From Victivallales bacterium (lineage in GTDB: Bacteria > Verrucomicrobiota > Lentisphaeria > Victivallales > UBA1829): a stretch of 64,000 nucleotides of DNA. Positions within the stretch are counted from its first letter, which is position 1, and each line of letters begins with the position of its first letter. Position numbers and translations under genes: made by a program. Under the pieces are notes generated by a model. It saw only the letters and a list, made by a program, of their open reading frames with translations. It ran no database searches and had not been told where the DNA came from. The DNA lies in the NCBI GenBank assembly GCA_045114235.1, contig JBGUKB010000068.1:15606-79605 (forward strand), written 5' to 3'. Positions 1 through 64,000 of this stretch are shown piece by piece.

Positions 1-425
1 CCCTGGGCCTGTTCGGCGAAGATGCCCTTCGCAAGTTTCGGCGCGGCGGGCGCATCGCGTTTTTCCAGCAGCGCGAGGTATTGGGGCAGGATGGTCCCGA
101 TGTCCTTCTTCTGCTCGTTGGTGAGCACGAGGTCGATGTCCTGGTTCTGCTCCAGTTCGTCCTTGCTCACGTCCGCGGCGCAGCCGGTGAAGACGATGAA
201 CGACTGCGGATTCTCCGCCCGGATGGAGCGGAGCGCCTGTTTGCTTTTCTTGTATGCCGTCTCGGTGACCGTGCAGGAGTTGACGAGGATGAGGTTCGGG
301 CTGCTGGAGGCATCCGGGGAAACGATCTGGAATCCGAGGCGGATCAGTCTGTCGTTCAGGAGCGCGCTGTCGGCCTGGTTGAGCCGGCAGCCAAGTGTTA
401 TGACCGCTGCAGTGATCGGTTTCAT
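1..425 (-). CDS. mtaB: tRNA methylthiotransferase MtaB/MiaB family, 5' part (runs off window start)
   Basis: Not in the ORF track. Manual translation from the ATG at 425 gives MKPITAAVITLGCRLNQADS...NSCTVT...VFTGC, the UPF0004 N-terminal domain with three conserved Cys. The CTVT motif is MtaB-like. Confidence 0.8.
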   Translation of the reverse strand, partial: MKPITAAVITLGCRLNQADSALLNDRLIRLGFQIVSPDASSSPNLILVNSCTVTETAYKKSKQALRSIRAENPQSFIVFTGCAADVSKDELEQNQDIDLVLTNEQKKDIGTILPQYLALLEKRDAPAAPKLAKGIFAEQAQ

Positions 426-452
426 GTTATGTTGCTATGAAGTGAAGTCTTG

Positions 453-490
453 AAAAAAGAAGCCCTGCCGGGGCGCGGACCTCGGCGTAT
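453..490 (-). terminator. probable intrinsic terminator after proA
   Basis: On the minus strand an imperfect GC hairpin is followed by CTTCTTTTTT, just downstream of the proA stop. Confidence 0.45.
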
Positions 491-513
491 TGAGCGGAGT
501 GTGAGGGTACGGA

Positions 514-1800
514 TCAGGAACGGATCTGGCCCGTCCCGTAGATCTTGTACTTGTAGGAAGTGAGTTCGGGGAGTCCCATCGGGCCGCGCGCGTGGAACTT
601 GTCCGTGCTGATGCCCATTTCCGCGCCCATGCCGAACTCGCCGCCGTCGGTGAAGCGCGTGGAGGCGTTCCAGTACACGGCCGCGGAGTCGACGTTGTCG
701 AGGAAGAACTGCGCGTTCGCCTCGTCGGTCGTGAGGATGCTGTCGCTGTGGCCGGAGCCGTAGCGGTTGATGTGGTCGACGGCCTCCTTCACGCCGGGGA
801 CGATGCCGACCGTGACGTCGAGCGTTCCGTATTCCTTCGGCCAGTCCTCCTCGGTGGCAGGGACGACCGCGACGGGCGCGGCGAGCTTCGCGAACGCCTC
901 GTCTGCGTGCATGGTCACACCGAGCTGCGCAAGCCTCGCGGCGAGTTTCGGGGCGAATTCGGGCGCGATCGAGGCGTCGATGAGGATGGTTTCCAGCGCG
1001 TTGCAGACGCTCGGGCGCTGGCATTTAGCGTTTTCGATGACCGTGAGCGCCTGGTCCTGGTCGCAGACGTGGTCCACGAAGATGTGGCACACGCCCTTGT
1101 AATGCTTAAGGACGGGCATCGTGGCCTGCTCGACCACGGCGCGGATCAGGCGTTCGCCGCCGCGCGGGATGACCAGATTGATGCAGTCGTTCATCTTCAG
1201 CATGGCGGAGACGGCATCATGTCCCTTGAACGGCACGAGCTGGAGCGCGCCTTCGGGCATACCGGCGGCGACTCCGGCATCGGAAATGCACTTCGCGAGC
1301 GCCGAGTTCGAGCGGAAAGCTTCTTTGCCGCCGCGCAGAATGACCGCGTTGCCGGACTTGATGCAGAGCCCGGCGGCGTCGACCGTCACGTTCGGGCGGG
1401 ATTCATAGATGATCGCGATGACGCCGATCGGCACGGAGACCTTGTCAATGCGGAGGCCGTTCGGGCGCGTGACGCTGGAGAGGATGCGGCCGACCGGATC
1501 GTCGAGCCCCGCCACATGGCGCAGGGCGTCCGCCACGTCCTTGACGCGTTTCGGCGTCAGCGTGAGGCGTTCCAGTTTCGGCGCGTCCAGGCCGTTCTGC
1601 TTGGCCTCTGCCAGGTCTTCGGCGTTGGCGGCCAGAATGATTTCCGTGTCGCGTTCGAGCGCATCGGCCATCGCATGCAGCCAGCGTGTGCGGCTGGCGG
1701 AATCGGCGACGGAGAGCGCACGGGAGGCGCGGAGGGCGCGGAGCCCGAGTTCGTGCATCGCTTCCCGCATGTCGGCTTCGTTGTTTGTTTCGCAGATCAT
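514..1800 (-). CDS. proA: gamma-glutamyl phosphate reductase
   Basis: Motifs IYESRPNVT, LRGGKEA, IPRGGERLI, NAKCQRPSVCNALE, NASTRFTDGGEFGMGAEMGIST and HARGPMGL. Confidence 0.97.
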   Translation of the reverse strand: MICETNNEADMREAMHELGLRALRASRALSVADSASRTRWLHAMADALERDTEIILAANAEDLAEAKQNGLDAPKLERLTLTPKRVKDVADALRHVAGLDDPVGRILSSVTRPNGLRIDKVSVPIGVIAIIYESRPNVTVDAAGLCIKSGNAVILRGGKEAFRSNSALAKCISDAGVAAGMPEGALQLVPFKGHDAVSAMLKMNDCINLVIPRGGERLIRAVVEQATMPVLKHYKGVCHIFVDHVCDQDQALTVIENAKCQRPSVCNALETILIDASIAPEFAPKLAARLAQLGVTMHADEAFAKLAAPVAVVPATEEDWPKEYGTLDVTVGIVPGVKEAVDHINRYGSGHSDSILTTDEANAQFFLDNVDSAAVYWNASTRFTDGGEFGMGAEMGISTDKFHARGPMGLPELTSYKYKIYGTGQIRS

Positions 1801-1948
1801 CTGATAACCCTGATGTTTGGTGCGCCGGAAACGGCTTTATGGAGGCTGATGTCCGGCGCGACGGCCCCGCAAAGCGGAACCCCGTGTGAAAGATTGTGCA
1901 TAATAAGATACTTATCCTTGACGGATTTGCAAATCAAAACAGGAAAAA

Positions 1949-3886
1949 TTATGCCTTTTTCCCCTGAAACGACAGCATCAGCAGGGAAAACAGCAGATAG
2001 GAATGGTCTTTTCCGCCGTTTTGATGCTCGTCGATCAGGCGTTCCAATGCGGTCCGGTCGAACATTGTCCAACGTTTCGGCAATTCGTCCAGCAGCGCCT
2101 CACACAGACGGTCGCGCCAAACGGTGCGGAACCACGCCGCCACCGGCACGCCGAATCCGCGTTTGCGGCGCAGGGCGAGCTTCGGCGGAAGAAGACCCAT
2201 GCCCTGTTCCTGCCGTTCTTGATCTGCAGAGGAACACCAGTCCGGGGATGGATAATCCGCGAACGCGTCGCCGAGGATGCGTTTCCGGCGGCCGTCATGG
2301 ATTTTGAACGAGACGGGGAGGGCACGCGCGAACCTGGAGACCTTCGGGTCAAGGAAGGGGTTCCGCACCTCGAGCGAGGCGGCCATGGAGCAGACGTCGA
2401 CCTTCGTCAGCACGTCGCCGGGCAGATACCGGCGCAGGTCGTCCTCCATCAGCGACGCCATGAGCTCGGCGGCATCCGGCAAATCGCGTCCGGCATTCAG
2501 ATACGGACGGAGATCCGGTGCGATCAGCCCGACGGATTCCGCCGCGAAATGCGACATCAGAGCGTCGTAGCGTGCGGCCGCGCCGGAGACCGCGCCAAGC
2601 CGCAGGAACCGTTTCAGCCGCCCCGCCTTGCTCCGTTCGCCCGAATCCGGCAGGCATGCCGCCGCAGCGTTCCAGAGGAATCCCGGCGTGAACGTCCGCA
2701 GGTTTTGAATCATGTGCATCGCGTGGTAGCGTTCATATCCGCCGAACAGTTCGTCCGCGCCGTCTCCGCTCAGGGCGACCGTAACATGCTCGCGGGCGAA
2801 CGCCGCAAGGAAATACGTCGGGAGCATGGAAGCGTCAGCGTAAGGTTCGCCGAACTCGGCGGCGAGCTTCGGCAGCAGGTCGAAATCCTGCGGCTGAACT
2901 GTCTTGATATGGTGATGCAGTCCGTGCGGGGCGGTTTTTGCGAGGTACGCCGCCGTGGCCTTGCAGTCGGCGCTTTCGTCGTAGCGCGGATCGTCGAACC
3001 CGATGGAGAAGCATTCCAGCGGGGCGGTCGAATGCTTTGCGGCGAGGGTTGCCACGATGGCGGAGTCCAGCCCGCCGGACAGGAAGACGCCCAGCGGCAC
3101 GTCGGCGACCATGCGGCGTTTCACGGCATCCGAAAGCAGATACTCCACGGTCCCGCAGGCGCCCAAGTAGGTGAAATTCTCCGCGCAGACCGCGAGGTCC
3201 GGCCCAGTTTGGATTTGCGCACCCAGTTCGATTTCGCGGACCGCGCCCGTTTCCAGTTCAAATTCGACCGCGGTCCCCGGACACAGTTTCTTTACGCCTT
3301 CGCGGATGGTGGCGGGCGCGGGGATATACTGGAACGCCAGATAGTCAGCAAGCGCCGGAAGCGAGACCGTTTCCGGGCACCCCGGACAGAGCGTGAGCGT
3401 AGCAAACCGGCTTGCGAATCCGAATTCCCCGGTCGGCAGGTGGAAATAATACAGTGGCTTCACGCCGTGGTAGTCGCGCGCCAGCAGGAGAGTTTTTTTC
3501 TCAGAATCATAAAACGCGAACGCGAAGAAGCCGTTGAGGCGCGTGAGACAGTCCGCGCCTTCGCGGATCAGGAGTTTCAGGAGAACCTCGGTGTCAGATT
3601 TCGTAAAAAATGATTCGCCCGCCTGTTCCAGTTCGGCGCGGAGTTCGCGGAAGTTGAAGATCTCGCCGTTGAAGACGAGCGTGTACCGGCCGTCGCCGCC
3701 CTGCATGGGCTGTGCGCCGCCGTCGAGGTCGATCACGGAGAGGCGTGTGTGGGCGAGTCCGAGCGAGCCGTCCAGATACGTGCCCTGCGCATCCGGCCCC
3801 CGCTGGCGCATCGTACAGCAAAGTGTTTGCAGAAACGCCGCATCGGGCGGAGTCCGCGGATTGAAACAGCCTGCGATCCCGCACAT
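1949..3886 (-). CDS. asnB: asparagine synthase (glutamine-hydrolysing) / amidotransferase
   Basis: N-terminal MCGIAG, RGPD, RLSVIDL, FNGEIFN, SDTEV, LSGGLDS and SGDGADELFGGY. Confidence 0.93.
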   Translation of the reverse strand: MCGIAGCFNPRTPPDAAFLQTLCCTMRQRGPDAQGTYLDGSLGLAHTRLSVIDLDGGAQPMQGGDGRYTLVFNGEIFNFRELRAELEQAGESFFTKSDTEVLLKLLIREGADCLTRLNGFFAFAFYDSEKKTLLLARDYHGVKPLYYFHLPTGEFGFASRFATLTLCPGCPETVSLPALADYLAFQYIPAPATIREGVKKLCPGTAVEFELETGAVREIELGAQIQTGPDLAVCAENFTYLGACGTVEYLLSDAVKRRMVADVPLGVFLSGGLDSAIVATLAAKHSTAPLECFSIGFDDPRYDESADCKATAAYLAKTAPHGLHHHIKTVQPQDFDLLPKLAAEFGEPYADASMLPTYFLAAFAREHVTVALSGDGADELFGGYERYHAMHMIQNLRTFTPGFLWNAAAACLPDSGERSKAGRLKRFLRLGAVSGAAARYDALMSHFAAESVGLIAPDLRPYLNAGRDLPDAAELMASLMEDDLRRYLPGDVLTKVDVCSMAASLEVRNPFLDPKVSRFARALPVSFKIHDGRRKRILGDAFADYPSPDWCSSADQERQEQGMGLLPPKLALRRKRGFGVPVAAWFRTVWRDRLCEALLDELPKRWTMFDRTALERLIDEHQNGGKDHSYLLFSLLMLSFQGKKA

Positions 3887-3889
3887 AGA

Positions 3890-4771
3890 TTATTCCCCCT
3901 TCTCCGCGATCGGGATATGCCGGGACTGACGCCGCCGGAGTTCCGCCGCCTCGTAGTCGGCTTTGGCACGCGGGATGAAACATGCGTCGAGGAAGCGTTC
4001 GAGGATGATTTCCCGCGCGAGCTCGGACGGATGGAGCATGTCCTCGGCGTAGAACCGGTAATCGCGCAATTCGTCGTTCAGGATCTCGAACGCGGGGAAA
4101 TACGCGCAGCCGTCGACCTTGGCGCAGACGTCCGCGGCCGCCGCCCGCAACCTCGCCTTCGAGAGCGAGTTCGTGGTCAGGTCGCCCGGATTGTGCCGTA
4201 CGGGCGACAACGTGATGATGATCGGGCACTTGGCGTTGTACGAACGGATGATCTCGCATGCGTTGCGCATCGCGGCGCGGCAGGTATCGTAGGACAGCAC
4301 GGACTGCTCGAACTCGCTGCCTGGCGCTTTGTGGCAGTTCGCGACCACGAGGCGTTCCGGCAGGTGCTTGTAGACGACCGCGGTCGACACGGTCATGAGG
4401 AAGAAGTCGGCTTTTTTTAGCACACGACGGAACCGTTTCGCGGATTCGTTGGCGTTTGCGGCTCCCTCGGCTGCACTCGCGGCGGAGAACGCTCCGTGGT
4501 GCCGCCACGAATGCCATAGCCCGTTCAGCTCGAAGAAATCGCTCTCCGTGTAGCCGCATTCCAGCCGCTGCAAAGCGTCGTTGATGGAGTACGGATTGTA
4601 CAGGATCCCGTTCGGATTGATCATGCCGCGCATGCCGCTGTTGAGCAGCGTCAGGGCGATATCCTGCGCGAAGCACGAGCCGATGGCGGCGAGCGTGCCC
4701 TGCGCCCGGATCTTCGGGAACGGGAAGGTGTAATTGACCGGGGTGTACGGGATGGAGCCTGATGTATTCAT
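3890..4771 (-). CDS. GSCFA domain protein (SGNH-hydrolase-like)
   Basis: Literal GSCFA motif, NPNGILYNP, TLSPVRH, YFPAFEI and DELRDYRFYAEDMLHPS. Confidence 0.9.
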   Translation of the reverse strand: MNTSGSIPYTPVNYTFPFPKIRAQGTLAAIGSCFAQDIALTLLNSGMRGMINPNGILYNPYSINDALQRLECGYTESDFFELNGLWHSWRHHGAFSAASAAEGAANANESAKRFRRVLKKADFFLMTVSTAVVYKHLPERLVVANCHKAPGSEFEQSVLSYDTCRAAMRNACEIIRSYNAKCPIIITLSPVRHNPGDLTTNSLSKARLRAAAADVCAKVDGCAYFPAFEILNDELRDYRFYAEDMLHPSELAREIILERFLDACFIPRAKADYEAAELRRRQSRHIPIAEKGE

Positions 4772-6972
4772 GTGAGCGGGCCTCCGGTGATGAGTTTTTC
4801 GAGCAGGAGCGAGTAGCGCGGTTCCCGGACGGCGTTGCGGACCGCCATGGAAACGGCCTTGCGCGAACCGACCAGGACCATGAGGCGTTTGGCGCGGGTG
4901 ATGCCGGTATAGAGCAGGTTCCGCTGGAGCATCATGTAGTGCTGGGACAGGATGGGCATGACGACCGCGGGGAATTCGCAGCCCTGGGATTTGTGGACGG
5001 TGACGGCGTAGGCGGGAACGATCTGCTCCGCCTCCTCGAACCGGTATTCGACCAACGGGCCGGACTCGTAGCGAACCTGGAATGATTCGTTCTGGAAGTC
5101 GATGCGCCCGAGGAATCCCATGTCGCCGTTGAACACGTTCTTGTCGTAGTTGTTCACGATTTGCATGACCTTGTCGCCGGTCTTGAACAGGCGGCCAAGC
5201 GAACGGAACACGAACTTCTTCTCCGGGTTCAGTTTCTCCTGCAGCAGTTCGTTCATCGCCTGCGTCCCGACCGCGCCGCGGTTCATCGGGCAGAGCAGCT
5301 GCACGTCGCGGACCGGGTCGAGCCCGAACCGGCGAGGGATGCGGTCGGTGATCATGCGTTCGATCACGTCTGCGGCGTCCTCCGGATCGTCCTTCTCGAT
5401 CCAGTAGAAATCAGCCTGCGCATCCTTCGCGCGGCGGGGCAGACGCGGCACGACGCCGTTGTTCACGTCGTGGGCGGCGTGGATAATGCCGCTGCCGTCG
5501 CCCTGCCGGAATATCTGTGTGAGGCGGGAAACCGGGCAGACACCCGATGCGATGAGGTCGTTCAGGACATTGCCGGGGCCAACGGACGGGAGCTGGTCCG
5601 GATCGCCCACGATCACGACGGACGCCCCCGGCTTCACTGCGCGGAAGAACGCCAGCGCGAGCAGGATGTCGAGCATGGACGTCTCGTCCAGCACATACAG
5701 GTCGTAGGGCAGCTGGTTGCCGCGCCCGAACACGAACTTGCGGGCGGCGGGGTCCCATTTGAGCAGGCGGTGGATCGTGAACGAGGTCAGCCCGGTAGCT
5801 TCGGTCATGCGCTTCGCGGCGCGTCCGGTCGGAGCCGCCAGCGCGATCGAAAGATGCGACAGTTTCGCGCGGCGGACGATCTCCGAGACGACCGTGGTCT
5901 TGCCGACGCCGGGTCCGCCCGTAATGATCGTAATGGGGGACTGGGACACACGGTCGACGGCGAGGAGCTGTTCGGAGCTGAATTTCGAGTTCGGCGGGGC
6001 GGGGATTTGCGCGAGCTTCATCCCGGCGTAGCGGTCGCGCGACTGGAGGAACCGGATGAGGAAGGGCAGTTCGTCCTCGCAGCGGAGGAGCCCCGGCTCG
6101 TAGATCATCACGTCGCCTTCGTGCGAAACGCAGGACGCCGCGCGCTTCGTTTCCAGCGCCTTTTCGATGGCGGCGCCCGCGTCGGCCTCGTCCACCTCGA
6201 GCAGTTCCGCCAGGAACTTGACGAAAACCGCCTGCGGCATGCAGACGTGTCCGGCCTGACGCGCCTGAAGGAGTCCGTAGGTCACACCCGCGGTCATGCG
6301 GCGCACGTCGTTGCGTCCGATGCCAAGCTGGCGCGCGATCTTGTCCGCGTAGGTAAACCCGATGCCCTTGATGTCGGCGGCGAGCCGGTAGGGGTTCCCC
6401 TTGATGACCTCGGGGGCCTCGTTGCCGTACTTGTCGTAGATGCGTACGAACCAGGCGGGATTGATGCCGAGGCCCTGAAGATAGATCTGGCTTTCGCGGC
6501 GGTCGGAATTCTCCTTCCACGCCTTGCGGATGGCCTCGATGCGTTTCTTGCCGAGGCCGGGGACTTCCTTCAGGCGGCGCGACTGCTGGTTCAGCACGGT
6601 CAGCGTGTCCGTGCCAAACGTGTCGACGATGGACTTGGCGTACTTCTCGCCGATGCCCTTCACGACCCCGCTGGAAAGATACTTGATGAGGCCGTCGCGC
6701 GTGGCAGGGAGCGAGAACTCGCACGAGCTCACGCGGAACTGACGTCCGTGGTCCTTGTGCATCTCCCACTTGCCGGAGAGCCGGACCGTCTGGCCGGGGG
6801 AAAGCCCCGGCACGGTCCCGACGGCGGTATGTACGGCGCCCTGAGGGTCCCGCAGGCGGAACACGGTGTACGAGGCGTCCTCGCTTTCGTACACGACGTG
6901 CTCCACTTCTCCGTTGAGCTTATGCTCGGCGAGAGAGGCGCTTCCGGATCCGGTGCCGAGTTCGTCCGTCAT
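4768..6972 (-). CDS. recD2: ATP-dependent RecD-like DNA helicase (RecD2)
   Basis: N-terminal OB and HhH regions (GIGEK, GLGKK, NPYRL, GIGFTYAD), Walker A GGPGVGKT, DETSM, GDPDQLPSVGPG, HKSQGCEF and LLYTGITRA. Confidence 0.95.
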   Translation of the reverse strand: MTDELGTGSGSASLAEHKLNGEVEHVVYESEDASYTVFRLRDPQGAVHTAVGTVPGLSPGQTVRLSGKWEMHKDHGRQFRVSSCEFSLPATRDGLIKYLSSGVVKGIGEKYAKSIVDTFGTDTLTVLNQQSRRLKEVPGLGKKRIEAIRKAWKENSDRRESQIYLQGLGINPAWFVRIYDKYGNEAPEVIKGNPYRLAADIKGIGFTYADKIARQLGIGRNDVRRMTAGVTYGLLQARQAGHVCMPQAVFVKFLAELLEVDEADAGAAIEKALETKRAASCVSHEGDVMIYEPGLLRCEDELPFLIRFLQSRDRYAGMKLAQIPAPPNSKFSSEQLLAVDRVSQSPITIITGGPGVGKTTVVSEIVRRAKLSHLSIALAAPTGRAAKRMTEATGLTSFTIHRLLKWDPAARKFVFGRGNQLPYDLYVLDETSMLDILLALAFFRAVKPGASVVIVGDPDQLPSVGPGNVLNDLIASGVCPVSRLTQIFRQGDGSGIIHAAHDVNNGVVPRLPRRAKDAQADFYWIEKDDPEDAADVIERMITDRIPRRFGLDPVRDVQLLCPMNRGAVGTQAMNELLQEKLNPEKKFVFRSLGRLFKTGDKVMQIVNNYDKNVFNGDMGFLGRIDFQNESFQVRYESGPLVEYRFEEAEQIVPAYAVTVHKSQGCEFPAVVMPILSQHYMMLQRNLLYTGITRAKRLMVLVGSRKAVSMAVRNAVREPRYSLLLEKLITGGPLT

Positions 6973-7009
6973 GACCGCCCGCGGGTTTTGAGCTTAAAAC
7001 TCGATCGGA

Positions 7010-8122
7010 TCAGTGATGCGAGAAGATGCGTTCCGGCGCATGGCGCAGCGCCACGCCGAGCTCGTTCGCGCGCTTCACCACGTCGGCGTCCTTCAGGGAA
7101 CCGGCGGGGGAAACGACCGCGCGGATGCCAGCGGCGGCGGCGACTTCGAGGGCGTCCGGGAACGGGAAGAAGCCGTCGCTGGACATGGCGGCTCCGTCGA
7201 GCGTGACGTCGCCGGTGAATTTCTGCTTGAACTTTTCGATGGCCTGTTCGACCGCGCCCACGCGGTCCTGTTCGCCGGTGCCCACGGAGAGCGTCTGGCC
7301 GTTCTTCACGATCACGACGCCGTTCGAGCGCACGGAGATGTTGATGTACCACGCCGCGAGCAGGTCCTTCGCCTGCTGGTCGGTCGGCTCCACGGTGGAG
7401 ACCTGGGCGCCGCACGCCTTGTTCTCGCCTGTGGCAGCTGGAAGATCGGCGAAGGAGCGGACGTGCGTGAGGAGCGGGGCGGCGACCACGAGCGAGCCGT
7501 CCGCGAGGACCTTGATGGTGTTGACGGCGGGGTCGCCGACGAACTTGGGCAGGGTGTCGAGCGCGCCGCACTTGAGCACGCGGAGCTGCTTGTTGACCTT
7601 GTAGGTCACGCTGTCGTTGAAGACCTCGAGGGCGTCGGCGTCGAAATCGGGCGCGACGACGCATTCGGCGAAGAGCTCCATGATGGCCGCCGCAGTGTCC
7701 TTGTCGACCTTGCGGTTGAACGCGATCACGCTGCCGAACGCCGCGCGGGCGTCGCAGTCGCGCGCTTTGATGAAGACCTGGCGGAGCGTTTCGTCGGGGA
7801 GGCCGACTGCAGCGCCGCTGGGGTTCACGTGCTTCATCACGGCGCATGCGGGCTCCGCGAAATACTTCACGATGTTCAGCGCGCCGGAGATGTCCTCCAG
7901 GTTGGTCTGGGAAAGGCCGTTCTTGCCGGTCTTCAGCACTTCGAGGTCCATGATCGCGCCGTGATCGTCGGCGGGACGGTAGAACGCCGCGGGCTGGTGC
8001 GGGTTGGTCCCGTAGCGGAGGTCGTCCTTTTTGACGTAGCGGCGTCCGCAGACGACGATTTCATCGGGGAAATCCCCGATATTGGCGGTAAGATAGGTGT
8101 TTCTGTCGATCTTTCCAGACAT
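7010..8122 (-). CDS. purH: AICAR transformylase domain of PurH, stand-alone (no N-terminal IMP cyclohydrolase domain)
   Basis: LRYGTNPHQ, MKHVNPSG, AFGSVIAFN, RSNGV, GTGEQDRV and SDGFFPFPD; only 370 aa versus ~510-530 for bifunctional PurH. Confidence 0.85.
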   Translation of the reverse strand: MSGKIDRNTYLTANIGDFPDEIVVCGRRYVKKDDLRYGTNPHQPAAFYRPADDHGAIMDLEVLKTGKNGLSQTNLEDISGALNIVKYFAEPACAVMKHVNPSGAAVGLPDETLRQVFIKARDCDARAAFGSVIAFNRKVDKDTAAAIMELFAECVVAPDFDADALEVFNDSVTYKVNKQLRVLKCGALDTLPKFVGDPAVNTIKVLADGSLVVAAPLLTHVRSFADLPAATGENKACGAQVSTVEPTDQQAKDLLAAWYINISVRSNGVVIVKNGQTLSVGTGEQDRVGAVEQAIEKFKQKFTGDVTLDGAAMSSDGFFPFPDALEVAAAAGIRAVVSPAGSLKDADVVKRANELGVALRHAPERIFSHH

Positions 8123-8264
8123 TTTTTCGACTCCGGCTTTGAAAGGTTGGAATTTTGTGGTATCTTAATAAAGAAAAAACGCAGTATTCAATTTACATTC
8201 ACGCGGGCAATATCGCAAATCACATTCGCAAAAATTCTTCGATTTTATTTGGACCTGACCTGAA

Positions 8265-8909
8265 ATGAACGGTATTTTTCTGACACTGGAGGGCGGCGAA
8301 GGCTGCGGCAAATCCACTCAGCTCGAACGCGTCGCCGAAGCCCTGCGCGTCAAGTCCGGCCGCGAGGTCGTCACGGCGCGTTCCCCCGGCGGCACAGCGG
8401 TCGCCGAAAAGATCCGCGCCATCCTGAAGACGCGCGAGCCGGGCGAGGACCTGCTGCCGGAAACGGAGCTGATGCTCTTCGGCGCATGCCACGCCCAGAT
8501 GTGCGAACACATGATCCGTCCGGCGCTGGCGCGCGGCGCGGTCGTCATCTCCGACCGGTTCACCGACAGCACGCTCGTCTACCAGGGCTGCGCCCGGCGC
8601 ATAGCGCCGGAAACGGTCGCCCGCGTGAACGAATTCGTCTGCCGCGGCACGCGCCCCGACCTGGTGCTGGTGCTGGACATCCCGGTGGAGCTCGGCCTGA
8701 GGCGGACCACGTCACGTTCGGGCGGAACTACGGAAAACGACCGGTTCGACTCCGAATCGACGGCGTTCCATACCGCTGTGCGGAACGGCTTCCTCGAGCT
8801 CGCGCGACGCGAACCAGGCCGGTTCGCCGTGATCGACGCGTCCCCCTCGCCCGAAGAGGTCACCCAATCTATCCTGGAGGCGATCCATGCACGACTGGCA
8901 ATCCTTTGA
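8265..8909 (+). CDS. tmk: thymidylate kinase
   Basis: FLTLEGGEGCGKST, SPGGT, SDRFTDSTLVYQG and PDLVLVLD. Confidence 0.96.
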   Translation: MNGIFLTLEGGEGCGKSTQLERVAEALRVKSGREVVTARSPGGTAVAEKIRAILKTREPGEDLLPETELMLFGACHAQMCEHMIRPALARGAVVISDRFTDSTLVYQGCARRIAPETVARVNEFVCRGTRPDLVLVLDIPVELGLRRTTSRSGGTTENDRFDSESTAFHTAVRNGFLELARREPGRFAVIDASPSPEEVTQSILEAIHARLAIL

Positions 8910-9963
8910 ATCCGCGTATCCGCTCCTCGGCCGCTCCCTCCGCACGGCGAAAAATGCGGGCCGCCTCGGACATTCGCACCTCGTCGTCTCCTCGAACGCC
9001 GCCATCCGCAACCGGTTCCCGACCCTGCTCGCCCAGCTCGCGGTCTGCTTGGACCCGCTGCCCGACGGCGCGCCGTGCGGACACTGCGAGACGTGTTCCC
9101 TGCTGGAAAACGGGCTGTATCCCGATCTCTTCCTGCTCGCGCCGACCTCGAAATCGCGCCAGATCGTGATCGGGAACGACGATTCCGAGCCGGACACGCT
9201 CCGCAACTTCGAATCCATGTTCCACCTCAGCAGCTCCGCGCCCGGCGGCTGGAAGATCGGCGTGATCCAGGACTGCGACACCATGAACGAAAACGCGCAG
9301 AACGCGTTCCTGAAGACGCTCGAGGAACCGCCGCGCAACTGCCTCTTCATCCTCACCACGGGGCATCCCGCCTCGCTCCTGCCCACGATCCGTTCCCGCT
9401 GCCAGATCCTTTCGCTCACGGACAACGTCTGCAAGTACGACATGGAGACGTTCTGCGCCATGCCCGAGTTGCTCATGAAGCTCACGTTCGCCTCGAAGGG
9501 CGACCTCGTGACGGGCGAGGACTGCGCCGCCGGGCTGATCGACATCCTCGGTTCGCTCGGCAGCATGGCGGAGGCGACCGTGCAGGCGCGCTGGGACGAC
9601 CGCCTGAAATCCGCCGAGAACCTCGAATCCGCCGCGATCAAGCTGATCGAGAAGCGCATGGACGGCGAGACCGGCTGCGAATACCTCCGCCTCCGCGAGG
9701 AATTCCTGAGCATCCTGCATACCTGGTTCGCGCAGATCGCGCTCGTCTCCGAGGGGACGCCGCTCGAACTTCTGCCGAATCCCGAGGTCGTCCGCGTATG
9801 GCTGGACGCCGATCCGCGCCCCGCACTCCCGCCGGACGAAGCCGCGCGCATGCTGGCCGAGGCGGAAAATCTGGTCCGCGTACTGAATACGAACGTCAAC
9901 GACGAGCTCGCCGTGCGGGCGTTCGCGCTCTCCGTCGCAATCGACACCGGCGTGCAGGGGTGA
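8887..9963 (+). CDS. holB: DNA polymerase III delta-prime subunit
   Basis: PCGHCETC zinc motif, AQNAFLKTLEEP, LLPTIRSRCQ; follows tmk as is typical. Confidence 0.9.
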   Translation: MHDWQSFESAYPLLGRSLRTAKNAGRLGHSHLVVSSNAAIRNRFPTLLAQLAVCLDPLPDGAPCGHCETCSLLENGLYPDLFLLAPTSKSRQIVIGNDDSEPDTLRNFESMFHLSSSAPGGWKIGVIQDCDTMNENAQNAFLKTLEEPPRNCLFILTTGHPASLLPTIRSRCQILSLTDNVCKYDMETFCAMPELLMKLTFASKGDLVTGEDCAAGLIDILGSLGSMAEATVQARWDDRLKSAENLESAAIKLIEKRMDGETGCEYLRLREEFLSILHTWFAQIALVSEGTPLELLPNPEVVRVWLDADPRPALPPDEAARMLAEAENLVRVLNTNVNDELAVRAFALSVAIDTGVQG

Positions 9964-9970
9964 ACGTACG

Positions 9971-10777
9971 ATGCCCGCCGAAATTAAGGAGCATTACGAG
10001 TTCGCGCCGATCGGGCTCCTGCGCACCGGGCTCCGCTGGCGGTACGAAGCGCCGCGCCAGGCCGGATTCTCCGAGGCGAAGGCGCGGATCGAGCTCTACC
10101 CCGGACACGGCTTCGAACAGGCGCTGGAGGACCTCGCCGGATTCGAACGCGTCTGGGTCGTCTTCATCTTCCACCTGAACGCCACCTGGAAACCGAAGGT
10201 CACGCCGCCGTACGCGCCCGAGAACCGCAAGTACGGCGTCTTCTCCACGCGGTCGCCGCACCGCCCGAACCCCGTCGGCCTGAGCTGCGTCGAGCTGGAG
10301 GGGATCGACGGGCTGAACGTCTACCTGAACCACTGCGACATCCTCGACCGCACCCCGGTCCTCGACATCAAGCCGTACATCCCCGCGGTCGACGCGTTCC
10401 CGGAGTCGAAGGCCGGATGGCGCGACGAGCTCGTCCTGACCGAATGGACGCACGAATTCTCGCCCGTCGCGCGGGCGCAAATGGACTGGATCAAATCGCA
10501 GGCCGGGCTCGACCTCGCCAATTTCTGCGCCGTCCAGCTCAAATACGAACCCTTCAACCCCGCCCGCAAGCGCATCGATCGCCTCCCGGACGGCTCCTGG
10601 GCGATCCACTGCCGCACCTGGCGCATCGTGTACCGCGCCGACGCTGACACGTATGTATTGCATTTCGAATCCGTCGGCTCGAACTACCTGCCGGACGAGC
10701 TCGTGCCCGGCGCGCCCGATCCGTACGCAGACAAGGCGTTCCACCGGGCGTTTCTGGAGGTCGCGGCATGGAAGTGA
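9971..10777 (+). CDS. trmO: tRNA m6t6A37 methyltransferase TrmO (TsaA)
   Basis: APRQ, LEDLAGFERVWVVFIFH, GVFSTRSPHRPNPVGLS and TPVLDIKPY. Confidence 0.92.
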   Translation: MPAEIKEHYEFAPIGLLRTGLRWRYEAPRQAGFSEAKARIELYPGHGFEQALEDLAGFERVWVVFIFHLNATWKPKVTPPYAPENRKYGVFSTRSPHRPNPVGLSCVELEGIDGLNVYLNHCDILDRTPVLDIKPYIPAVDAFPESKAGWRDELVLTEWTHEFSPVARAQMDWIKSQAGLDLANFCAVQLKYEPFNPARKRIDRLPDGSWAIHCRTWRIVYRADADTYVLHFESVGSNYLPDELVPGAPDPYADKAFHRAFLEVAAWK

Positions 10778-11625
10778 AACTCTGCTCCATCACGGGGTTC
10801 TGCTCGGGCGTGCGCGCCGCGCTGGACCTGACCGCGGACATGCTGAAGCGGCACGGCCCGCCCGTCTTCATCCTGCACGAACTCGTCCACAACGAATCGG
10901 TCGTGAACGACCTGCTGTCGCGCGGCGCGAAGATCGTCGACGATCCCGAGGGGCTTCCTCCCGGCGCCACGCTCATTTTCAGCGCGCACGGCGTTTCCGA
11001 GGCGGTCGAGGCACGCGCACGGGCGCTCCCGCTGAACATCGTCGACGCCACGTGTCCGCTGGTCCGGAAGGTGCAGGAACGCGGCGCGGAGCTCTCGAAC
11101 GAGGGGCATGTCGTGCTGCTCTTCGGCAAGGCCGGACACCGCGAGGTCGAGGGCATCCTCGGGCGCATCCACGGCGAGAAGCATCTCCTCACGAACGAGG
11201 AGGACGCACGCGATTTCCAGCCGGATTCCGGCAGGACCTACGCCTGCATCAGCCAGACCACCATGAACAGCGACGTGATCGCGGAGATGACCGCGATCCT
11301 GCGCGGGAAGATCCCCGGCCTCGTCGAATCCGCGTCCGTCTGCCGCGCCACGCTCATGCGCCAGAACGCCGTCCGCGAGCTCGCGGCGAAATGCGACCTC
11401 GTGCTGGTCGCCGGGTCCGCGCACAGCTCCAACACGCGCCGTCTGTGCGAGATCGCCGCCGGCCAGGGCGCGCGCGCCGAACTCGTCTCCGGCCCGGAAG
11501 ACATCACGCCGGAACTCCTCTGCGGCGCGAAACGCGTCGGGGTCACCTCGGGCGCGAGCGCGCCGGACACCCTCGTGCGCGGCATCTACGACGCGGTGAA
11601 GCGCATCGCCGAATCCGAAAAGTAA
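10768..11625 (+). CDS. ispH: 4-hydroxy-3-methylbut-2-enyl diphosphate reductase
   Basis: GFCSGV, ELVHN, SAHG, DATCPLV, HREVEG, SQTT, VCRAT, SSNT and GASAP. Confidence 0.95.
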   Translation: MEVKLCSITGFCSGVRAALDLTADMLKRHGPPVFILHELVHNESVVNDLLSRGAKIVDDPEGLPPGATLIFSAHGVSEAVEARARALPLNIVDATCPLVRKVQERGAELSNEGHVVLLFGKAGHREVEGILGRIHGEKHLLTNEEDARDFQPDSGRTYACISQTTMNSDVIAEMTAILRGKIPGLVESASVCRATLMRQNAVRELAAKCDLVLVAGSAHSSNTRRLCEIAAGQGARAELVSGPEDITPELLCGAKRVGVTSGASAPDTLVRGIYDAVKRIAESEK

Positions 11626-11657
11626 ACCCCAACCTCACCCCGCAAGGAGAACACCCC

Positions 11658-12179
11658 ATGCGCCGTCAAGACCGCGAGATCAAAGACTGCAGCGTCATCC
11701 TCGACATCATCCACTCGCTCCCGGTCGGGCATCTCGCCATGAACGACGCGGGAAAGCCCTACGGCGTGACCATGAATTATTTCTCCGAGCTTGACGCGGA
11801 CCGGAACGCCGTGCTGTATTTCCACGGAGCGAAGGAGGGCCGCAAGGCGGAAATCCTGTCCCGCGATCCACATGTCTATTTCTTCGCCGAACGCGACAAC
11901 GGCCCGAAGGTGATCGTCCGCCCGAACGGAATGCGCTCCGTGACAAATCTTTATGTTTCTGTAGCCGGGGAAGGCGTGATGGAGCCGGTCAATGCGCCCA
12001 ATGAAAAGCGGCGTGTCCTCCTCGCAATGGCCAATGCGTTCTCGGACGAGCCGTTCGATTCACTCCCGGACGCCGTGGTGGAGATGACCGCCGTTTGGAA
12101 GCTCGTTTTGAACAGCGTAACGGGAAAAACCAATCCTCCGCTCACACGCCCGGAGCAACAAGCCGCATCCAAACCGTAA
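11658..12179 (+). CDS. pyridoxamine 5'-phosphate oxidase-like FMN-binding protein (NimA family)
   Basis: True start is MRRQDREI, downstream of the GGAG RBS. Motifs PYGVTMNY, LYFHGAKEGRK and YVSVAGEG. The track ORF 10653..12179 is over-extended. Confidence 0.8.
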   Translation: MRRQDREIKDCSVILDIIHSLPVGHLAMNDAGKPYGVTMNYFSELDADRNAVLYFHGAKEGRKAEILSRDPHVYFFAERDNGPKVIVRPNGMRSVTNLYVSVAGEGVMEPVNAPNEKRRVLLAMANAFSDEPFDSLPDAVVEMTAVWKLVLNSVTGKTNPPLTRPEQQAASKP

Positions 12180-12198
12180 AACCATCAGGGAGGCTTCC

Positions 12199-12717
12199 AT
12201 GATCCAGCTGGAAACGATCTCTCTTCCGCCGAAAAGCGACTTCGGATTCTTTTCCGCCGCGCCTTTTTTCGGCGCCAACAGCAAGTTCAGGAAAAAGGTT
12301 GTCCGTCTGCTGCGTTCACGGGCTTCCTTCCGAAACGAGATCGAGAGCATCTGGTCGCTGTTTCCATTTCAGACGGATATTCAGAAGATTCTGGAATGCA
12401 TCCGGGTCAACAACGGCTGGCCCAACGCCCTCTTCCTTCCGTCCGATTCCTTCCTCGCCCTCGCGCCGCTCGAAGGACACTACGAATCCTTCACTGCCGA
12501 TTATGACACCGCGAACTGCATCTTTTTCCTGCTTCATCCCGAGGAAAGGATACAGGGGGACCTGTTAAGCCGGTCGCTTGCCGCGTGCGGAGATATTCCC
12601 GTCATTGATACCGAGCGAATTCTACCGGAACACACGATCGCCGATGTCCTGCATCTGCTCGCCGATTCCTCGTTGTTTGATGAGGAATCATCGGGCGTTG
12701 AAATCCGCAAAGATTAG
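12199..12717 (+). CDS. hypothetical protein
   Basis: 172 aa ORF with a GGAGG RBS; lower GC than the flanks; no recognisable family. Confidence 0.55.
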   Translation: MIQLETISLPPKSDFGFFSAAPFFGANSKFRKKVVRLLRSRASFRNEIESIWSLFPFQTDIQKILECIRVNNGWPNALFLPSDSFLALAPLEGHYESFTADYDTANCIFFLLHPEERIQGDLLSRSLAACGDIPVIDTERILPEHTIADVLHLLADSSLFDEESSGVEIRKD

Positions 12718-13346
12718 TTTTTCGTTTCCTGCGTTGAGGGGACGGGCTGCAGATCGATGATAAGCGGGTCGGACCAGGGAATGAAGGGGATGCCGGTTTG
12801 AAGAATCTCGTAACGGTCAATGTTCCAATCCTTTATTTCGAGGTATGATTTCTCCGCGGACTCTTCGGATTCCGCCGTATTTGTTTCATCATCCGCGTGA
12901 AACATCTCGAAACATTCGCCCCGCCAGCCTCCCGCCGGGTACAAGAAGGAAGATTCCGGAGGAAAATTGACAACCGCGACGCAGAGGAACCGGCCTTCCT
13001 TTTTGACGTAGATGTGCCCAGCATACTGCCGAAGCAGTCCCGGGCCGGAAAGGAGATAGCGATAGCCGTATGTTCGCGGCGTTTCCGGTGCCAGTTTCAC
13101 GAGCTTCGTTTTCAAATTGGATGCCTGAACATAACCGTCGGGCAAGGTCATGATCTCGGCGTAGAACTCATCCGGCTGGCAAAGCCCGATGTACCGTACC
13201 AGGTTAATCATTTTTTCCTGCGCGTCTAAACGTCGCGGAAGGTAATAAAACAGTCCGATGCATACATGAACGGCCACTGCCGCCACGATCAGCATGCCGA
13301 GCGCAATCAGCAGGTTCCGCAGAGTATGGTCCTTTTTGGGTTTCAT
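12714..13346 (-). CDS. hypothetical protein with N-terminal membrane anchor
   Basis: 210 aa with a basic N-terminus followed by hydrophobic LLIALGMLIVAAVAVHVCIGLFYY; GGAGGG RBS. Confidence 0.6.
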   Translation of the reverse strand: MKPKKDHTLRNLLIALGMLIVAAVAVHVCIGLFYYLPRRLDAQEKMINLVRYIGLCQPDEFYAEIMTLPDGYVQASNLKTKLVKLAPETPRTYGYRYLLSGPGLLRQYAGHIYVKKEGRFLCVAVVNFPPESSFLYPAGGWRGECFEMFHADDETNTAESEESAEKSYLEIKDWNIDRYEILQTGIPFIPWSDPLIIDLQPVPSTQETKN

Positions 13347-13365
13347 GGTTCCCTCCTTGCCGCCG

Positions 13366-14283
13366 TCACGTCCGGCGGACGAGCTTGTAGTTCTGGAGCA
13401 GGAACAGCGGGTCGTAGGACTTTTTCGCCTGGCGGAGGCCGGGGATGCCGAGGTCCTGTTCGCGGTTGAGCAGCCGGGCGCGGCCCTGCAGCGCGGCGGC
13501 GGTTTTGTGCGTGATGTACTGCGACGCGCCCTTGTATTCGTAGCGGGTCTTCTCGAAATGCACGGTCCAGAGGTCGGACGACACCGGGCTGTACACGGCG
13601 AAGGAGACGACGCGGCCCCCGGCGCGGAGCACGAGCCCCTCGACCGGAAGCGACTCGAAATGCTCCGCGAGCATCCCGATGGCGGCGTCCTCCTGCGCGA
13701 CCTCGATGGAAACGGGCTGGTCCTGCGCCGCGAGCCAGTCGCGCTGAACGGCGAGCGCTTCGTCGAGATTGGCGCGGGAAAGCGGCTCCAGCGCGGCGTC
13801 CGGGTAATCCTCGCAGAACTGCGCGATCAGGTTGCGTTTCTTCGCGAGCAGCCGCCCGTGCAGGCCGACGAGCGCGTCCACGCAGTAGACGTACTCGTCG
13901 TAGCGGTCGTCCATGCGTTCGGCGGAGAAGCGCGTCCCGACGTCCGGATGTGTCTTCAGATACTCCTGGTCCACGTGGTCGAACGAGCCGCCGTAGCCCG
14001 CGCGGATCAAGCGGTCGGACACCGCCAGAAGCTCGTCCGGTTCCGGGCCGCGCGCTCCGCCCGGCGCGAACATCAGGATGTCCTCGGTCTCGAGCAGGAG
14101 ATAGAGGTGCGAGCCGATGAAACACCAGTCGGGGCGGTAGGTCCCGCTCCACAGGAAAAGGTTGGTGAACGCGAATTCGCAGCTCTGGCGGCCGGACGCG
14201 AGCAGGAAGGGTTCGAGGACTGCGCGGTCTTCGAGCGCGAGGCGACGGAAACCCTCCGGCGGCTGGAGTTCGCGTTCGTTCAT
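13366..14283 (-). CDS. DUF2156 / phosphatidylglycerol lysyltransferase C-terminal-like protein
   Basis: CEFAFTNLFLW, EYVY..DALVGLHGRLLAKKRN, HFEKT, YKGASQYI and LNREQDLGIPGLRQAKKSYDP; start trimmed to MNEREL. Confidence 0.85.
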   Translation of the reverse strand: MNERELQPPEGFRRLALEDRAVLEPFLLASGRQSCEFAFTNLFLWSGTYRPDWCFIGSHLYLLLETEDILMFAPGGARGPEPDELLAVSDRLIRAGYGGSFDHVDQEYLKTHPDVGTRFSAERMDDRYDEYVYCVDALVGLHGRLLAKKRNLIAQFCEDYPDAALEPLSRANLDEALAVQRDWLAAQDQPVSIEVAQEDAAIGMLAEHFESLPVEGLVLRAGGRVVSFAVYSPVSSDLWTVHFEKTRYEYKGASQYITHKTAAALQGRARLLNREQDLGIPGLRQAKKSYDPLFLLQNYKLVRRT

Positions 14284-14726
14284 TTGCCATCCGCTCCGTT
14301 TTTCGCGCCGAAGCGGAACGCGGTATGTCCGTCCATCTGGGCGGCTCCGGCGGCGCGGTAGAACGCCTCCGTGCCGGGCACGCCGATGCAGACGATCCAG
14401 TCGATGCCGAACGAGGCGAGATGGTCCGCGAGGCACTTCACGATCGCGCGGCCGACGCCCTGCGAACGGTGCGCCGGATCGACCACGACGTCAAGGATAT
14501 ACGCGTCGCTCACGCCGTCGGACAGCGCGCGCGCCATGCCGACGAGGCGGCCGGCGGGATCGAACGCCGCGGAGACCGCGAACGAATTCGCGATCATGGC
14601 GTCGAGCTCCGAGGCGGGATCGGACGGACCGAACCAGCCTGCGGCACGGTAGAGCGCAAGCGCGTCCGCGCGCGGGAGGTCCTTCGTGACCGAATACCGG
14701 AACCGATCCTGCCTGCCCGTATCCAT
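14280..14726 (-). CDS. GNAT family N-acetyltransferase
   Basis: RLVGMARALSDGVSDAYILDVVVDPAHRSQGVG and AFYRAAG. Confidence 0.9.
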   Translation of the reverse strand: MDTGRQDRFRYSVTKDLPRADALALYRAAGWFGPSDPASELDAMIANSFAVSAAFDPAGRLVGMARALSDGVSDAYILDVVVDPAHRSQGVGRAIVKCLADHLASFGIDWIVCIGVPGTEAFYRAAGAAQMDGHTAFRFGAKNGADGK

Positions 14727-14741
14727 AAGGCCCCGAAGGAA

Positions 14742-15988
<1,247 letters not shown>

Positions 15989-15992
<4 letters not shown>

Positions 15993-16342
15993 GAATGGTC
16001 CTTTATGAGGTTGAGGAACGAAACGGATTCGGAAACGGTGATGGGGTCGATCCCCACGGCGTAGACGCGGACCGCGAGGTCGTAGAGTGCGGGCTCGCCG
16101 TCGGGGCGGACCGTGCGCGGGTTCACGATGCGCATCTGCTTCAGTTCGAGGGTATTGTTGCCGGCTGTGATCGGATGGCGGACGCCCTCGATCATGGTCA
16201 TGCCGTCGATGTGCTGTTCGACGATGATGGTGGTGCCGCAGTCGCACGTGAGCTCAAGCGTCTGGTCGATGACAACCTGTTTGTTTTCAGGCTGCCAGAC
16301 GGTCTTGTTCACGAGCTTTCCGATTTTGAGTCCGATCGGCAT
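15989..16342 (-). CDS. hypothetical protein, resembles a stand-alone GH2 Ig-like beta-sandwich module
   Basis: 117 aa, coupled to dapB and icd. [22 protein letters not shown] resembles the I.NP.LW.P..GEP.LY.L.V motif of GH2 enzymes. Confidence 0.5.
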
Positions 16343-16369
16343 GATTGCGGCTCCTGCGGTTCGCCCGGC

Positions 16370-17173
16370 TTACTTCAGCCCGAGCACGTCCTGCATGTCG
16401 TAATACCCGGCAGAAGCGCCCGCGAGCCATTTGGCGGCCCGGAGCGCGCCCTTCGCGAAGGTCATGCGGCTGGACGCGCGGTGCGTCAGCTCGATGCGCT
16501 CGCCGTCGCCCGCGAAGAGCACGGTGTGGTCGCCCACGATGTCGCCGCCGCGCACGGCGTGGATGCCGATCTCACGACGGGTGCGCGCGCCCACGATGCC
16601 CTGGCGGCCGTAGCGGAGATCGTCCTGCGTGCGGTCCGCGGCTTCGCAGAGGACTTCGGCGAGGCGGACGGCGGTGCCGCTCGGGGCGTCCTTCTTCTGG
16701 TTGTGGTGTGCCTCGATGATCTCCATGTCGAAATCGTCGGCGAGGAGCGAGGCAGTCTTGCCGGAGAGGAAGAAGAGGAGGTTCACGCCGACGCTGTAGT
16801 TGAACGTCTGGACGATGCGCGCGCCCTGTGCGGAGAGTTCGCGGAGGGCGGCTTTGTCGGCGTCGGTAAGCGCGGTGGTGCCGATCACGATGGAGAGCCC
16901 GGCCTTCGCGGCGGCGCGGGCGTTCTCCAGCACGTTTCCGGTGCTGAAGTCGATGATGGCGTCGGCGTTGGCGAGCATTTCCGGCGTGAGCGAGGCGGAG
17001 ATCGGCACGTCGAGCGCGGCGACTCCGGCGACGGTCCCGGCGTCCTGCCCGATGAGCGGGCTGGCGGGATATTCGGTGGCTCCCGCGAGCTGGAATTCAG
17101 GATTTGCGGCGATGGCGGCGACGAGCACCTTGCCCATGCGTCCGGCGGAGCCTGTGATGATGGTGCGGATCAT
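16370..17173 (-). CDS. dapB: 4-hydroxy-tetrahydrodipicolinate reductase
   Basis: GSAGRMG, IDFS, IGTT, NYSVGVN, EAHHNQKKDAPSGTA, RGGDIVGDH and FAKGALRAA. Confidence 0.97.
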   Translation of the reverse strand: MIRTIITGSAGRMGKVLVAAIAANPEFQLAGATEYPASPLIGQDAGTVAGVAALDVPISASLTPEMLANADAIIDFSTGNVLENARAAAKAGLSIVIGTTALTDADKAALRELSAQGARIVQTFNYSVGVNLLFFLSGKTASLLADDFDMEIIEAHHNQKKDAPSGTAVRLAEVLCEAADRTQDDLRYGRQGIVGARTRREIGIHAVRGGDIVGDHTVLFAGDGERIELTHRASSRMTFAKGALRAAKWLAGASAGYYDMQDVLGLK

Positions 17174-17185
17174 GCGGAAACCTCC

Positions 17186-20128
17186 TTAAACGCCTTCGAG
17201 CGTGGATTTGTAGGATTTGATGAGGTCGGCGAGCTTGGCGGACACGACGACTTTGCCGCCGCGCGTGAACACCAGTTCCTGCTTCTCCGTGGTCACGCCG
17301 ACGCGGGCGAACACGTTTCCGGCGAGCATCTTTTCGAGCTCGGCGGCGCGTTCGGGGCGGCAGGTCAGGATGAAGCGGGAGTTCGACTCGGAGAAGAGCG
17401 CCTCGGCGGCGTTCAGGTTTTCGATGCCGGGGAGCTTGTCGAGGTCGATGGTCATGCCGAGGCGGCCGCCGATGGCGGACTTGGCCGCGGCGATGGCGAG
17501 GCCGCCGAGCGCGGGCGAGATGATGGAGGACGGGATATCCGCCTTGATGACCTCGGCGAGCGCATGGTAGAGCTTGGAGGCCTTCGGAATGTCGACCTTC
17601 GGGACGTTGTTGCCGACGGCGTCCAGCATGGCGTAGTATTCGCTGCCGCCGAGCTCGGGCTTGGTCTCGCCGAGCACGTACACGGCGTCGCCCGCGAACT
17701 TGGCGTCGAGGGAGACCGCGTGCGACACGTCGTCGATGCGGGCGATGGTGCTGAAGAGGACGGTGGGCGGGATGGAGATCTTGCGGCCGCCGCGCGTGCT
17801 GTCGTTCTTCATGCTGTCCTTGCCGGAGATGCAGGGCACCTTGAACGCCTTGGTGCAGTCGTAGAGCGCCATGTTCGCGCGGACGAGCTGCGCGAGCTTG
17901 TATTCGCCGTCCGGGGTCTTCTCACTCTGCACGGGGTCGGGCCAGCAGAAGTTGTCGAGGCCGGCGATGTGGTCGGGATCGGCGCCCGCGGCGACGGAAC
18001 GGCGCACGGCGAGGTCGATGATGGACGCCATCATGTGGTAGGTGTCGATGTCGCTGTAGCGCGGGAGGATGCCGGCGGAGAGCACGATGCCCTCCTTCGC
18101 GAGAGGTTCGGCGAGCGTGACGGTGGCGTCGGAGGCGACGTCGCGGCAGACGCCGGTGAACGGCTTGATGATGCTGAGGCCCTTCACCTCGTGGTCGTAC
18201 TGGCGCGCCTTGTATTCGTCGGAGCAGATGTTCAGGCGACCGATGAGATTCACGAGGTCGGCGGAGAGGTCGCGGCCGGAGATGACCGGCTCGTCGAAGA
18301 CCGGGGGCTTCCACTCGGCTTTCAGGTGGAGTTTCGGCAGGCCCTCGTGCATGAACTTGATGTCGATGTCCGCCACCACGCGGTCGCCGTAGGTGATGTG
18401 GAACTTGCCGGAGTGGTTGAAGCGGCCGAGCACGGTCGCCTCCACGTCGCGGGCGGCGGCGAGCGCCAGGAATTCGTCGAGGCGTTCCGGCGCGACGGCG
18501 AAGCTCATGCGTTCCTGCGCCTCGGAAACGAGGATCTCCCACGGCTGGAGGCCGGAGTATTTGAGCGGGGCCTTCGCAAGGTCCATGTCGCAGCCGCCGC
18601 AGACGTCGGCCATTTCGCCGACGCTGGAGGAGAGACCGCCCGCGCCGTTGTCGGTCACGAAACGGTAGAGGAGGCGTTCGCGCGCCTCGTGGATGAAGTC
18701 GCTCATGCGCTTCTGGGTGATCGGGTCGCCGATCTGGACCGCCTGCACGGGGCTGTCCTTGTGCAGCTCTTCGCTGGAGAACGTGGCGCCGTGGATGCCG
18801 TCCTTGCCGATGCGGCCGCCGGTCATCACGATATAGTCGCCGGGCTCGATGAACTTCTCCCAGCCGTTGCGATCGCCGACCTTGCGCGGGAGCGTGCCGA
18901 CCGTGCCGCAGTAGACGAGCGGCTTGCCGATGTAGCGGTCGTCGAAGTATTCCCAGCCGACGGCGTACGGGATGCCGCTCTGGTTGCCGCCGTCGATCAC
19001 GCCCTTGTGGACGCCGTCGCGGAGGCGGCGGGGATGCAGGAGGCCTTCGGGAACGTTGATCGGGTCGGTGAACGGCGAACCGAGGCAGTAGCCCCAGACG
19101 TTCAGCAGCAGGTCGGCACCCTGCCCGGTCCCGAGCGGGTCGCGGTTCACGCCCACGATGCCGGTCATGGCTCCACCGTAGGGGTCGAGCGCGGACGGAC
19201 TATTGTGGGTCTCGGCCTTGTAGACGAGGTCGAAACGGTCATTGAAGCGGATCACGCCGGCATTGTCGGTGAAGACGGAGACGAGCCACGGCACCTCGGC
19301 CTGAAGCTCCTTCGTGCTCTTCTTGATGTAGCTCTTGTAGAGCGAGGAGATCGTGATGGTCTTGCCGTCCGGGGTGGTGTAGTCGATGTCGGCGGCGAAG
19401 ATCTTGTGCTTGCAGTGTTCGCTCCATGTCTGGGCGAGGACTTCCATCTCCACGTCGGTCGGTTTGCGGCCGAGCTGGCGGAAGTAGCCCTGGATGGACT
19501 TCATTTCCTCGAGGCTGAGGGCGAGCGTGCCCTTGTGGGACAGCTCCATGAGCTTTTCGTCGGAGACTTCCAGGTCGTAATCGCGGACGATGACCTCGCC
19601 GAGGCCCTTGATGACGGGCTTGTTCAGCGGGATGGAGCTGTTCACGAGCTCGTCGCGGGAGAAGACGTCGACCGATTCGATCAGGACGTTCGCGAGCAGG
19701 CCGGTTGCGATGCGCTGCGCCTGTTCGCGGGTCATTTCGGGGGAATCGACCAGATATTCGATCGAGCTGAAAACCTGCTCCTCGCGGGAAAGCTTGCGGC
19801 CGATGATGTCGCCGATTGCCTCCCACGCCGTGCGCGCCACGTTGTCCGTCACGCCCGGCTTGAACCCGACGCGGATCAGCCAAGTGTAGTTCAGATCGGC
19901 GGACGGGGTTTCGCCCACGATGCCGCTGCGGGTGACCGGGTCGGCGAGTTCGTGCGCGACCTTCGCGGCCTCCTCCGGCGTGATGTTCGCGGAGACAGTG
20001 TAGACGGAACGGGTGCGGATGCCGCGGACGGGCGGCAGTCCGGGGAGGGCGGAAAGGCGGCGAACGACGCCCTGGCCGCGGGCGTCCTGCCACTGCGGCT
20101 TCACCGACATTTCAATACGATAGTCCAT
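17186..20128 (-). CDS. purL: phosphoribosylformylglycinamidine synthase, PurS-like domains fused to PurL, no glutaminase domain
   Basis: KPGVTDN, QTWSEHCKHKIF, DNAGV, KAETHNSPS, DNGAGGLSSS, SEAQERM, QYDHEV and ISGKDSM. Confidence 0.93.
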   Translation of the reverse strand: MDYRIEMSVKPQWQDARGQGVVRRLSALPGLPPVRGIRTRSVYTVSANITPEEAAKVAHELADPVTRSGIVGETPSADLNYTWLIRVGFKPGVTDNVARTAWEAIGDIIGRKLSREEQVFSSIEYLVDSPEMTREQAQRIATGLLANVLIESVDVFSRDELVNSSIPLNKPVIKGLGEVIVRDYDLEVSDEKLMELSHKGTLALSLEEMKSIQGYFRQLGRKPTDVEMEVLAQTWSEHCKHKIFAADIDYTTPDGKTITISSLYKSYIKKSTKELQAEVPWLVSVFTDNAGVIRFNDRFDLVYKAETHNSPSALDPYGGAMTGIVGVNRDPLGTGQGADLLLNVWGYCLGSPFTDPINVPEGLLHPRRLRDGVHKGVIDGGNQSGIPYAVGWEYFDDRYIGKPLVYCGTVGTLPRKVGDRNGWEKFIEPGDYIVMTGGRIGKDGIHGATFSSEELHKDSPVQAVQIGDPITQKRMSDFIHEARERLLYRFVTDNGAGGLSSSVGEMADVCGGCDMDLAKAPLKYSGLQPWEILVSEAQERMSFAVAPERLDEFLALAAARDVEATVLGRFNHSGKFHITYGDRVVADIDIKFMHEGLPKLHLKAEWKPPVFDEPVISGRDLSADLVNLIGRLNICSDEYKARQYDHEVKGLSIIKPFTGVCRDVASDATVTLAEPLAKEGIVLSAGILPRYSDIDTYHMMASIIDLAVRRSVAAGADPDHIAGLDNFCWPDPVQSEKTPDGEYKLAQLVRANMALYDCTKAFKVPCISGKDSMKNDSTRGGRKISIPPTVLFSTIARIDDVSHAVSLDAKFAGDAVYVLGETKPELGGSEYYAMLDAVGNNVPKVDIPKASKLYHALAEVIKADIPSSIISPALGGLAIAAAKSAIGGRLGMTIDLDKLPGIENLNAAEALFSESNSRFILTCRPERAAELEKMLAGNVFARVGVTTEKQELVFTRGGKVVVSAKLADLIKSYKSTLEGV

Positions 20129-20177
20129 GAGCTTATCCTTGCTTGGAGGGGTTATTTAAAAAATTATAGCAAGAAAA

Positions 20178-20206
20178 AATATACCCCCGGAATGGCGTTT
20201 TTTCAA
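20178..20206 (-). promoter_or_regulatory. sigma70-type promoter of the purL-dapB-icd unit
   Basis: TTGAAA-17 bp-TATATT on the minus strand. Confidence 0.65.
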
Positions 20207-20220
20207 GCCGGAGGCGCAAA

Positions 20221-20808
20221 TCAGGACTTCTTTTTTCGGGCGTTCGCGCGGACCGTGCGGAAAAACGCCTGGAACATCTCCTTGCACTCCTCCTCCATGA
20301 GTCCGGCGGTCACTTCGACGTTGTGGAGCATGCCGGGGAATCCGGTCACGTTCAGGGCGGTCCCGGCGGCGCCGCAGCGCGGATCGCGCATGCCGAAGAC
20401 CACGCGGCGGATGCGCGAGTTCACCATGGCTCCGGCGCACATGGCGCACGGTTCCTTGGTCACATAGATGTCGATGCCGTCCAGCCGCCAATCGCCGATG
20501 ACCTGAGGCAAACTCGCAATCAGCATGAGTTCGGCGTGGGCGGTCGCATCCTTCAGCAGCTCCACCTGATTCCACGAACGCGCGATGATGAGGCCGTCCT
20601 TCACCGCCACGGCTCCGACCGGGACTTCGCCCGCGTCGGCGGCCTGCTGGGCGCACCGGAGCGCGGCGCGCATGTAGTAATCGTCCCCAAGCAGGGGCTT
20701 CAGTTCGCCGTCGTCCTCTCCGACGAATAGACCGTCGACGGAGCCGAACTCGAATTCGTCGGAATCCGGCGCGGAGGGGAAAAGGATGTCGGAATCGTCA
20801 CTTGGCAT
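20221..20808 (-). CDS. tadA: tRNA adenosine(34) deaminase
   Basis: GEVPVGAV, DATAHAE and YVTKEPCAMCAGA. Confidence 0.95.
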   Translation of the reverse strand: MPSDDSDILFPSAPDSDEFEFGSVDGLFVGEDDGELKPLLGDDYYMRAALRCAQQAADAGEVPVGAVAVKDGLIIARSWNQVELLKDATAHAELMLIASLPQVIGDWRLDGIDIYVTKEPCAMCAGAMVNSRIRRVVFGMRDPRCGAAGTALNVTGFPGMLHNVEVTAGLMEEECKEMFQAFFRTVRANARKKKS

Positions 20809-22279
20809 GGACGGCGTCCTGTCGGAACTGGTCGAGGGCTTCCTCGCCGTGGATGGAGCGCATGAGCTTCACGTTCTCCTCGTAGAAGACCTGCGGATCG
20901 GGCTGCGGCACGACCTCGCTGTTCGCCTCGTCCATGAGCGTCTTGCGTTTGGCGGGGTCGGTAAGGTAGTGGTCGAGGTAGCGCACAAGCGTACGCGGCG
21001 AAAGCTCCTCGAACTGCTTCTGCCCAAACTCGCTCACGTAGTCGGACGCGATCACGGCAACAAGGTTCTTCGAGGGGTCGCGCAACCCCTTTGCTGTGAG
21101 GAAGTCCAGGATCATCTCCTGGCAGCGGATCTCGTCGAACATCGGGAACTCGCAACCACGTCCGCGGCTGGAGATGTTCGCGGGAAACCGCTGGTTCGAG
21201 GCGATCGTGAGCGTGATGTTTTCCGGCAGGGAGAACGTGCCGCCGATGTTCGTGCGGAAATAATACCAGTCGGTCCTGGCAGCGTCGATGTCGTCGAAGA
21301 ACAGCATGAACTTGTGTTCGGGCCAGGCGGCGAGCTCGGCGATCAGCGGTTCCAATCCGGCGGTCAGGTCCTCCGGCTGAGGGATGATCAGCGTGATGTT
21401 CGGGAAGGAAAGGCTGTAGGCAATGCTCATCTGCGTCTTGCCGAGGCCCGGCAGGCTCGAAATGAGGAGCGGAAGGTTGTTCCGCCCCTCGGAAAACGCC
21501 CGGAAATGCTCCTGGAACATCCGGCGCACAGACTGGTAGCCGTAGAATTCGTCCGCGGACCGAATCGAGGGGAGTTCGAGCGGCACGAACGCGCCATCCT
21601 GATGCCGGAAGATGCGGCCGTGCGCGAAGGGGTCGTCCGAGGACATCCGCGCGACTTCCAGCGCGACCGCGCCGGGCTTCATCCGCAGGAACGCGCTCTG
21701 CGCCGATTCGAGCTTGAGCACGGAGGGACGCAGTCGGGAGACCGCGCCTTCGGGCGCTTCGCCGGAACGTTCCGCGAGCATGGCGCAGTACGCGGGAATC
21801 AGGTCCTTCAGGAGTTCCGCCAGGCGCACGGCATGACGGTAGAAGAAAGCGGCGTCGGAATCGGATTCCAGCGCATTGGGACGCGCCTCGTGCGGCGACA
21901 GGACCGCGAGGCGCTCGAACAGCATCTTGTCCAGCAGGCGGCTGAACGGAAATCCGGTGCAGGCGGAGGCAAGCAGGTTCAGCGCGTCGACGGAATCGGC
22001 CGTGCCGTCCGGAGGCGCTTCGAAGAGGTTGACGAATCCTGTCGCGCCATGGTGCGCCGGATCATCGGGCGGCAGCCTGTGAAGCGGCTTCGTGATCTTG
22101 GTCCTGACGGCCTTCGAGGACGAATGCCCGTGCTCGCAGTCAAGTTCGATGGCGGCGAGCGCGGCGCCGAGGCGGCCCGCAAAGGTATCGGGCGCAGGGG
22201 ATTCCCCCGTGAAAAACACATGGAACGACGCTTCCGCGGCGCGGCACGCCGTCAGAAGTCCGGTCGATTCGGTATTCAT
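20798..22279 (-). CDS. DUF815-like AAA+ ATPase with N-terminal extension
   Basis: EFYGYQ...FSEGRNNLPLLISSLPGLGKT (variant Walker A), FMLFFDDI (Walker B) and PENITLTIASNQR match the DUF815 pattern. Confidence 0.65.
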   Translation of the reverse strand: MNTESTGLLTACRAAEASFHVFFTGESPAPDTFAGRLGAALAAIELDCEHGHSSSKAVRTKITKPLHRLPPDDPAHHGATGFVNLFEAPPDGTADSVDALNLLASACTGFPFSRLLDKMLFERLAVLSPHEARPNALESDSDAAFFYRHAVRLAELLKDLIPAYCAMLAERSGEAPEGAVSRLRPSVLKLESAQSAFLRMKPGAVALEVARMSSDDPFAHGRIFRHQDGAFVPLELPSIRSADEFYGYQSVRRMFQEHFRAFSEGRNNLPLLISSLPGLGKTQMSIAYSLSFPNITLIIPQPEDLTAGLEPLIAELAAWPEHKFMLFFDDIDAARTDWYYFRTNIGGTFSLPENITLTIASNQRFPANISSRGRGCEFPMFDEIRCQEMILDFLTAKGLRDPSKNLVAVIASDYVSEFGQKQFEELSPRTLVRYLDHYLTDPAKRKTLMDEANSEVVPQPDPQVFYEENVKLMRSIHGEEALDQFRQDAVHAK

Positions 22280-22354
22280 GTCCGCACGCCTCCTTCCTGT
22301 TCAAAACGGAACGCGTGGGCGGCCGGCGGTTCGGCCGCCTCGCATCCAAGCCCC

Positions 22355-23845
22355 TTACGACAGCGGGGCGATGAAATCTTTCTGAGCTCGCGCCAGCTCG
22401 AACGCGCGACCGGCGCGGAAGATGCGTTTCTCCTCCATGGCGGGGGCGATAAGCTGGATCCCGACGGGCAGTCCGGTGCCGGCGTCGATCGCGGCGGGCA
22501 CGCTCAGGCCACAGTCGCCGCTCAGGTTCAGCGCCGTGGTGAAAACGTCGGAGAGGTACATCTGCAGCGGGTCGGTCTTCGCGCCGAAATGGAACGCGGG
22601 CGCGGGCGTGACCGGGGTCAGCAGGAAATCGCAGAGCTTGTAGGCTTCCTGGAAGTCGCGGCGAAGCAGCGTGCGGACCTTCTGCGCGCGCAGATAGTAG
22701 GCGTCGTAGTAGCCGCTGCTGAGCACGTAGGTGCCGAGCATGATGCGGCGGAGCACTTCGTTGCCGAACCCTTCGCCGCGCGACTTCTCGTAGGTCGAAT
22801 TGATGTCGGTCGCGTTCGGGCTGCGGTAGCCGTAGCGGATGCCGTCGAACCGCGCCAGGTTCGCGCTCGCCTCGGCCGTGGCGATGATGTAGTAGCACGC
22901 CATGGCGTATTTCGTGTGGGGGAGCGAAACGTCGACGAACGTGGCGCCGAGGGAACGGAACACCTCGATGGAGTCGTTCATGATCTGCTTGACGGCGGGG
23001 TCCATGCCCTCGAGCTCGTAGTATTCCTTCGGGAGGCCGATCTTCACGCCGTCGAGGCGCGGGTTCTGTTCGAACGCCTCCAGGTCGGCGGCGAAGCCCT
23101 CCGGCTGCTGCGGCAGGCTCGTGGAGTCCTTTTCGTCGTGCCCGGCGATCAGGTCGAGGATCGCGGCGGCGTCCCACACGGTGCGGGACAGGGGACCGAT
23201 CTGGTCCAGCGAGGAAGCGAACGCCACGAGGCCGTTCCGGGAGACGCGTCCGTAGGTCGGTTTGAGGCCGACCACGCCGCAGAAGGCCGCGGGCTGGCGG
23301 ATGGATCCGCCCGTGTCGGAACCGAGTGCGGCGACCGTCTCCAGCGCGGCGACGGACGCAGCGGACCCGCCCGAGGAGCCGCCCGGCACGCAGTCGAGGT
23401 TCCACGGGTTCGCGGTGCGCTGGTACGCGCTGTTCTCGCAGGAGGATCCCATGGCGAACTCGTCCATGTTGGCGCGTCCGAGCAGGACGCATCCGGCGGC
23501 CTTCAGCTTGCCGGTCACGAAGGAATCGTACGGGGAGATGAAGCCCTTCAGGATCTTCGAGGCGCAGGAGCACTGTTCGTCCTTCGCGCAGATGTTGTCC
23601 TTGAGCGTAATCGGGATGCCGTCGAACTCGCCGAGCGGAGCGCCCGCGGCGCGGCGGGCGTCGGAAGCGGCGGCCTGCGCCAGGACGGATTCCGGGTTCA
23701 CGGCGAGGAGCGCGCGCACCTTCGGCTCGACCGCCTGAATGCGTTCAAGGAAGGCCGTGCAGAGCGCGGTCGAGGTGGCGCGGCCGTCGCGGAGGGCGGC
23801 GGCGGCATCGCGGAGGGACAGGGAAATGAGCTCGGCGTTCGTCAT
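22355..23845 (-). CDS. gatA: Asp-tRNA(Asn)/Glu-tRNA(Gln) amidotransferase subunit A
   Basis: Amidase signature NMDEFAMGSS, PGGSSGGS, LGSDTGGSIRQPA, EASANLARFDG and RRIMLGTYVLSSGYYDAYY; start at MTNAEL. Confidence 0.96.
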   Translation of the reverse strand: MTNAELISLSLRDAAAALRDGRATSTALCTAFLERIQAVEPKVRALLAVNPESVLAQAAASDARRAAGAPLGEFDGIPITLKDNICAKDEQCSCASKILKGFISPYDSFVTGKLKAAGCVLLGRANMDEFAMGSSCENSAYQRTANPWNLDCVPGGSSGGSAASVAALETVAALGSDTGGSIRQPAAFCGVVGLKPTYGRVSRNGLVAFASSLDQIGPLSRTVWDAAAILDLIAGHDEKDSTSLPQQPEGFAADLEAFEQNPRLDGVKIGLPKEYYELEGMDPAVKQIMNDSIEVFRSLGATFVDVSLPHTKYAMACYYIIATAEASANLARFDGIRYGYRSPNATDINSTYEKSRGEGFGNEVLRRIMLGTYVLSSGYYDAYYLRAQKVRTLLRRDFQEAYKLCDFLLTPVTPAPAFHFGAKTDPLQMYLSDVFTTALNLSGDCGLSVPAAIDAGTGLPVGIQLIAPAMEEKRIFRAGRAFELARAQKDFIAPLS

Positions 23846-24153
23846 GCGATGCCCTCCCCGGGAAGGACCTGCGGGACCTTCACGAGTTCGCCTTCGATCA
23901 GGTCGGGCGCATTGGCGAGCATGGCCTCGCGCGGGAAGGGATCGGAGGGCACGTCGTCGCGGAGCACGTTGGTGCGCGCGACGGCGTGGGCGGTGGGTTC
24001 GATGCCGGAGACGTCGAGTTCGGCGAGCATTTCGACATAGCCGACGATCTGCTCCATTTCGGCTTGCAGACGCGGGATCATGTCCTGAGGCAGGCTCAGG
24101 CGCGCCAGCGAGGCGACCTGGGCCACGTCGATTTTGGTTCCCTGTTCGGCCAT
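23842..24153 (-). CDS. gatC: amidotransferase subunit C
   Basis: VASLARL, LDVSGIEPT and NVLRDD; immediately upstream of gatA. Confidence 0.93.
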   Translation of the reverse strand: MAEQGTKIDVAQVASLARLSLPQDMIPRLQAEMEQIVGYVEMLAELDVSGIEPTAHAVARTNVLRDDVPSDPFPREAMLANAPDLIEGELVKVPQVLPGEGIA

Positions 24154-24182
24154 GGTGAATGCCTTTCCTGTCCCCGATTTTC

Positions 24183-25838
24183 TTACTGGTGTTCGAGCTT
24201 GATCGTTTCGGTCTTGGCGTCACAGACGACGGACGGGCCGAAGTACTGGATCGGGCCGGGATAGACGAACGAGGTGTTCACAGCCCATTCGCCGCGGTTG
24301 GCGGCGAAGAACTTGAACGGAGCGTCGTCGAGCTCGACGAGCGCTTTCTTGATGACCGGCTTGTCCGCGCCGTGGCGGTGCTCGACGTTCATCATGGCGG
24401 TCAGCGGCACCGCGCCGGCGGTCCACTCGTCGGCGGATTTCGCGAGGTTGCCGACATAGGACATGTAGGCGGTCGCGCCGGAGCCGATGATGGCGGCGGC
24501 GTTGAAGCCGAGGCTGTAGCAGTAGTCGGCGTCGAAGTTGGACGGGGCGGCGCAGCGGCCTTCGTAGCCGAAGAAGTGGGTCTGGCTGGAGAACTTGCCG
24601 ACGTACTTGCCTTCCTTCTTCATGGCGGCGAGGCGCTGCTTCACGAGCTGCGCGAGGAGCTTTTCAGTCTCGATGAGGGACACCTGCACGTTGCCGTGCG
24701 GATCGCGGTCCATGGAGAGCTGAAGCTGGATGGCGGTCGGGAGCTGGGCGTAGACGGACGCGCTGGCGGCGGAGAGCTTGCCGGAGATGTACGCGATCTT
24801 GTCTTCGGGCTTCGCGATGGCGTTGAATTCGTCGGCGTTCGCGGCGAGGACGTCGTTGAGTTCGCCGATCAGGACCTTCATTTCCGGGATGAATTCGATG
24901 AGGCCTTCCGGCACGAGCACAACGCCGAAGTTCTCCTTGTTTTCCGCGCGCTTCGCGACGATCTTCGCGAGGTCGTCGACGATGCCGGAGAGGGTCTGCT
25001 TCTTCGCGGCGACTTCCTCGGAGATGATCGCAGCGTTCACGTGGGTCTTCAGGACGCATTCGAGCGTGATGTGGGAAGCGGAACGGCCCATGAGCTTGAT
25101 GAAGTGCCAGTATTTCTTGGCGGAGTTGGCGTCGCGGGAGATATTGCCGATGAGCTCGCTGTAGACCTTGCTGGCGGTGTCGAAGCCGAAGGACGTCTCG
25201 ATGAACTTGTTCTTCAGGTCGCCGTCGATGGTCTTCGGGCAGCCGATGACCTGGATCGGGATGTTTTTCGCCTTATAGTACTCGGCGAGCAGGCAGGCGT
25301 TCGTGTTGGAGTCGTCGCCGCCGATGATGACGAGGGCGGAAATGCCGAGCGCCTTGCAGTTCACCGCGCCCTTGTCGAACTGTTCGACCTGTTCGAGCTT
25401 GGTGCGGCCGGAACCGATCATGTCGAACCCGCCGGTGTTGCGGTAGGCGTTCATGAACTCGTCGGTGATCTCGACGTAGTCGTTGTCCACGAACCCGCTC
25501 GGGCCGCCCTTGAAGCCGAACATGCGTGAAGCTTTGTTCAGCGACTTGATGCCGTCGTAGATACCGGCGATGACGTTGTGGCCGCCGGGGGCCTGGCCGC
25601 CGGAGAGGATGACCGCCACATTCACGGGTTTGCCTTCGCCCGCGCCGCCCGCGCTGAACTTCAGATCGGGCATGTTGCTGGTGGACGGGAAGAGGGCGGC
25701 GATCTTTTCAGCGTCGGCGAAGGCGGCGAGAGGGGCGCCTTTTTCGACCTTCACGGTCGCGCCGTTGCGGAGCGCCGGGGGCAGTTTCGGGGCGTATTCG
25801 CTGCGGACCTGCTGGAGCGGGGAAATCATCTTGGACAT
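24183..25838 (-). CDS. pfp: pyrophosphate-dependent phosphofructokinase (long clade)
   Basis: [36 protein letters not shown] (PPi-type Asp), PKTIDGDL and KLMGRSASH. Confidence 0.95.
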
Positions 25839-25897
25839 GGTGTCAGTCTCCTGTTGTGAATGACGGTTACGGTTTGGAATTTTGGTTTAATCTAAAT

Positions 25898-25926
25898 AAT
25901 ATAATGCAACTTGACGCCTTTTTCAA
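25898..25926 (-). promoter_or_regulatory. sigma70-type promoter of pfp-gatC-gatA
   Basis: TTGAAA-17 bp-TATATT on the minus strand. Confidence 0.65.
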
Positions 25927-26176
25927 GCCCGCGCCTCCGTCTTCCGTTGCAGAAAACCGGAAAAAAGGAACACGATCAAGTGTAGAATGCCGTCCCTACC
26001 TGTTCTCCCGCGCATACGCGGGTATGTTCAAAAGCTCCGAATTAACTCCAAGCGACAGCTTGGCGACTAAAGCAATCATTTGATATTCAAGAGATTTTGA
26101 CAGTTTCGAACACATTGCTGCCTCGACAAAACAGGAGACATGACACTACTGAAAAACCGGTTCCCGCGCATACGCG

Positions 26177-26216
26177 CAAGTTTCAGTTAAAACAAGTTCC
26201 TTTTAACTGAAACTTG
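26177..26216. repeat. perfect 16-8-16 palindrome, copy 1 (inverted relative to copies 2 and 3)
   Basis: CAAGTTTCAGTTAAAA caagttcc TTTTAACTGAAACTTG. Confidence 0.95.
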
Positions 26217-26250
26217 GGTTGATTTGGCCGAATTCATTTGCTTTTGTCCC

Positions 26251-26311
26251 GTTTCCAACGATTTTCCCCGTTTCCAACGATTTTCCCCGTTTCCGACGAT
26301 TTTCCCCGTTT
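26251..26311. repeat. 19-bp tandem direct repeat x3 plus a partial copy
   Basis: GTTTCC(A/G)ACGATTTTCCCC units start at 26251, 26270 and 26289; partial GTTT at 26308. Confidence 0.95.
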
Positions 26312-26399
26312 CGCCTGTTTTCCAGCTTGCAATCTTTTCTTTTGCGTGATATAGTTATGATGAAATACCACCTCTCCTTAATTGGGAATAGCCTTGTTC

Positions 26400-28013
26400 A
26401 TGAAGAGAAGCCGCAAAGTCCTGCTGATCGCGCTGGGAATCCCGGTGATATGCGTCCTGCTGATCGCCGGGCTCGTCGCGCTTTCGGTGCTGACCCGTTC
26501 CGCTCCGGTGTACGACTACGACGACCCGGAACCCCTGTGGGAGCTTGCTGAACGCACGGAACGCTACATCATCCAGTCGACGGACAAGGAGTCGCCCGCC
26601 CGGAAGGAGGCGCTGAAGGCGCTGGAGGATATCGCGCTGCTCGAAATCCCCGAGGACGAGAAAGCGCGCCGCATCCGCGAACGTTTCCCGGAGGAATCGT
26701 TCTGGACCGAGGATATAAAGGCTCTGCAGAAGCAGGCGGAATCGGGCGACGCTGAGGCGCAGTTCCGGCTCGGCTGTTTTTATTCGTCGAGAAGAGATAT
26801 CCGTGCCTCCGACGCCGACATGGATCGCGGCGAATGCGTCATGAAGTCCGAGTCCATGGCATACAAGTGGTTCCGCAAGGCCGCTCTGCAGGGGCACGCG
26901 AAGGCGCAGAGCCGGATTCTCAGAAACATGCTCGGGCATCCGGCATTCAAAAATGTCGCGGATGCTTCAGTCCACATCCTGAAGCCCAGACTCTTAGAAC
27001 AGCTCGAACGCGAAGGCGAAGAATGGTGCACCAGTGCGGCCATGCAGGGCGATCCCGATGCGCTGTGGATGGGGCACGGCCCGGATGCGGACGAAGAACG
27101 GAACAAAAGAGCGGCGCTCGCGATCTTCCGCGAAGCTGCCGAACATGGCGACGTCGAGGCGATTCTCTCGACGGCATCCCTGCTGGAGTATTTCGACGAC
27201 ATCGACGGCGCAGCCGAATGGTACCGCAAGGCCGCCGAACTCGGTAACGTGTCCGGCATGGTGTCATACGCGGAATACCGTGAAAAAATGATGGAGCCGG
27301 ACGATGAGGATACCGTCCCCAAGGACTGGGAATGGCGGCAGAAGGCATACGATGCCGCCATGAAGCAGCTGGACGAGGGCAGCGCCAGGGGGATCCGGAA
27401 AGTCAGGGAACTCTCTGTGCCTGTTTTTCTGGAAAGACTGACCGGAGGGGAAAGCGAAGAGGCGTTCGCCGCACGGGTCATGCCGCGGCTGTGGGAACTG
27501 ATCGAACGGCATGGCGACTATGAAGACGCACCCCAGGTCATCCGGCACCTGATGGGAATCGCCGGACTGGACTACGACACGCTCGACCGTCTGTTCGCGG
27601 AGCTTGGCATGTATCTGTATCAGGAGAGATACGCGGATCATCTGCTGGACAGCGGTACGCCGGCGGAACAGGCCGAGGGCGTCAGGCTGCTCCGCAAGCT
27701 CGCCGGATTCGGCTATCTCGAAGCGCGACGCCGACTTGCAAAATGTTATCTGGACGGGACCGGCGTACCGAAGGACAAGGCGGAAGGCGTCAGACTGCTG
27801 CGGACAGCTGCGGGAAAAGGCGATGTTGTCGCAATGCGCCTGCTGAGCAACTGTCTCCGCACCGGCGACCCGCCGAAAAATTGGTTCGAGGCGTTTCGAT
27901 GGGAGCTCCGGGCGGATGCCTATTCGACGCATTGTGATTCCGCCCCCGAATACGTGATCTACCAGGTGAAGAACGCGGCCGAAAACGCCTGGGACGATCT
28001 CCGGCGGCGATGA
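26400..28013 (+). CDS. Sel1-like repeat protein with N-terminal membrane anchor (paralog 1)
   Basis: MKRSRK followed by a TM helix; SLR motifs AESGDAEAQFRLG, AYKWFRKAALQGHAKAQ, AAEWYRKAAELGNVSGM and GTGVPKDKAEGVRLLRTAAGKGD. Confidence 0.85.
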   Translation: MKRSRKVLLIALGIPVICVLLIAGLVALSVLTRSAPVYDYDDPEPLWELAERTERYIIQSTDKESPARKEALKALEDIALLEIPEDEKARRIRERFPEESFWTEDIKALQKQAESGDAEAQFRLGCFYSSRRDIRASDADMDRGECVMKSESMAYKWFRKAALQGHAKAQSRILRNMLGHPAFKNVADASVHILKPRLLEQLEREGEEWCTSAAMQGDPDALWMGHGPDADEERNKRAALAIFREAAEHGDVEAILSTASLLEYFDDIDGAAEWYRKAAELGNVSGMVSYAEYREKMMEPDDEDTVPKDWEWRQKAYDAAMKQLDEGSARGIRKVRELSVPVFLERLTGGESEEAFAARVMPRLWELIERHGDYEDAPQVIRHLMGIAGLDYDTLDRLFAELGMYLYQERYADHLLDSGTPAEQAEGVRLLRKLAGFGYLEARRRLAKCYLDGTGVPKDKAEGVRLLRTAAGKGDVVAMRLLSNCLRTGDPPKNWFEAFRWELRADAYSTHCDSAPEYVIYQVKNAAENAWDDLRRR

Positions 28014-29833
28014 ACCGGCGGGAAGTGCAGACGATGAAGAGAAGAAACCTCAAAATCCTGCTGGTCGCGCTCGGCGCGCCGCTCTTCTGCCTCCTGATGC
28101 TCGCCACCTTCCTCGTGATCGACATGGAGACCGATGTCATGCCGCTCCCGTTCGACTACGACGACCCGGAACCCCTGATGTTCCTCGGGGGACGCACGCA
28201 GCTGTACATCTGGCGGGCGTATCCCGACAAGGATTCGGCCGAGCGGAAGGAGGCGCTGCAGGCGCTGGAGGCCATCGCGCTGCTCGACGTCTCCGACTAC
28301 AAAAAGAAACGCCTCCTCCGTGAACGCTTTCCGGAGGAATCGTTCTGGACCGACGACCTGAAAGACGTGCTGAAGCAGGCGGAATCGGGCGACGCCGAGG
28401 CGCAGTTCCAGCTCGGATGCCTGTATTTCGGCCACGAGCTCGGACTCCCGCCGGACGAACTGAAGTTCCTGGACATGGAGATCGACGAGGCGCGCGGAAG
28501 GTGCATCGAGAAATCCGGGTACATGTCGGTCAAATGGTTCCGCAGGGCCGCGCTGCAGGGGCACGCAAAGGCGCAGAACGCGTTGGCGCAGAGTTACCTG
28601 GCCGGGCTTCATCCTGTGGTCGGCCACCGCGCTTTCCTGACGGAAAAAACCAAAGAAATGATGTACGAAGAAATCAGGAAATGGTGCCGGATGGCGACGG
28701 CGAACGGCGATCCCTTTGTAATGCTGGAGAAATTCGACTCGAACGAGACCAACACCAGCGCGGATTTCAAGGAACGCAAGGAGAAGGCGCTCGACATCCT
28801 CCGCGAAGCGGCACGGCAGGGAAATGTGAAGGCGATGCTCGCCGCGGCGCACAAAATGAGATACGGCGACGAACGGCAGCGCGAGGAGGCCGAGGAGTGG
28901 TACCGTCAGGCCGCCGAGCTCGGGTCCGTGAAGGCCATGATGGATTACGCGAACGTGTGTGAATGGAGGGAATGGAGGCGCATCAAGGCCGAGATCGAGG
29001 CGAAACAGGAGGAGGCCGAAGAGAAAGGCGAGGAGTATGAGGAAGAGGAGATCGTGGTGGTCTCCGAGGAGGCGGACCGGTGGCGGAGGAAGGCATTCGA
29101 CGTCGCCATGAAACACCTGGACGAGGGCAGCGCGAAGGACCTGTATCTTTGGACGGACAACATGTCCTATTACATCGAACCGGAATCCTCACCGCTGAAA
29201 ACCTGTCTGGACGAATACCTCGGCGAGGAGAATACGGCTGCGTTCCTGAAGCGGACCGTGCAGCGGCTCTACGATCTGCTCGAACAGGACAACAGAGAAA
29301 TCTACTACATAGGCCGGATCATCTCGGATGTCCATAAGGAATTCGAGGACCTCGAAATCTTCCGGTCGGGCAGGTCGCCGCTGATCCGGTACGCGGAGGC
29401 CGGAGTCCCCTTCTACCAGTCCGTCCTGGCGCTCCGGACGATGAACGGGAAAGACGAGCCGGGCGTGCAGGAGTACAAGCCGGAAGCCATCAGGCGCGTT
29501 CGCATCGGCGCGGGATTCTGCTCGATGGCGGAAGAGCGCTACCTGGGGGAGTACTATCTGAACGGCAACGGCGTACCGCAGGACACCGCGGAGGGCATCA
29601 GGTGGCTGAAAAAGGCCGCGCTGCAGGGGGACGACGCGGCAATGCGGCTGCTGAGGGATCATTACCGCGGGTCGTGGAACCCGTATCAAGCGTTGAAGTG
29701 GACCATACGGCTCGAACTCCATTCATACGGCTACGCATCGCCCGTCGAGTACTGCACCGATGCGCTGAAGGAATTGTGGTCGGACCATCTGGAAAAGGCG
29801 TGGTTTCGGTTCGTGGACTGGCTCCCCATTTAG
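28010..29833 (+). CDS. Sel1-like repeat protein with N-terminal membrane anchor (paralog 2; start may be MKRRNLK at 28035)
   Basis: TM helix, the shared YDDPEPL and ERFPEESFWT blocks, and SLR motifs KWFRRAALQGHAKAQ, EWYRQAAELGSVKAM and GNGVPQDTAEGIRWLKKAALQGD. Confidence 0.85.
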   Translation: MNRREVQTMKRRNLKILLVALGAPLFCLLMLATFLVIDMETDVMPLPFDYDDPEPLMFLGGRTQLYIWRAYPDKDSAERKEALQALEAIALLDVSDYKKKRLLRERFPEESFWTDDLKDVLKQAESGDAEAQFQLGCLYFGHELGLPPDELKFLDMEIDEARGRCIEKSGYMSVKWFRRAALQGHAKAQNALAQSYLAGLHPVVGHRAFLTEKTKEMMYEEIRKWCRMATANGDPFVMLEKFDSNETNTSADFKERKEKALDILREAARQGNVKAMLAAAHKMRYGDERQREEAEEWYRQAAELGSVKAMMDYANVCEWREWRRIKAEIEAKQEEAEEKGEEYEEEEIVVVSEEADRWRRKAFDVAMKHLDEGSAKDLYLWTDNMSYYIEPESSPLKTCLDEYLGEENTAAFLKRTVQRLYDLLEQDNREIYYIGRIISDVHKEFEDLEIFRSGRSPLIRYAEAGVPFYQSVLALRTMNGKDEPGVQEYKPEAIRRVRIGAGFCSMAEERYLGEYYLNGNGVPQDTAEGIRWLKKAALQGDDAAMRLLRDHYRGSWNPYQALKWTIRLELHSYGYASPVEYCTDALKELWSDHLEKAWFRFVDWLPI

Positions 29834-29895
29834 AAAGCCTCAACCGTCGCACGTGTGTTTTTTTGGTGTTTGTTTGTTGAATTGGAAAGGAAATT

Positions 29896-29935
29896 CTAGT
29901 TTCAGTTAAAAGCAGTTTGTTTTAACTGAAACTAG
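29896..29935. repeat. perfect 16-8-16 palindrome, copy 2
   Basis: CTAGTTTCAGTTAAAA gcagtttg TTTTAACTGAAACTAG, followed by cgcgtgt. Confidence 0.95.
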
Positions 29936-29962
29936 CGCGTGTATTAGCGCGTATGCGCGGGA

Positions 29963-30012
29963 AGGGGAGGACAAGTCCTCCACTGCGGTAGTGTCCGGCT
30001 TCGCTCGGACAC
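29963..30012. repeat. REP-like double-hairpin element, copy 1
   Basis: AGGGGAGGACAAGTCCTCCACTGC (24 bp identical to 36232-36255), then GTGTCCG-gcttcgct-CGGACAC. Confidence 0.8.
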
Positions 30013-30065
30013 AAAATAGGGGCATTACCGAAATTCTACTTCAAATAAAGACGAGAAATAATAGT

Positions 30066-30105
30066 CTAGTTTCAGTTAAAAGGAGTTTGTTTTAACTGAA
30101 ACTAG
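30066..30105. repeat. perfect 16-8-16 palindrome, copy 3
   Basis: CTAGTTTCAGTTAAAA ggagtttg TTTTAACTGAAACTAG, followed by cgcgtgt; direct repeat of copy 2, 170 bp apart. Confidence 0.95.
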
Positions 30106-30165
30106 CGCGTGTGCGCAAGAAATCGTTTTTTACCGCGGTTTTCTGGCGAATCGCGCCGTGTTGTG

Positions 30166-30194
30166 TTGAAAAAAGCGGAAAAAGATGCTATAGT
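30166..30194 (+). promoter_or_regulatory. sigma70-type promoter of the NhaC-family gene
   Basis: TTGAAA-17 bp-TATAGT with an extended TG. Confidence 0.7.
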
Positions 30195-30223
30195 AATCCT
30201 GAAACAACAAAGGATTATCCGAT

Positions 30224-31558
30224 ATGAGCAATTTCCCGCAGATGGAATGCCGCGCGCCGCGGTTCCGCGCCCTGATCCCATTTTTCGTCTTCATCGTGTT
30301 CTACCTCGGGCTTTCGATCTGGGCGCGCGATTTCTACAAAGTGCCGATGCCGACCGCGTTTCTGGTGGCGTCGGCGGCCGCGCTGGTGCTGGACCATAAA
30401 CGCCCGCTCGCCGAAAAAGTGGAAATCTACGCCCGCGGCATGGGCGAACCGAACATCATGATCATGTGCCTGATCTTCATCCTGGCGGGGGCGTTCGCGT
30501 CCACGGCAAAGGGCATGGGCGCGGTCGACGGCGCGGTGGTGATCGCCCGCGCGGTCGTGCCGGATTCGCTGATGCTGCTCGGGATGTTCCTGGTGGCGAG
30601 CTTCATCTCGCTGGCCGTGGGCACGAGCTGCGGAACCATCGCGGCACTCACGCCGATCGCGGCGGGGCTCGCGGACGGGCTCTCCATCTCCCCGGCGATG
30701 CTGCTCGGCGCGATCGTGGGCGGCGCCATGTTCGGCGACAACCTCTCCATGATCTCGGACACGACCATCGCCGCCACGCGCACGCAGAACATCGCCATGC
30801 GCGACAAATTCCGCCAGAACATCCTGCTGGTCCTGCCGGCGTTCGCCGCGACCTCGGCGATCTATCTGTTCTTCGGCGGCACGGCGCGGACGACCGAGGC
30901 GGCGCAGGCCGTGACCTGGGCGAACGCGTTCGCGGTGCTGCCGTACCTGCTGATCCTCGTTTTCGCGCTGCTGGGCTGGAACGTGATGCTGCTGCTCTTC
31001 GCCGGGACCGTGCTCGCCGGGATCACCGGGATCGTGAACGGCGCGTTCGATCTCTGGGGCATGCTCGACCTGATCGGGAAAGGCACGCTCGGCATGTCGG
31101 AGACGCTCATCGTGGCGATCCTCGCGGGCGGCCTGCTCCAGACCATCCGGCGCAACGGCGGCATCGGCTACCTGATGGAGAAGATCAAAAAGCCGGTACA
31201 TACCGCGCGCGGCTGCGAATTCGGCGTGCTGGTGCTCGTCGCGGTCATCAACCTCTTCACTGCGAACAACACCGTGGCGATCGTGATCGCGGGCCCCATC
31301 GCGCGCGAGCTTTCCGAACAGTACCACTGCTCCGCCAAGCGCATCGCGAGCATCCTGGACACCGGGTCTTGCGTGGTACAGGGCATGATCCCCTACGGCG
31401 CGCAGATCCTGATCGCGGCGGGCGTGGCGCAGACCTCGAATCTGGACGTATCGTCCCTGAGCCTCGTCGGGTCACTATTCTACCCGATGCTCCTCGGCGT
31501 CTGCCTGCTCGGCGCCATCGCCATCCACCGGGAAAAGACGCCCGCGCCCGCCGCCTGA
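30224..31558 (+). CDS. Na+/H+ antiporter NhaC family protein (MetT-like amino-acid transporter)
   Basis: About 12 TM segments; IFILAGAF, SLAVGTSCGTI, GAMFGDNLSMISDTTIAATRTQ, RIASILD and PYGAQIL. Confidence 0.9.
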   Translation: MSNFPQMECRAPRFRALIPFFVFIVFYLGLSIWARDFYKVPMPTAFLVASAAALVLDHKRPLAEKVEIYARGMGEPNIMIMCLIFILAGAFASTAKGMGAVDGAVVIARAVVPDSLMLLGMFLVASFISLAVGTSCGTIAALTPIAAGLADGLSISPAMLLGAIVGGAMFGDNLSMISDTTIAATRTQNIAMRDKFRQNILLVLPAFAATSAIYLFFGGTARTTEAAQAVTWANAFAVLPYLLILVFALLGWNVMLLLFAGTVLAGITGIVNGAFDLWGMLDLIGKGTLGMSETLIVAILAGGLLQTIRRNGGIGYLMEKIKKPVHTARGCEFGVLVLVAVINLFTANNTVAIVIAGPIARELSEQYHCSAKRIASILDTGSCVVQGMIPYGAQILIAAGVAQTSNLDVSSLSLVGSLFYPMLLGVCLLGAIAIHREKTPAPAA

Positions 31559-31571
31559 ACACGGACACGAA

Positions 31572-32765
31572 ATGATGAGCTACGACTACGGGATCCCGGG
31601 CGAACTGCTGCGTTTTCTGGGGGCCTGTATCTACGGCGACGCCCCTGCGTTTTACGGTGCCCTGAACGAGTCCGAACGCACCGAACTGGAGGCGCAAGGA
31701 AAGCGTTTCGGGCTGGCGACGTGGTTTTACCGGTATCTGCATGATGTCCTGCCGGAGGAGAAGCGCGCGGAATACCAGAAAGCATATCAGTTGCGACAGC
31801 TGAAGGCGATCAAAGGCGTACTGGAACTGAAACGCCTCTACGGGGTGCTGGCGTCGCACGGACTGCGGTTCGTGCCGATCAAGGGCGCGGACCTGGCATA
31901 CCGTCTGTACCCGGACAATGCTCTGCGCGCCTTCAACGACTGGGATATCTGGTTCCACCCGGACGACTGCGAACGGGCGCTTGAAGTGCTGAAGAATGAC
32001 GGCTGGACGATCCCGGAGTCATACTCGGATGATCACGAAGCAGTAAAGAAAACGGAGGCGCACCATTTTTCGCTGCATGTCCGCGGACAATACGCCCTCG
32101 AACCGCACTTCACGCTTGCGAACTTCGAAGGAGTTAATCCGCGGGAAATGTGGGACGAGACAGTTGAATGCCCCGGCGGCGACGGACAACGGATATTATC
32201 GCCGGAAATGAACCTGCTGATGCTCGCACGGCATGCTGCCTCGCAGTCGTACTACCACGCCCGGCTGCCGAAACTGCTGACCGATGCGGCGATGGTGATG
32301 CAAAAGGAAACGGTGGATTTCGCGAAGCTTCGTTCGATGGCGGCATGCTGGCATCTGCCGTATCCGGGCGATCTGCTGGCGGCATTCCCGGAGTTCTTCC
32401 CTTCCGACAGGATCGCGGAATTCGGGGCGGATCCCCGGAAATCAGCTGAGTTCCGCCGGATATTCGAGTTACGCGGAAGACTTGGCGAACAGAAAAACGT
32501 TGCGCTTCTTCTGGGGCGTTTCAGGGCGCGCGGACAAGTGACCGGAGGATTGCTGAACCATATCAAAACGCTCAATCCAGGCAAGATCCGCCGCATTTAC
32601 CGGCTGCCGAAGCATGGAGCATGGGGACGTGTGGCATGGTCGTATCTGTGTTATTTTTCGACACGCACATGGCGCGTGCTGACGGTCTGCCTTCAAAGAG
32701 ATCCCGATCTGCGGGATTACACAGCCCTGGCCGAAACCATAGAGTCGGACCAGACTGGGAAATAG
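31572..32765 (+). CDS. nucleotidyltransferase family protein (NTP_transf_5-like)
   Basis: FVPIKGADLAYRLYP...R.FNDWDIW, EPHFTL, LSPEMNLLMLARH and KLLTD. Confidence 0.75.
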   Translation: MMSYDYGIPGELLRFLGACIYGDAPAFYGALNESERTELEAQGKRFGLATWFYRYLHDVLPEEKRAEYQKAYQLRQLKAIKGVLELKRLYGVLASHGLRFVPIKGADLAYRLYPDNALRAFNDWDIWFHPDDCERALEVLKNDGWTIPESYSDDHEAVKKTEAHHFSLHVRGQYALEPHFTLANFEGVNPREMWDETVECPGGDGQRILSPEMNLLMLARHAASQSYYHARLPKLLTDAAMVMQKETVDFAKLRSMAACWHLPYPGDLLAAFPEFFPSDRIAEFGADPRKSAEFRRIFELRGRLGEQKNVALLLGRFRARGQVTGGLLNHIKTLNPGKIRRIYRLPKHGAWGRVAWSYLCYFSTRTWRVLTVCLQRDPDLRDYTALAETIESDQTGK

Positions 32766-32883
32766 CGCGTTTTCAGGCGTTTTATCTTATTCGTCCTGAG
32801 CTGACACGGGCTCGCGGGCGCCTGGCTCGCGAGCACATTTTGACTCATGCCAGGCGGAACGCAGGGGGCAACGTTTCCGCCGC

Positions 32884-33813
32884 TCAGAACCAGTTCCAGC
32901 AGCAGATGCCGGCGAGAACGGTATAGCCGGAAAGCATCATCAGCGGCGTGTCCATGGAGTGAGGGGCGAACGCTTCGGCGAACGTCATCAGCGGCGGGAG
33001 GATGACCAGCGCCGCGACGAACTGGCGCGCAGTGTCGAATTCGCCGTGGAAGATGAAGATCGCGATCAGCGTCGTGAAGAACACGCACGCGCTGCCCTCG
33101 TAGGAACGCGTGTAGCTGCGCTTGAAATTCCATGCCGGGACCGTGTATTTGTGCTTGCCGAAATACTTCCCGATGGGCTCGGCGAGGCCGTCGCCGATGC
33201 TCACCGCAAGCACGATGATCATGACCAGGTACGGCTCGTGCAAGGTGTTCTCGAAGAGGTTCTGGAAAAAGACGCTCAGGAGCAGGCCGGGGAGCAGGTT
33301 GCCGAGAATGATCCATTTCAGCGTGTGCGGACGGTCCTCGGGACGGTCCATGGAGTTGAACTGGAGCATGAAGAACCGGCAGTTTTCGCGCAGCGGCTTG
33401 ATGAGCAGCAGGAAGGTCAGCATCACGAAGAGGGTCTCCCACAGGTGAGGAAGCAGGCCTTCGTGCTTGCCGAAGGGGTTGATGAGCGGGGCGAGGTAGG
33501 CGGCGAAATGCTGGAGCTTGCGCGTGTAGTTCACCTTGAACTTGGTCGGGCGCGTGTAGACGATGTAGCCTTTCTCGTCCGTGGCGCAGAACTTCCGGCA
33601 GACAAGGCCGCCTACCAGGGAGACCGCACCGACGACGATGATCTTGGTCAGGCCGAACGCGAAGAACTCGCGGTCGATGACGCCTTTGTGGTCGTACCAG
33701 ATGGTATAAACGGTCAGCCCGATAAGGGCATAAATCCACATAAACAGGAAAGCGAGGTCGAATGTCTGTGTCCAGGGGGCATCGTATGTCCCGTATTCTT
33801 TTTCTTCGCTCAT
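32884..33813 (-). CDS. phytol/dolichol/polyprenol kinase-like membrane protein (CTP_transf_1 superfamily)
   Basis: Multi-TM; YTRKLQH, SIGDGLAEPIGKYFG, RSYEGSACVF and AEAFAPHSMDTP; start at MSEEKE. Confidence 0.7.
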   Translation of the reverse strand: MSEEKEYGTYDAPWTQTFDLAFLFMWIYALIGLTVYTIWYDHKGVIDREFFAFGLTKIIVVGAVSLVGGLVCRKFCATDEKGYIVYTRPTKFKVNYTRKLQHFAAYLAPLINPFGKHEGLLPHLWETLFVMLTFLLLIKPLRENCRFFMLQFNSMDRPEDRPHTLKWIILGNLLPGLLLSVFFQNLFENTLHEPYLVMIIVLAVSIGDGLAEPIGKYFGKHKYTVPAWNFKRSYTRSYEGSACVFFTTLIAIFIFHGEFDTARQFVAALVILPPLMTFAEAFAPHSMDTPLMMLSGYTVLAGICCWNWF

Positions 33814-34110
33814 GTTGAAGATCCTCCGTTCATTCATTTTTTTGTTTGCCGAACCTGTTTCAGCTTAATATACCATGGCGAAAAGAAAAATCAAGAGTAA
33901 ACCAGCCATTTTTTATGAAACATTGAACGGGTGGAATCCGGACGGAAAAACGTCGCAAATCCTTCCTGTCGCAACGCTGAAACGGCTTGCGGTGCGCCAT
34001 GCTCAAATTGCGGTTATGGTCTTTTCCGAAAACGGCCCGGATTATCCGCTTCAAATCAGAAAAAACAAAAGGACACAAGAGGGAGGAAAAGTGGATTTTG
34101 AGGATGAAAC

Positions 34111-34185
34111 TGGAGCCGGCTCTCGGATTCGAACCGAGGACCGACGGTTTACAAAACCGTAGCTCTACCGCTGAGCTAAGCCGGC
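34111..34185 (-). tRNA. tRNA-Thr(TGT)
   Basis: GCCGGCTTAGCTCAGCGGTAGAGC-TACGGTT-TGT-AAACCGT...GGTTCGAATCC...GCCGGCTCCA; cloverleaf with encoded CCA. Confidence 0.97.
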
Positions 34186-34394
34186 GTCGTGCTTTCCGGG
34201 AGCGCGTGTCCAGATGATTCCGAATCGGATTCATGAACCGGACCTGAGTTCCAAGCCCTATTAATATGACATATTTTTTCCAAAAGTCAAACACTTTCGC
34301 TTTCTTTTTCGCGTTTTCGTGATATAGTATGATATTATATTTATTCCGGCTCCGCCGGACTGAAGACGAAACATGGAAAGGGCCCCCCTCCGCT

Positions 34395-35141
34395 ATGTCC
34401 AAACGCTGGCTGATGATCGCCGACGCACATTTGACCTGCCGCGAGCCGGAAGACGAATTCTTCCGGATGCTCGACGGCGTGTCGCGCCTGCCCAAGGACA
34501 TCGGGATCATCTTCCTGGGCGACATCTTCGACCTGTGGATCGGGCTGCGCGGGTATGAAAACGACGAACACCGGCGCTTCCTCGACTGGTGCCGCAAGGA
34601 AAAAGAGCAGCGCCGGATCGTGTTCCTGGAGGGCAACCACGAGTTTTTCGTGGCGAAGACATACCCGGACGCGTTTTCGTACTCGAGCGAGGATTCGTAC
34701 GAGGACGGAACGCTTCTGTGGCTTCACGGCGACCGCATCAACCGGAAGGACTACACCTACACGGTGCTGCGGTTCATCCTCCGCAACGTCCTGACGCGCT
34801 GGTTCCTGTGGTGCATCGGCCCCACGTTCGGACCGTCGTTCGCGCATTACGTCCGCGAACGCCTCAGGACCACGAACCAGGCGCACAAACAGTATTTCCC
34901 GGAGCCGATCGCGCTCAAATTCCTTTCGTCATGCCCGCCTGACTCCATCGTCTTCGTGGGGCATTTCCACGACCGCCTCACGAAAACGTCGGACGGCAGG
35001 ATGCTGGAAGTGCTCCCAGCCTACGCCGACGCATCCGAGCTGGCGTTTTACAACCCCTCCGCGCCGGAGCTTGCGATATTCCCGGCGGACCGGATCGGCG
35101 AACTATGCGACGCAAAGAAACAGGATGAGGTCGAAGCATGA
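34395..35141 (+). CDS. lpxH: UDP-2,3-diacylglucosamine hydrolase-like metallophosphoesterase
   Basis: IADAH, LGDIFDLW, EGNHE, LHGD and GHFH; start trimmed to MSKRW. Confidence 0.7.
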   Translation: MSKRWLMIADAHLTCREPEDEFFRMLDGVSRLPKDIGIIFLGDIFDLWIGLRGYENDEHRRFLDWCRKEKEQRRIVFLEGNHEFFVAKTYPDAFSYSSEDSYEDGTLLWLHGDRINRKDYTYTVLRFILRNVLTRWFLWCIGPTFGPSFAHYVRERLRTTNQAHKQYFPEPIALKFLSSCPPDSIVFVGHFHDRLTKTSDGRMLEVLPAYADASELAFYNPSAPELAIFPADRIGELCDAKKQDEVEA

Positions 35142-35626
35142 AACGCCTCATGTATCCCGGCAGTTTCGATCCGGTCACGAACGGGCATCTGGACGTCATC
35201 CGGCGCGCGGCGCGCATCGCGGACGAGGTGCTGGTGGCGGTCGCGCGCAATTCGGAGAAATCCCCGCTTTTCACGACGGACGAGCGCATCGAGCTCATCC
35301 GCAAGGTCACGGCGACCGTCCCGAATGTCCGCGTCGTCACGTTCACCGGTCTGCTCGCCGACGCCGTGTCCGCATTCGAAGTCTCGGCGGTCATCCGCGG
35401 CCTGCGCGCCGTTTCCGATTTCGAGTACGAGTTCCAGATGGCGCTCATGAACCGCGAGCTGAACCCCGCCTGCGAAACCCTCTTCATGATGCCGAGCCCG
35501 GAATACTCCTTCCTGAGTTCGCGCCTCATCCGCGAGATCGCGTCCTGCGGCGGCTCCGTTTCCGCGTTCGTGCCCCCGGAAGTCGTCGCCGCCATCCGCA
35601 GCAAAATGGAGCCGGTCAAATCATGA
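35138..35626 (+). CDS. coaD: pantetheine-phosphate adenylyltransferase
   Basis: YPGSFDPVTNGHLD, IRGLRAVSDFEYE and SFLSSRLIRE. Confidence 0.97.
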   Translation: MKRLMYPGSFDPVTNGHLDVIRRAARIADEVLVAVARNSEKSPLFTTDERIELIRKVTATVPNVRVVTFTGLLADAVSAFEVSAVIRGLRAVSDFEYEFQMALMNRELNPACETLFMMPSPEYSFLSSRLIREIASCGGSVSAFVPPEVVAAIRSKMEPVKS

Positions 35627-36228
35627 TCAAGATCAACACTTCGCATATCCTCCCCGACACCCCGTATCTGCTCGACGGCATGGAATCCGCCGAGATCCTG
35701 GAGCTCCCGCCGGACGCCGATCCGCCGCTCGCTCCCGCGGGCGGCATCACGTACCATCTTTCGGCGGTCATGGCAGGCGCCGACCTCGTCGTGACCGGCA
35801 GGGCGTCCGTCCCGCTCGCCACGGTCTGCGCGCGCTGTCTCGACGACATCCGCGTAACGGTCGCCGTCAAGGATCTGTGTTTCCACTTCGAAAAGGTCCG
35901 CGACCTGGAAGTCGACCTCACGGACGACGTTCGCGAGGAGCTTCTCCTCGCCGTTCCGTCCTGCTTCTACTGTTCCCCGGACTGCAAGGGCATCTGCCCG
36001 GTATGCGGCGCGAACCTCAACCATGCCTCGTGTTCCTGCGACACGCGGGAGGCGGAACCCGAACCGGACGCCGCCGCGCCGTCGCCGTGGGACCAGCTCG
36101 ACGCGCTGAAACTCGCGCCGGAAAAACCCGCGAAAAAGACAGCCGCGAAGAAACCGGCAGAGAAGAAGCCGACTGCGAAGAAGCCCGCGGCAAAGAAATC
36201 CACCTCGAAAAAGCCCCCGAAGCAATAA
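35623..36228 (+). CDS. yceD: YceD/DUF177 protein with Lys/Ala-rich C-terminal tail
   Basis: [45 protein letters not shown], then PAKK-type repeats. Confidence 0.88.
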
Positions 36229-36231
36229 GGG

Positions 36232-36281
36232 AGGGGAGGACAAGTCCTCCACTGCAATAGTGCCGTGCTGCGCTACGGCAC
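36232..36281. repeat. REP-like double-hairpin element, copy 2
   Basis: AGGGGAGGACAAGTCCTCCACTGC, then GTGCCGT-gctgcgct-ACGGCAC; lies between convergent yceD and hppA. Confidence 0.8.
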
Positions 36282-36390
36282 GGGGAAATACGTTTTGTCT
36301 TTCCGATCTCCGATCGCCTGAAAAAAAGCCCTCCGGTCATGGAAGAGCGAAGGGCAAAAAGGGAAACAAATCCGGAAACCGGATCGTGTC

Positions 36391-38673
36391 TTATTTCTGG
36401 ATAAGGCCGAGCCATTCCTGGATGGCGGGGGCGACCTTGATGAAGAGCGGAGTGAAGACGACCGCGACCATGCTCATGAGCTTCACGAGGATGTTCAGGG
36501 CCGGACCGCTGGTGTCCTTGCAGGGATCGCCGACGGTGTCGCCGATGACGGCCGCGCCGTGAACGGGGTTCTTGGTGCCGTCCGGGAGCTTCTTGCCGCC
36601 GAAATTGCCTTTTTCGATGTGCTTCTTGGCGTTGTCCCACGCGCCGCCGGCGTTGTTCAGCATGCAGGCGAGGGAGAATCCGCAGGTTAGGCCGCCGATG
36701 AGCAGGCCCATGATGCCGGGCACGCCGAGGATCAGGCCGGTGGCGACCGGGATGATGATGGCGAGGAGCGCGGGGAGCATCATCTCGTGCTGGGCGCCCT
36801 TGGTGGAGATCGCCACGCAGCGGGCGTAGTCGGGCTTGCCGGTGCCGTCCATGATGCCGGGGATCGTGCGGAACTGGCGGCGGACCTCCTCGACCATGCG
36901 TCCGGCGGCGCGTCCGACTGCCTTCATGGTGAGGGCGCAGAAGACGAACGCCATCATGGCTCCGAGGAAGCATCCGCAGAGGAACATCGGGTTCATGACG
37001 TTGATCTTGAAGAAATCGACGAGGACGGCGAAGTGGTCGGAATCCAGCAGAAGTTTCGCCTTGACCTCCATCGGGAACGCATTGAACTTGCTGCCCCAGA
37101 TCTCGATCTCCTGGATCTCGGCGGCGAGCAGCGCCATGGCGGTGAGGGCGGCGGACCCGATGGCGAATCCCTTGCCCGTGGCGGCCGTGGTGTTGCCGAG
37201 CATATCGAGGGCGTCGGTGCGTTCGCGGACGTGCGGCGGGAGCGCGGACATCTCGGCGTTGCCGCCGGCGTTGTCGGCGATGGGGCCGTAGGCGTCCGTG
37301 GCGAGCGTGATGCCGAGCGTGGCGAGCATGCCGACGGCGGCGAACCCGATGCCGTACAGGCCGAAGATCGTGCCCTGCGTGAAGCCGCCCGCGCAGGCAA
37401 ACGAACTGATGATCGCGGCGACGGTCGCGACGACCGGGATCGCGGCGGAGAGCATACCGAGGGAAAGGCCGTAGATGATGGTCGGAGCGGGACCCATCTG
37501 CGCCTGCGCAGCGAGTTCCTTGGTCGGCTTGTATTCGTCGGAGGTGTAATACTCGGTGCTGTAGCCGATCACCACGCCGGCGACCAGGCCGGAGACGATC
37601 GCGCCGAACACGCCCCAGGTGAGGATGCCGAACCACGCCAGGACGGCGCACGCGACGACGATCAGGACGGAGCTGCCCCAGGTGCCGAGGCGCAGCGCGC
37701 GGAGGAGAGTGCCCATGCTCGCGCCTTCCTTGCAGCGGACCGCGAAGATGCCGATCAGGGACAGCACCACGCCGATGCCCGCGACAATCATCGGGGCGTT
37801 CACGTAGGCGACCGTGGTCTTCATCGCGGCGGGGATGGCGGCGCCGAGGGCGGCGGTGGAGAGGATGGAGCCGCAATAGGATTCGTAGAGGTCCGCGCCC
37901 ATGCCCGCGACGTCGCCGACGTTGTCGCCGACGTTGTCCGCGATGGTGGCGGGGTTGCGCGGGTCGTCCTCGGGAATGCCCGCCTCGACCTTGCCGACAA
38001 GGTCGGCGCCGACGTCAGCCGCCTTCGTGTAGATGCCGCCGCCGACGCGAGCAAAGAGCGCCTGCGTGGAAGCGCCCATGCCGAACGTCAGCATGGTGGT
38101 CGTGATCTCGACGAACTTGTGCGCGGCGTCGAATCCGGGCGCGACGAGCGGGAGACCGAGGAACGAAAGGCCCTGCGCCATGTGCTCGGGCGTGTAGACC
38201 AGGCGGTCAAGAATGAAATACCACACGGTGATGTCGAACAGGCCGAACCCGACCACGGCGAGTCCCATGACCGCGCCGGACCGGAACGCGACCTGAAGGC
38301 CGCGGTTCAGGCTTTCGCTCGCGCCCTGCGCCGTACGGCTGGACGCGCAGGTGGCCGTCTTCATGCCCACGAAGCCGCAGAGGCCGGAGTAGAAGCCGCC
38401 GGTCAGAAATGCGACCGGGACGAAGGGGTTCTGGAGTTTCAGGACCGCCAGAATCGCGAAGATCACGAAGAGGACGGCGAAGACGATGCCGACGCGCGAA
38501 TACTGCTGTTTCAGGTACGCCATCGCGCCGTCGCGCACATATCCGGCGATCTCCTCCATGCGTTCGTTGCCCGTGCCGGCACGTTTCATCAGGATGTAGC
38601 ACAAAATGGCGGAGAGAAGAGCGACGATGGCACAAATGGGAGCGATCCACCAGATGGACGTAGATCCGAACAT
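36391..38673 (-). CDS. hppA: membrane-bound ion-translocating pyrophosphatase, K+-dependent, probably Na+-pumping
   Basis: [58 protein letters not shown] and [13 protein letters not shown]. Confidence 0.96.
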
Positions 38674-38719
38674 AAGAACAACCTCCGGATATTAAGTTAA
38701 AAAATATTTTATGCTATTT

Positions 38720-38748
38720 AAAATACACCGCATGAGGAGTTTTTTCAA
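38720..38748 (-). promoter_or_regulatory. sigma70-type promoter of hppA
   Basis: TTGAAA-17 bp-TATTTT with an extended TG. Confidence 0.6.
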
Positions 38749-38807
38749 GCGGAAACACACGGAGAAAAAGAGATTTGCATGGTCTCATGCCCGAGCGAAG
38801 CCGGGCA

Positions 38808-39743
38808 TTACCGCAGTGGAGGCTCCGCCTCCTTCGGAACGAGCGGGACCGGGGAGTCCTTCTTGTGGAAGAAGTCCTGTTGGAATGCGTATTTTTCGCC
38901 GCGGTAACAGCTCATGCGCTGCGTCCAGCGGTAGCGGAGACCTTTGAAGTAATAGCCGAGTTCATGATGGCGGCAAAGATAGAGAATGTCGCGGGCGGCT
39001 TCGGCAGCGAAACCGACGAACGCACGGCAGAAACACGGCTTCGCGCCGTAGAGCATGCCGTTCGCAATCCCTTCGTTGTAGAACCGTTTCCGAAGGATTT
39101 TCGGCGTATAATTGTGCGAATGGACGACTGCGGCGTTTTTCTCGTAGACGATTCTCAACCCGGATTCGCGGATGCGGAACGCCCAGTCGATATCCTCCGA
39201 ATACTGGAACGCCGGATTGAACCGGATCCGACGTGCGACGTCCGCGCGGACCGCGGAGAAGACCAGCGAGAACATGAACCCCCAGGTGGCCGCAACCGTG
39301 CCGTCGCCGAATGCGCGTTCATAGTCCTTGCGCACCAAAGGCAGGGCGTCCGCGCGCGGGAGCTGGTTGCCGTAGACCGCGCCGACGCCGGGATCATGGA
39401 GCGGGGCGACGATGCGCTCGACGGCGTCGCGGCTGCACGGGACGGCGTCGGAATTGTTGAAGACGATGTATTTGCCGTGCGCTGCGTCGACCGCGCGGTT
39501 CAGGACGCGGGGCGGATTGTACGGCTGGCCGTCCCACGGGACGACCGTGACGGACGGAAACAACGCGGCAGCTTCCAGCGTGCCGTCGGTGGAATTATCG
39601 TCGAAGAGCAGGATCTCCATGCGGTCGGCGACGGTCTGCTCGCAGAGCATGGCGAGCGTATCGCGGATGAAGTCGCGGTCGTTGTGGGAACGCACCACGA
39701 CGGTGATCTCGGGCGGACAACTGGTCGGTGTTTCCGCGGGCAT
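38808..39743 (-). CDS. glycosyltransferase family 2 (rhamnosyltransferase-like)
   Basis: VVVRSHN, DDNSTDGT, FNNSDA, SEDIDWA and VVHSH. Confidence 0.88.
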   Translation of the reverse strand: MPAETPTSCPPEITVVVRSHNDRDFIRDTLAMLCEQTVADRMEILLFDDNSTDGTLEAAALFPSVTVVPWDGQPYNPPRVLNRAVDAAHGKYIVFNNSDAVPCSRDAVERIVAPLHDPGVGAVYGNQLPRADALPLVRKDYERAFGDGTVAATWGFMFSLVFSAVRADVARRIRFNPAFQYSEDIDWAFRIRESGLRIVYEKNAAVVHSHNYTPKILRKRFYNEGIANGMLYGAKPCFCRAFVGFAAEAARDILYLCRHHELGYYFKGLRYRWTQRMSCYRGEKYAFQQDFFHKKDSPVPLVPKEAEPPLR

Positions 39744-39749
39744 GGGAGG

Positions 39750-40916
39750 TCACGCTCCGGCGGTTTTCAGTTCGAAAGCGCCCTGTTTCATCAGGCGGAA
39801 GAAATCGGCGATCTCGCGCGGATGTTCGGAGAGCTCGTTCACGGAGAGGATGCAGGCCGTGGAATCGCGGTCGTCGGGCGAGAATCCGTGCATGCCGGGG
39901 ATGGGCTTGTTGCCCATGTCGCTCGGGACCAGCTGGATGCCGGGATCGAGCAGGAATATTTCGTCGCCGTAGCTGGCATCGGCGAAATCGACGTGGAGCG
40001 CGGTCTTTTCCTCCGGCGTGAGCCAGTGGCCGGGCGCGTCGGCGACGGCATCCATGACCGGCTTGCGCGCATCGGGGTTCGGGAACCACACGCGGAGCAT
40101 GGTGGAATCGTAGGCAGCGATGTAATCCTGCCCGAACTTGAGCGGAAGCGCTTCGAGTTTGGACTTGATGTCGGTCTCGCCCTTCAGCGGCGTCATGCCG
40201 TGGTCGGAGAAGATGCAGAAGTCGACGCGGCGGAAATGGGCCCGCGCGGTCTCAAGCAGGCCGCGGACCTTGCCGGAGAACGCCTCAAGATGCTTCGCCA
40301 CGACTTCGGGCTCGTGCACGTGGAAATGCAGCATGCTGTCCAGTCCGGCCGTGTAGACGAAGAAGAACTCCGTCTTCTCCTCCTCCAGCAGCTTCTTCGC
40401 GGCGGCAATGTTCTGGTCGTCGTTCAGATGCCAGTTCGAGATGTGGAACGGCACGCCGGATTCGGTCAGGACGTCCCGGAGGTTTTTCACGGGCGCCAGG
40501 CCGTGCGGCGCGAAAATGTCCTGTTTCTCGCAGTAGTCGAAGAATGGCAGGCGGGCGTACGGCACGCGGTAGAGGTTGAAGTAGCCCGTGAATTTTTTCC
40601 GGCGCGCCAGCCAGAGGCTCACGCGGTGGCGGATGCGGTGGTTGTCGAAGATGACGGACGGATGCAGGAAGGGATGCAGGAACCGGAAAAAGGAGAACGG
40701 GGATTCCGCTCCCTTCGGACGGTAGAAAAAGCTGAAATGGCCGTGTTTCGTGGGCGGTTCGCCGGTCAGGATCGTGGGGACGCATGTCGAAGAATAGCCG
40801 AACTGCGTACGGACGGGAAGCCGGACCGGGAATTCATCCATCATAAAGCGGTAGCGCTGGACGATCTCGTACCCGAGCGCGTCGCTGAACATAAAAATCT
40901 TAACACGGTCCTTCAA
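39750..40916 (-). CDS. alkaline phosphatase superfamily protein (type I phosphodiesterase/nucleotide pyrophosphatase-like)
   Basis: FSDALGY, GYSSTCVPTILTG, LDSMLH, FSDHGM and GMHG; TTG start with a GGAG RBS. Confidence 0.8.
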   Translation of the reverse strand: MKDRVKIFMFSDALGYEIVQRYRFMMDEFPVRLPVRTQFGYSSTCVPTILTGEPPTKHGHFSFFYRPKGAESPFSFFRFLHPFLHPSVIFDNHRIRHRVSLWLARRKKFTGYFNLYRVPYARLPFFDYCEKQDIFAPHGLAPVKNLRDVLTESGVPFHISNWHLNDDQNIAAAKKLLEEEKTEFFFVYTAGLDSMLHFHVHEPEVVAKHLEAFSGKVRGLLETARAHFRRVDFCIFSDHGMTPLKGETDIKSKLEALPLKFGQDYIAAYDSTMLRVWFPNPDARKPVMDAVADAPGHWLTPEEKTALHVDFADASYGDEIFLLDPGIQLVPSDMGNKPIPGMHGFSPDDRDSTACILSVNELSEHPREIADFFRLMKQGAFELKTAGA

Positions 40917-40952
40917 GGCTTTGTCTCCGGAAACAGAATAACAGGATATAAT

Positions 40953-40981
40953 AATTTAGCACGAAAATATAGTATTTTCAA
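40953..40981 (-). promoter_or_regulatory. internal sigma70-type promoter before the AlkP-GT2 pair
   Basis: TTGAAA-17 bp-TAAATT with an extended TG. Confidence 0.55.
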
Positions 40982-40993
40982 GCCAAAAAAGGA

Positions 40994-42001
40994 TTAATTA
41001 TACCGTTTCCAGAGCCGGATAAACGTGTCGGTTTCGTGTTCAGGATCTTCCAGGCAGGTCGTCAGCAGGCGCAGGAGCTTCACGCGCGGATGCACGGCCA
41101 GCGGAGAGAGGAGTTCCGGCAGGACCGGAGCGCTGAGGATCGAGAGGATCATGGACTTCAGGGAACGCGGCCCGGCGTCCGCGATGCGGCAGGCGGAGAA
41201 ATGCGCGTCGGCGGAGGCGATATGACGGGTGATCTCCGTTGCAACAAGCGTTATGGTACGTTCCCAGCAGTCCAGATGATACGCGTAGTCCGGCTCCCTG
41301 CCCGTGCCGGGGGCGTATTTGAACGCAAGCGCGTCTTCGTATGCGGGGACCAGCCAGGACGCCTCATGATACTTGCGGAGCGCTTCGAGGCGTTCCGTCC
41401 CGGTCCTGCGGTAGTCGTGATGCACGACCAGGATCGCATCGCCGCAGCCCAGCGCGGCCTTGTGAATGTTGCGCCGGACGAAATCCGCCTCGTTCGGGTC
41501 GGACGCGCGCTGACGGGCGAAAAGCAGCCCCGCGCCGCGGTTGAGGAGGAGACGGGCGGCCTCGGTCCAGGGGAGTTCGGAGAACGGACGGCGGGGCGCG
41601 TCGTCGAAGATGTGTTCATCGCCGAAGATGATGCGGCATCCGGCGAAAAGCTCCTGGATCATCAGGGTGTGGGCGTCTTTGTACAGTGCCTTCAGGGATT
41701 TGACGCAGCAGAAATCGATGTCGATGGCGAGCTTGCCGCGCCATTCCGAAGAAATGGAATTCAGCAGGTCGTGAAGGCCCGGAGACGGCTTCTGTCCGTT
41801 CATCACCACGAAGAAATCCAAGTCGTTGTACGGCATGCCGTCGGGCGTGGCACCCCCCTCGCCCCGTCCGTAGCCGCCGCCGAGCGCGACGGCGCGGATC
41901 GCGGAGGATTCCGGCGAGGCGGCAAGGGAAGCCCGGATGCCGTCGATGGCGTCCTGGATATGGCGTTCAACACGGGGGTCTGCGGATTTGGAGTAGGACA
42001 T
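40994..42001 (-). CDS. Pol-beta superfamily nucleotidyltransferase with helical C-terminal domain
   Basis: VALGGGYGRGEGG...YNDLDFFVV (hG[GS]...DxD) and a third acidic strand IDIDF. Confidence 0.7.
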   Translation of the reverse strand: MSYSKSADPRVERHIQDAIDGIRASLAASPESSAIRAVALGGGYGRGEGGATPDGMPYNDLDFFVVMNGQKPSPGLHDLLNSISSEWRGKLAIDIDFCCVKSLKALYKDAHTLMIQELFAGCRIIFGDEHIFDDAPRRPFSELPWTEAARLLLNRGAGLLFARQRASDPNEADFVRRNIHKAALGCGDAILVVHHDYRRTGTERLEALRKYHEASWLVPAYEDALAFKYAPGTGREPDYAYHLDCWERTITLVATEITRHIASADAHFSACRIADAGPRSLKSMILSILSAPVLPELLSPLAVHPRVKLLRLLTTCLEDPEHETDTFIRLWKRYN

Positions 42002-42026
42002 GGTCGGAAAAATGGGGTGGTTGAAA

Positions 42027-42839
42027 TCAGTTGCCGGAACATTCGGCGGGGAGACCAGGTTCGCGGCCGAATTCCTTGCGGTAGAGCTTGACCGCGGTCC
42101 GGAGGACGTCCGGCCAGATCTTCGCGTCCAGAACGCCCGCGCGGGGCGTGTACGCGGCGATGAAGCGGAGGGCGTCGCGCCGGGAAAGCCCGAGGTCCAT
42201 GGCGGAGAAGAAGATCCCGGCCAGGTCCTTGACGCGGTAGCGGCGGCGGATGCGCGAACGCAACTGCGCCCGGTGGAGGTCGATCACGTGAAGCTTGATG
42301 CGTTTCTCCTGAAGCGAGGCGGGATCCAGCAGGAAATGGCAGATGTAGCAGTCGCGGTGGTTCAGGCCGCTGCCGTGCATCCGGGCGATAGTCACGGCAA
42401 GTGCGCGGATAATGCGGTTCTTGAGCGCGGATGGCGGCGGGTTCGTCTTCCAGTCGCGGCAGAAATCCTCCAGGGAAATCATGCCGACGAGGTCCTCGGT
42501 CACCAGGAAGGATTCCATGGCGGCGGGATTGACGCCGCGGATGCCGAAGGCGCAGGCGGTCATGGTGGGGACGCCGAGCTTGTTCAGCAGGGAAATGGCG
42601 AGGTATTCGTTGGCGGACCCGATCACGGGAAGCTTGAACTGGAGCAGGTTCTTCCATATCTCGCGCCAGCCGACCGGGCCGTGGAGTTTGATGAAGTAGG
42701 ATCTGCCGTCCATGCTGAAGCGCATGGTCTTGCGGTTCTTGACGTCGCGGAAGACCTCGCCTGTCACGGAAAACGCGCTGGCGAACGGGTCCTTGCCCCA
42801 GGCTTTCTGAAACGTGTCGTTGAAGTAAAACTTTTCCAC
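42027..42839 (-). CDS. waaP: lipopolysaccharide core heptose(I) kinase WaaP/RfaP-like
   Basis: YFIKLH..VGWREI.KNL, NEYLAI, SFLVTEDL..MISLEDFC, NHRDCYICHFLL, IDLHRAQ and KDLAGIFFS; GTG start inferred. Confidence 0.85.
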   Translation of the reverse strand: MEKFYFNDTFQKAWGKDPFASAFSVTGEVFRDVKNRKTMRFSMDGRSYFIKLHGPVGWREIWKNLLQFKLPVIGSANEYLAISLLNKLGVPTMTACAFGIRGVNPAAMESFLVTEDLVGMISLEDFCRDWKTNPPPSALKNRIIRALAVTIARMHGSGLNHRDCYICHFLLDPASLQEKRIKLHVIDLHRAQLRSRIRRRYRVKDLAGIFFSAMDLGLSRRDALRFIAAYTPRAGVLDAKIWPDVLRTAVKLYRKEFGREPGLPAECSGN

Positions 42840-42853
42840 GGGGACCTCGAATC

Positions 42854-43387
42854 TTACGGCAGGTTGGGCCGGACAGTCACGTTGCCCTTGGAATCCGTCA
42901 TGTAGACGGGCGCCTCGTCCGGGGGCTGTTCGGCAGGATCGGTGGCGGCTTCCTCCGGCGTGCCGGTCGCACGTATCATGACCTCGAAATACTTCTCCGG
43001 GTCCGTCTTTTCCCAGCTGCTTTTGTACTCCATCGCGATGCCGCAGACGCCGGGGCCGATGACTCGGTAGGCAAAATAATGCGTGCCTTCCCGTCCCTCT
43101 ACGGGCCGCAACCGGCGCGTGCCGTCCGGGTCGGGATCGGATTCGTAGCGCTCGCCCTTTTCGGCGAGGACCCGCACGCTGCCCGCGCCGTGGCGGGAAT
43201 ACCAGTCGTATCCGGCCTTGCCGTTCGAAGCCAGCGCCACCACGATGGTGTCGCCGACGCACAGGTCAAGCGTCCTGCCGGAATCCGAGTTCGTGAGCAG
43301 GATCTGCTGCGGGGACCGGCAGGAGACCGTGAGGCAGGCGGCGAGGGCCGCGAGGAAAAAACTGATCGTGAACCGGAAATGCGTCAT
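42854..43387 (-). CDS. lipoprotein with chagasin-like (inhibitor I42) domain
   Basis: Signal peptide with lipobox LTVSC; LDLCVGDTIVVALASNGKAGYDW, GTHYFAYRVIGPG and MEYKSSWE. Confidence 0.65.
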   Translation of the reverse strand: MTHFRFTISFFLAALAACLTVSCRSPQQILLTNSDSGRTLDLCVGDTIVVALASNGKAGYDWYSRHGAGSVRVLAEKGERYESDPDPDGTRRLRPVEGREGTHYFAYRVIGPGVCGIAMEYKSSWEKTDPEKYFEVMIRATGTPEEAATDPAEQPPDEAPVYMTDSKGNVTVRPNLP

Positions 43388-43419
43388 GGCCTGAGGCGGA
43401 ATTGAGTTCAGTTGGCACG

Positions 43420-43455
43420 AAAAAAACGGGACGCCGCCCCGGCGGGATGGCCCGA
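43420..43455 (-). terminator. probable intrinsic terminator after the hcp-like gene
   Basis: Minus-strand GC hairpin followed by GTTTTTTT. Confidence 0.5.
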
Positions 43456-43480
43456 ACCGGAGCGGAGAAACGGATGCGGC

Positions 43481-45052
43481 TCAGTTGCCCGCCATCATGT
43501 CCGCGGCGTCGGCCTCGGCGGTGGTGACGGGCTTCACGCCGTAGTCGCGCGTGAGGACTTCGAGGATGCCGGGGGAGAAGAACGCGGGGAACGTCGGGCC
43601 GAGGCGGATGTTCTTGAAGCCGAGCGTGAGCAGCGCCAGGAAGACCGCGATCGTCTTCTGTTCGTACCAGGAGAGCACGAAGGAGACGGGGAGCTTGTCG
43701 AGCGTGCGGATGCCGAGGGCGTTCTGGAGTTCGAGCGCGATGCGGATGATGGAGTAGGCGTCGTTGATCTGCCCGATGTCCATGATGCGCGGGATGCCGG
43801 TGATCTTGCCGAGGTCGAGGTTCAGGAAACGGTACTTCGCGCCGCCCGCGGTCAGGATGACGGTGTCGGGCGGGAGCGCCTTCGCCAGCTCGGTGAAATA
43901 TGCGCGGCGTTCATCACGTCCGTCCTCGCCCGCGATCACGATGAAGCGGCGGATGGTGCCGTTTTCGATGTAGTGCGCGATCTGGGAGATCACGGAGCAG
44001 ACCTGATGGTGTCCGAAGCCGCCGGTGAGGACGACGGAATCGGTGTCGAGCGGCGTGGGGGCGGGGAGCGTCTTGGCGAGGCGGATGACCTCGGAGAAAT
44101 CCTTCTGCATGCCGATGTGGCGGTGCGTGATGTGGGGCGTGCCCTTGCAGCCCGCCATGCCGGTGGTGAAGATGCGCCCGCGGTAGGCGTCCTGCACCGG
44201 GGTGATGCAGTTCGAGTTGACGATAACGGGTCCGTTGAACGAGGCGAAGTCCTGCGTCTGGGTCCACCAGGAGCCGCCGTAGTTGCCCTTCAGGTGCGGG
44301 AACCTACGGAATCCGGGATAGGTGTTGGCGGGAAGCATGTCGCCGTGCGTGTAGACGTCAACGTCGGCGTGCTCGGTCTGGATCAGGAGCTCCTCGAGGT
44401 CCTTCAGGTCCTGCCCGGACATCAGGATGCCGGGGTTCTGTCCGGCTTTCCAGGAGACATGGCAGATCGCCGGGGAGCCGTAGGTCTCGGTGTTGGCTTC
44501 GTCCAGCAGCGCCATGGCGACGGAGGCGATGCGTCCGCACTCGACGATCAGCAGGGCGAGGCGTTCGTGCGGAGTGTCGGGCTTGGCCGTGGCGGACAGC
44601 GCCTTGATGATGAAGTTGTAGACGGCGTTGTCCTCGTAGCCGAGGGCAAGCGCGTGAAACGCGAAGGCGCAGACGCCCTTCAGTCCGTACAGGAGGAAAT
44701 CGCGGTAGCTGCGCTCCTCCGGGTCCCCGGAGGAAAGGGCGGAAGGATCCACCTGGATGTCGGAATCGAGCGTGCGGAGGGCGCGTTTCGCCTCGTCGAT
44801 GAGGGAATAGATGCGGTCGGGGTTGAAATTGGTATCGGTGAGCGTGGCGGACATGGCGCGCACGATGAAGCGGCTGAACTCGCGCGTAACGTTGGTGCGG
44901 CCTTCCAGGGTCAGGGCGACGGCCTTGAGCTCGGCGATGAGGCGGTCCTGAAGATTGGCGGTCTCGGACGTTTCGCCGCAGCGGCCGCCGGTCGTGCAGC
45001 CTTTGTTGCCGAAAGCCTCCTGGCACTGGTTGCAGAACATGGATCCTTCCAT
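43481..45052 (-). CDS. hcp: hybrid cluster protein (hydroxylamine reductase) homolog with degenerate hybrid-cluster ligands
   Basis: MFCNQCQE...GCTTGGRCG, YGLKG, GNYGGSWW, FNGP, GGFGHHQV, SWYEQK and IRLGPT.PAF; start trimmed to MEGSMFC. Confidence 0.9.
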   Translation of the reverse strand: MEGSMFCNQCQEAFGNKGCTTGGRCGETSETANLQDRLIAELKAVALTLEGRTNVTREFSRFIVRAMSATLTDTNFNPDRIYSLIDEAKRALRTLDSDIQVDPSALSSGDPEERSYRDFLLYGLKGVCAFAFHALALGYEDNAVYNFIIKALSATAKPDTPHERLALLIVECGRIASVAMALLDEANTETYGSPAICHVSWKAGQNPGILMSGQDLKDLEELLIQTEHADVDVYTHGDMLPANTYPGFRRFPHLKGNYGGSWWTQTQDFASFNGPVIVNSNCITPVQDAYRGRIFTTGMAGCKGTPHITHRHIGMQKDFSEVIRLAKTLPAPTPLDTDSVVLTGGFGHHQVCSVISQIAHYIENGTIRRFIVIAGEDGRDERRAYFTELAKALPPDTVILTAGGAKYRFLNLDLGKITGIPRIMDIGQINDAYSIIRIALELQNALGIRTLDKLPVSFVLSWYEQKTIAVFLALLTLGFKNIRLGPTFPAFFSPGILEVLTRDYGVKPVTTAEADAADMMAGN

Positions 45053-45113
45053 CTGGATTTTCTCCTTTATAGAAATTGATGTTTGTTTTCGGAAAATGGG
45101 AAATCCCGGATGT

Positions 45114-45142
45114 ATTTTACACGCTGAAAACCGTTTTGTCAA
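45114..45142 (-). promoter_or_regulatory. near-consensus sigma70 promoter of the hcp-like gene
   Basis: TTGACA-17 bp-TAAAAT with an extended TG. Confidence 0.7.
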
Positions 45143-45258
45143 ATCGTTTCCGCGGAAAACACAAAGGTTTTGCGATAATCATGCCTCCCGCGAATCCGGT
45201 GACATTCCGTTTTGTCCCCGTGCGCAAGCGAAGCTGAGCGCACAGCCGCAGTGGAGGC

Positions 45259-46950
45259 TCAGCTTCCCTTCTTCGCGATCTTGGACCAGGAATCCTTCAG
45301 GGCGACCGTGCGGTTGAACACCGGATGCTCCTTGGAGTGGTCCTTCGGGTCGGAGAAGAAATAGCCGATGCGCTCGAACTGGACGTGCGTGGACGGCGGA
45401 AGCTCGGCGAGGCCGGGTTCGATGCGGCACTTCGCGACCTTCAGGGATTCCGGGTTCAGATAGCTCTTCCAGTCGGCGTCCTCCGGGATGGCGGAGAGGT
45501 CGGGGACCGTGAAGAGCTTGTCGTAGAGCCGGACCTCGGCTTCAAGGGACCGGTCGGCGGAGACCCAGTGGATGGTGCCCTTGACCTTGCGTCCGTCGGG
45601 GGCGTTGCCGCCCTTCGTGGCGGGGTCATAGGTGGCATGGAGCTCCACGATCTCGCCGTTCTCGTCCTTCACGAAGGAAGTGCAGGTCACGAAATAGGCG
45701 CTGCGGAGGCGGACTTCCTTGCCGACCGCGAGGCGGTGGAACTGCTTCACGGGATTCTCCATGAAGTCGTCGCGCTCGATGTAGAGCGTTTTGGAGAACG
45801 GGACCTTGCGGGTTCCGGCGGCAGGGTCTTCCGGGTTGTTCACGGTCTCGACCTCTTCGACCTGGCCTTCCGGGTAGTTGTCGATCACGAGCTTGAGCGG
45901 GTTCATGACCGCCATGGCGCGGCGCGCGGACTTGTTCAGGTCGTCGCGGACGCAGTGGTCGAGGAGTTCGATCTCGGTGAGGCTGTTGAACTTGGTCACG
46001 CCGATGGTCTCGCAGAAATCGCGGATGGCGGAGGCGGGGATGCCGCGGCGGCGCATGCCGCAGATGGTGGGCATGCGTGGATCGTCCCAGCCGTTCACGA
46101 GGCCGGTCTTCACGAGTTCGAGGAGCTTGCGCTTGCTCATGACGGTGTAGGTCAGGTTGAGGCGCGCGAACTCGATCTGCTGGGGCTTGCACGGGGTGTC
46201 GAGCGTGTTCAGGATCCAGTCGTAGAGCGGACGGTGAATCTCGAACTCAAGCGTGCAGATGGAGTGCGTGATGCCTTCGATGGCGTCCTCCAGGCAGTGC
46301 GCGAAATCGTAGAGCGGATAGATGCACCACTTCGAGCCGGTGTTGTGGTGGTCGGCGTGGCGGATGCGGTAGATCGCCGGGTCGCGCATGTGGATGTTCG
46401 GCGACGCCATGTCGATGCGGGCGCGAAGCACCTTGCTGCCGTCCGGGAATTCGCCGGCGCGCATGCGCTCGAAGAGGTCCAGGTTCTCCTCGACCGTGCG
46501 CTTGCGTCCGGGCGGCTCCTTGCCGGGCTCGGTCAGGGTGCCGCGGTATTCCTTGAACTCGTCCTCGGAGAGCTCGCAGACGTAGGCCTTTCCCATTTTG
46601 ATAAGCTGAAGTGCGTATTCGTACATCTGGTCGAAATAGTCGGACGCGTGGAAGAAACGGTCCTCCCAGTCGGCGCCGAGCCACTTCACGTCCTCGAGGA
46701 TGGACTCGACGTACTCGGTGTCCTCCTTCACGGGGTTCGTGTCGTCGAGGCGGAGGTTGAACTTGCCGCCGAACTTCTGCGCGGTGCCGAAGTTCAGGCA
46801 GATGCTCTTCGCATGGCCGAGGTGGAGGTAGCCGTTCGGCTCCGGCGGGAAACGCGTCTTGACCGCGCCGCCGTTCTTGCCGGCTTCGAGGTCCTTGCGG
46901 ATGATCTCGTGGATGAAGTTGTCGGGGAGATTGATCTCGGTTTCGCTCAT
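45259..46950 (-). CDS. glnS: glutamine--tRNA ligase
   Basis: [46 protein letters not shown] and FERIGYF. Confidence 0.97.
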
Positions 46951-46999
46951 ATTGTTTCGCTCCGTATCTGGAATTCAGTCAGAAAAAGAATAACTAAAT

Positions 47000-47028
47000 A
47001 GTATAGCACGGTTCAGCCCGGCTTTCAA
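47000..47028 (-). promoter_or_regulatory. sigma70-type promoter of glnS
   Basis: TTGAAA-17 bp-TATACT with an extended TG. Confidence 0.7.
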
Positions 47029-47044
47029 GCCGGAATCCGAAAGT

Positions 47045-47950
47045 TCAGCAAAAGTTGACGAAGAGGACCTCCGGGGGACAGCAGATGCGTGCGTGGAACC
47101 AGGTCGCACCGATGCCGGCGGACACGTACATCGTCGCCCCGGTCGAGCTGTGCCGGAAAGCGCCATATTCCAGGCGTTTTCCGTACCGCGAGGACGTCAT
47201 GACCGCGCCGAACCCGGGGATCCGGAACTGGCCGCCGTGCGTGTGGCCGCAGAGGATCAGGGGCGCACCCTTCAGCTTGTCCGTAAGAAGCATGGCAGCC
47301 GCCGTGTCGGGATTGTGCGAGAGCACGCATACGTTCTCGGATTGCGGGATCGACGCTTCGCCGGAAAGCCCGCCGCCTTCCTTGGCGTCGTCCATGCCAT
47401 GGAACAGGATTCCATGTGATTCGGCGGTCTCGTTCAGGAGAAGCTTAAACCCGGTTGAGGTGAAAAGCCCGCGCCAGCGTTCCGCGGGCATCCATTTGCG
47501 GCGGAGCTCCCAGTTTCCGCAGGCCGCGAACTTGTCCGGGCCGGACGGGATGGTACGCAGGAAATCAAGCGACTTGCCGATCCACGCGGCATCTCCGGAA
47601 AGGTCCCCGCCAAACGCGATGCTGTCCGGCATCGGGATCGCCTCGAACAGCTCGTGAAATGCCTTCGTAAGCCATTCCGTCCCACCGCCCTGCCGCATGG
47701 CAGGAAAAAAACCGCGGATGCCCGCCGTCCGGATGTGCGTATCGGAGAAGAACAGCAGGGTGCGCCCGGCGAGACACGGCTTGGAAACGCGAAGGAAACG
47801 GACGTGCAGGCCGGACGGAAGCACGCGCGTCTCCTTCAGAAGCGAAGGATCGGGCTGCCAGAGCAAAGCGCCGGAACGCTGCTCCGCCGTCAGCTTCGTC
47901 TTCTGTTTCCGGACATAGATCCGGGATTTGAACGGGGAAACGTCCGACAT
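47045..47950 (-). CDS. YkuE-like calcineurin-type metallophosphoesterase
   Basis: FSDTH, GGDL, CGNWE, LSHNPD, CGHTHGGQ and YVSAGIG; start uncertain. Confidence 0.8.
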   Translation of the reverse strand: MSDVSPFKSRIYVRKQKTKLTAEQRSGALLWQPDPSLLKETRVLPSGLHVRFLRVSKPCLAGRTLLFFSDTHIRTAGIRGFFPAMRQGGGTEWLTKAFHELFEAIPMPDSIAFGGDLSGDAAWIGKSLDFLRTIPSGPDKFAACGNWELRRKWMPAERWRGLFTSTGFKLLLNETAESHGILFHGMDDAKEGGGLSGEASIPQSENVCVLSHNPDTAAAMLLTDKLKGAPLILCGHTHGGQFRIPGFGAVMTSSRYGKRLEYGAFRHSSTGATMYVSAGIGATWFHARICCPPEVLFVNFC

Positions 47951-47972
47951 GGCCGGCACGCGGGCGACGGAC

Positions 47973-50153
47973 TCAGTCGCCGGAAAGCTCTTTGACCATT
48001 TCGGCCGGCAGCGGCTCAAGCTTCGCGATCACGCATTCGCCGAGTTCGGGCAGCTTGACCTTTTCGCCGACCTTGTGTTCCACGAGAGCCTGTCCGAGCG
48101 GAGCCTTGTAGGCGATGCGGCCGCGGTCGACGTCGCCGTCCCAGGCGCCGAGGATGTAGTAGGAAATCTCCTTGCCGTTGGCGTCCTTCAGGAAGACGCG
48201 ACAGCCCGGCACGACAGTGTCGGAGAGCTCGACGTCGCTGAAATTCGTGACATCCATGAAACCGAGCGATTTTTCGAGCTCGGAACGGCGTCTCTGGAGG
48301 AAGCGGCGCTGCTCTTTCGCGGCGTCGTATTCCGCATTTTCGCGAAGGTCGCCGAAGCTTCTTGCGTACGCCACGGCCTCGGCGTTCTGCGGGATCAGGA
48401 CTTCGATGAGGTTCTTGAGTTCGGCCTGCATGCGTTTCTGCGAGGCGAACGACGCGATCGGAGGCTGTTCCGTGTTGCCGGCGGCATGGATGCCGAGGAG
48501 CTTGCTGCCTTCGCCGCTTTCGATGTATTCCATGAATTCCGGCGAGACGCGGCCCATCTTGACCATGACGCTCTGGAGCTCGCTGGCCTGCGTACGGAAT
48601 TTCTGAAGGCTGCCGACGATGGACGGGATATCGCCGTCGGCGTTCTCGATCAGGTATTTGCGGAAATCGGCCTTTTCGCCGAGGAGGATGCGTTTGAGTT
48701 CGCGCTGGGCGGCGCCCCATTCCTTCGGGAGATCAGAGCGGTTCAGGGCGGCGACGACGGTCTCCATGTCGACCAGCGAGGTGATGATCTTCGATTTGAT
48801 GCGCGCCTTGTTCTTCCAGATCCAGAGGCAGACGTCGGCGGAAAGGGTGTCCATCGCGGCGATCTTGGTGATGATGCTCTGGACAAGCGCGGCGTCCGCG
48901 GCTTCGCGCGCGGCGGCGTCTTCCTTCGTTTCGGACGCGGCTTTCTTCCGCGGCTCGAAGAAGACGGTCATGCAGCGGAGCGGGAGCATCAGGCCGAGGG
49001 AGACGAATTCGTCCTGCGTGTAGATGGCGCGGGTGGCGGCAAGAAGGCCGTCGAGGTCCTTCACGGAGATCTTCGCCCAGATCGCGAGGTTCGCGAGCTT
49101 GACGCCTTCGGGGATCGAAGCGGGCCAGAACGGGACCTGACCGCGGAGCGGAGTGAACATCGCGGCGAGGTCTTCCGGCGCGGCGTCGAGGGAAAGCCAG
49201 GAGATGGATTCGGCGAGCATCTGGACATCCTTCGGGAGGAGCCTGGAGCTGACGCGAACGAACAGCTTTCCGAGCTTTTCGGCGGCCGCGGCGTCGACGG
49301 CCACGGCATTGCCGCCGTCCACGATGCCCTTCAGGAGCGTATAAAGCTCAAGCACGCTGCGGGAATCGCTGAAATGACGTTTCCCGCCTGCCGAAGCGGC
49401 CGCGGGCGACGCGTCCCACCAGGCGGCGAATGCGGAGGAAGTCAGATACTGCGGCACCAGAAGACGCTGCACAAGCTCCTGAAGCTTCTGTTCCGGCACG
49501 TCGGAAAGCGCCAGACGGTTCAGGACGCGGCGGTATTCGGAGGAGGAACGGATCGAGGATCCGAGCGGGGAGATCAGCTCCATGAGCTCGGGCGTGGTCT
49601 CGAAGAAATAGGCGGAAACGATCGCCGACGCGATCGGAATGGAGGAGGAGCCGGAACCGTCGATCGGGGTCACGGCGATGGTGCCGGTCACGCGGTCGAT
49701 GCCCGTGATGCGTCCGCACAGCCCGGTCTCCTGCTGGTACATGATCGCGGTCGAGCGCAGGCGCTGGAGTTTCTTGAGGCGGAGCGCGACTTCGCGGACG
49801 CCGACGTTCGCGTCTTTCGCGCCGAGGGCCTTCACGACCGCGCCGCTGACCAGGTAGGGAGGAAGCAGCTTGCGGACCGCATAGTTCAGCGAGCTGCGGA
49901 AATTCGCGGAATCCAGGATGGAGAGTTCGGCGATCCGGACACAGAATTTCGCCTTGTCGAGGGAGGCGGAAATCTGGTCGTCCCACGCCTCGAACAAAGC
50001 TTCGAACTGGGGCGCGGCGGCGCGGAGTTCCTGAATGCCGTCCGCGGTTCCCAGACGGTTGACGCGGTCAAACAGGACACTGACAGCGTCGTCGTGCTGT
50101 TCCAGTTGAGCGTACAGGATCAGGTCCGGCAGAGAAAAGTCATTGATACTCAT
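47973..50153 (-). CDS. greA: GreA/GreB transcription elongation factor with large N-terminal extension
   Basis: C-terminal AYARSFGDLRENAEYDAAKEQ, VVPGCRV, YYILGAWD and IAYKAPLGQAL; about 570 aa N-terminal region; start at MSINDF. Confidence 0.85.
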   Translation of the reverse strand: MSINDFSLPDLILYAQLEQHDDAVSVLFDRVNRLGTADGIQELRAAAPQFEALFEAWDDQISASLDKAKFCVRIAELSILDSANFRSSLNYAVRKLLPPYLVSGAVVKALGAKDANVGVREVALRLKKLQRLRSTAIMYQQETGLCGRITGIDRVTGTIAVTPIDGSGSSSIPIASAIVSAYFFETTPELMELISPLGSSIRSSSEYRRVLNRLALSDVPEQKLQELVQRLLVPQYLTSSAFAAWWDASPAAASAGGKRHFSDSRSVLELYTLLKGIVDGGNAVAVDAAAAEKLGKLFVRVSSRLLPKDVQMLAESISWLSLDAAPEDLAAMFTPLRGQVPFWPASIPEGVKLANLAIWAKISVKDLDGLLAATRAIYTQDEFVSLGLMLPLRCMTVFFEPRKKAASETKEDAAAREAADAALVQSIITKIAAMDTLSADVCLWIWKNKARIKSKIITSLVDMETVVAALNRSDLPKEWGAAQRELKRILLGEKADFRKYLIENADGDIPSIVGSLQKFRTQASELQSVMVKMGRVSPEFMEYIESGEGSKLLGIHAAGNTEQPPIASFASQKRMQAELKNLIEVLIPQNAEAVAYARSFGDLRENAEYDAAKEQRRFLQRRRSELEKSLGFMDVTNFSDVELSDTVVPGCRVFLKDANGKEISYYILGAWDGDVDRGRIAYKAPLGQALVEHKVGEKVKLPELGECVIAKLEPLPAEMVKELSGD

Positions 50154-50214
50154 AGTGAGTCGTCTCCTTCGACGTCGGTTAGTCAAATAGCATTTGTGAT
50201 TTATATAACTAATT

Positions 50215-50243
50215 AATGTACACCTGATCCGGCGTTTTTTCAA
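50215..50243 (-). promoter_or_regulatory. sigma70-type promoter of greA
   Basis: TTGAAA-17 bp-TACATT with an extended TG. Confidence 0.65.
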
Positions 50244-50371
50244 GCTTTTTTTCGGAACGGGGAGCGATTTTTCCCGCTTTTTGATTTGATTTTTTTTCGG
50301 AAAGAACTATGTTTATTATTTGTCTTCCGTTTTCAACAACCCTTTTTCAGCACGATCCGGAGTCCTGCGCC

Positions 50372-51613
50372 ATGGAATCATTCGACGTCATCATCTGCGG
50401 AAGCGGTCCCGCCGGGCTCGCCGCCGGACTTGCGGCCGCCTCGCACGGCGCCTCAACGGCCATCCTGGACCCGAACTACGTCATCGGTCGCAAACTGTGC
50501 GCGACGGGCAACGGACGCTGCAATTTCTCCAATACTCTGCCGCCGCTCAAGTTCATGGCGGAATTCGGACGGCACGGACGGTTCATGACCGACGCCCTGC
50601 GCGCCGCGCCGCGCGAATTCTTCCTGGACCTGCTTCAGAAGGAAGGCATCCGCCCGACGGTCGAGAACGAAATCCACTATTTCCCCATGAACGGACGGGC
50701 TTCCGACGTCCGCGACGCATTCCTGCGTGCGGCGAAGCGCGCCGGGGCGGAAACACGCCTGTCCGTGTCCGCACGGCGCATCCTCGTGGAAAAAGGGACT
50801 GCTACCGGCGTCGAAACGGACGGGGGCGAGGTTATTAAAGCTCCACACGTGATCCTGGCATGCGGCGGCACGGCGGCGCCTTCGCTCGGCGGCACGGCGT
50901 CCGGGCTGGATCTCGCCAAAGCCCTCGGACACGGCGTCCGCGAACCCGTCGCTACGCTGGCTCCGATCCACGTCGACAACCCGTGGATATCCGAGCTCGC
51001 CGGACTGACCGTGCCGGACGCCGAGCTCGGCGTCATGGTCGGGACCCGCCATGTTTTCATGCGCGGCAGCCTGCTCTTCACGCACACCGGGTTTTCCGGT
51101 CCGGCGGCGCTGAACCTCTCCGGCACGGTGAACCGCGTCCTTTTGGAAGGAAAGCCCGCCCAGATTTTCCTGCGCGTCCTGCCGGACAAAAAGGAACAGA
51201 ACCTGTACGACTATCTGGTCGACGAACGGGAAAAAGTGCCGGACCACCTGCTGAAGAACTCCCTCGCACGCATCATACCGCGTTCGCTGGCGTCGCTCGT
51301 CTGCGAACGCCTCTTCGGGGAGGATTTCCATTCCAAACGCCTCACGAACGCCGGAGCACACGAGCTGGCGCATCTGCTGGACCGGATGCCGTTCACGGTG
51401 TCGAAGCCGGCCACCATGGACGAGGCGATGGCGATGGACGGCGGCGTCCTGCTGAAGGAAGTCGATCCGCGCACGATGGAAAGCCGGCTGGTCAAAGGCG
51501 TGCATTTCGCCGGGGAGATCCTCGACCTGACCGGGCCGACCGGGGGGTTCAACATCCAGTTCGCGCTGTCAAGCGGACGCCTCGCGGGCCTCGCCGCGGC
51601 TGGGGCGCTGTAG
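50372..51613 (+). CDS. HI0933/BaiN-family NAD(P)/FAD-dependent oxidoreductase
   Basis: ICGSGPAGL, GRKLCATGNGRCNFSN, LLFTHTGFSGP, TMESRLVKG.HFAGEILD.TG.TGGFNIQ.A.SSG. Confidence 0.92.
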   Translation: MESFDVIICGSGPAGLAAGLAAASHGASTAILDPNYVIGRKLCATGNGRCNFSNTLPPLKFMAEFGRHGRFMTDALRAAPREFFLDLLQKEGIRPTVENEIHYFPMNGRASDVRDAFLRAAKRAGAETRLSVSARRILVEKGTATGVETDGGEVIKAPHVILACGGTAAPSLGGTASGLDLAKALGHGVREPVATLAPIHVDNPWISELAGLTVPDAELGVMVGTRHVFMRGSLLFTHTGFSGPAALNLSGTVNRVLLEGKPAQIFLRVLPDKKEQNLYDYLVDEREKVPDHLLKNSLARIIPRSLASLVCERLFGEDFHSKRLTNAGAHELAHLLDRMPFTVSKPATMDEAMAMDGGVLLKEVDPRTMESRLVKGVHFAGEILDLTGPTGGFNIQFALSSGRLAGLAAAGAL

Positions 51614-51635
51614 TCAAATCTTCCTTACGCCGAGC

Positions 51636-52802
51636 TTAACGGGGAAACAACGATCCGGGCGGCGGCGGATTTGGCTGTTTCAATTTGACGAGCGCAGATT
51701 CCAGCCAGACTCGGAACGATACGCCGCGCATGCGGCATTCGTCCGCACAGATCGCGAGCATGGCAAACGGATCGGCGACGGGCGTTTCCGGGTTCGCGCG
51801 GGACAGTTCCAGCCTTGGATCGTACAGGAATTCGGAAAGGCTCCTTTCGTGCTCGACTGCATGACGGAGCGCCTCGGCGAGAGGCGAACGCGGATCCTGA
51901 GCGGGCAGCATTTCCCGGCAACGTTCCAAGATCTTCGCCACGATCCGTGCCGATTCGATGCGGACGGCGCGGCGTTCACGGTACAGGTCCTCCGGCGCAC
52001 CGCCAAGGCGTTCCGCGCGGAGACGGGCATGATCCTCCAGTTCACACAGAGCATGAATCCTCTGCAGGAACTCGTCGGCGAGCCAGTCGCCGCCGGCTTT
52101 TGCATCCTCGAACATGCGACGGAGATTCGACCAATCGGGAAGCGTCCGCACGACCATGGCAGAGCAAACGGGAGCGATCGTCTCCGCCGCGGCCAGGAGC
52201 AGCCCGCGCAGGGCGGATTCGGAGATCACGAGCCCGGATTCCAGCTTCAGGCGTTCGGAGATCGTACGGAATGCCATGCCCGCCAGGTGATAATCCGTCA
52301 CGTAAGCGACAAACGAGGCGTCGAACTGGTGAACACCGCCGGACGGATCGGGAAACAACGCCGGACCGGGCGCGGCGGCGGACGATCCCGAACCGTCGTT
52401 GGCCGCATACATCGCGCGGCGGAATGTCCGCCGGACAAGAGCGGAACGCACCGCGACCGCTTCCGACGTTTCGAAAGCAATGACTGACATCCCGGCGGAT
52501 TTGGCGGACGGGAGTTCCAGATTCACCTCGTCGGAAGGAAGATCCGGCGGAACGGAGGCCGGTTCGGAGACGTGGTATGACGCGGCGGATTCATGCAGCG
52601 CACCGGACGTCTTGTCCGGGACTCCATGCGGACGTAAATCCGCAGCAGCTTCTTCTTCCACGGACGGAAGCACATACAATCCGGGCATGACACGTCCGTA
52701 GGCCTGACGCGAAAGAAGATCGATCGTCTTCTTCAGCGCGACATTCTCGTGCTGACTGGCTTCAAGCTCGCGTTCGAGCTCCGATTTCCGGTCGGACGGC
52801 AT
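51636..52802 (-). CDS. IS66 TnpC transposase-derived protein lacking the catalytic core
   Basis: N-terminal coiled coil LLSRQAYGR; LP.DEVNLE, ETSE, ISESAL, LRRMFEDA, IHAL.ELE, PRSPLAEAL.HA and FLYDPRLELS; no DET/DGY core; no TIRs or tnpA/tnpB. Confidence 0.65.
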   Translation of the reverse strand: MPSDRKSELERELEASQHENVALKKTIDLLSRQAYGRVMPGLYVLPSVEEEAAADLRPHGVPDKTSGALHESAASYHVSEPASVPPDLPSDEVNLELPSAKSAGMSVIAFETSEAVAVRSALVRRTFRRAMYAANDGSGSSAAAPGPALFPDPSGGVHQFDASFVAYVTDYHLAGMAFRTISERLKLESGLVISESALRGLLLAAAETIAPVCSAMVVRTLPDWSNLRRMFEDAKAGGDWLADEFLQRIHALCELEDHARLRAERLGGAPEDLYRERRAVRIESARIVAKILERCREMLPAQDPRSPLAEALRHAVEHERSLSEFLYDPRLELSRANPETPVADPFAMLAICADECRMRGVSFRVWLESALVKLKQPNPPPPGSLFPR

Positions 52803-52835
52803 AGGAGTCGGGGGTATCTTCTGCCGGAAACAGAA

Positions 52836-54197
52836 TCACAGGCCGAAGAATGCCAGCGGCCCGTCGTAGCACATGGTCTTCGCGAGCTTCACGGCGACGG
52901 GCTCCGGCATCTGCCCGGCCTCGACCATGCCGCCGAGCGTGGAGGAAAGTATTCTGCGGAACATCTCGAACCGGGAACCGTAGCTCAGGAGCTTGCGGGA
53001 ATCCGAGACCATGCCGGCGAACGCGCTCAGCAGGTCGACGCTGCCGATGTATTCGAGCTGGCGTTTCATGCCGATGGGCGTGTCGCAGAGCCACCAGGCG
53101 GAGCCGAGGCGGACCGTGCTGCCGAACGCGCGTGAAAGCGCGGCGAGCGTGGCCTGATGCACCTGGTCCAGGCAGTACAGCACGACCTTCAGGCGGCCGT
53201 CGAACCGGTTCAGGAACCGGATGAGCTTCGCCTCGTGCGACTGGAAAAGATCGCTTACGTCGCCGCCGGAATCCGGCCCGATCGTGCGGAAAAGATAATC
53301 GCGGACGTCGCGGACGGCGCCCATGTGGAGCTGCATCACCCAGCCGCTCCGGCTGTTCATCTCGCCGAATTCGCCGAGCAGATAGTCCGCGTAGTTCGCG
53401 GTTTCCTCAGGAGAGACGGATTCGCCCGCGAGGGCCTTGCGGAACGTCTCCGCGGCGGCCGCGGCGTCGCCGGTCCCGCTGGACGCGAGTTCGAGCCCGT
53501 GGTCGCTGGCGCGGCAGCCGTTCCCGGCAAAGAAATCATGGGATTTCTGAAGGACGTCCAGCAGTTCGGCAAGCGTAGTGATCCTGACGCTCCAGCGTTT
53601 GCCGAGGCGTTCGATATACGCAGGGAATCCGGGTTTCCCAGCCTTCATGGCCGCATCGGGACGCCAGGTCGGGCGCACGACCGTCCGCCCGAAATTCTCG
53701 TTGACGGCCTTATGGTATTCGAGCGTGTCGGCGGGGTCGTCGGTCGAGCACATCACGCCGACGTTCATGCGTTTCAGGAGCGCCTGCGGCCTGCTTTCCT
53801 CCTTCGAAAGGATATCATTGACTTTTTTCCAGATCAGTTCGCCCGTCTCCGCGCTCAGCAGCTCTTCGACGCCCAGGAACCGGAGGTCGAGGTGGATCCA
53901 CTCGTAGACCGGATTCCCGGCGATCCGGTCGAAGACTTCCGCCATGGCGATGAACTTGTCATGCGGGGACGCGCCGCCGGTGATCTTCTCCTCCGGCACG
54001 CCCGTCTTCCGCAGGACTTCCCAGACATAGTGGTCCGTGGCGGCGAAGAGCTCCCACGCATCCTTGAAGTTTTCGTTGCGCGCGATGGCCGCGACATCTG
54101 CGTGGTTGTGCGGATCGAGGATGGGGAGGTCTTTGACCGAGGCGAAGATGCGTTTTCCGGTTTCGTTGGCGATAAGGTAGTCCTGACCGAGGAACAT
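52836..54197 (-). CDS. uxaC: glucuronate (uronate) isomerase
   Basis: PILDPHNH, TDHYVW, GNPVYEWIHLDL, STDDPAD, PTWRPD, SDHG, MQLHMG, GSAWW.CD, GMVSDSR.LLSY and FRRIL. Confidence 0.95.
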   Translation of the reverse strand: MFLGQDYLIANETGKRIFASVKDLPILDPHNHADVAAIARNENFKDAWELFAATDHYVWEVLRKTGVPEEKITGGASPHDKFIAMAEVFDRIAGNPVYEWIHLDLRFLGVEELLSAETGELIWKKVNDILSKEESRPQALLKRMNVGVMCSTDDPADTLEYHKAVNENFGRTVVRPTWRPDAAMKAGKPGFPAYIERLGKRWSVRITTLAELLDVLQKSHDFFAGNGCRASDHGLELASSGTGDAAAAAETFRKALAGESVSPEETANYADYLLGEFGEMNSRSGWVMQLHMGAVRDVRDYLFRTIGPDSGGDVSDLFQSHEAKLIRFLNRFDGRLKVVLYCLDQVHQATLAALSRAFGSTVRLGSAWWLCDTPIGMKRQLEYIGSVDLLSAFAGMVSDSRKLLSYGSRFEMFRRILSSTLGGMVEAGQMPEPVAVKLAKTMCYDGPLAFFGL

Positions 54198-54380
54198 GGC
54201 GAATCCTTTCATTTACAATACAAAAGTCCGTTGGTTTCAGGGAAATAATATAACTGAACTCCGTGAAAAATACAAGCGGAAACGCATGAATCCCCGGAGA
54301 ATCCGTTTGGAAAACGCGCCCGGACCGGCGGGATCCGCATACTCGGATTCGCCGTCGCGCAATGAAACGGTCAGCCGAAC

Positions 54381-55079
54381 TCAGAAAACCTGGACCGCCT
54401 CGCGGATCGGAACGATCCAGCAGCAGACGTTGTGAAAATCAGACCGGGGAATGCGGCGTTCGGCAACGCCATTCTGAAGAGGAGCCAGCACGACATCATC
54501 GTCTTTGCGGGTGTAAACGGCGAAGAGATATTCCTTTTTCCCACGGAGCTTCACGAGCACCGTGTCGCCGTCACCGGGCGCATCCAGCCCCCGGAGCAGC
54601 AGACGCGTTCCGACGGGGAAAAACCCGCTGCGCTTTTTGTCGACCTCGACCGCGAAGAAACCGGCCTGGACCGGGGACGTGAACGGGACGACGCGTTTGG
54701 ACCTTTTCCGGATGATCTCCTCAATCGAATCGATCTGCGGGTCGAAATCCTTCAGGTCGTCCAACTGAAGCAGCGGCGCCGGCGAACTCTGCGCCGAGGC
54801 GTACCGTCCGGTATACTTTTCATGCAGGACGTAGGCGGGACTTCCGGCGGCTTTCGGTTCGGAAGGATAGGCGGATCCCCCCGATCCCGGCTCCAGAAAC
54901 TCCCGGATCAGGGGGTGCAGGTTGTCCCACACGGTGGAGTTAATCTTGCGGGTGCGCCCGTTGAGCCAGTAGGAAACGGTCGTGTGCGAAACCCCGACCG
55001 AACGGGAAAAACTGAGCAGGCTGCCGCATTTGTCGATCGCGGACTGAATGGCTTTTTGAATGGATTCGGTGATGACCAT
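54381..55079 (-). CDS. XRE-family HTH regulator with degenerate S24-like C-terminal domain
   Basis: HTH FSRSVGVSHTTVSYWLNG..RKI; C-terminal FFAVEV...FPVGT.LL......DGDTVLVKL...VVLAPLQ. Confidence 0.75.
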   Translation of the reverse strand: MVITESIQKAIQSAIDKCGSLLSFSRSVGVSHTTVSYWLNGRTRKINSTVWDNLHPLIREFLEPGSGGSAYPSEPKAAGSPAYVLHEKYTGRYASAQSSPAPLLQLDDLKDFDPQIDSIEEIIRKRSKRVVPFTSPVQAGFFAVEVDKKRSGFFPVGTRLLLRGLDAPGDGDTVLVKLRGKKEYLFAVYTRKDDDVVLAPLQNGVAERRIPRSDFHNVCCWIVPIREAVQVF

Positions 55080-55169
55080 GGATGAATTCCCCTCATAAAA
55101 TATGGTAGAGCTGTCGACCGGAAGAATGCCGGCCGGGAAAGTACCAGGTTTGTATCACTATACACCGTT

Positions 55170-55218
55170 TTGAAAGAACTTTCAAGTATTTTTCAAAAAA
55201 GAAATCAAAAACTTTCAA
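55170..55218. promoter_or_regulatory. palindrome TTGAAAG-AA-CTTTCAA overlapping the -35 of the XRE gene, plus phased TCAA half-sites
   Basis: Palindrome at 55170-55185; minus-strand promoter TTGAAA-17 bp-TATAGT; further TCAA ends at 55196, 55208 and 55218. Confidence 0.5.
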
Positions 55219-55420
55219 TTCCTGTTCGGTTCCGACAAAACCGGACAATCCGTCTTTTTTTGCGATGCCGACGAAAAAAAAGGGAACTTTTCCTGAAAAG
55301 CGGTGTCTATGTCGAATGTCGAAAGGCTTCCCCGCGAAACAATGAACCGAACGGCGGACCCTCCCGGCGTCGCACCGATACAGTTTTCAACACCGACCTA
55401 TTTTGAGGAGATATTTTGGC

Positions 55421-56443
55421 ATGAGACAGGAAGAACTTCAGGAACTCCAAAGCAAAATCTCGGACGCGTCCGCGTTCATCCGCCCGCTCCGCACCGAAAT
55501 CGGCCGCATCGTGGCGGGTCAGGAGTATCTGGTCGACCGCGTGCTGCTGTCGCTGATCGCGAACGGACACCTGCTGCTGGAAGGCGTCCCGGGCTTGGCG
55601 AAGACGCTGTTGGTGAAGACTGTGGCGCAGGCCATGGACGGCGCTTTCTCGCGCATCCAGTTCACGCCGGACCTGCTGCCTTCGGACGTGGTCGGCACAA
55701 CGATCTACAACCAGAACGACCACACGTTCTCGGTCAAGAAGGGCCCGGTCTTCGCGAACCTGGTCCTCGCCGACGAGATCAACCGCGCCCCCTCAAAGGT
55801 GCAGAGCGCGCTGCTGGAGTGCATGCAGGAACGCCAGGCGACCATCTCCGGGGAGACCATCCCCATGCCGTCGCCGTTCCTGGTCCTCGCCACGCAGAAC
55901 CCGATCGAGCAGGAAGGCACGTACCCCCTGCCCGAGGCCCAGGTCGACCGTTTCATGTTCAAGCTGAAGGTGGACTATCCGACGCGCGAAGCGGAGCGCT
56001 CCGTGATCGACCGCATGGCGCACCCGGAGACGAATCTGCGTGCGCTGGCCGTGGCGAAACTCTCCGATATCGAAAATGCCCGCGAATGGGTCGACAAAGT
56101 CTACATGGATGAAAAGATCCTCGAATACATCCTCGACATCGTGATCGCGACGCGTCCGAAACACCACGCCGAGCTTTCCAGCCGCCAGAACGGCGTGAAG
56201 CTGGGCGAACTCGCCGAGCTGGTGCAGTTCGGCGCATCCCCGCGCGCCGGCATCGCGCTCGCCCTCGCGGCGAAGGGCGCGGCGTTCCTGGAAGGCCGTG
56301 CCTACGTGATCCCGCAGGACGTGAAGGCGCTCGCGCCCGACGTGCTCCGCCACCGCCTGATCCTCAGTTACGAAGCCGAGGCGGAGGGGCTCGACGCCGA
56401 CAGCATCATCGAACGCATCCTGAACGAACTCCGCACGCCGTAG
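55421..56443 (+). CDS. moxR: MoxR family AAA+ ATPase
   Basis: LLEGVPGLAKT, RIQFTPDLLPSD, GPVFAN.VLADEINRAP.KVQSALLE.MQE, ATQNPIEQEGTYPLPEAQVDRF and GASPRA. Confidence 0.96.
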   Translation: MRQEELQELQSKISDASAFIRPLRTEIGRIVAGQEYLVDRVLLSLIANGHLLLEGVPGLAKTLLVKTVAQAMDGAFSRIQFTPDLLPSDVVGTTIYNQNDHTFSVKKGPVFANLVLADEINRAPSKVQSALLECMQERQATISGETIPMPSPFLVLATQNPIEQEGTYPLPEAQVDRFMFKLKVDYPTREAERSVIDRMAHPETNLRALAVAKLSDIENAREWVDKVYMDEKILEYILDIVIATRPKHHAELSSRQNGVKLGELAELVQFGASPRAGIALALAAKGAAFLEGRAYVIPQDVKALAPDVLRHRLILSYEAEAEGLDADSIIERILNELRTP

Positions 56444-56507
56444 TCCGCACCGTTTCGCAGTACGTTTTCCCATCGCAGATTGACAGCAATTCAGCGAGGT
56501 CCACCCC

Positions 56508-57392
56508 ATGTTGACCAGAGACCTGCTCGCCAGGATCCGGAAAATCGAAATCAAGACGCGCAAGGTGGTCGAGGAGATGACCGGCGGCGCATACCGCAGC
56601 GTGTACCGCGGACGCGGCATCGAGTTCAGCGAGGTCCGCACGTACACCGAAGGCGACGACGTCCGCGACATCGACTGGAACGTCACCGCCCGCACGGGCG
56701 TCGCGCACATTAAGAAATATGTCGAGGAACGCGAGCTGACCGTGATCATCGCGGTCGACATCTCGTCCTCCACGCTCTTCGGGTCCGCCGAGGACGACAA
56801 GCGCGACAAGATGGCGGAGACCGCGGCGCTCCTCGCGTTCAGCGCCATCCGCAACAACGACAAGGTCGGGCTACTGCTCTTCTCCGACCGCGTGGAATCC
56901 TACATCCCGCCGCGTTCGGGGCGCGCCCATGTGATGCGCGTGATCCGCGACCTGGTGGCGACGCATCCGCGCGGACGCGGCACGAACATCGCCGCCGCGC
57001 TCGAATCGCTCAGCCGCACGCTAAAAAAGAAGACCGTGATCTTCCTTATCAGCGACTTCATGGACGAGGGGGACTACTGGAAGCCGCTTCGGATCCTGAA
57101 CCGCAGGCACGACCTGGCGGCGATCCGCGTGGTGGACTCTCTGGAGACCGCCCTGCCGTCCGCCGCCGCGCTCGAGCTCGAGGACGCAGAAACCGGAGCA
57201 AGCTTCGCGTTCCCCGGCAGCAGAAGGGCCGCCGCACGCTACGCCGCCGCGCAGGAATTGTTCGACCGCCAGCTGGAGGAGAACTGCCGCCAGGCGAAAG
57301 TGGACCTGATCGAACTGCCGTGCACAGGCGACATCGTAAAGCCGCTGATGGGATTCTTCCAGAAACGCGGCAAACGCAAAACCAGAGGCTGA
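56508..57392 (+). CDS. DUF58 domain protein
   Basis: GRGIEFSEVR.Y..GDDVRDIDWNVTAR, EERE, DISSS and LISDF. Confidence 0.93.
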   Translation: MLTRDLLARIRKIEIKTRKVVEEMTGGAYRSVYRGRGIEFSEVRTYTEGDDVRDIDWNVTARTGVAHIKKYVEERELTVIIAVDISSSTLFGSAEDDKRDKMAETAALLAFSAIRNNDKVGLLLFSDRVESYIPPRSGRAHVMRVIRDLVATHPRGRGTNIAAALESLSRTLKKKTVIFLISDFMDEGDYWKPLRILNRRHDLAAIRVVDSLETALPSAAALELEDAETGASFAFPGSRRAAARYAAAQELFDRQLEENCRQAKVDLIELPCTGDIVKPLMGFFQKRGKRKTRG

Positions 57393-57401
57393 CGGAATAG
57401 A

Positions 57402-58421
57402 ATGAAGTCGAAACTGATCGAAAAAGCATGGTTCCGGATGCTCCCGCTCATCCTCGGCGGCGTCCTGCTGCTCCTGATCGCCGCGGGCGCGGCGGTCACG
57501 ATACGCTGGCGCATGTCCGCGAAGGAGGCCGCCGACCCGGTCCTGCTCGGTGAACCGGTCTATGAGCTCGCGGAAGGCGAAGAGCCGACCATCGGAACGC
57601 ATTTTAACGCCGTCCTGAAATACCGCTTGCCGTGGTCCGACTCGTTCAAGCTCGCCGCCGCCGAACCGGGCAAGAATCTTCAGCTCACCTCGGACCCGTC
57701 GTTCCGCCGTTCTCGCATCCGCTGGGGATACTCCGACTGGGAACTCGTGATCCCGCTTCAGGCGTACCGCGGCGGGGAATCCGGCGGAGGGTCGGTCCTT
57801 GCCGAGTTCTTCGCGGGGAAGAGCATCGAAACGCCCCTGCCCGAACTGAAGGTCGCCGACCTGGTGCTGCCGCTGGACGACAACGGCACCGACCTTTCGC
57901 TGGCGCCGCGCATCGAAGTTCGCGACAAAAGAGTCTCCTGGCTGATCGCGGGCATCGTCGCGGCGGCCGTCATCCTCGTTTCTCTGGCCGTCTGGGCGCT
58001 TCTGGCGCACAAAAAACGCGAAGCCGCCAAACACGTCAAGACCATCTGGGAACACGCCCTGGAGGCCATCCAATTGCTCCGGGCGCAGGTCAGCGGCGGC
58101 ATGGCGTCGCCCGAACTCGCCATCGCCGGACTCACCGACATCGTCAGGCATTATCTGGAGGCGCGGTTCCGCCTGCGCGCCGAACGTCAGACCACAGCGG
58201 AGTTCCTGGCGGACCTGGAGCGGAACGACAAGCTGCTTGAGGACAAGGACCGGAAGTTCCTGCGTTCGTTTCTGGCGTCCGCCGACATGGTGAAGTTCGC
58301 GCGCATGCCCGCCGATCCGCGCCTCTTCGAACAGGCGTCCGAAAAGGCGGAGGATCTCGTCTCCGGCACGATCCCGCGACAAGACGGCGACCTGCCGGCC
58401 AATGGAGGGACCCGCAAATGA
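57402..58421 (+). CDS. BatI-operon membrane protein (DUF4381/BatD-like)
   Basis: Two TM segments; C-terminal LTDIVRHYLE.RF....ERQTTAEFL and ADMVKFA. Confidence 0.7.
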   Translation: MKSKLIEKAWFRMLPLILGGVLLLLIAAGAAVTIRWRMSAKEAADPVLLGEPVYELAEGEEPTIGTHFNAVLKYRLPWSDSFKLAAAEPGKNLQLTSDPSFRRSRIRWGYSDWELVIPLQAYRGGESGGGSVLAEFFAGKSIETPLPELKVADLVLPLDDNGTDLSLAPRIEVRDKRVSWLIAGIVAAAVILVSLAVWALLAHKKREAAKHVKTIWEHALEAIQLLRAQVSGGMASPELAIAGLTDIVRHYLEARFRLRAERQTTAEFLADLERNDKLLEDKDRKFLRSFLASADMVKFARMPADPRLFEQASEKAEDLVSGTIPRQDGDLPANGGTRK

Positions 58422-59458
58422 AACTCGAATATCCCTGGCTGCTTCTGCTGTTCATCCCGTACGCGATCGTGCTGTATTACGCCTGGACGCTCCGCGCGCC
58501 GTCGATCCGCGTCCCGGGCCTGGCTCCGTTCCGGCGCGCCGCGGGAAAAAAAGGCCGCCGCGTGAACTGGCGCAAACTGATCCCGTTCGCGCTCTTCGCG
58601 CTCGGCGGAGCCGCCATGATCGTCGCGCTGGCGCAGCCCCGCGAAGGGATCGAGGAAGTCCGCTCGAAGGCGGACGGCATCGACATCATGATCGCGTTCG
58701 ACCTGTCGCCCAGCATGGACGCGTACGACCCGCCCGCAAGAAACCTCACCGACACGCAGATCATCAACATGATCCAGCGCGGCACGCTCAAAAACCGCGT
58801 CGAGACCGCCAAGGAGGAGATCGCCCGGTTCATCGAGGAGCGCCCGAACGACCGCATCGGCCTGATCGCGTTCGCCAGCCTGCCCTATGTGGTGTGCCCG
58901 CCCACGCTGGACCATGCGTTCCTGCTTGCCAACCTGGAACGCCTCTCCTCGCGCCAGATCGGCGACGGCACCGGGATCGCGGCGCCGATCGCCAGCGCGG
59001 TAAAGCGCCTGAAGAATTCCGACGCGAAAAGCCGCATCCTGGTGCTGTTCACCGACGGCTCGAACACGGTCAACGGGCAAATTTCGCCGCGCGACGCCGG
59101 CAAGCTCGCCGACACGTTCGACATCACCATCTACACGGTCGGCATCGGATCGCGCATCGCCAGGATCCCGGTTCAGAGCCTCCTCGGCGGCGTCATCCTC
59201 CAGAACTACCCGGACGAGTTCGACGAGCCGCTGCTGCGCGAACTCGCGGACATGACCGGGGGACGCTACTACCGCGCCGCCGACGCCAAGGGCATGGCGC
59301 AGGCCATGGACGAGATCAACAAGCTGGAAAAAACGAGCGTGGAACAGCCCGTCGTGGTCAACTGGCGCGAACTCTACCCGTTCTTCTGCTGGTTCGGACT
59401 CGGCGCGATCCTGCTCGGGTTCTGCCTCCGCCAGACGGTCTGCCTGAGGCTGCCCTGA
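58418..59458 (+). CDS. batA: BatA-like vWA domain protein
   Basis: N-terminal TM, MIDAS DLSPSM, DRIGLIAFA, PPTLD, GDGTGI, LFTDG, IYTVGIG, TGGRYYRA and a C-terminal TM. Confidence 0.9.
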   Translation: MKLEYPWLLLLFIPYAIVLYYAWTLRAPSIRVPGLAPFRRAAGKKGRRVNWRKLIPFALFALGGAAMIVALAQPREGIEEVRSKADGIDIMIAFDLSPSMDAYDPPARNLTDTQIINMIQRGTLKNRVETAKEEIARFIEERPNDRIGLIAFASLPYVVCPPTLDHAFLLANLERLSSRQIGDGTGIAAPIASAVKRLKNSDAKSRILVLFTDGSNTVNGQISPRDAGKLADTFDITIYTVGIGSRIARIPVQSLLGGVILQNYPDEFDEPLLRELADMTGGRYYRAADAKGMAQAMDEINKLEKTSVEQPVVVNWRELYPFFCWFGLGAILLGFCLRQTVCLRLP

Positions 59459-59603
59459 GGAGGCTGAGCCTCTACTGCGGAAGCGCCGTGCCGCGTTCCG
59501 GCACAAAAAAACATCCTCCCCTGTCTGTTTTTTCCGATGCGCGGAGCTTTAGCTCCGTTTCCTTTTCCTATTGATAAAAGGGACGTTCTTTTATGTTTTG
59601 CGC

Positions 59604-59632
59604 TTGACATTCACGGGGACTGTCGCTATATT
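59604..59632 (+). promoter_or_regulatory. sigma70 promoter of the topA operon
   Basis: TTGACA-17 bp-TATATT. Confidence 0.75.
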
Positions 59633-59720
59633 AATAGAATAAGCAAAAGCAACCCTGCCGGGACCGGAGCGGACCAAGGAAAAACCGCGCGGATTTCCGG
59701 CATTTCCCGGAGTATACAGC

Positions 59721-62270
59721 ATGAGCAAACAACTGGTTATCGTGGAATCCCCTGCGAAAGCGCGCACTATCGGCCGGATCCTGCCGTCCGAATACATCAT
59801 CAAGGCCTCGATGGGCCATATCCGCGACCTGCCCGAAAACTCGTTCGGCGTGGACATCGAGCACAATTTCGCGCCGCAGTACGAGGAAAGCAAGGCGCGC
59901 GGACACAACCTCGGCGAACTCAAGACCGCCGCGAAGAGCGCGGAAGACATCTATCTGGCGTCGGACCCTGACCGCGAAGGGGAAGCCATCGCTTGGCATC
60001 TTCAGGAAGTCCTGCGCAAGATCAACAAGAAGGCGCGCTTCCACCGCGTCTCCTTCCACGAGATCACCCGCAGCGCCATCAACCGCGCATTCCAATCGCC
60101 CGGCGAAATCGACATGAACCGCGTGGACGCCCAGCAGGCGCGCCGCGTGCTCGACCGCATCGTCGGCTATCAGATCAGCCCGCTGCTGTGGTCGCGCATC
60201 GAACGCGGCATCAGCGCAGGGCGCGTGCAATCCGTGGCGCTCCGCCTGGTCTGCGAACGCGAACGCGAGATCCTGGCGTTCATCCCGAAGGAATACTGGA
60301 TCTTCGAGGCGCTATTCCATCCGGAAACCACCCCGGGACGTTCCTTCCGCGCGAAACTCGCGAAAGTCGACGGCAAAAACGCCGACGTGGCGAACAAGGA
60401 ACAGGCGGAAGCTCTTCGCAAGCTCATCGACGATGCCTCCGCCTGGCGCATCGCCGATCTGGAAACTACGCCCCGCCGCAAGTTCGCCCCGCCGCCGTTC
60501 ATCACCAGCACGCTCCAGCAGGCAGCCAGCTCCGCCATGGGGTTCACCGCGAACCAGACCATGCAGACCGCGCAGCAGCTTTATGAAGGCATCACGCTCG
60601 ACAACGGCCCCGTCGGCCTCATCACCTACATGAGAACCGACGCGGTGAACATCGCCATCGAAGCGCAGGCCGCGTGCCGCGCCTATATCGAGGCGGCGTT
60701 CGGCGCAGACTATGTCCCGCAGAAGCCCAACATCTACAAATCCAAGGCGAACGCGCAGGCGGCGCACGAGGCGATCCGCCCCACCGACGTCAACCTGACC
60801 CCGGACAAGCTCCGTCCGTTCCTGAACCCGGCCCAGCTGAAACTCTACACGCTGATCTGGCGCCGTTTCGTGGCGTGCCAGATGAATCCGGCCCTGCTCG
60901 AAACGACCACCGTCACCGTGGAAAACGCCGCGCCCGCGCCGCACGTCTTCTCATTCCGCTCCTCCGCGACCGTGACCAAGTTCCCCGGATTCCTCGCCGT
61001 CTACAACATCAAGGACGAAACGCACACGGCGGAAGACGACCAGGACGAATCCGCGCCCGATCCCGAACTCCTCGGCATGCTCCGCAACGGCACGAACTGC
61101 GATCTCGCCGGATGCAAGCCCGAACAGAAGTTCACCGAGCCCGCCCCGCGCTACTCCGAAGCCACGCTCATCAAGGAACTAGAATCCAACGGCATCGGCC
61201 GTCCGTCCACGTACGCCACGATCGTGAACACCATCCAGGTCCGCAAGTACGTGAACCGCGAAAAAGGCAAGCTCATCCCGACCGAACTCGGATTCCGCGT
61301 GAACGACTATCTCGTGAAGTCGCTCCCCGAGCTCTTCCAGGTCGGATTCACCGCCGACATGGAAAAGAAGCTCGACAACGTCGAGGACGGCGAGGTCGAA
61401 TGGACCGCCATGCTCCACGATTTCTACGGTATCTTCTCCGAATGGCTCAAGGGCGCGAAGTTCGCCGACGCCCCGGACGACGACAAGGCCGCGGCCCTCA
61501 TCGGCATCCTCGCCGGATTCCAGGGCTGGGAAAAGCCGGTCGTCCAGCCCGGCGCGAAACGCCCGTTCAACGAAAAGACCTTCTTCAACTCCGTCGTCTC
61601 CAAGAAGCAGTCCGGCGTCCCGGTCACGGTCAAGCAGTGGAACGCCCTCCTCTCCATCGCGGCGAAGTACCGCGACAAGCTCCCCGGCCTGGAGGAAGCC
61701 GCCGCGAAGTACGGTTTCACCGGCGAACTCAACGACGCGCAGGCGAAACTGAACGCGCATCTGCAGGCGATCCGGGAACGCCAGGCCGAACAGGCCGAGA
61801 CCCCGAAATTCGAAGCCGATCCGCGTCTGGAAGCGGTATTCCAGGCGGCGGAAAAGGTCAAGTGGAACAAGGCCGAACGCATCCGCGGCCGCGTGTACGA
61901 CGACGCCGCGTTCGTGGAATCCCTCCGCAAGCAGTACAAGGCAGGCAAGACGCTCAGCGCCAAGCAGATCGCCGCGCTCCTCCGCGTCATCCGCAAGTAC
62001 CCCGGACAGTTCCCCGAAGGCGAACTCGCCCCCGCGACGCCCGCCCCCGAGCAGAACCCCGCCGCGAAAGCGCAGATCGACGCCCTGCTGAACGCGTTCA
62101 AGTCGTTCGAAAGCTGGAACGAACCCACGGTCCGCCGCGGACGCACGTTCAGCGACCGCGACTTCATCGCCTCGCTCGCCAAGCAGCACGCCTCCGGCAA
62201 GGTTCTCAGCGAAAAGCAGGTCGCCGCGCTGGAACGCATGGCCGCCAAGTATAACCTGAAACCGGTATGA
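59721..62270 (+). CDS. topA: DNA topoisomerase I with atypical Cys-free repeated C-terminal domain
   Basis: VIVESPAKA, SMGHIRDLP, ASDPDREGEAI, SAGRVQS, AQQLYEG, ITYMRTD, AHEAIRPT and GIGRPSTYA. Confidence 0.97.
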   Translation: MSKQLVIVESPAKARTIGRILPSEYIIKASMGHIRDLPENSFGVDIEHNFAPQYEESKARGHNLGELKTAAKSAEDIYLASDPDREGEAIAWHLQEVLRKINKKARFHRVSFHEITRSAINRAFQSPGEIDMNRVDAQQARRVLDRIVGYQISPLLWSRIERGISAGRVQSVALRLVCEREREILAFIPKEYWIFEALFHPETTPGRSFRAKLAKVDGKNADVANKEQAEALRKLIDDASAWRIADLETTPRRKFAPPPFITSTLQQAASSAMGFTANQTMQTAQQLYEGITLDNGPVGLITYMRTDAVNIAIEAQAACRAYIEAAFGADYVPQKPNIYKSKANAQAAHEAIRPTDVNLTPDKLRPFLNPAQLKLYTLIWRRFVACQMNPALLETTTVTVENAAPAPHVFSFRSSATVTKFPGFLAVYNIKDETHTAEDDQDESAPDPELLGMLRNGTNCDLAGCKPEQKFTEPAPRYSEATLIKELESNGIGRPSTYATIVNTIQVRKYVNREKGKLIPTELGFRVNDYLVKSLPELFQVGFTADMEKKLDNVEDGEVEWTAMLHDFYGIFSEWLKGAKFADAPDDDKAAALIGILAGFQGWEKPVVQPGAKRPFNEKTFFNSVVSKKQSGVPVTVKQWNALLSIAAKYRDKLPGLEEAAAKYGFTGELNDAQAKLNAHLQAIRERQAEQAETPKFEADPRLEAVFQAAEKVKWNKAERIRGRVYDDAAFVESLRKQYKAGKTLSAKQIAALLRVIRKYPGQFPEGELAPATPAPEQNPAAKAQIDALLNAFKSFESWNEPTVRRGRTFSDRDFIASLAKQHASGKVLSEKQVAALERMAAKYNLKPV

Positions 62271-62923
62271 GCCGTGTTTGCCGCATCAGCCGCACCAGGA
62301 GAGCCGTTCTCTTCTGGGCGGCGGCGGCCCTGATCGCCGCGCTGGAGGCAGTCCTGACCGCCGGATGGCTGGTCGGCAAGACTTCGGCGCGCATTTATTC
62401 CTCCGCGAACGGCATCCCGGCCCGCAAGGTCGGGATGGTCCTTGGTTGTCCCGAATATTCCTATGGACGTCCCAGTCCCGTGCTCGCGGGGCGGCTCCTG
62501 GCGGCGGCGGAACTCTACCACGCGGGCAAGGTACAAATACTGGTCGTGTCGGGAGCCGACTATTCCGAACGTTTTTATAACGAAATCCCCGCCATGACGC
62601 GCGGACTGGTCGCGCTGGGCGTACCGGAGGTCGCCATCATCGGCGACAACAAAGGACTCCGCACGCTCGACTCGATCCTCCGCATGCGGGACGTCTTCGG
62701 ATGCGACGACTTCATCACAATCTCCCAGCGGGACCACTGTGAACGCGCGCTTTATCTGGCAGACCACCACGGCATCTCGACCATCGGGTACGAGGCGGAA
62801 ATATCGTCGGGACTGTATTTGGACGAATGGCTCGAATCCGCGATCCGTGTCCCGCTCTCCAACGTGAAGGCCATCCTGGATGTCGCGATCGACCGGCGTG
62901 CGAAATATCCGACCGAACGCTAA
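62267..62923 (+). CDS. sanA: SanA/DUF218 family protein
   Basis: N-terminal TM, GMVLG, RLLAAAELY..GKV, VSG, YNE..AM, GLRTLDSILR and ISQRDHCERALY. Confidence 0.88.
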   Translation: MSRVCRISRTRRAVLFWAAAALIAALEAVLTAGWLVGKTSARIYSSANGIPARKVGMVLGCPEYSYGRPSPVLAGRLLAAAELYHAGKVQILVVSGADYSERFYNEIPAMTRGLVALGVPEVAIIGDNKGLRTLDSILRMRDVFGCDDFITISQRDHCERALYLADHHGISTIGYEAEISSGLYLDEWLESAIRVPLSNVKAILDVAIDRRAKYPTER

Positions 62924-62955
62924 TCTCAAATAAACGGACAAGGAGAAGGCAAACG

Positions 62956-63681
62956 ATGAATCCTGTTTCCGATACGGTATTGATCCTCGCTGCGGGCGGA
63001 GCGTCCACCCGGTTTGGCGGCGGCTCCAAGCTCTTCGCCGAGCTCGACGGCATCCCGGTTTTCCTTCATGCAATCCGCACCGCCGCGTCCGTGCTGACGC
63101 CCGGTTCGATCATTTTATCTGTTCCGACTGCCGCCGAGGCGGATTTCCGTGCCGCGGCGGAAACATATCTCCCTGACGTACCGCTTCATTTCACGCACGG
63201 CGGCGCGACCCGGACGCTGTCCGTCCTGAACGCCCTCGAAGCGGCGGCAAATCTCGGCGAATCGCATTTTCAACTCGCCGCGGTCCACGACGCCGGACGC
63301 CCGATGCTCACCCTGGAACTCCTGCTGGCGTGTCTGGACGCCGCGCGGCTTCACGGCGGCGCGATGGCATGCCGCAAGGTCGCCGAAACGGTGAAGCGCA
63401 TCACCCCGGAGGGGTTCCTCGGCGAGACCGTCCCGCGCGACGAGCTCCGCACGGCGGAAACGCCGCAGGTATTTCATTTCGAACCGCTTCTGGATGCCTA
63501 CCGCCGCGCCGCCGCGTCCGGCGAAGTCTTCACCGACGACGCGCAGGTCATGGAACGGTTCGCCCCGGTCCGCGTGTTCCCGGTCGAACACGATTTCCCG
63601 AATCCGAAGATCACGTACCGTCCCGACCTGGAACTCTGCCGCACGCTGCTGCGTCTCCGCCGCGAGGAAACCGGCGCATGA
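62956..63681 (+). CDS. ispD: 2-C-methyl-D-erythritol 4-phosphate cytidylyltransferase
   Basis: ILAAGG.STRFG...KLF, GGATRTLSV.NAL, VHDAGRP, ETPQVF, TDDA and NPKITY..DL. Confidence 0.92.
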   Translation: MNPVSDTVLILAAGGASTRFGGGSKLFAELDGIPVFLHAIRTAASVLTPGSIILSVPTAAEADFRAAAETYLPDVPLHFTHGGATRTLSVLNALEAAANLGESHFQLAAVHDAGRPMLTLELLLACLDAARLHGGAMACRKVAETVKRITPEGFLGETVPRDELRTAETPQVFHFEPLLDAYRRAAASGEVFTDDAQVMERFAPVRVFPVEHDFPNPKITYRPDLELCRTLLRLRREETGA

Positions 63682-64000
63682 AGCCGAAGGCAAAAACAGC
63701 CTCCGTTCCCTCATCCGGCAAAGCCTCCGCGCGCCGCCGGAATCATCTATATTTCCCGGTCGTCCTGGCTCTGCTCGCCCTGCTCGCCGTCGTGCTCCGC
63801 ATTATCATGTCAGTCGAGGTCGTCCATACGGATCCCTTCGCGTACAATCCGCCGGACGTGACGGACATGGCGACATATCATGCGCTGTCCCGAGGCATCC
63901 TGAACGGCCAATTCCCGGCGGAATTCGTGTACCAGCCGTTTTATTACACGGTCTTCCTCCCGGCGGTGAAATTCCTGTTCCGCTCCGAATACATGAGCGT
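63678..64000 (+). CDS. membrane protein, probably GT-C fold (ArnT/PMT-like) glycosyltransferase, 5' partial
   Basis: Manual translation MKPKAK...FPVVLALLALLAVVLRII...DMATYHALSRGILNG...YQPFYYTVFL; coupled to the ispD stop; runs off window end. Confidence 0.55.
   Translation, partial: MKPKAKTASVPSSGKASARRRNHLYFPVVLALLALLAVVLRIIMSVEVVHTDPFAYNPPDVTDMATYHALSRGILNGQFPAEFVYQPFYYTVFLPAVKFLFRSEYMS

Follow-up and report, generated by a model that had tools for sequence, protein, structure and literature searches.

The three perfect palindromes on either side of a pair of Sel1-repeat genes in the genome of a Victivallales bacterium are probably members of a family of short repeats, lineage-specific and broadly REP-like, that are interspersed through intergenic DNA. 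The best label for the element is a new lineage-specific REP-like interspersed palindromic repeat; the hairpins around the Sel1 pair are ordinary scattered copies of this family and not the ends of a recombinase cassette. A preliminary description of the locus had favored the cassette, or an invertible segment, acted upon by a tyrosine recombinase. From that reading the anatomy of the sites and their opposite orientations survive, and the alternative it offered, a MITE-like repeat family, comes close to what the evidence supports.

Palindromes and genes at the Sel1 locus

A search of the window (the whole 64-kb stretch of DNA that was analysed) for the core GTTTCAGTTAAAA-N8-TTTTAACTGAAAC returned exactly three matches, each with no mismatches, with core starts at 26180, 29899 and 30069; 100 shuffles returned none. 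All three cores widen to perfect 16-8-16 palindromes at 26177, 29896 and 30066, precisely as previously described, and no other perfect hairpin in the 64 kb has a stem of 11 or more. The features of the locus are as follows.

24183–25838, minus strand: pfp, PPi-dependent phosphofructokinase, left neighbor
25898–25926, minus strand: sigma-70-like promoter of pfp, TTGAAA-17-TATATT
26006–26020, plus strand: solo GC box without hairpin, the same box as TTCCCGCGCATACGCGC
26161–26177, plus strand: GC box of copy 1, TTCCCGCGCATACGCGC, an alternating pyrimidine-purine tract
26177–26216, plus strand: copy 1, perfect 16-8-16 palindrome, loop CAAGTTCC; F orientation on the plus strand (GC box, hairpin, T-rich tail)
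26327–26355, plus strand: sigma-70-like promoter of Sel1A, TTGCAA-17-TATAGT, conserved in relatives
26382–28013, plus strand: Sel1-repeat protein A, 543 aa, with an N-terminal membrane anchor
28010–29833, plus strand: Sel1-repeat protein B, 607 aa, tandem paralogue of A
29896–29935, minus strand: copy 2, perfect 16-8-16 palindrome, loop CAAACTGC; F orientation read on the minus strand
29896–30122, no strand given: composite doublet of copy 2, a 130-nt hairpin-rich spacer and copy 3
29936–29963, minus strand: duplicated GC box of copy 2, GCGCGTGTATTAGCGCGTATGCGCGGGAA on the plus strand
30066–30105, minus strand: copy 3, perfect 16-8-16 palindrome, loop CAAACTCC; F orientation on the minus strand
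30106–30117, minus strand: GC box of copy 3, a shortened variant, GCGCGTGTGCGC on the plus strand
30166–30194, plus strand: sigma-70-like promoter of the NhaC-type gene, TTGAAA-17-TATAGT
30224–31558, plus strand: NhaC-type Na+/H+ antiporter, right neighbor

The outer arms differ by a compensatory change (CAAG...CTTG in copy 1, CTAG...CTAG in copies 2 and 3). The spacer of copy 1, read as its reverse complement (GGAACTTG), is identical to those of copies 2 (GCAGTTTG) and 3 (GGAGTTTG) at 5/8 and 6/8 positions respectively, and a GC-rich box flanks each palindrome on one side; by both measures copy 1 faces the opposite way to copies 2 and 3. The 17-bp block at 26161–26177 recurs as an exact inverted repeat at 29947–29963. 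The arm change, the inversion and the repeated block had all been reported and are all confirmed. The GC box of copy 1 can, in addition, form a 4-bp mini-hairpin that abuts the large stem.

The solo GC box at 26006–26020 is absent from the earlier list of features. At the orthologous position RUG555, RGIG6757 and Tb.RUG.336 carry a GC box, a hairpin and TTGAGTTTTTGA; the single filled-versus-unfilled comparison that this affords reveals an indel of approximately 52 nt, without clean boundaries, from which we infer that the hairpin was either lost or never gained at this position.

The promoter-like site of Sel1A begins 111 nt downstream of the copy 1 stem, which ends at 26216, and that of the NhaC-type gene 61 nt downstream of the copy 3 stem, which ends at 30105. 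The two Sel1 genes share 70–84% DNA identity, in patches, and their G+C equals that of the flanks.

Structure and distribution of the repeat family

The conserved unit spans only some 60–65 nt and is polar: a GC-rich alternating box (consensus TYCCCGCGCATACGCGC) leads directly into a perfect 16-bp stem, rich in A and T and capped by an 8-nt loop with the consensus CAARYTCC, and a T-rich tail comes last. Non-orthologous copies can be aligned from about −20/−40 to +3/+30 around the core. Among copies with a box recognised on one side, loop polarity was tied to the side of the box in 80 of 80; because this association is invariant, it provides independent confirmation that copy 1 is inverted.

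The pairing of the arms is maintained through compensatory changes. Across the 16-bp stem, 99% of cells are paired. The closing pair is A:T in 62 copies, T:A in 33 and mismatched in three, and in a larger set of 209 copies the corresponding figures are 153, 50 and six (unpaired); a G:C to A:T double change is found in two species, and one variant copy (L014, 3373–3435) contains two double changes. The stem has only four G:C pairs, and its predicted fold is strong (z-scores −4.5 to −6.2). Loops vary freely, length included, and form discrete subfamilies. In orthologous intergenic alignments identity is 96.6% for arms, 82% for loops and 67% for flanks, a contrast inflated by retrieval via exact arm matches. 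Decayed copies are few. Since it is the arm sequence, and not pairing alone, that is so strongly conserved, recognition by a sequence-specific protein accounts for the pattern no less well than a purely structural role does.

The exact 26-nt arm pattern occurs in at least 87 copies at 50 or more loci in 11 MAGs, all of them rumen Lentisphaeria/Victivallales. Allowing up to two mismatches per arm gave at least 99 copies in the genome loci and the window, and a metagenome scan identified at least 62 further loci with at least 113 copies. In total, more than 200 copies are present in rumen Lentisphaeria/Victivallales MAGs and rumen metagenome contigs; the window has only three in its 64 kb. No match was found in the viral contigs searched, and no copies were found around pfp in more distant Lentisphaeria. 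The family is thereby shown to be restricted to a single genus-level group within the rumen Lentisphaeria (Victivallales).

Copies are intergenic in 98 of 99 cases in the genome loci and window, and in all 113 cases in the metagenomes. The 55 regions reduce to approximately 24 orthologous sites, at which positions are conserved between species, and the adjoining genes are unrelated housekeeping genes (gyrB, dnaE, proS, hisA/H, yajC, ftsQ, lptD and pfp among them). The wider search for the core pattern, which the preliminary description had proposed as a check on the cassette, leads to housekeeping genes and to no associated recombinase or transposase. In the window neither type of enzyme is encoded within 10 kb either side of the copies. 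A tblastn search of 1.13 Mb of element-bearing loci found one tRNA-associated integrase, located beyond NhaC on one metagenome contig; it found no RAYT or IS200-like gene and no TnpA or TnpB, the queries for these being approximate sequences. A GTAG head was not found on the element, and neither a target-site duplication nor a clean filled-versus-empty pair demonstrates transposition.

Arrays and rearrangements

The usual layout is an array of one to four copies in the same orientation, approximately 190 bp apart: orientation is shared by 88 of 88 neighboring copies, with a median spacing of 189 bp. About a third of successive spacers are still 63–99% identical and the remainder are at background. 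The sequence between paired hairpins is mostly unrelated from site to site. The arrays are shown to grow by tandem duplication. The doublet of copies 2 and 3 also recurs as a block, with 78–82% identity, in other contexts in relatives (L037, 4647–4861; L001, 7261–7573).

Crossovers at the palindromes have rearranged the Sel1 locus. In the hybrid hairpin at L041:4730, the element downstream of Sel1B supplied the left flank and the CTAG arm, and the element upstream of Sel1A the loop, the CTTG arm and the right flank; this hairpin shows that, in one relative, a crossover occurred inside the palindrome, and its junction joins an R copy to an F copy, resulting in a tandem duplication. In RUG11954 a Sel1 paralogue together with its promoter is joined exactly at the boundary between GC box and hairpin. 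Between pfp and NhaC the Sel1 content differs by species: A and B; B only; a third paralogue (41% identity); or GT1, a fragment and A. Taken together, the hybrid hairpin and the variable Sel1 content identify the repeats as recombination-prone sites. Comparison of relatives across pfp–NhaC, also proposed beforehand, upholds variation in Sel1 content and not inversion of the segment: in all related genomes covering both flanks the orientation is kept. The rearrangements look to be driven by homology or structure and not to be site-specific.

Alternative explanations and known systems

That the palindromes are loxP/FRT-like core sites, used by a tyrosine recombinase acting in trans upon the Sel1 pair, is scarcely credible, despite the 13(16)-8-13(16) architecture with its asymmetric center, the inversion of copy 1, the variable Sel1 content and the within-site exchange recorded in the hybrid hairpin. 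More than 200 copies adjoin essential housekeeping genes. Cre/FLP-type exchange requires identical spacers in partner sites; here the partner spacers differ at 2–3 of 8 positions, and loops are free in sequence and length. The hybrid's tandem duplication is not what inverted directional sites would yield, and it is consistent with arm homology instead. Also against the model are the lack of a recombinase near any copy apart from the lone tRNA-linked integrase, the absence of inverted segments from related genomes covering both flanks, and the G+C of the Sel1 genes, which equals that of the flanks. Most of what the preliminary description itself named as evidence against the cassette was found, and this reading is accordingly largely refuted.

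We consider it unlikely, although deserving of more weight, that the palindrome, with or without its GC box, is an operator or architectural site for an abundant DNA-binding protein, dimeric or tetrameric and either a global regulator or a nucleoid protein, acting on nearby promoters of many housekeeping genes; conservation would then be selection on recognition. The near-invariant arms amid drifting flanks, the conserved orthologous positions and the location upstream of sigma-70-like promoters (hairpin center 80–285 nt from the −35) agree with this, as does the random orientation to the downstream gene (29 regions along, 32 against), expected of a DNA-level site. Copies are also commoner in divergent than in convergent gaps (18 versus 4 regions), but the contrast is weak once orthologous sites are collapsed. 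Compensatory double changes in both arms are unexpected if half-sites are recognised independently; promoter distance varies even between orthologues of a single site (from 80 to 146 nt for NhaC); the adjoining genes share no function; most promoters lack a copy (in the window, two intergenic regions carry them for some 45 genes); and the discrete loop subfamilies and tandem duplication resemble a propagating repeat. A role in RNA, as intrinsic terminator, stabiliser of the upstream gene's 3' end or conserved 3' module of small RNAs, is highly unlikely. The F-oriented unit is terminator-like, with a long stem followed by a T-rich tail, and is flagged by a consensus scan; its fold is strong, and in co-directional gaps the first copy usually lies 65–130 nt past the stop codon. 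However, the T tail exists in one orientation only and orientation to the upstream gene is random (29 versus 32 regions), many copies occupy divergent gaps, in which no upstream transcript terminates, and copy 1 and its orthologues stand upstream of promoter-like sites of both neighbors. Promoter-like sites are not enriched upstream of F-oriented units, the stem is poor in G:C pairs, and Rfam gave no match to the element, either within the window or across 18 loci.

On the favored, REP-like reading, the element may act or persist via a DNA hairpin or cruciform, possibly with a structure- or sequence-specific binding protein, and its conservation would reflect selection, gene conversion between copies, or both. 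The Sel1 pair would then be bracketed only because two neighboring promoter-bearing intergenic regions happen to carry oppositely facing copies.

Among known systems, loxP, FRT and dif sites, including the pdif modules of Acinetobacter plasmids, share with the element two inverted 13-bp arms around an asymmetric 8-bp center, and oppositely oriented sites that flank a gene module of variable content. They differ in that the element has no associated recombinase and no inversion or excision products, its many copies lie beside housekeeping genes, its centers are non-identical and variable in length, and its arms co-vary to keep pairing. MITE-like repeats are set apart by the element's lack of a target-site duplication and of a matching IS with shared terminal repeats, and by an inverted-repeat part of only 40 bp in its entirety. 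The palindrome-associated elements (PATEs) derived from IS200/IS605 are likewise asymmetric units recognised as hairpins, with same-orientation hairpins 150–250 nt apart and neither terminal inverted repeats nor target duplication; unlike PATEs, the element has mostly unrelated sequence between its paired hairpins, no TnpA/TnpB detected with approximate queries, and an orientation that is not uniform along the replichore (copy 1 opposes copies 2 and 3 within 4 kb). The MITE-like repeats, such as Correia/NEMIS (Neisseria), ERIC, RUP and BOX, resemble it in being interspersed, non-coding and tens to hundreds of bp long, with inverted ends; they lie near promoters, can reshape intergenic regions and form subfamilies. 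From REPs and BIMEs the element differs in its perfect, AT-rich stem (imperfect and GC-rich in REPs), its polar GC box on one side, its want of a GTAG/CTAC head and of a RAYT gene detectable with approximate queries, its strictly direct clusters with spacers of about 150 nt (alternating, with short linkers, in BIMEs) and its frequency upstream of promoters and between divergent genes, REPs being found mainly at 3' ends. Nonetheless, the REP/BIME sequences of Enterobacteria and Pseudomonads, mobilised by RAYT/TnpA-REP, are like it short (35–40 nt) intergenic palindromes with many copies per genome: lineage-specific in sequence, clustered, hairpin-forming and recombination-prone, with positions often conserved between related species.

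Three palindromes and their surroundings

A pattern search of the 64 kb for GTTTCAGTTAAAA-N8-TTTTAACTGAAAC returned exactly three matches, and none of 100 dinucleotide-preserving shuffles contained any. All three are perfect palindromes of 16-8-16 geometry, with copy 1 inverted relative to copies 2 and 3; in these respects, and in its coordinates, the preliminary description proved accurate on sequence search. The same three are the sole perfect hairpins with a stem of at least 11 bp in the entire window. Genes were assigned with Pfam, and a consensus scan of 25700-30400 for sigma-70-like promoters found three.

Features of the window around the palindromes
24183-25838, minus strand: pfp (Pfam)
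25926-25898, minus strand: predicted pfp promoter (consensus scan)
26006-26020: solo GC box without a hairpin
26161-26177: 17-nt GC block TTCCCGCGCATACGCGC, abutting copy 1 on its left
26177-26216: copy 1, perfect 16-8-16 palindrome (sequence)
26327-26355, plus strand: predicted Sel1A promoter (consensus scan)
26382-28013, plus strand: Sel1-repeat gene A (Pfam)
28010-29833, plus strand: Sel1-repeat gene B (Pfam)
29896-29935: copy 2, perfect 16-8-16 palindrome (sequence)
29947-29963: inverted recurrence of TTCCCGCGCATACGCGC, right of copy 2
30066-30105: copy 3, perfect 16-8-16 palindrome (sequence)
30166-30194, plus strand: predicted NhaC promoter (consensus scan)
30224-31558, plus strand: NhaC-type antiporter gene (Pfam)

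Copy 1 lies upstream of both divergent promoters (pfp and Sel1A), which are kept in relatives, and copies 2 and 3 fall after the stop codon of Sel1B and before the NhaC promoter. Copy 3 is followed by a shortened form of the GC box, GCGCGTGTGCGC, and the segments 26152-26214 and 30068-30130 form a long inverted match that is 86% complementary. The G+C content of the Sel1 genes is the same as that of their neighbours.

Between copy 1 and the Sel1A promoter (26248-26312) the window also carries 3.4 copies, with 97% match, of a 19-bp tandem repeat, CCCGTTTCCAACGATTTTC; relatives have only one or two units, so that its copy number varies by species. The spacer between copies 2 and 3 (29964-30065) contains several short conserved hairpins (GGAGGACAAGTCCTCC, CACTGCGGTAGTG and GTGTCCGGCTTCGCTCGGACAC) and might be a small RNA or the terminator of Sel1B. 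Two coding regions, an NTP_transf_5 nucleotidyltransferase gene (31572-32765) and a 210-aa ORF with no Pfam match (12714-13346), have very low codon-usage scores compared with the rest of the window and may be recently acquired or miscalled.

A clade-restricted family of hairpin repeats

The palindromes are members of a new, clade-restricted, REP-like family of interspersed repeats. In a one-genome-per-species collection the exact arm pattern was found at no fewer than 50 loci (at least 87 copies) in 11 rumen MAGs, all labelled Lentisphaeria, Victivallales or uncultured bacterium (RUG/RGIG series), and metagenome contigs supplied at least 62 further loci. Allowing up to two mismatches per arm added few, giving 99 copies for the genome loci plus the window and 113 for the metagenome loci. 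The total is at least 212 copies, nearly all intergenic and all in one genus-level clade: by a simple codon-usage gene caller trained on element-bearing loci, 98 of the 99 and all 113 fall between genes. A search for weaker copies with an HMM yielded almost none, and zero in distant Lentisphaeria retrieved through pfp. No viral contig matched the exact arm pattern, on which ground we ruled out a phage or plasmid origin. A search of the accessible literature turned up no account of such an element.

In the first set, the 55 regions with an element reduce to about 24 orthologous sites. The genes beside them, identified by eye from sequence, are all of the housekeeping kind: yajC, gyrB, dnaE, proS, lptD, hisA, hisH and ftsQ, as well as those for Pfp, NhaC, a uracil-DNA glycosylase, a DUF2339 membrane protein and an [FeFe]-hydrogenase-like protein. 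Neither a functional theme nor a mobile-element gene was found among the neighbours of these sites. A regulon was considered and rejected, the downstream genes being functionally unrelated housekeeping genes.

When 86 oriented copies are aligned, conservation is confined to positions of about -20 to +45, counted from the core, and non-orthologous copies can be aligned over only about 60-90 nt. The unit consensus, t.TCCCGCGCATACGCGC-AA-GTTTCAGTTAAAA-CAAgTTCC-TTTTAACTGAAAC-TTG-Ag..TTTT, is polar, with a GC box, an AT-rich hairpin and a T-rich tail in that order; a copy read in this order is designated F, and its reverse R. Loop polarity always follows the side of the GC box, the F-orientation loop consensus being CAARYTCC. 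A discrete subfamily combines the loop CAAGTTCC with closing pairs CAAG/CTTG, and a second combines CAAAC(T/C)(C/T)C with CTAG/CTAG; a third loop type is GTACTYCG, and the family as a whole has more than 25 loop variants, some of them 7 nt long. Single-strand folds gave the 16-bp stem in each copy (z-scores -4.5 to -6.2) and, in most, a 4-bp GCGC mini-hairpin directly abutting it. An Rfam scan of the window and 18 loci found tRNAs only, with no covariance-model match to the element.

The three outer stem positions lie outside the search pattern, so that pairing there is unbiased by retrieval. The first is A:T in 98 of 99 copies, the second A:T in 63, T:A in 33 and unpaired in 3, and the third C:G in 93 of 99; because the fourth is never paired, the stem ends sharply at 16 bp. 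In the full set of 209 usable copies, 153 close with A:T and 50 with T:A, and 6 have the closing position unpaired. A formal count over 98 sequences found 99% of stem cells paired, and four stem pairs changed on both sides, whereas shifted-register controls were just 17-47% paired. Double changes were also seen independently of this count: G:C has become A:T at the first core pair in orthologous copies of the related rumen MAGs RUG555 and RGIG6757, and the variant copy L014:3373-3435 combines two such changes with one wobble. The small GC hairpin is paired less well (85%), in part because fixed columns misalign indel variants. In eight orthologous intergenic sets pairwise identity is 96.6% for arms, 82% for loops and 67% for the remaining intergenic DNA, a contrast inflated by the retrieval of loci through exact arm matches; the scarcity of decayed copies agrees with it. 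The arms may be so conserved because a hairpin or cruciform is under selection, because a protein binds them, or because copies convert one another.

Several other readings of the unit were set aside. Most variants of the GC box alternate purine and pyrimidine, as Z-DNA would, but a whole subfamily (CGCGCTATCCGCGC, GCGCAATACGCGC) does not. A small ORF running to the left-arm TAA would read ...FPRIRASFS*, with an ATG 16 codons upstream in copy 1; this start is not kept in RUG10770, a close relative of the window, and 1-nt indels in the GC box disrupt the frame. The outer 7 nt of the arms, GTTTCAG/CTGAAAC (26180-26186 and 26207-26213, and likewise in the other copies), resemble GTTTCAC/GTGAAAC, which we take to be the half-sites of ParB-binding parS; the resemblance is probably coincidental, since the half-sites stand 20 nt apart in the element.

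Arrays, orientation and neighbouring promoters

Copies occur singly or in runs of two to four. All 88 neighbouring pairs less than 450 bp apart are co-oriented, with a median start-to-start spacing of 189 bp (interquartile range 175-213). In arrays of three or more copies about one third of successive spacers are still 63-99% identical, and the remainder are no more alike than spacers of unrelated arrays. Given this spacing and pattern of identity, we conclude from sequence comparison that arrays grow when a unit of about 190 bp is duplicated in tandem, the spacer drifting afterwards while the element stays unchanged. The number of copies upstream of pfp differs among species: one in the window and in RUG10770, two in RGIG6757 and Tb.RUG.336, and three in RUG555. 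The 34-nt repeat, with its GTTTC...GAAAC ends, co-oriented copies and unique spacers, also invites a CRISPR-like reading, which we rejected on account of spacers of about 155 nt, one to four repeats per site and dozens of sites.

Over all loci, co-directional gaps hold 29 regions with copies along transcription and 32 against, that is, random orientation. Hairpin centres stand 80 to 285 nt from the next -35, and orthologues of one site differ in this respect too, so that no fixed promoter distance was found; nor was there any enrichment of promoter-like sites upstream of F-oriented units. Gaps with copies comprise 18 divergent and 4 convergent regions in the two sets together, a difference that is merely suggestive once orthologues are collapsed. 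The apparent depletion of convergent gaps (12 divergent against 1 convergent in the first set) weakens once orthologues are collapsed and the metagenome set (6 against 3) is added, and is not relied on here. The hairpin and its T-rich tail recall an intrinsic terminator, but only 4 of the 16 stem pairs are G:C, the tail is variable, orientation to the upstream gene is random, and copies also occur in divergent gaps. A small-RNA gene fares no better, with neither promoter-like enrichment upstream of F units nor an Rfam match. Taken together, position and orientation argue against a terminator, a leader sequence, a small-RNA gene and a position-dependent operator, and fit a DNA-level repeat.

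Solo GC boxes are rare. In three species (loci L008, L019 and L046) one form, CGCGCGTATACGCGTACGCG, immediately precedes TTGAAA, a -35-like hexamer, in the DNA upstream of gyrB, and another instance lies upstream of pfp in the window and in RUG10770.

Rearrangement of the Sel1 locus and comparison with known systems

The preliminary description had proposed that the Sel1 pair is a cassette or invertible segment between loxP/FRT-like tyrosine-recombinase sites. Relatives show that the content of the locus does vary.

Gene content between pfp and NhaC in relatives (identity to the window)
RUG10770 (loci L032 and L030): Sel1A and Sel1B (91-92%)
RUG12414 (L015): Sel1A and Sel1B (88%)
RGIG6757 (L036): Sel1B-like gene directly behind the Sel1 promoter (89%)
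RUG555 (L005/L051): one Sel1 gene with 41% protein identity to A and to B (flanks 93-94.5%)
Tb.RUG.336 (L041): glycosyltransferase, Sel1B-like fragment, then Sel1A (89%)

No inversion or excision product was seen in the contigs compared: gene order and orientation are the same in RUG10770, RUG12414, RUG555, Tb.RUG.336 and the metagenome locus L190, and the visible parts are consistent in RGIG6757, whose contig ends within the Sel1 gene, and in RUG11954, which covers the right-hand side only. The empty pfp-NhaC site sought for comparison does not exist among the relatives retrieved through pfp; outside the clade, the DNA upstream of pfp lacks NhaC, Sel1 and the element and has other neighbours.

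Rearrangement at the repeats is evident nonetheless. In Tb.RUG.336 the hairpin L041:4730 (4710-4775) is a hybrid: its left flank and CTAG left arm match the element after Sel1B in RUG11954, and from the loop onwards (loop, CTTG right arm and right flank) it is identical to the element that lies upstream of Sel1A in that genome. The hairpin therefore records a crossover within the palindrome by which an R copy was fused to an F copy, leaving the junction of a tandem duplication. Direct identity of the palindromic arms would lead to such a product; directional, site-specific exchange of inverted sites would not. In RUG11954 (L028, 4085-6017) a Sel1 paralogue with a Sel1-type promoter (CTTGCAAT-N-TATAGT) is joined exactly at the boundary of GC box and hairpin, upstream of an [FeFe]-hydrogenase-like gene; its right junction lies inside a former spacer, not at a hairpin. 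The block comprising copy 2, spacer and copy 3 (29896-30122, 227 bp) recurs at 78-82% identity in two other contexts: RUG555 has it upstream of the hydrogenase gene, RGIG10120 upstream of an oxidoreductase gene. Finally, at the position of the solo GC box at 26006-26020 three relatives have GC box, hairpin and tail, and gain or loss of a hairpin thus involves a module of about 52 nt.

The search for an enzyme was largely negative. The ten genes on each side of the locus are housekeeping genes, and Pfam found no recombinase among window genes within 10 kb either side. The sole mobile-element gene among 28 window proteins is an IS66-family ORF (51636-52802, minus strand) with a DDE transposase domain and a very low codon-usage score; it is probably an IS fragment, and we consider it unrelated. 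It is 21 kb distant from the locus, and no hairpin copy occurs in its vicinity. Searches by tblastn with IS608 TnpA, E. coli RAYT and XerD found nothing in the genome-derived loci and the window, and in the metagenome loci a tyrosine integrase as the sole match at E <0.1. This gene (L190 4894-6276, metagenome contig Ga0265298_10023535) lies beside the 3' fragment of a tRNA, immediately past the NhaC orthologue, where the window has the NTP_transf_5 gene. It has foreign codon usage and, used as a query, no homologue elsewhere in 1.13 Mb of element-bearing loci, and probably belongs to an unrelated integrated element.

The case for a recombinase cassette is essentially geometric. The 13-8-13 core (16-8-16 in full) with its asymmetric loop agrees with the 11-13-bp arms and 6-8-bp spacer of tyrosine-recombinase core sites. 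Strand exchange of the loxP/FRT type, however, needs identical spacers in the partner sites, and the loop of copy 1 (reverse complement GGAACTTG) differs from that of copy 2 (GCAGTTTG) at 3 of 8 positions and from that of copy 3 (GGAGTTTG) at 2 of 8; the tRNA-linked integrase of L190 is the only recombinase found in the 1.13 Mb of element-bearing loci. With compensatory changes in the arms, hundreds of copies scattered beside essential and other housekeeping genes rather than confined to accessory genes or recombinases, and no inversion in relatives covering both flanks, we find the cassette unsupported. What stands is that the repeats are prone to recombination at a Sel1 locus of variable content; the pair is bracketed, apparently, because the neighbouring intergenic regions on its two sides carry copies of opposite orientation. 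We think it improbable that the repeats are cis sites of an unrecognised, structure-specific recombination or copying system whose hairpin-binding enzyme has its gene at some other place in these genomes. On that reading short modules (a doublet of the element, or the element with promoter and gene) would be moved or exchanged between intergenic sites, making the Sel1 paralogue locus a hot spot for chromosomal cassettes with a loose likeness to integron or pdif modules. The hybrid hairpin, the Sel1-plus-promoter module of RUG11954 and the doublet in three contexts are compatible with it, and also with ordinary homology- or palindrome-induced rearrangement.

For annotation, recognising the interspersed repeat removes a false lead, the reading of the Sel1 pair as a recombinase cassette, and calls for masking the palindromes as one repeat family, which CRISPR and terminator finders may otherwise miscall. 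It adds a well-defined hairpin family to the PVC superphylum. Near-invariant arms paired via compensatory change, an alternating GC box on one side only, arrays of strictly uniform orientation with a period of about 190 bp, and sites that are conserved upstream of housekeeping promoters make this family useful for work on repeat persistence. The hybrid hairpin is a concrete case of a short palindrome serving as the crossover point that duplicates and reshuffles a surface-protein-like (Sel1) locus.

Among known systems, the analogy with loxP/FRT holds for geometry only. MITEs have terminal inverted repeats and a target-site duplication; the arms could be taken for terminal repeats, but the flanks carry no direct duplication and the outermost bases of the element belong to the palindrome. 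REPs carry a GTAG/CTAC foot tetranucleotide, whereas the foot of the element reads C(A/T)AG and is part of the stem. Beyond the stem, the consensus has the GC box at one end and, at the other, A/G and a T-rich tail. Genomes with REPs hold a gene for a RAYT (a Y1 HUH transposase), typically REP-flanked, and the RAYT and IS608 TnpA queries matched nothing in the element-bearing loci. Membership in the RAYT-REP family proper is not established; what the element shares with REPs is that it is a short extragenic palindrome, multi-copy and lineage-specific.

Follow-up and report, generated by a model that had tools for sequence, protein, structure and literature searches.

The hcp locus and its signals

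The window analysed here, a stretch of 64,000 nt, comes from a rumen Lentisphaeria bacterium and contains a gene whose product is named "hydroxylamine reductase" in the databases. The name stands for the hybrid-cluster protein (Hcp), an iron-sulfur enzyme by which nitric oxide and hydroxylamine are detoxified. We refer below to Hcp homologues that share the ligand losses of this product as variant, to those of a sister lineage with fewer such losses as intermediate, and to those with all ligands kept as canonical. The gene and its signals are as follows.

43427..43444, minus strand: GC hairpin resembling a terminator, with a T-run behind it, beyond the stop codon (a consensus match only, with a similar expectation in shuffled sequence)
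43481..45052, minus strand: coding sequence of a ligand-deficient class I Hcp homologue, 523 aa plus stop, ATG start at 45052
45062..45067, minus strand: ribosome binding site AAGGAG, 9 nt ahead of the ATG, invariant in all orthologous loci
45114..45142, minus strand: sigma-70-like promoter TTGACA-17-TAAAAT, 11 of 12 consensus positions
45147..45158, no strand assigned: perfect palindrome TTTCCGCGGAAA, a candidate operator, 4 nt upstream of the −35 hexamer

The original prediction placed an intact reading frame at 43481-45142 on the minus strand. The frame is indeed intact, but the TTG at 45142 does not hold as its start, as it belongs to the −35 hexamer. Judging from the AAGGAG ahead of it and its retention in all orthologues, the ATG at 45052 (MEGSMFC...) is almost certainly the true start, and the protein would hence be 523 aa long, not 553.

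The promoter had been described as TTGACA-17-TG-TAAAAT. Its hexamers and spacing stand, whereas the reading of TG as an extended −10 element does not: the TG abuts the −10 hexamer (GTG-TAAAAT), outside the TGnTATAAT register, and the promoter scan scores no extended −10. This site is the sole such match in 2.7 kb, compared to 0.4 expected, and it is identical in 16 of 16 variant and intermediate loci, while canonical orthologues have a similar one. Conservation of both promoter and ribosome binding site across loci suggests that the gene is expressed, as had been proposed. The palindrome TTTCCGCGGAAA occurs once in the window and, in 12 related loci, only upstream of hcp, in invariant form; in its place, the canonical orthologue L088 has another palindrome. 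Its sequence is unlike the FNR-like motif that we take to be that of HcpR. Rfam models matched nothing in the 5′ region, and their single match in the window is a tRNA.

Several lines of evidence place the product in the Hcp family. It matches Pfam PF03063 (Prismane) with E=3e-121 and 406 bits (cut-off 27), NCBIfam NF003658 (hydroxylamine reductase) with 609 bits (cut-off 367) and TIGR01703 (hydroxylamine reductase) with 569 bits (cut-off 361), and phmmer aligns it to Desulfovibrio vulgaris Hcp (1E2U) with E=5e-156. An AF2 model (pLDDT 90.7, pTM 0.92) predicts the three-domain Hcp fold, and Foldseek superimposes this model on 8CNR and 1E2U with TM 0.96 and an rmsd of 1.7 Å. The protein has the C-x2-C-x8-C-x5-C motif of class I, with neither the class II insertion nor the class III deletion, and its length and alignment agree with class I structures. 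Class I Hcps, also known as prismane protein or hydroxylamine/NO reductase, are about 44% identical to it in the Foldseek alignments (1E2U from D. vulgaris, 8CNR from Methanothermococcus thermolithotrophicus). They share with it the predicted fold, the cubane motif, Cys312, Glu494 and Lys496, and they differ at five cluster ligands. The GC3 of the variant gene is 0.90, the same as for the GlnRS and H+-PPase genes.

Replacement of the hybrid-cluster ligands

The residues in question are listed below, with ligands numbered as in D. vulgaris Hcp.

43655..43663, minus strand: E464-Q465-K466 (WYEQK), ligand Glu494 and conserved Lys496 kept (phmmer alignment)
43766..43768, minus strand: I429 (ATC), site of ligand Cys459, GQCND to GQIND, I/L/V within the clade
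43841..43843, minus strand: G404 (GGC), site of ligand Cys434, AGCAK to AGGAK, G/S within the clade
43925..43927, minus strand: E376 (GAG), site of persulfide ligand Cys406, AGCDG to AGEDG, Ser in the intermediate
44207..44209, minus strand: C282 (TGC), ligand Cys312 kept, NSNC (phmmer alignment)
44339..44341, minus strand: D238 (GAC), site of ligand Glu268, THGEM to THGDM, still Glu in the intermediate
44411..44413, minus strand: Q214 (CAG), site of ligand His244, SGHDL to SGQDL, common to the intermediate lineage too
44459..44464, minus strand: C197-H198 pair, a gain that is fixed in the variant clade and absent elsewhere
44978..45034, minus strand: N-terminal C7-x2-C10-x8-C19-x5-C25, class I [4Fe-4S] cubane ligands, kept and invariant in variant, intermediate and canonical proteins

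Alignment to the structurally characterised 1E2U with phmmer bore out the residue changes that had been predicted. The N-terminal cubane motif is present (MFCNQCQEAFGNKGCTTGGRCG), with synonymous TGC/TGT turnover at the C10 codon within the clade. Five ligand positions are changed at the codons originally named (H244Q, E268D, C406E, C434G and C459I), and C312, E494 and K496 are kept within NSNC and WYEQK. The complete hybrid-cluster set (His244, Glu268, Cys312, Cys406, Cys434, Cys459 and Glu494) is thus reduced to two of seven. As also foreseen, the Cys-to-Glu replacement (TGC to GAG) takes three base changes and the Cys-to-Ile replacement (TGC to ATC) two. The E376 codon alternates between GAG and GAA among species while Glu stays. 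At the C197-H198 position, canonical Hcps have T-[K/E] and the intermediate has T-Q.

To put these changes in context, we turned to the nearest canonical homologues, in which the ligand columns read H-E-C-C-C-C-E-K in 111 of 111 sequences. At least 97% conservation is seen in 163 columns of this set; 143 are unchanged in the window protein and 20 are changed. The changes fall on 5 of the 7 ligands versus 15 of the 156 other positions (Fisher p=3e-4). By this comparison, the ligand changes exceed chance.

In canonical Hcp, Cys434 and Cys459 hold two of the four hybrid-cluster irons (structures 1E2U and 8CNR). Given that five of the seven cluster-holding residues are replaced, the window protein is very unlikely to be a hydroxylamine reductase, and its database name would be wrong. 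The rumen Lentisphaeria lineage would no longer be able to assemble the 4Fe-2S-2O(3O) hybrid cluster or, by the known Hcp mechanism, to reduce NO or hydroxylamine.

Could a hybrid-type Fe-S-O cluster still be built with oxygen donors (Glu376, Asp238, Gln214 and water), such that the protein remains an NO/hydroxylamine reductase and the database name is right? We consider this quite improbable. Gly/Ser at 434 and Ile/Leu/Val at 459 cannot ligate iron, and the 111 closest canonical homologues keep all seven ligands without exception. Moreover, counts of changed ligands in our family survey fall into two groups (0–2 in 86 representatives, 4–7 in 16), a bimodal distribution which suggests that the cluster is either fully ligated or gone. 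What speaks for such a cluster is that the scores exceed the curated cut-offs of both NCBIfam hydroxylamine-reductase equivalogs, that the cubane motif and the predicted fold are retained, and that unusual ligation is tolerated in clusters of this superfamily, as seen in CODH-V (PMC10502027).

Conservation, synteny and selection in the variant clade

A search of related genomes for orthologues with the same substitutions showed the pattern to be clade-wide. It is present in 12 GTDB species representatives of rumen Lentisphaeria/Victivallales, in 42 additional members of the cluster, and in metagenome contigs L001, L085 and L086; none of these orthologues retains the full ligand set. The 12 genomes are MAG assemblies with the contig accession prefixes JBGUKN01, JAFSZN01, JAGCTY01, CACYZF01, CACYHQ01, ONQZ01, CACZEK01, JAFXUM01, JAFXYP01, CADCMR01, CACWOL01 and JAEEQN01. 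Rumen projects on goat, yak, sheep and cattle yielded these residues in assemblies made independently of one another. The reading frame is full length and intact in 11 of the 12 genomes and in every metagenome contig examined. In the remaining genome (L015, RUG10770), an in-frame AcpS(1-33)::Hcp(112-523) junction lacks the cubane domain; a chimeric contig is an equally likely source of this junction.

Since the loss of its ligands, the variant gene has been under strong purifying selection. The median NG86 omega is 0.134 over 105 pairs, and seven independent pairs give 541 synonymous and 225 non-synonymous changes (pN/pS 0.13), with Fisher p≤5e-19 in each pair. Values of 0.12–0.14 are obtained in all three domains. 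The lowest pN/pS, 0.095, is found within 6 residues of the ligand positions, making the loops that flank the old ligands the most constrained part of the protein and bearing out the claim that neighbouring non-ligand residues stay conserved. For comparison, the corresponding values are 0.055 for GlnRS, 0.145 for a neighbouring 335-aa protein and 0.29 for I42. Tajima relative-rate tests against canonical orthologues P0010 and P0011 were non-significant throughout, and accelerated evolution of the variant is thus rejected for these comparisons. On the stem where the ligands were lost, estimates of selection would be hampered by the saturation of dS to canonical orthologues (1.2–1.6).

These data weigh heavily on the idea that the gene is a non-functional relic becoming a pseudogene, or that its substitutions are sequencing or assembly errors. 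Active-site ligands are gone, and the L015 junction lacks a whole domain, as might be expected of decay. However, pseudogenes are marked by a disrupted frame or dN/dS near 1, and here the frames are intact in all but L015, pN/pS is 0.13 over 766 substitutions, promoter and ribosome binding site are conserved, and the residues are identical across rumen assemblies from four hosts. We regard relic and error as effectively refuted. The original proposal of targeted ligand loss in an otherwise maintained protein is supported by the clade-wide pattern, the synteny described below, the low dN/dS and the unraised rate. Positions 404 (G/S) and 429 (I/V/L) do vary within the clade, as expected where no cluster is bound any more, so part of the pattern would reflect relaxation after cluster loss rather than design.

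Gene order around hcp points to the origin of the variant. The order GreA-like / Metallophos / GlnRS / hcp / I42 / Kdo kinase is common to variant and intermediate loci, and canonical relatives, too, have the hcp-I42-like-Kdo trio. The latter (Victivallales/Lentisphaeria Hcps P0010, P0011 and P0016; loci L087, L088 and L101) are 58–64% identical to the window protein, keep all seven ligands, lie upstream of the same chagasin-like I42 and Kdo/WaaP kinase genes, and have a similar promoter of the TTGACA...GTGTAAAAT type. Canonical hcp forms a tight operon with its downstream genes, whereas the window gene is followed by a terminator-like hairpin of its own and a gap of ∼94 nt. As part of the explanation that we favour, the variant gene is probably a direct descendant of an ordinary class I hcp in the same neighbourhood. 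A tblastn search with a canonical relative matched only this gene in the window. In a published survey, more than one HCP was found in only ∼6% of genomes (PMC13056359). A widespread canonical Hcp (P0017, 53% identical) was considered as a paralogue and rejected, its context being unrelated and probably that of another organism.

The intermediate lineage, which an NJ tree places as sister group of the variant clade, is 81% identical and has ligand changes limited to H244Q and C406S. Its ligand columns read Q-E-C-S-C-C-E-R in P0009, and one subtype has also lost Cys459 (Q-E-C-S-C-S-E-R). Such a lineage indicates that ligand loss was stepwise, with at least two steps. First, His244 became Gln and the persulfide Cys406 was lost, a state that survives in the sister lineage. 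The replacement of Glu268 by Asp, of Cys434 by Gly/Ser and of Cys459 by Ile/Leu/Val and the arrival of Glu at 406 followed, with the three-domain fold and the N-terminal [4Fe-4S] site presumably kept throughout.

Possible roles of the protein and the wider family

With conserved promoter and purifying selection along its whole length, the protein, which is presumably transcribed from that promoter, would still do something useful. We are inclined, with modest confidence, to view it as an Fe-S protein that lacks the hybrid cluster and has a non-canonical role. The remaining role could be that of a [4Fe-4S]-only redox protein, for example an electron-transfer partner, a redox or NO sensor, or a scaffold, and it may represent a second, cluster-independent function of Hcp or one that arose after catalysis was lost. 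The core of the original prediction, selective ligand loss in an otherwise maintained and probably expressed protein, is supported, and pseudoenzyme, electron carrier, regulator and new metal site fit the evidence alike. Nothing about the function can be read from the gene neighbourhood, which consists of LPS-core and housekeeping genes (GlnRS, a chagasin-like lipoprotein and a Kdo kinase). The usual partners and regulators of Hcp (hcr, a ferredoxin-like gene, HcpR/NsrR sites) are absent from the locus, although 49% of class I hcp genes lack operon neighbours in a published survey (PMC13056359) and partners are hence not strictly defining.

Several features are as compatible with a remodelled site as with an empty one: the Glu at position 406, with its three base changes and synonymous turnover; the invariant Asp238, Glu464, Lys466 and Cys282; and the strongest constraint, which lies in the ligand-flanking loops.

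The main alternative is that the old pocket has become a new, smaller catalytic or binding site, in an enzyme with new chemistry. Gln214, Asp238, Cys282, Glu376, Glu464, Lys466 and perhaps Cys197/His198 would form this site, either as a mono- or dinuclear carboxylate-ligated metal centre or as a metal-free Cys/Glu/Glu/Lys site, wired to the N-terminal [4Fe-4S] cluster. In favour of such a site, Glu376 takes the place of the persulfide Cys by way of a three-base change and persists across GAG/GAA turnover; by our own reasoning, the side chain of Glu and a Cys persulfide are of roughly equal length. About 57 sequences of the clade all have Q214, D238, C282, E464 and K466, pN/pS is lowest around the ligand positions, and the Cys197-His198 pair has been gained. 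Other ligand-deficient lineages converge on similar residues: 268 and 494 are acidic in 16/17 and 13/17 of them, 496 is basic in 15/17, 406 has an acidic or hydroxyl residue in 13/17, and 244 is polar. On the other hand, the protein has lost three of its four Cys ligands, the residues at 404 and 429 drift, and Cys312 survives in just 5 of the 17 ligand-deficient lineages. Given that about 71% of all positions do not vary within the clade, six invariant sites are weak evidence for a new site, and the flanking motifs lie at strand ends, where folding alone may explain conservation. We rate a new site as possible but rather unlikely, and retain the reading of an Fe-S protein without the hybrid cluster.

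Loss of ligands is not confined to this clade. In the survey of 102 representatives of 50%-identity clusters, at least four ligands are lost in 16. The N-terminal four Cys are kept in 10 of the 11 ligand-deficient representatives with an alignable N-terminus. Named cases include P0130 and P0142 (Lachnospiraceae, Clostridium vitabionis; DUF1858-fused), P0124 (Methylococcaceae) and P0237 (Planctomycetia), among others. Like the window protein, these homologues keep the N-terminal Cys and have four to seven hybrid ligands replaced, with Ile/Leu recurring in place of Cys459, an acidic residue at both 268 and 494, Lys/Arg at 496 and Glu/Asp/Ser/Thr at 406, and all are named 'hydroxylamine reductase'. 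They are only 35–43% identical to it, some have the extra DUF1858 domain, and their placement elsewhere in the tree implies separate events. Their gene contexts contain a ferredoxin-like neighbour, or a two-component system and a radical-SAM-like gene; no common partner was seen across the contexts of three of these lineages.

It is conceivable, though we think it unlikely, that ligand-deficient Hcps form a recurrent, convergent functional class, in effect a fourth Hcp type, in which a conserved polar site replaces the 4Fe hybrid cluster. Such a site (acidic 268/406/494, Lys/Arg 496, hydrophobic 459) would be coupled to the N-terminal [4Fe-4S] and serve different chemistry or sensing. If so, the rumen Lentisphaeria clade and its living intermediate would capture the transition between states.

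A parallel is seen in the non-canonical Ni-CODHs, namely CODH-V of C. hydrogenoformans (clade D) and groups A-4, A-6 and B-1 with incomplete C-cluster signatures, for which sensing or regulatory roles have been proposed (PMC6344411, PMC13056359). Like the variant Hcp, they belong to the Prismane/CODH fold family and have active-site ligands replaced (e.g. Cys to Asp/Glu) while auxiliary Fe-S clusters are kept. They differ in being CODH-side homodimers with 14–17% identity and other ligand sets, and CODH-V still binds a 4Fe cluster. Our literature search returned no report of such ligand variation on the Hcp side and no description of a ligand-less Hcp subfamily, an earlier mention of which is possible.

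These findings bear on annotation and on the biology of Hcp. NCBI and JGI call ligand-deficient proteins "hydroxylamine reductase", and metabolic reconstructions that rely on the number of hcp matches will consequently over-count nitrogen-oxide detoxification in the rumen and gut; about one in six 50%-identity clusters in the family sample lacks most ligands. The Hcp literature covered here treats the cluster ligands as conserved in all classes. An orthologue that probably lacks the cluster by nature, yet is held by purifying selection, implies a function of the Hcp scaffold that is independent of the hybrid cluster. This offers a tangible way into the long debate on what Hcp does physiologically. 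If Hcp had a second role before the cluster was lost, this could help explain why its physiological function has been hard to establish. Because canonical, intermediate and ligand-deficient orthologues all lie upstream of the same two genes, they form an ordered natural series, one that may reveal how a complex metallocluster site is dismantled or rebuilt while the protein persists.

Gene start, fold and ligand positions

As originally predicted, the open reading frame at 43481-45142 (minus strand) is intact in the window. The TTG start assigned to it does not hold, since this TTG is the -35 hexamer of the gene's own promoter, and translation almost certainly begins at the ATG at 45052 (MEGSMFCNQCQE...), 9 nt after AAGGAG; ATG and AAGGAG are both unchanged in every orthologous locus. 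The resulting 523-aa protein matches Pfam Prismane (E=3e-121), scores 609 and 569 bits against two NCBIfam "hydroxylamine reductase" equivalogs, over the curated cut-offs of both, and has as its closest solved structures the class I Hcps of D. vulgaris (1E2U, E=5e-156) and M. thermolithotrophicus (8CNR). An AlphaFold2 model from an 81-sequence alignment was confident (pLDDT 90.7, pTM 0.92), and the predicted fold superposes on 8CNR and 1E2U with a TM of 0.96 and an rmsd of 1.7 Å. No second hcp was found elsewhere in the 64-kb window.

Residue-by-residue alignment to 1E2U bore out the five proposed ligand changes (H244Q, E268D, C406E, C434G and C459I, D. vulgaris numbering) at the codon positions first given for them, together with retention of the four N-terminal cysteines of the cubane motif, C312, E494 and K496. 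We then read columns 244-268-312-406-434-459-494-496 in the 120 best database homologues. The 8 nearest clusters (83-96% identity) all show Q-D-C-E-(G/S)-(I/L)-E-K, cluster P0009, next in rank (81%), shows Q-E-C-S-C-C-E-R, and the remaining 111 of 111 (≤64%) show the canonical H-E-C-C-C-C-E-K. When one genome from each GTDB species was scanned, orthologues with the same substitutions appeared in 12 rumen Lentisphaeria/Victivallales MAGs (91-96% identity, all with the variant pattern), obtained in projects on goat, yak, sheep and cattle. The pattern recurs in all 42 variant-clade sequences that cover the ligand columns, from 58 further cluster members; within the clade, G and S alternate at position 404 of the protein, and I, L and V at position 429. 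The ligand pattern is a character of the clade, not an accident of one sequence. Proteins of this clade carry the public name "hydroxylamine reductase [Lentisphaeria bacterium]" (e.g. MBR4254524.1).

In one of the 12 genomes (RUG10770, CACWOL010000012.1; locus L015:386-1723) the gene appears, directly after glmS, as an in-frame fusion in which the first 33 residues of an AcpS-like protein precede Hcp residues 112-523 and the cubane domain is missing. Either a genuine rearrangement or a chimeric contig, spliced at a short stretch of similarity (EER.Y.D.L), could account for this.

Gene neighbourhood and upstream signals

Variant loci and those of the P0009 (intermediate) lineage have a common gene order: GreA-like, Metallophos, GlnRS, hcp, chagasin-like I42, Kdo-WaaP kinase and a 335-aa protein, then phosphodiesterase, GT2 and H+-PPase. 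Features of the window in this region and beyond are as follows.

42030-43387, minus strand: chagasin-family (Inhibitor_I42) protein and Kdo/WaaP-family LPS kinase, 3' of hcp in canonical, intermediate and variant lineages
40994-42001, minus strand: conserved 335-aa protein between the Kdo kinase and the phosphodiesterase/GT2 pair, in all related loci, omega ~0.145
47973-50243, minus strand: 756-aa protein, its last ~150 residues being GreA/GreB N- and C-terminal domains
34114-34185, minus strand: single tRNA gene, the sole Rfam match in the window
45147-45158: perfect palindrome of 12 bp, TTTCCGCGGAAA, lying 4 nt ahead of the -35 hexamer of hcp

No Pfam match was found for the 335-aa protein, which probably belongs to the LPS-core cluster, or for the ~600-residue N-terminal part of the 756-aa protein, whose gene adjoins the Metallophos-like gene in all related loci. 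The I42 protein has an N-terminal signal or lipoprotein-like sequence. To our knowledge, Hcp has not been linked functionally to LPS-core genes.

In the nearest canonical relatives (P0010, P0011 and P0016; 58-64% identity), the upstream genes differ, but the downstream I42-like and Kdo kinase pair is the same. A distance-based (NJ) tree, as were all trees here, places P0009 plus the variants as sister to (P0015, (P0010, P0011)). Given the shared pair and this placement, the ligand-deficient gene is what the ordinary hcp of the lineage became, rather than an exotic paralogue. Canonical hcp runs directly into the downstream genes, with hcp, I42 and kinase packed as an operon (L087:10001-12877; a 2-nt gap, then a 4-nt overlap), whereas in the window a ~94-nt gap with a terminator-like hairpin 3' of the hcp stop codon intervenes.

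The predicted promoter, TTGACA-17-TAAAAT (45142-45114), matches consensus at 11 of 12 positions and is the sole such site in 2.7 kb; its TG abuts the -10 hexamer and so lies out of the extended -10 register. The -35, -10, RBS and palindrome are the same in almost all variant and intermediate loci. The palindrome occurs once in the window, and in 12 related loci only upstream of hcp, while the canonical orthologue L088 has a different one, TTCTTGCAAGAA, at the corresponding position. This conservation points to TTTCCGCGGAAA, which we take not to be FNR/HcpR-like, as a candidate operator through which some factor may regulate transcription.

Stepwise ligand loss and selection

Ligand loss is stepwise. 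Intermediate and variants have in common H244Q, loss of Cys406, K23E, N72D, L147Y, Y161F and L501F (D. vulgaris numbering); only variants have E268D, Glu at 406, C434G/S, C459I/L/V, A456I/V and a new Cys-His pair (window-protein numbering):

44459-44464, minus strand: C197-H198 (AICHVS), an invariant gain in the variant clade; T-[K/E] in canonical and T-Q in intermediate proteins

His162, His228 and Tyr116 were gained in both groups alike. The intermediate lineage (L002-L004 and P0009 members; H244Q, C406S, K496R) comprises two subtypes, Q-E-C-S-C-C-E-R and Q-E-C-S-C-S-E-R, the latter, part of P0009, having lost Cys459 too. Ligand erosion thus looks to have gone on once the first two were gone, and the extra loss suggests that the hybrid cluster was already compromised at this stage.

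The protein has been under purifying selection since ligand loss. Over 105 pairs in the variant clade, dN/dS is far below 1, as anticipated (median Nei-Gojobori omega 0.134, median dS 0.29). Counted over seven phylogenetically independent pairs, 541 changes are synonymous and 225 non-synonymous (pN/pS 0.13; Fisher p≤5e-19 for every pair). Constraint is even by domain (helical domain 0.12, domain 2 0.13, domain 3 0.14) and tightest ≤6 residues from old ligand positions (0.095). These figures apply within the variant clade, dS being saturated for the stem branch. Neighbours in the same genomes have omegas of 0.055 (GlnRS), 0.145 (335-aa protein) and 0.29 (I42); hcp has a GC3 of 0.90, matching GlnRS and H+-PPase. 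Tajima relative-rate tests found no acceleration versus canonical orthologues P0010 and P0011. Canonical Hcps are ≥97% conserved at 163 columns; this protein agrees with them at 143, and the 20 columns where it differs include 5 of 7 ligands (Fisher p=3e-4). The codon of Glu376 is GAG in some species and GAA in others, the residue staying Glu. That the gene is a relic or artefact is highly improbable.

Ligand-deficient Hcps elsewhere and probable function

The same kind of ligand loss occurred elsewhere in the Hcp family. A 50%-identity representative library gave 459 hits at E≤1e-30, the best 150 of which were aligned to an Hcp HMM. Every one of the seven ligand columns is covered in 102 representatives. 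Of these, 76 are canonical; one or two ligands are changed in 10 and four to seven in 16, with no representative at exactly three. Alignment artefact was ruled out as the source of the missing ligands, as flanking motifs align cleanly. The ligand-deficient representatives, which a crude NJ tree puts at several points, include Methylococcaceae, Lachnospiraceae/Bilifractor, Clostridium vitabionis (WP_194611240.1) and Planctomycetia; all are named "hydroxylamine reductase", and gene contexts differ among lineages. The Firmicutes members, from Lachnospiraceae and Clostridium (L102, L103, L106; P0130, P0142), are 611-653 aa with a DUF1858 (PF08984) domain, and the L106 gene has a response regulator and a histidine kinase on its 5' side and a small radical-SAM/Fer4_12 protein on its 3' side. 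Among the CODHs of the superfamily, groups whose C-cluster signature is incomplete are on record, as is CODH-V, which does not oxidise CO (PMC6344411; PMC13056359). For ligand-deficient Hcps, full-text searches gave no description; a brief earlier mention may exist.

Replacements recur across the 16 ligand-deficient representatives taken together with the window protein (n=17): 268 is acidic in 16, 494 acidic in 13, 496 Lys/Arg in 15, 459 Ile/Leu in 9 and 406 Glu/Asp/Ser/Thr in 13. Such convergence, the multi-step route to a Glu376 that was then maintained and the closeness with which the ligand loops are constrained favour the main rival reading, in which a polar or carboxylate site has been rebuilt (Q214, D238, C282, E376, E464, K466, possibly C197/H198); we consider this possible but less likely than the reading below.

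Gly/Ser at 434 and Ile/Leu/Val at 459 are unable to bind iron. Because of these residues and the missing His and persulfide Cys, the protein is very unlikely to hold a four-iron hybrid cluster or, in turn, to carry out the NO/hydroxylamine reductase chemistry known for Hcp; we also doubt strongly that some hybrid-type cluster survives. Of the 11 ligand-deficient representatives with an aligned N-terminus, 10 have the complete set of four cubane cysteines. Retention of this motif, in this protein as in almost every parallel lineage, and purifying selection along the whole length argue for a working Fe-S protein, and on balance we lean towards one whose role, with a [4Fe-4S] cluster only, would be in redox chemistry, in sensing or as a scaffold.

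Follow-up and report, generated by a model that had tools for sequence, protein, structure and literature searches.

A core-deleted IS66 TnpC derivative beside uxaC is very probably an exapted host gene in one genus of rumen Lentisphaeria

The window, the 64,000-nt stretch of DNA analysed here, contains an open reading frame of 388 amino acids that runs from ATG to TAA on the minus strand (51636-52802, read from 52802 down to 51636). Immediately upstream and co-directional lies uxaC, encoding glucuronate isomerase (52836-54212, minus strand; Pfam UxaC, E 1.2e-138; NCBIfam, 462 bits), and its stop codon is separated from the ATG of the ORF by a spacer of 33 nt (52803-52835, minus strand) with a C-rich tract. 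A promoter and terminator scan found no promoter-like site, Shine-Dalgarno-like motif or terminator in this spacer, and the sole minus-strand sigma-70-like site was located at 55185-55157, upstream of a CI-like gene. On the other side, a gene for an HI0933-like FAD flavoprotein (50309-51613, plus strand) converges on the ORF, leaving 22 nt between the two stop codons. No plausible terminal inverted repeats were found around the ORF, the repeat search returning chance-level G+C-rich pairs alone, and neither tnpA nor tnpB is present beside it. The first-pass annotation, which had described an intact, open ORF tightly downstream of uxaC and devoid of TIRs and of tnpA/tnpB, was therefore accurate on each of these points, with the strand to be given as minus.

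The annotation had also assigned the ORF to IS66 TnpC and proposed a profile search as a check. Profile-profile alignment with hhalign, comparing 45 family members with 17 full-length IS66 TnpC proteins, revealed collinear homology from end to end (columns 8-392 against 17-510, probability 100%, E 2.6e-47), confirming the assignment. The ORF protein shares 25-31% identity with any full-length IS66 relative, and Pfam DDE_Tnp_IS66 (PF03050) matches residues 224-334 only, corresponding to profile positions 153-255 of 284 (E 5.4e-10, 39.6 bits against a cut-off of 23.1). The NCBIfam equivalog model for IS66 transposases (NF033517) scores 44 bits, below its cut-off of 180. Conservation within the core-deleted family reaches at least 95% at about 60 positions that are not conserved to this degree among the transposases.

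Two clean in-frame gaps distinguish the core-deleted family from full-length TnpC, both in the hhalign comparison and in alignment A1. The first comprises 83 columns (alignment A1 columns 299-383), and its junction falls between T220 and L221 (52142-52143, minus strand). The H.DET and D.Y motifs are lost with it, including the catalytic residues D1 and D2 (D243 and D301), which are invariant in the 17 full-length relatives. The second, of 18 columns, removes R..alGRKNwLF, the RKNWLF loop after the catalytic Glu; the remnant of the catalytic-Glu helix (N-P-E-T, E339), together with the junction of this 18-residue deletion, is found at 51765-51794 on the minus strand (alignment A1 columns 508-525, and likewise in the profile-profile alignment). 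The counterpart of the third catalytic residue is E339 (E438 in the full-length set), which is kept in 71% of family members. The in-frame loss of the catalytic core reported earlier is thus borne out, since the 83-residue gap takes both D1 and D2. The accompanying statement that the DET...DGY...CWAH segment was absent applies to H.DET and D.Y, but CWAH is partly left as D-W-S-N, whose Trp is invariant in the core-deleted family. The ORF protein does not present a complete DDE triad on an RNase-H fold and, judging by its sequence, is incapable of catalysing transposition.

The regions still shared with TnpC are the N-terminal helix, the beta-hairpin, the HTH-like segment, the helical insertion domain and the C-terminal tail (C356, L385, P387), all encoded on the minus strand. 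In the AF2 model, the long N-terminal helix (residues 8-35; 52698-52781) is the counterpart of the IS66 leucine-zipper region; it carries a ..LSRQ.YGR motif and lines up with LZ_Tnp_IS66 in full-length relatives. It is followed by a low-confidence, probably disordered linker (residues 38-80; 52563-52691; AF2 pLDDT <50) and by a beta-hairpin domain (residues 86-161; 52320-52547) with modelled strands at residues 90-95, 105-118 and 122-134, which occupies the zf-IS66 position without its cysteines and contains the new family-specific invariants NDGSG and LFPDPSGG. The HTH-like helical segment (residues 162-220; 52143-52319; AF2 helices at 162-173, 178-189 and 195-220) represents the first ~60 positions of Pfam DDE_Tnp_IS66; in the full-length relative P0135, residues 176-235 align with it. 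Beyond the first junction, the helical bundle (residues 221-335; 51798-52142) corresponds to the all-alpha insertion domain of the DDE transposase and accommodates the Pfam match; it keeps W224, R228-R229, E256, R277 and R281 and has gained an invariant G-D-W at residues 238-240. The C-terminal helices (residues 345-385; 51648-51770) are the counterpart of DDE_Tnp_IS66_C, and the invariants of the C-terminal region are E355-C356, F363, W366 and L385-x-P387.

All zinc-finger cysteines had been listed as lost, and they are indeed absent from the ORF. However, the CxxC pairs and the zf-IS66 Pfam match are also missing from the six closest full-length IS66 relatives and from the tnpC of locus L018. 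Because these closest relatives also lack the CxxC pairs, the loss is ancestral to that IS66 subgroup and precedes domestication rather than being specific to it.

Structure prediction places the deleted block within the catalytic fold. In the AF2 model of P0135, it corresponds to beta1-beta5 of the RNase-H fold, with strands at residues 239-250, 257-267, 274-279, 297-299 and 318-320, and a search with this full-length model recovers the transposases of ISCth4, Hermes and the P element (E 1.7e-8). A Foldseek search of the PDB with the ORF model produced nothing at E <=0.001; among the relevant matches, ISCth4 came closest, at E 0.23 over 119 columns. A profile search of PDB sequences returned no match. 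A wide VIA-align search with the ORF model retrieved only generic four-helix-bundle matches to residues 221-332, with Z 8-10, which is below the level that carries any meaning for helical bundles. Structure searches with the ORF model provide no functional lead.

We then compared the locus across related genomes. One full-length, stop-free ortholog each was found in 14 of the 15 other species of the genus, and the genome from which the window derives gave a single match. The draft genome G015 has an extra contig-end fragment besides its full-length match, and G008 carries neither uxaC nor the core-deleted gene. A search of 44 genomes from 11 sister genera found no core-deleted form; these genera have full-length IS66 copies instead. 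In metagenomes, the family extends to more than 120 clusters at 90% identity, with lengths of 370-457 amino acids, and all length changes across the 14 species and these clusters are in frame. The gene tree is largely congruent with that of uxaC and the flavoprotein gene (Spearman 0.92 for pairwise distances). These observations indicate a vertically inherited, single-copy gene. All genomes are draft MAGs, in which repeats may be under-assembled, so that "single-copy" and the absence of active IS66 are held with lower confidence.

The synteny comparison suggested by the first-pass annotation places uxaC next to the core-deleted gene in 13 of the 14 species carrying it. The order uxaC, ORF and convergent flavoprotein gene is present at 12 of 12 loci with both flanks, and the flavoprotein gene at 12 of 13 loci with flanks covered, the G011 locus (L014) giving no match. 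In the main clade, the core-deleted gene follows uxaC in the same direction, and the spacer measures 33-53 nt in 13 loci and is partly conserved. In the G011/P0120 clade, the two genes are divergent, separated by an AT-rich spacer of 146-159 bp. The survival of the adjacency through this inversion, with a shared spacer like that of many regulator-target pairs, could point to a regulator or accessory factor devoted to hexuronate metabolism and functionally tied to uxaC, and the joint absence of both genes from G008 fits such a role. Several observations speak against it: in G007, uxaC is present and the core-deleted gene lies elsewhere, flanked by genes for a CDF transporter and a GH5 cellulase; on the P0090 contig, the gene follows an island with reverse transcriptase and patatin, and the 6 kb upstream contain no uxaC; the neighbourhood of the ORF contains no other hexuronate genes; a CI/LexA-like HTH gene is already located upstream of uxaC; and the original insertion site can explain the adjacency. 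We consider a function dedicated to uxaC unlikely.

The distribution of the parental subgroup bears on another possibility, namely a host-encoded dominant-negative inhibitor of IS66 transposition, in which the core-less TnpC would poison the transpososomes of incoming elements of that subgroup. The architecture, comprising everything but the catalytic sheet, would suit such a protein, and Tn5 Inh, IS1 InsA and the P-element KP repressor offer parallels. Sister genera in the same bacterial family commonly carry full-length copies of the parental zinc-finger-less subgroup: these occur in 14 of 44 genomes, often several per genome, against 0 of 16 in this genus, although counts across related genomes are not independent. 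Furthermore, a search of the 16 genomes for TnpB_IS66 gave no match, and the only two full-length IS66 DDE matches in the genus are weak (88-102 bits); the one inspected (L020) belongs to a different subgroup that has the zinc finger. On the other hand, the genomes are small MAGs (2.0-3.2 Mb) whose scarcity of IS elements may reflect streamlining or assembly. The low identity to full-length relatives (25-31%), together with the roughly 60 invariants of the family's own, makes co-assembly with modern TnpC doubtful, and steady purifying selection over dS ~1 is hard to explain without a resident target. An immunity function of this kind is therefore also improbable, to about the same degree as the uxaC-dedicated role. 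It would be one special form of domestication, in which the multimerisation and end-binding parts are kept.

Selection was assessed by NG86 counting between species dS 0.4-1.0 apart, with bootstrap in six separate pairs. The core-deleted gene gave dN/dS values of 0.15-0.41, with bootstrap 95% upper limits of 0.25-0.50; uxaC gave 0.05-0.15 and the flavoprotein gene 0.06-0.21. Every domain remains below 1; the helical bundle is the most constrained part (0.05-0.37), the N-terminal helix is intermediate (0.14-0.50) and the linker is the least constrained (0.26-0.60). Variable sites at codon positions 1, 2 and 3 amount to 0.58, 0.51 and 0.90, and the 14 orthologs contain 0 stops in the coding frame and 1-14 in the other frames, with one exception. 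The dN/dS check proposed in the first-pass annotation thus argues against neutral evolution, and the encoded protein is, by these sequence measures, under purifying selection. Amino-acid identity between species is 67-87% for the core-deleted gene and 92-95% for its neighbours; the gene evolves 2-3 times faster than they do, so the constraint is moderate. The alternative that the ORF is a functionless remnant left by an IS66 insertion long ago beside uxaC, its frame kept open by chance in G+C-rich DNA or by hitch-hiking with uxaC, could draw on this faster divergence, on the plain NCBI name "transposase" of one family member and on the 63% G+C content of the genome, where long spurious ORFs are common (for example, 762 and 756 amino acids on opposite strands at 47928-50243), but appears very improbable and is largely refuted by the dN/dS values, their bootstrap limits and the codon-position and stop pattern, with the exclusively in-frame length changes and the persistence of the gene through rearrangements that separate or invert it relative to uxaC also standing against it.

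Taken together, the collinear homology, the clean deletions, the genus-wide synteny, the congruent tree and dN/dS values of at most 0.41 support domestication well. The gene is very probably an exapted host gene derived from an IS66 TnpC of the zinc-finger-less subgroup, whose product would now be a non-catalytic binding protein. On this reading, the parental element lost tnpA and tnpB along with its ends in the lineage ancestral to a single genus of uncultured rumen Lentisphaeria. Two deletions that kept the frame then excised precisely the RNase-H beta-sheet, taking D1 and D2 with it, and the loop that follows the helix of the catalytic Glu. The parts left are the N-terminal helix, the beta-hairpin domain, the HTH-like segment, the all-alpha insertion domain and the C-terminal helices. 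Self-association through the N-terminal helix is probable, as is co-transcription of the gene with uxaC in most species. The adjacency of the two genes could simply mark an old insertion site.

With regard to what the exapted protein binds, its charge is informative. The pI of the core-deleted family is 5.3-5.6, compared with 6.9-8.6 in the transposases; the net charge of the helical domain, which is +5 to +9 in the transposases, has shifted to -4 to +2, and four of five family members tallied are negative; and no retained domain of the family is clearly basic. In addition, the HTH-like segment has substitutions at the IS66-invariant residues K186, P192 and R195. Because the family is acidic and these conserved HTH residues are replaced, the DNA-binding inference is weakened. 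Thus, of the suggested co-opted DNA-binding or regulatory protein, co-option agrees with the synteny, vertical descent and dN/dS, whereas the DNA-binding or regulatory role is at most tentative. The leading proposal, though held only tentatively, is a factor for sequence-specific DNA binding or regulation in which the N-terminal end-binding module of the transposase is reused with changed specificity; a role in binding protein alone has about the same likelihood. Also less likely than not is the broader proposal that excision of the RNase-H sheet converted the transposase into a host factor whose end-binding and oligomerisation modules serve a cellular role, either as a uxaC-linked transcription or chromosome-binding factor or as a "vaccine", fixed in the chromosome, that excludes the parental IS66 lineage from the genus.

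The nearest known relatives are the zinc-finger-less full-length TnpC proteins P0131-P0138, together with the L018 tnpC, which belongs to a three-ORF element. The core-deleted gene resembles IS66 TnpC (LZ_Tnp_IS66, DDE_Tnp_IS66, DDE_Tnp_IS66_C, NF033517) in its whole-length collinear homology and differs from it in the absence of the RNase-H sheet, D1, D2 and the RKNWLF loop, in an unconserved third catalytic residue and in being acidic instead of basic. Unlike IS66 elements, it has no tnpA, tnpB or inverted repeats and occupies a fixed chromosomal locus in single copy. Among the more distant matches, P0147, P0152, P0162, P0165 and P0170 were considered as other core-deleted IS66 families and proved to be ordinary full-length proteins or fragments.

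Truncated transposase inhibitors include Tn5 Inh, IS1 InsA, IS3/IS911 OrfA and the P-element KP repressor. Like the core-deleted gene product, they combine binding and multimerisation parts without catalysis. However, they are a mobile element's own products and act on that element, whereas the core-deleted gene is an immobile, vertically inherited chromosomal ortholog in a genus that yielded no copy of the parental element. Well-documented cases of domesticated DDE transposases abound among eukaryotes but are rare in bacteria, where broken transposase genes normally represent mere decay. A second point of comparison is provided by the TldR proteins, TnpB-like nuclease-dead repressors (bioRxiv 10.1101/2023.11.30.569447). 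In both cases, a transposon-encoded nuclease has lost catalysis, become fixed beside particular host genes in a lineage and been kept as a host gene. The parent of TldR is the RuvC-type, RNA-guided TnpB of IS200/IS605 and not a DDE transposase; moreover, TldR keeps its fold and is RNA-guided, whereas the core-deleted gene has had its catalytic sheet excised and has no known guide RNA or demonstrated target.

The core-deleted gene is a clear bacterial case of a transposase-derived host gene that has apparently gone undescribed so far; a literature search on IS66 domestication found nothing relevant, which is weak evidence of novelty given its thin coverage of subscription papers. It is an unusually clean case, combining catalytic-sheet loss, genus-wide synteny, vertical descent, purifying selection and survival through rearrangements. 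Should it prove to be a uxaC-linked factor or an anti-IS66 "vaccine", it would represent the first IS66-derived host protein family, and a host-factor role would make it the DDE-transposase counterpart of the TnpB-derived TldR repressors. The more than 120 clusters constitute a defined protein family in which to ask what the non-catalytic parts of an IS66 transposase do for the cell. Public records label members that are unable to transpose as "transposase", an annotation to be corrected, as it inflates IS counts in rumen Lentisphaeria MAGs.

The core-deleted TnpC derivative is a conserved host gene, and very probably a domesticated one under selection. Its open reading frame comprises 388 codons from ATG to TAA and runs on the minus strand from position 52802 down to 51636. 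On the same strand, uxaC (52836-54212; Pfam UxaC, E 1.2e-138) lies upstream, its end separated from the ATG by 33 nt. On the downstream side, a convergent gene for an HI0933-like flavoprotein (50309-51613) leaves 22 nt between its end and the stop codon of the ORF. The wider surroundings in the window are of a housekeeping nature, with genes for GlnRS, a metallophosphatase, a long GreA fusion, a CI-like HTH protein, MoxR together with DUF58, and topoisomerase I. The G+C content at the ORF (~0.63) equals the local average.

In single-model searches, the IS66 homology of the ORF was only partial. The Pfam profile DDE_Tnp_IS66 covers just residues 224-334 (positions 153-255 of the 284 in the profile, E 5.4e-10), and the NCBIfam model for IS66 transposases gives 44 bits, below its cut-off of 180. 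By BLASTP, residues 23-217 and 224-374 align with residues 38-240 and 326-493 of a 512-aa TnpC encoded by a classical three-ORF IS66 element of a sister genus. Profile-against-profile comparison of the 45-member family of core-deleted derivatives with 17 full-length relatives gave a probability of 100% (E 2.6e-47) over 375 collinear columns, interrupted by two clean gaps of 83 and 18 residues. At the level of these profiles, the family is homologous to IS66 TnpC from end to end, in agreement with the collinearity proposed in the first-pass annotation.

The invariant residues of the full-length set, numbered as in the full-length relative P0135, are D243, D301, E438, C322, W323, H325, R328, N450, and F453. 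The larger gap contains both D243 and D301, and the smaller one contains RKNWLF. E339, the counterpart of E438, is kept in only 71% of family members, and the RR pair is kept. The central catalytic segment had been described as absent without a frameshift; this holds for the two aspartates, but the C-W-A-H motif is not wholly gone, as it persists as D-W-x-N with an invariant Trp. In an AF2 model of P0135 (pLDDT 84), strands 239-250, 257-267, 274-279, 297-299, and 318-320, together with helices 284-291 and 304-311, are predicted to form the canonical RNase-H beta1-beta5 core. Searched by structure, this model finds the transposases of ISCth4 (IS256), Hermes, and the P element (E 1.7e-8 to ~1e-3). 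Given these strand positions, the 83-residue deletion removes the entire catalytic sheet and only that. The model of the core-deleted protein itself (pLDDT 80.9) retains a long N-terminal helix, joined by a disordered linker to a beta-hairpin domain; an HTH-like helical segment follows, then a four-helix bundle corresponding to the all-alpha insertion domain of the transposase, and finally the C-terminal helices. A structure search with this model left no convincing transposase match. Catalysis is lost, and the protein falls short of a functional IS66 transposase in its triad, curated score, element context, and mobility; it is not one.

The loss of the zinc-finger CxxC cysteines, previously counted as part of the domestication, has a different standing. 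These cysteines are likewise missing from the six nearest full-length relatives and from the sister-genus TnpC; Pfam finds no zf-IS66 domain in any of these proteins, and their LZ, DDE, and C-terminal domains are all kept. Because of this shared absence, the parent was an element of a zinc-finger-less IS66 subgroup. The window's own genome carries a full-length IS66-type transposase of 457 aa (contig C33 of 2789 bp, 848-2221, plus strand; DDE_Tnp_IS66 88 bits, weak zf-IS66 match), preceded by a DUF6788 ORF (340-693, plus strand) in place of tnpA and tnpB. This transposase is from a different subgroup, one with a zinc finger, than the parent of the domesticated gene. Its genome is one of only two among the 16 of the genus with a full-length IS66 DDE, and TnpB_IS66 was not found in these 16 genomes.

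All genomes compared are draft MAGs. The ORF occurs once in its own genome and as one full-length, stop-free match in 14 of the 15 other species of the genus, with identities from 87% down to 35%; the G015 draft holds an extra partial match at a contig end. By family-profile search, the contiguous core-deleted form is confined to this genus. Among 44 genomes of 11 sister genera, matches are split into two blocks inside frames of 490-549 aa, which are full-length IS66 copies; these occur in 14 of the 44 genomes, with up to seven matches each. When 1.84 billion cluster representatives were searched exhaustively, the only further full-length clusters of the core-deleted type at 50% identity were P0122 and P0129; real transposases at ~30% identity came next. 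Metagenomes contain more than 120 family clusters at 90% identity (370-457 aa), one of them named 'transposase [Lentisphaeria bacterium]'.

Synteny with uxaC, already noted in the window, extends to related genomes, as the order uxaC, ORF, and convergent flavoprotein gene is kept in 12/12 loci with both flanks. The main clades are common to the ORF tree and the tree of uxaC plus the flavoprotein gene, and pairwise distances of the ORF and its neighbours correlate with a Spearman coefficient of 0.92, a descriptive value only since the genomes are related. The gene also persists in rearranged settings. In the G011/P0120 clade (~51-57% identity; G011 locus 2998-5774 and locus L025 4480-7251), uxaC alone is inverted and diverges from the TnpC-derived gene across an AT-rich spacer of 146-159 bp, and a thioredoxin-like and an Fe-only hydrogenase gene take the place of the flavoprotein gene downstream. 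Two deep branches, G007 and G008, are placed in the same genus yet are much more distant (flavoprotein ~50% identical versus 83-94% in other species). In G007, the family member is 406 aa long, shares the 83-residue gap, and is flanked by genes for a CDF transporter and a GH5 cellulase; it is unlinked to the uxaC of this species, which has other neighbours. G008 has neither gene. On the metagenomic contig of P0090 (ENA ERZ27256983), the gene comes directly after a cluster of small ORFs that includes genes for a reverse transcriptase (RVT_1) and a patatin-like protein; this cluster may represent an inserted defence island.

Pairwise NG86 dN/dS of the ORF is 0.15-0.41 at dS 0.16-1.07, with bootstrap 95% upper limits of 0.25-0.50 for six phylogenetically separate pairs; the neighbours give 0.05-0.15 (uxaC) and 0.06-0.21 (flavoprotein gene). 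All per-domain values are below 1, tightest in the helical bundle (0.05-0.37) and loosest in the linker (0.26-0.60). Variable sites at codon positions 1, 2, and 3 amount to 0.58, 0.51, and 0.90. The 14 orthologs have no stops in the coding frame and, with one exception, 1-14 in the other five frames. About 60 positions, including those of N-D-G-S-G, L-F-P-D-P-S-G-G, G-D-W, and A-L-E-H-E, reach 95% conservation or more within the family yet not among transposases, a pattern that a changed function would be expected to leave.

For the function of the domesticated protein, we infer three readings. A DNA-binding or regulatory factor, as first proposed and including a uxaC-linked role, is a real possibility at somewhat below even odds. 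Transposon-end binding and multimerisation would be expected of the N-terminal half, which is kept and constrained, and the short spacer after uxaC holds no promoter-like site, which suggests co-transcription with uxaC. However, the family pI is 5.3-5.6 versus 6.9-8.6 in transposases, the helical domain has a net charge of -4 to +2 (below zero in four of the five members tallied) versus +5 to +9, and other residues stand in place of the K, P, and R that are invariant in the HTH-like segment of IS66 transposases. The protein may instead have a new protein-binding role, and the weight beyond the DNA-binding and inhibitor readings goes to other functions. A dominant-negative inhibitor of the parental IS66 lineage, which the architecture and the failure to find that lineage in the genus would fit, is unlikely given the low identity to any transposase.

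The domesticated gene resembles TldR, the TnpB-derived repressors (bioRxiv 10.1101/2023.11.30.569447), as a bacterial exaptation of a transposon protein. It differs in its parent family and, unlike TldR, has had the catalytic fold physically removed. No published IS66-derived host gene was found in the literature searched, of which coverage was partial.

Several minor observations concern the locus. No Shine-Dalgarno-like purine run was found in the spacer (52803-52835) or its orthologs; in most species a C-rich tract (CCCCCCGAT) lies directly 5' of the start codon, and the spacer also carries a partly conserved TTCCGGCAGAAG motif. In the 756-aa GreA-domain ORF (47973-50243, minus strand), the GreA N- and C-terminal domains are confined to residues 602-731, and the N-terminal region is long and uncharacterised. 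It is overlapped on the opposite strand by a 762-aa ORF, so spurious frames can be long in the G+C-rich DNA here. In the closest species (G001, contig C43, ~117-1456), tblastn recovers uxaC in two pieces that overlap (query 1-208 and 179-458) and differ in register, a sign of a possible frameshift or assembly error; the TnpC-derived gene beside it is intact, with 87% identity.
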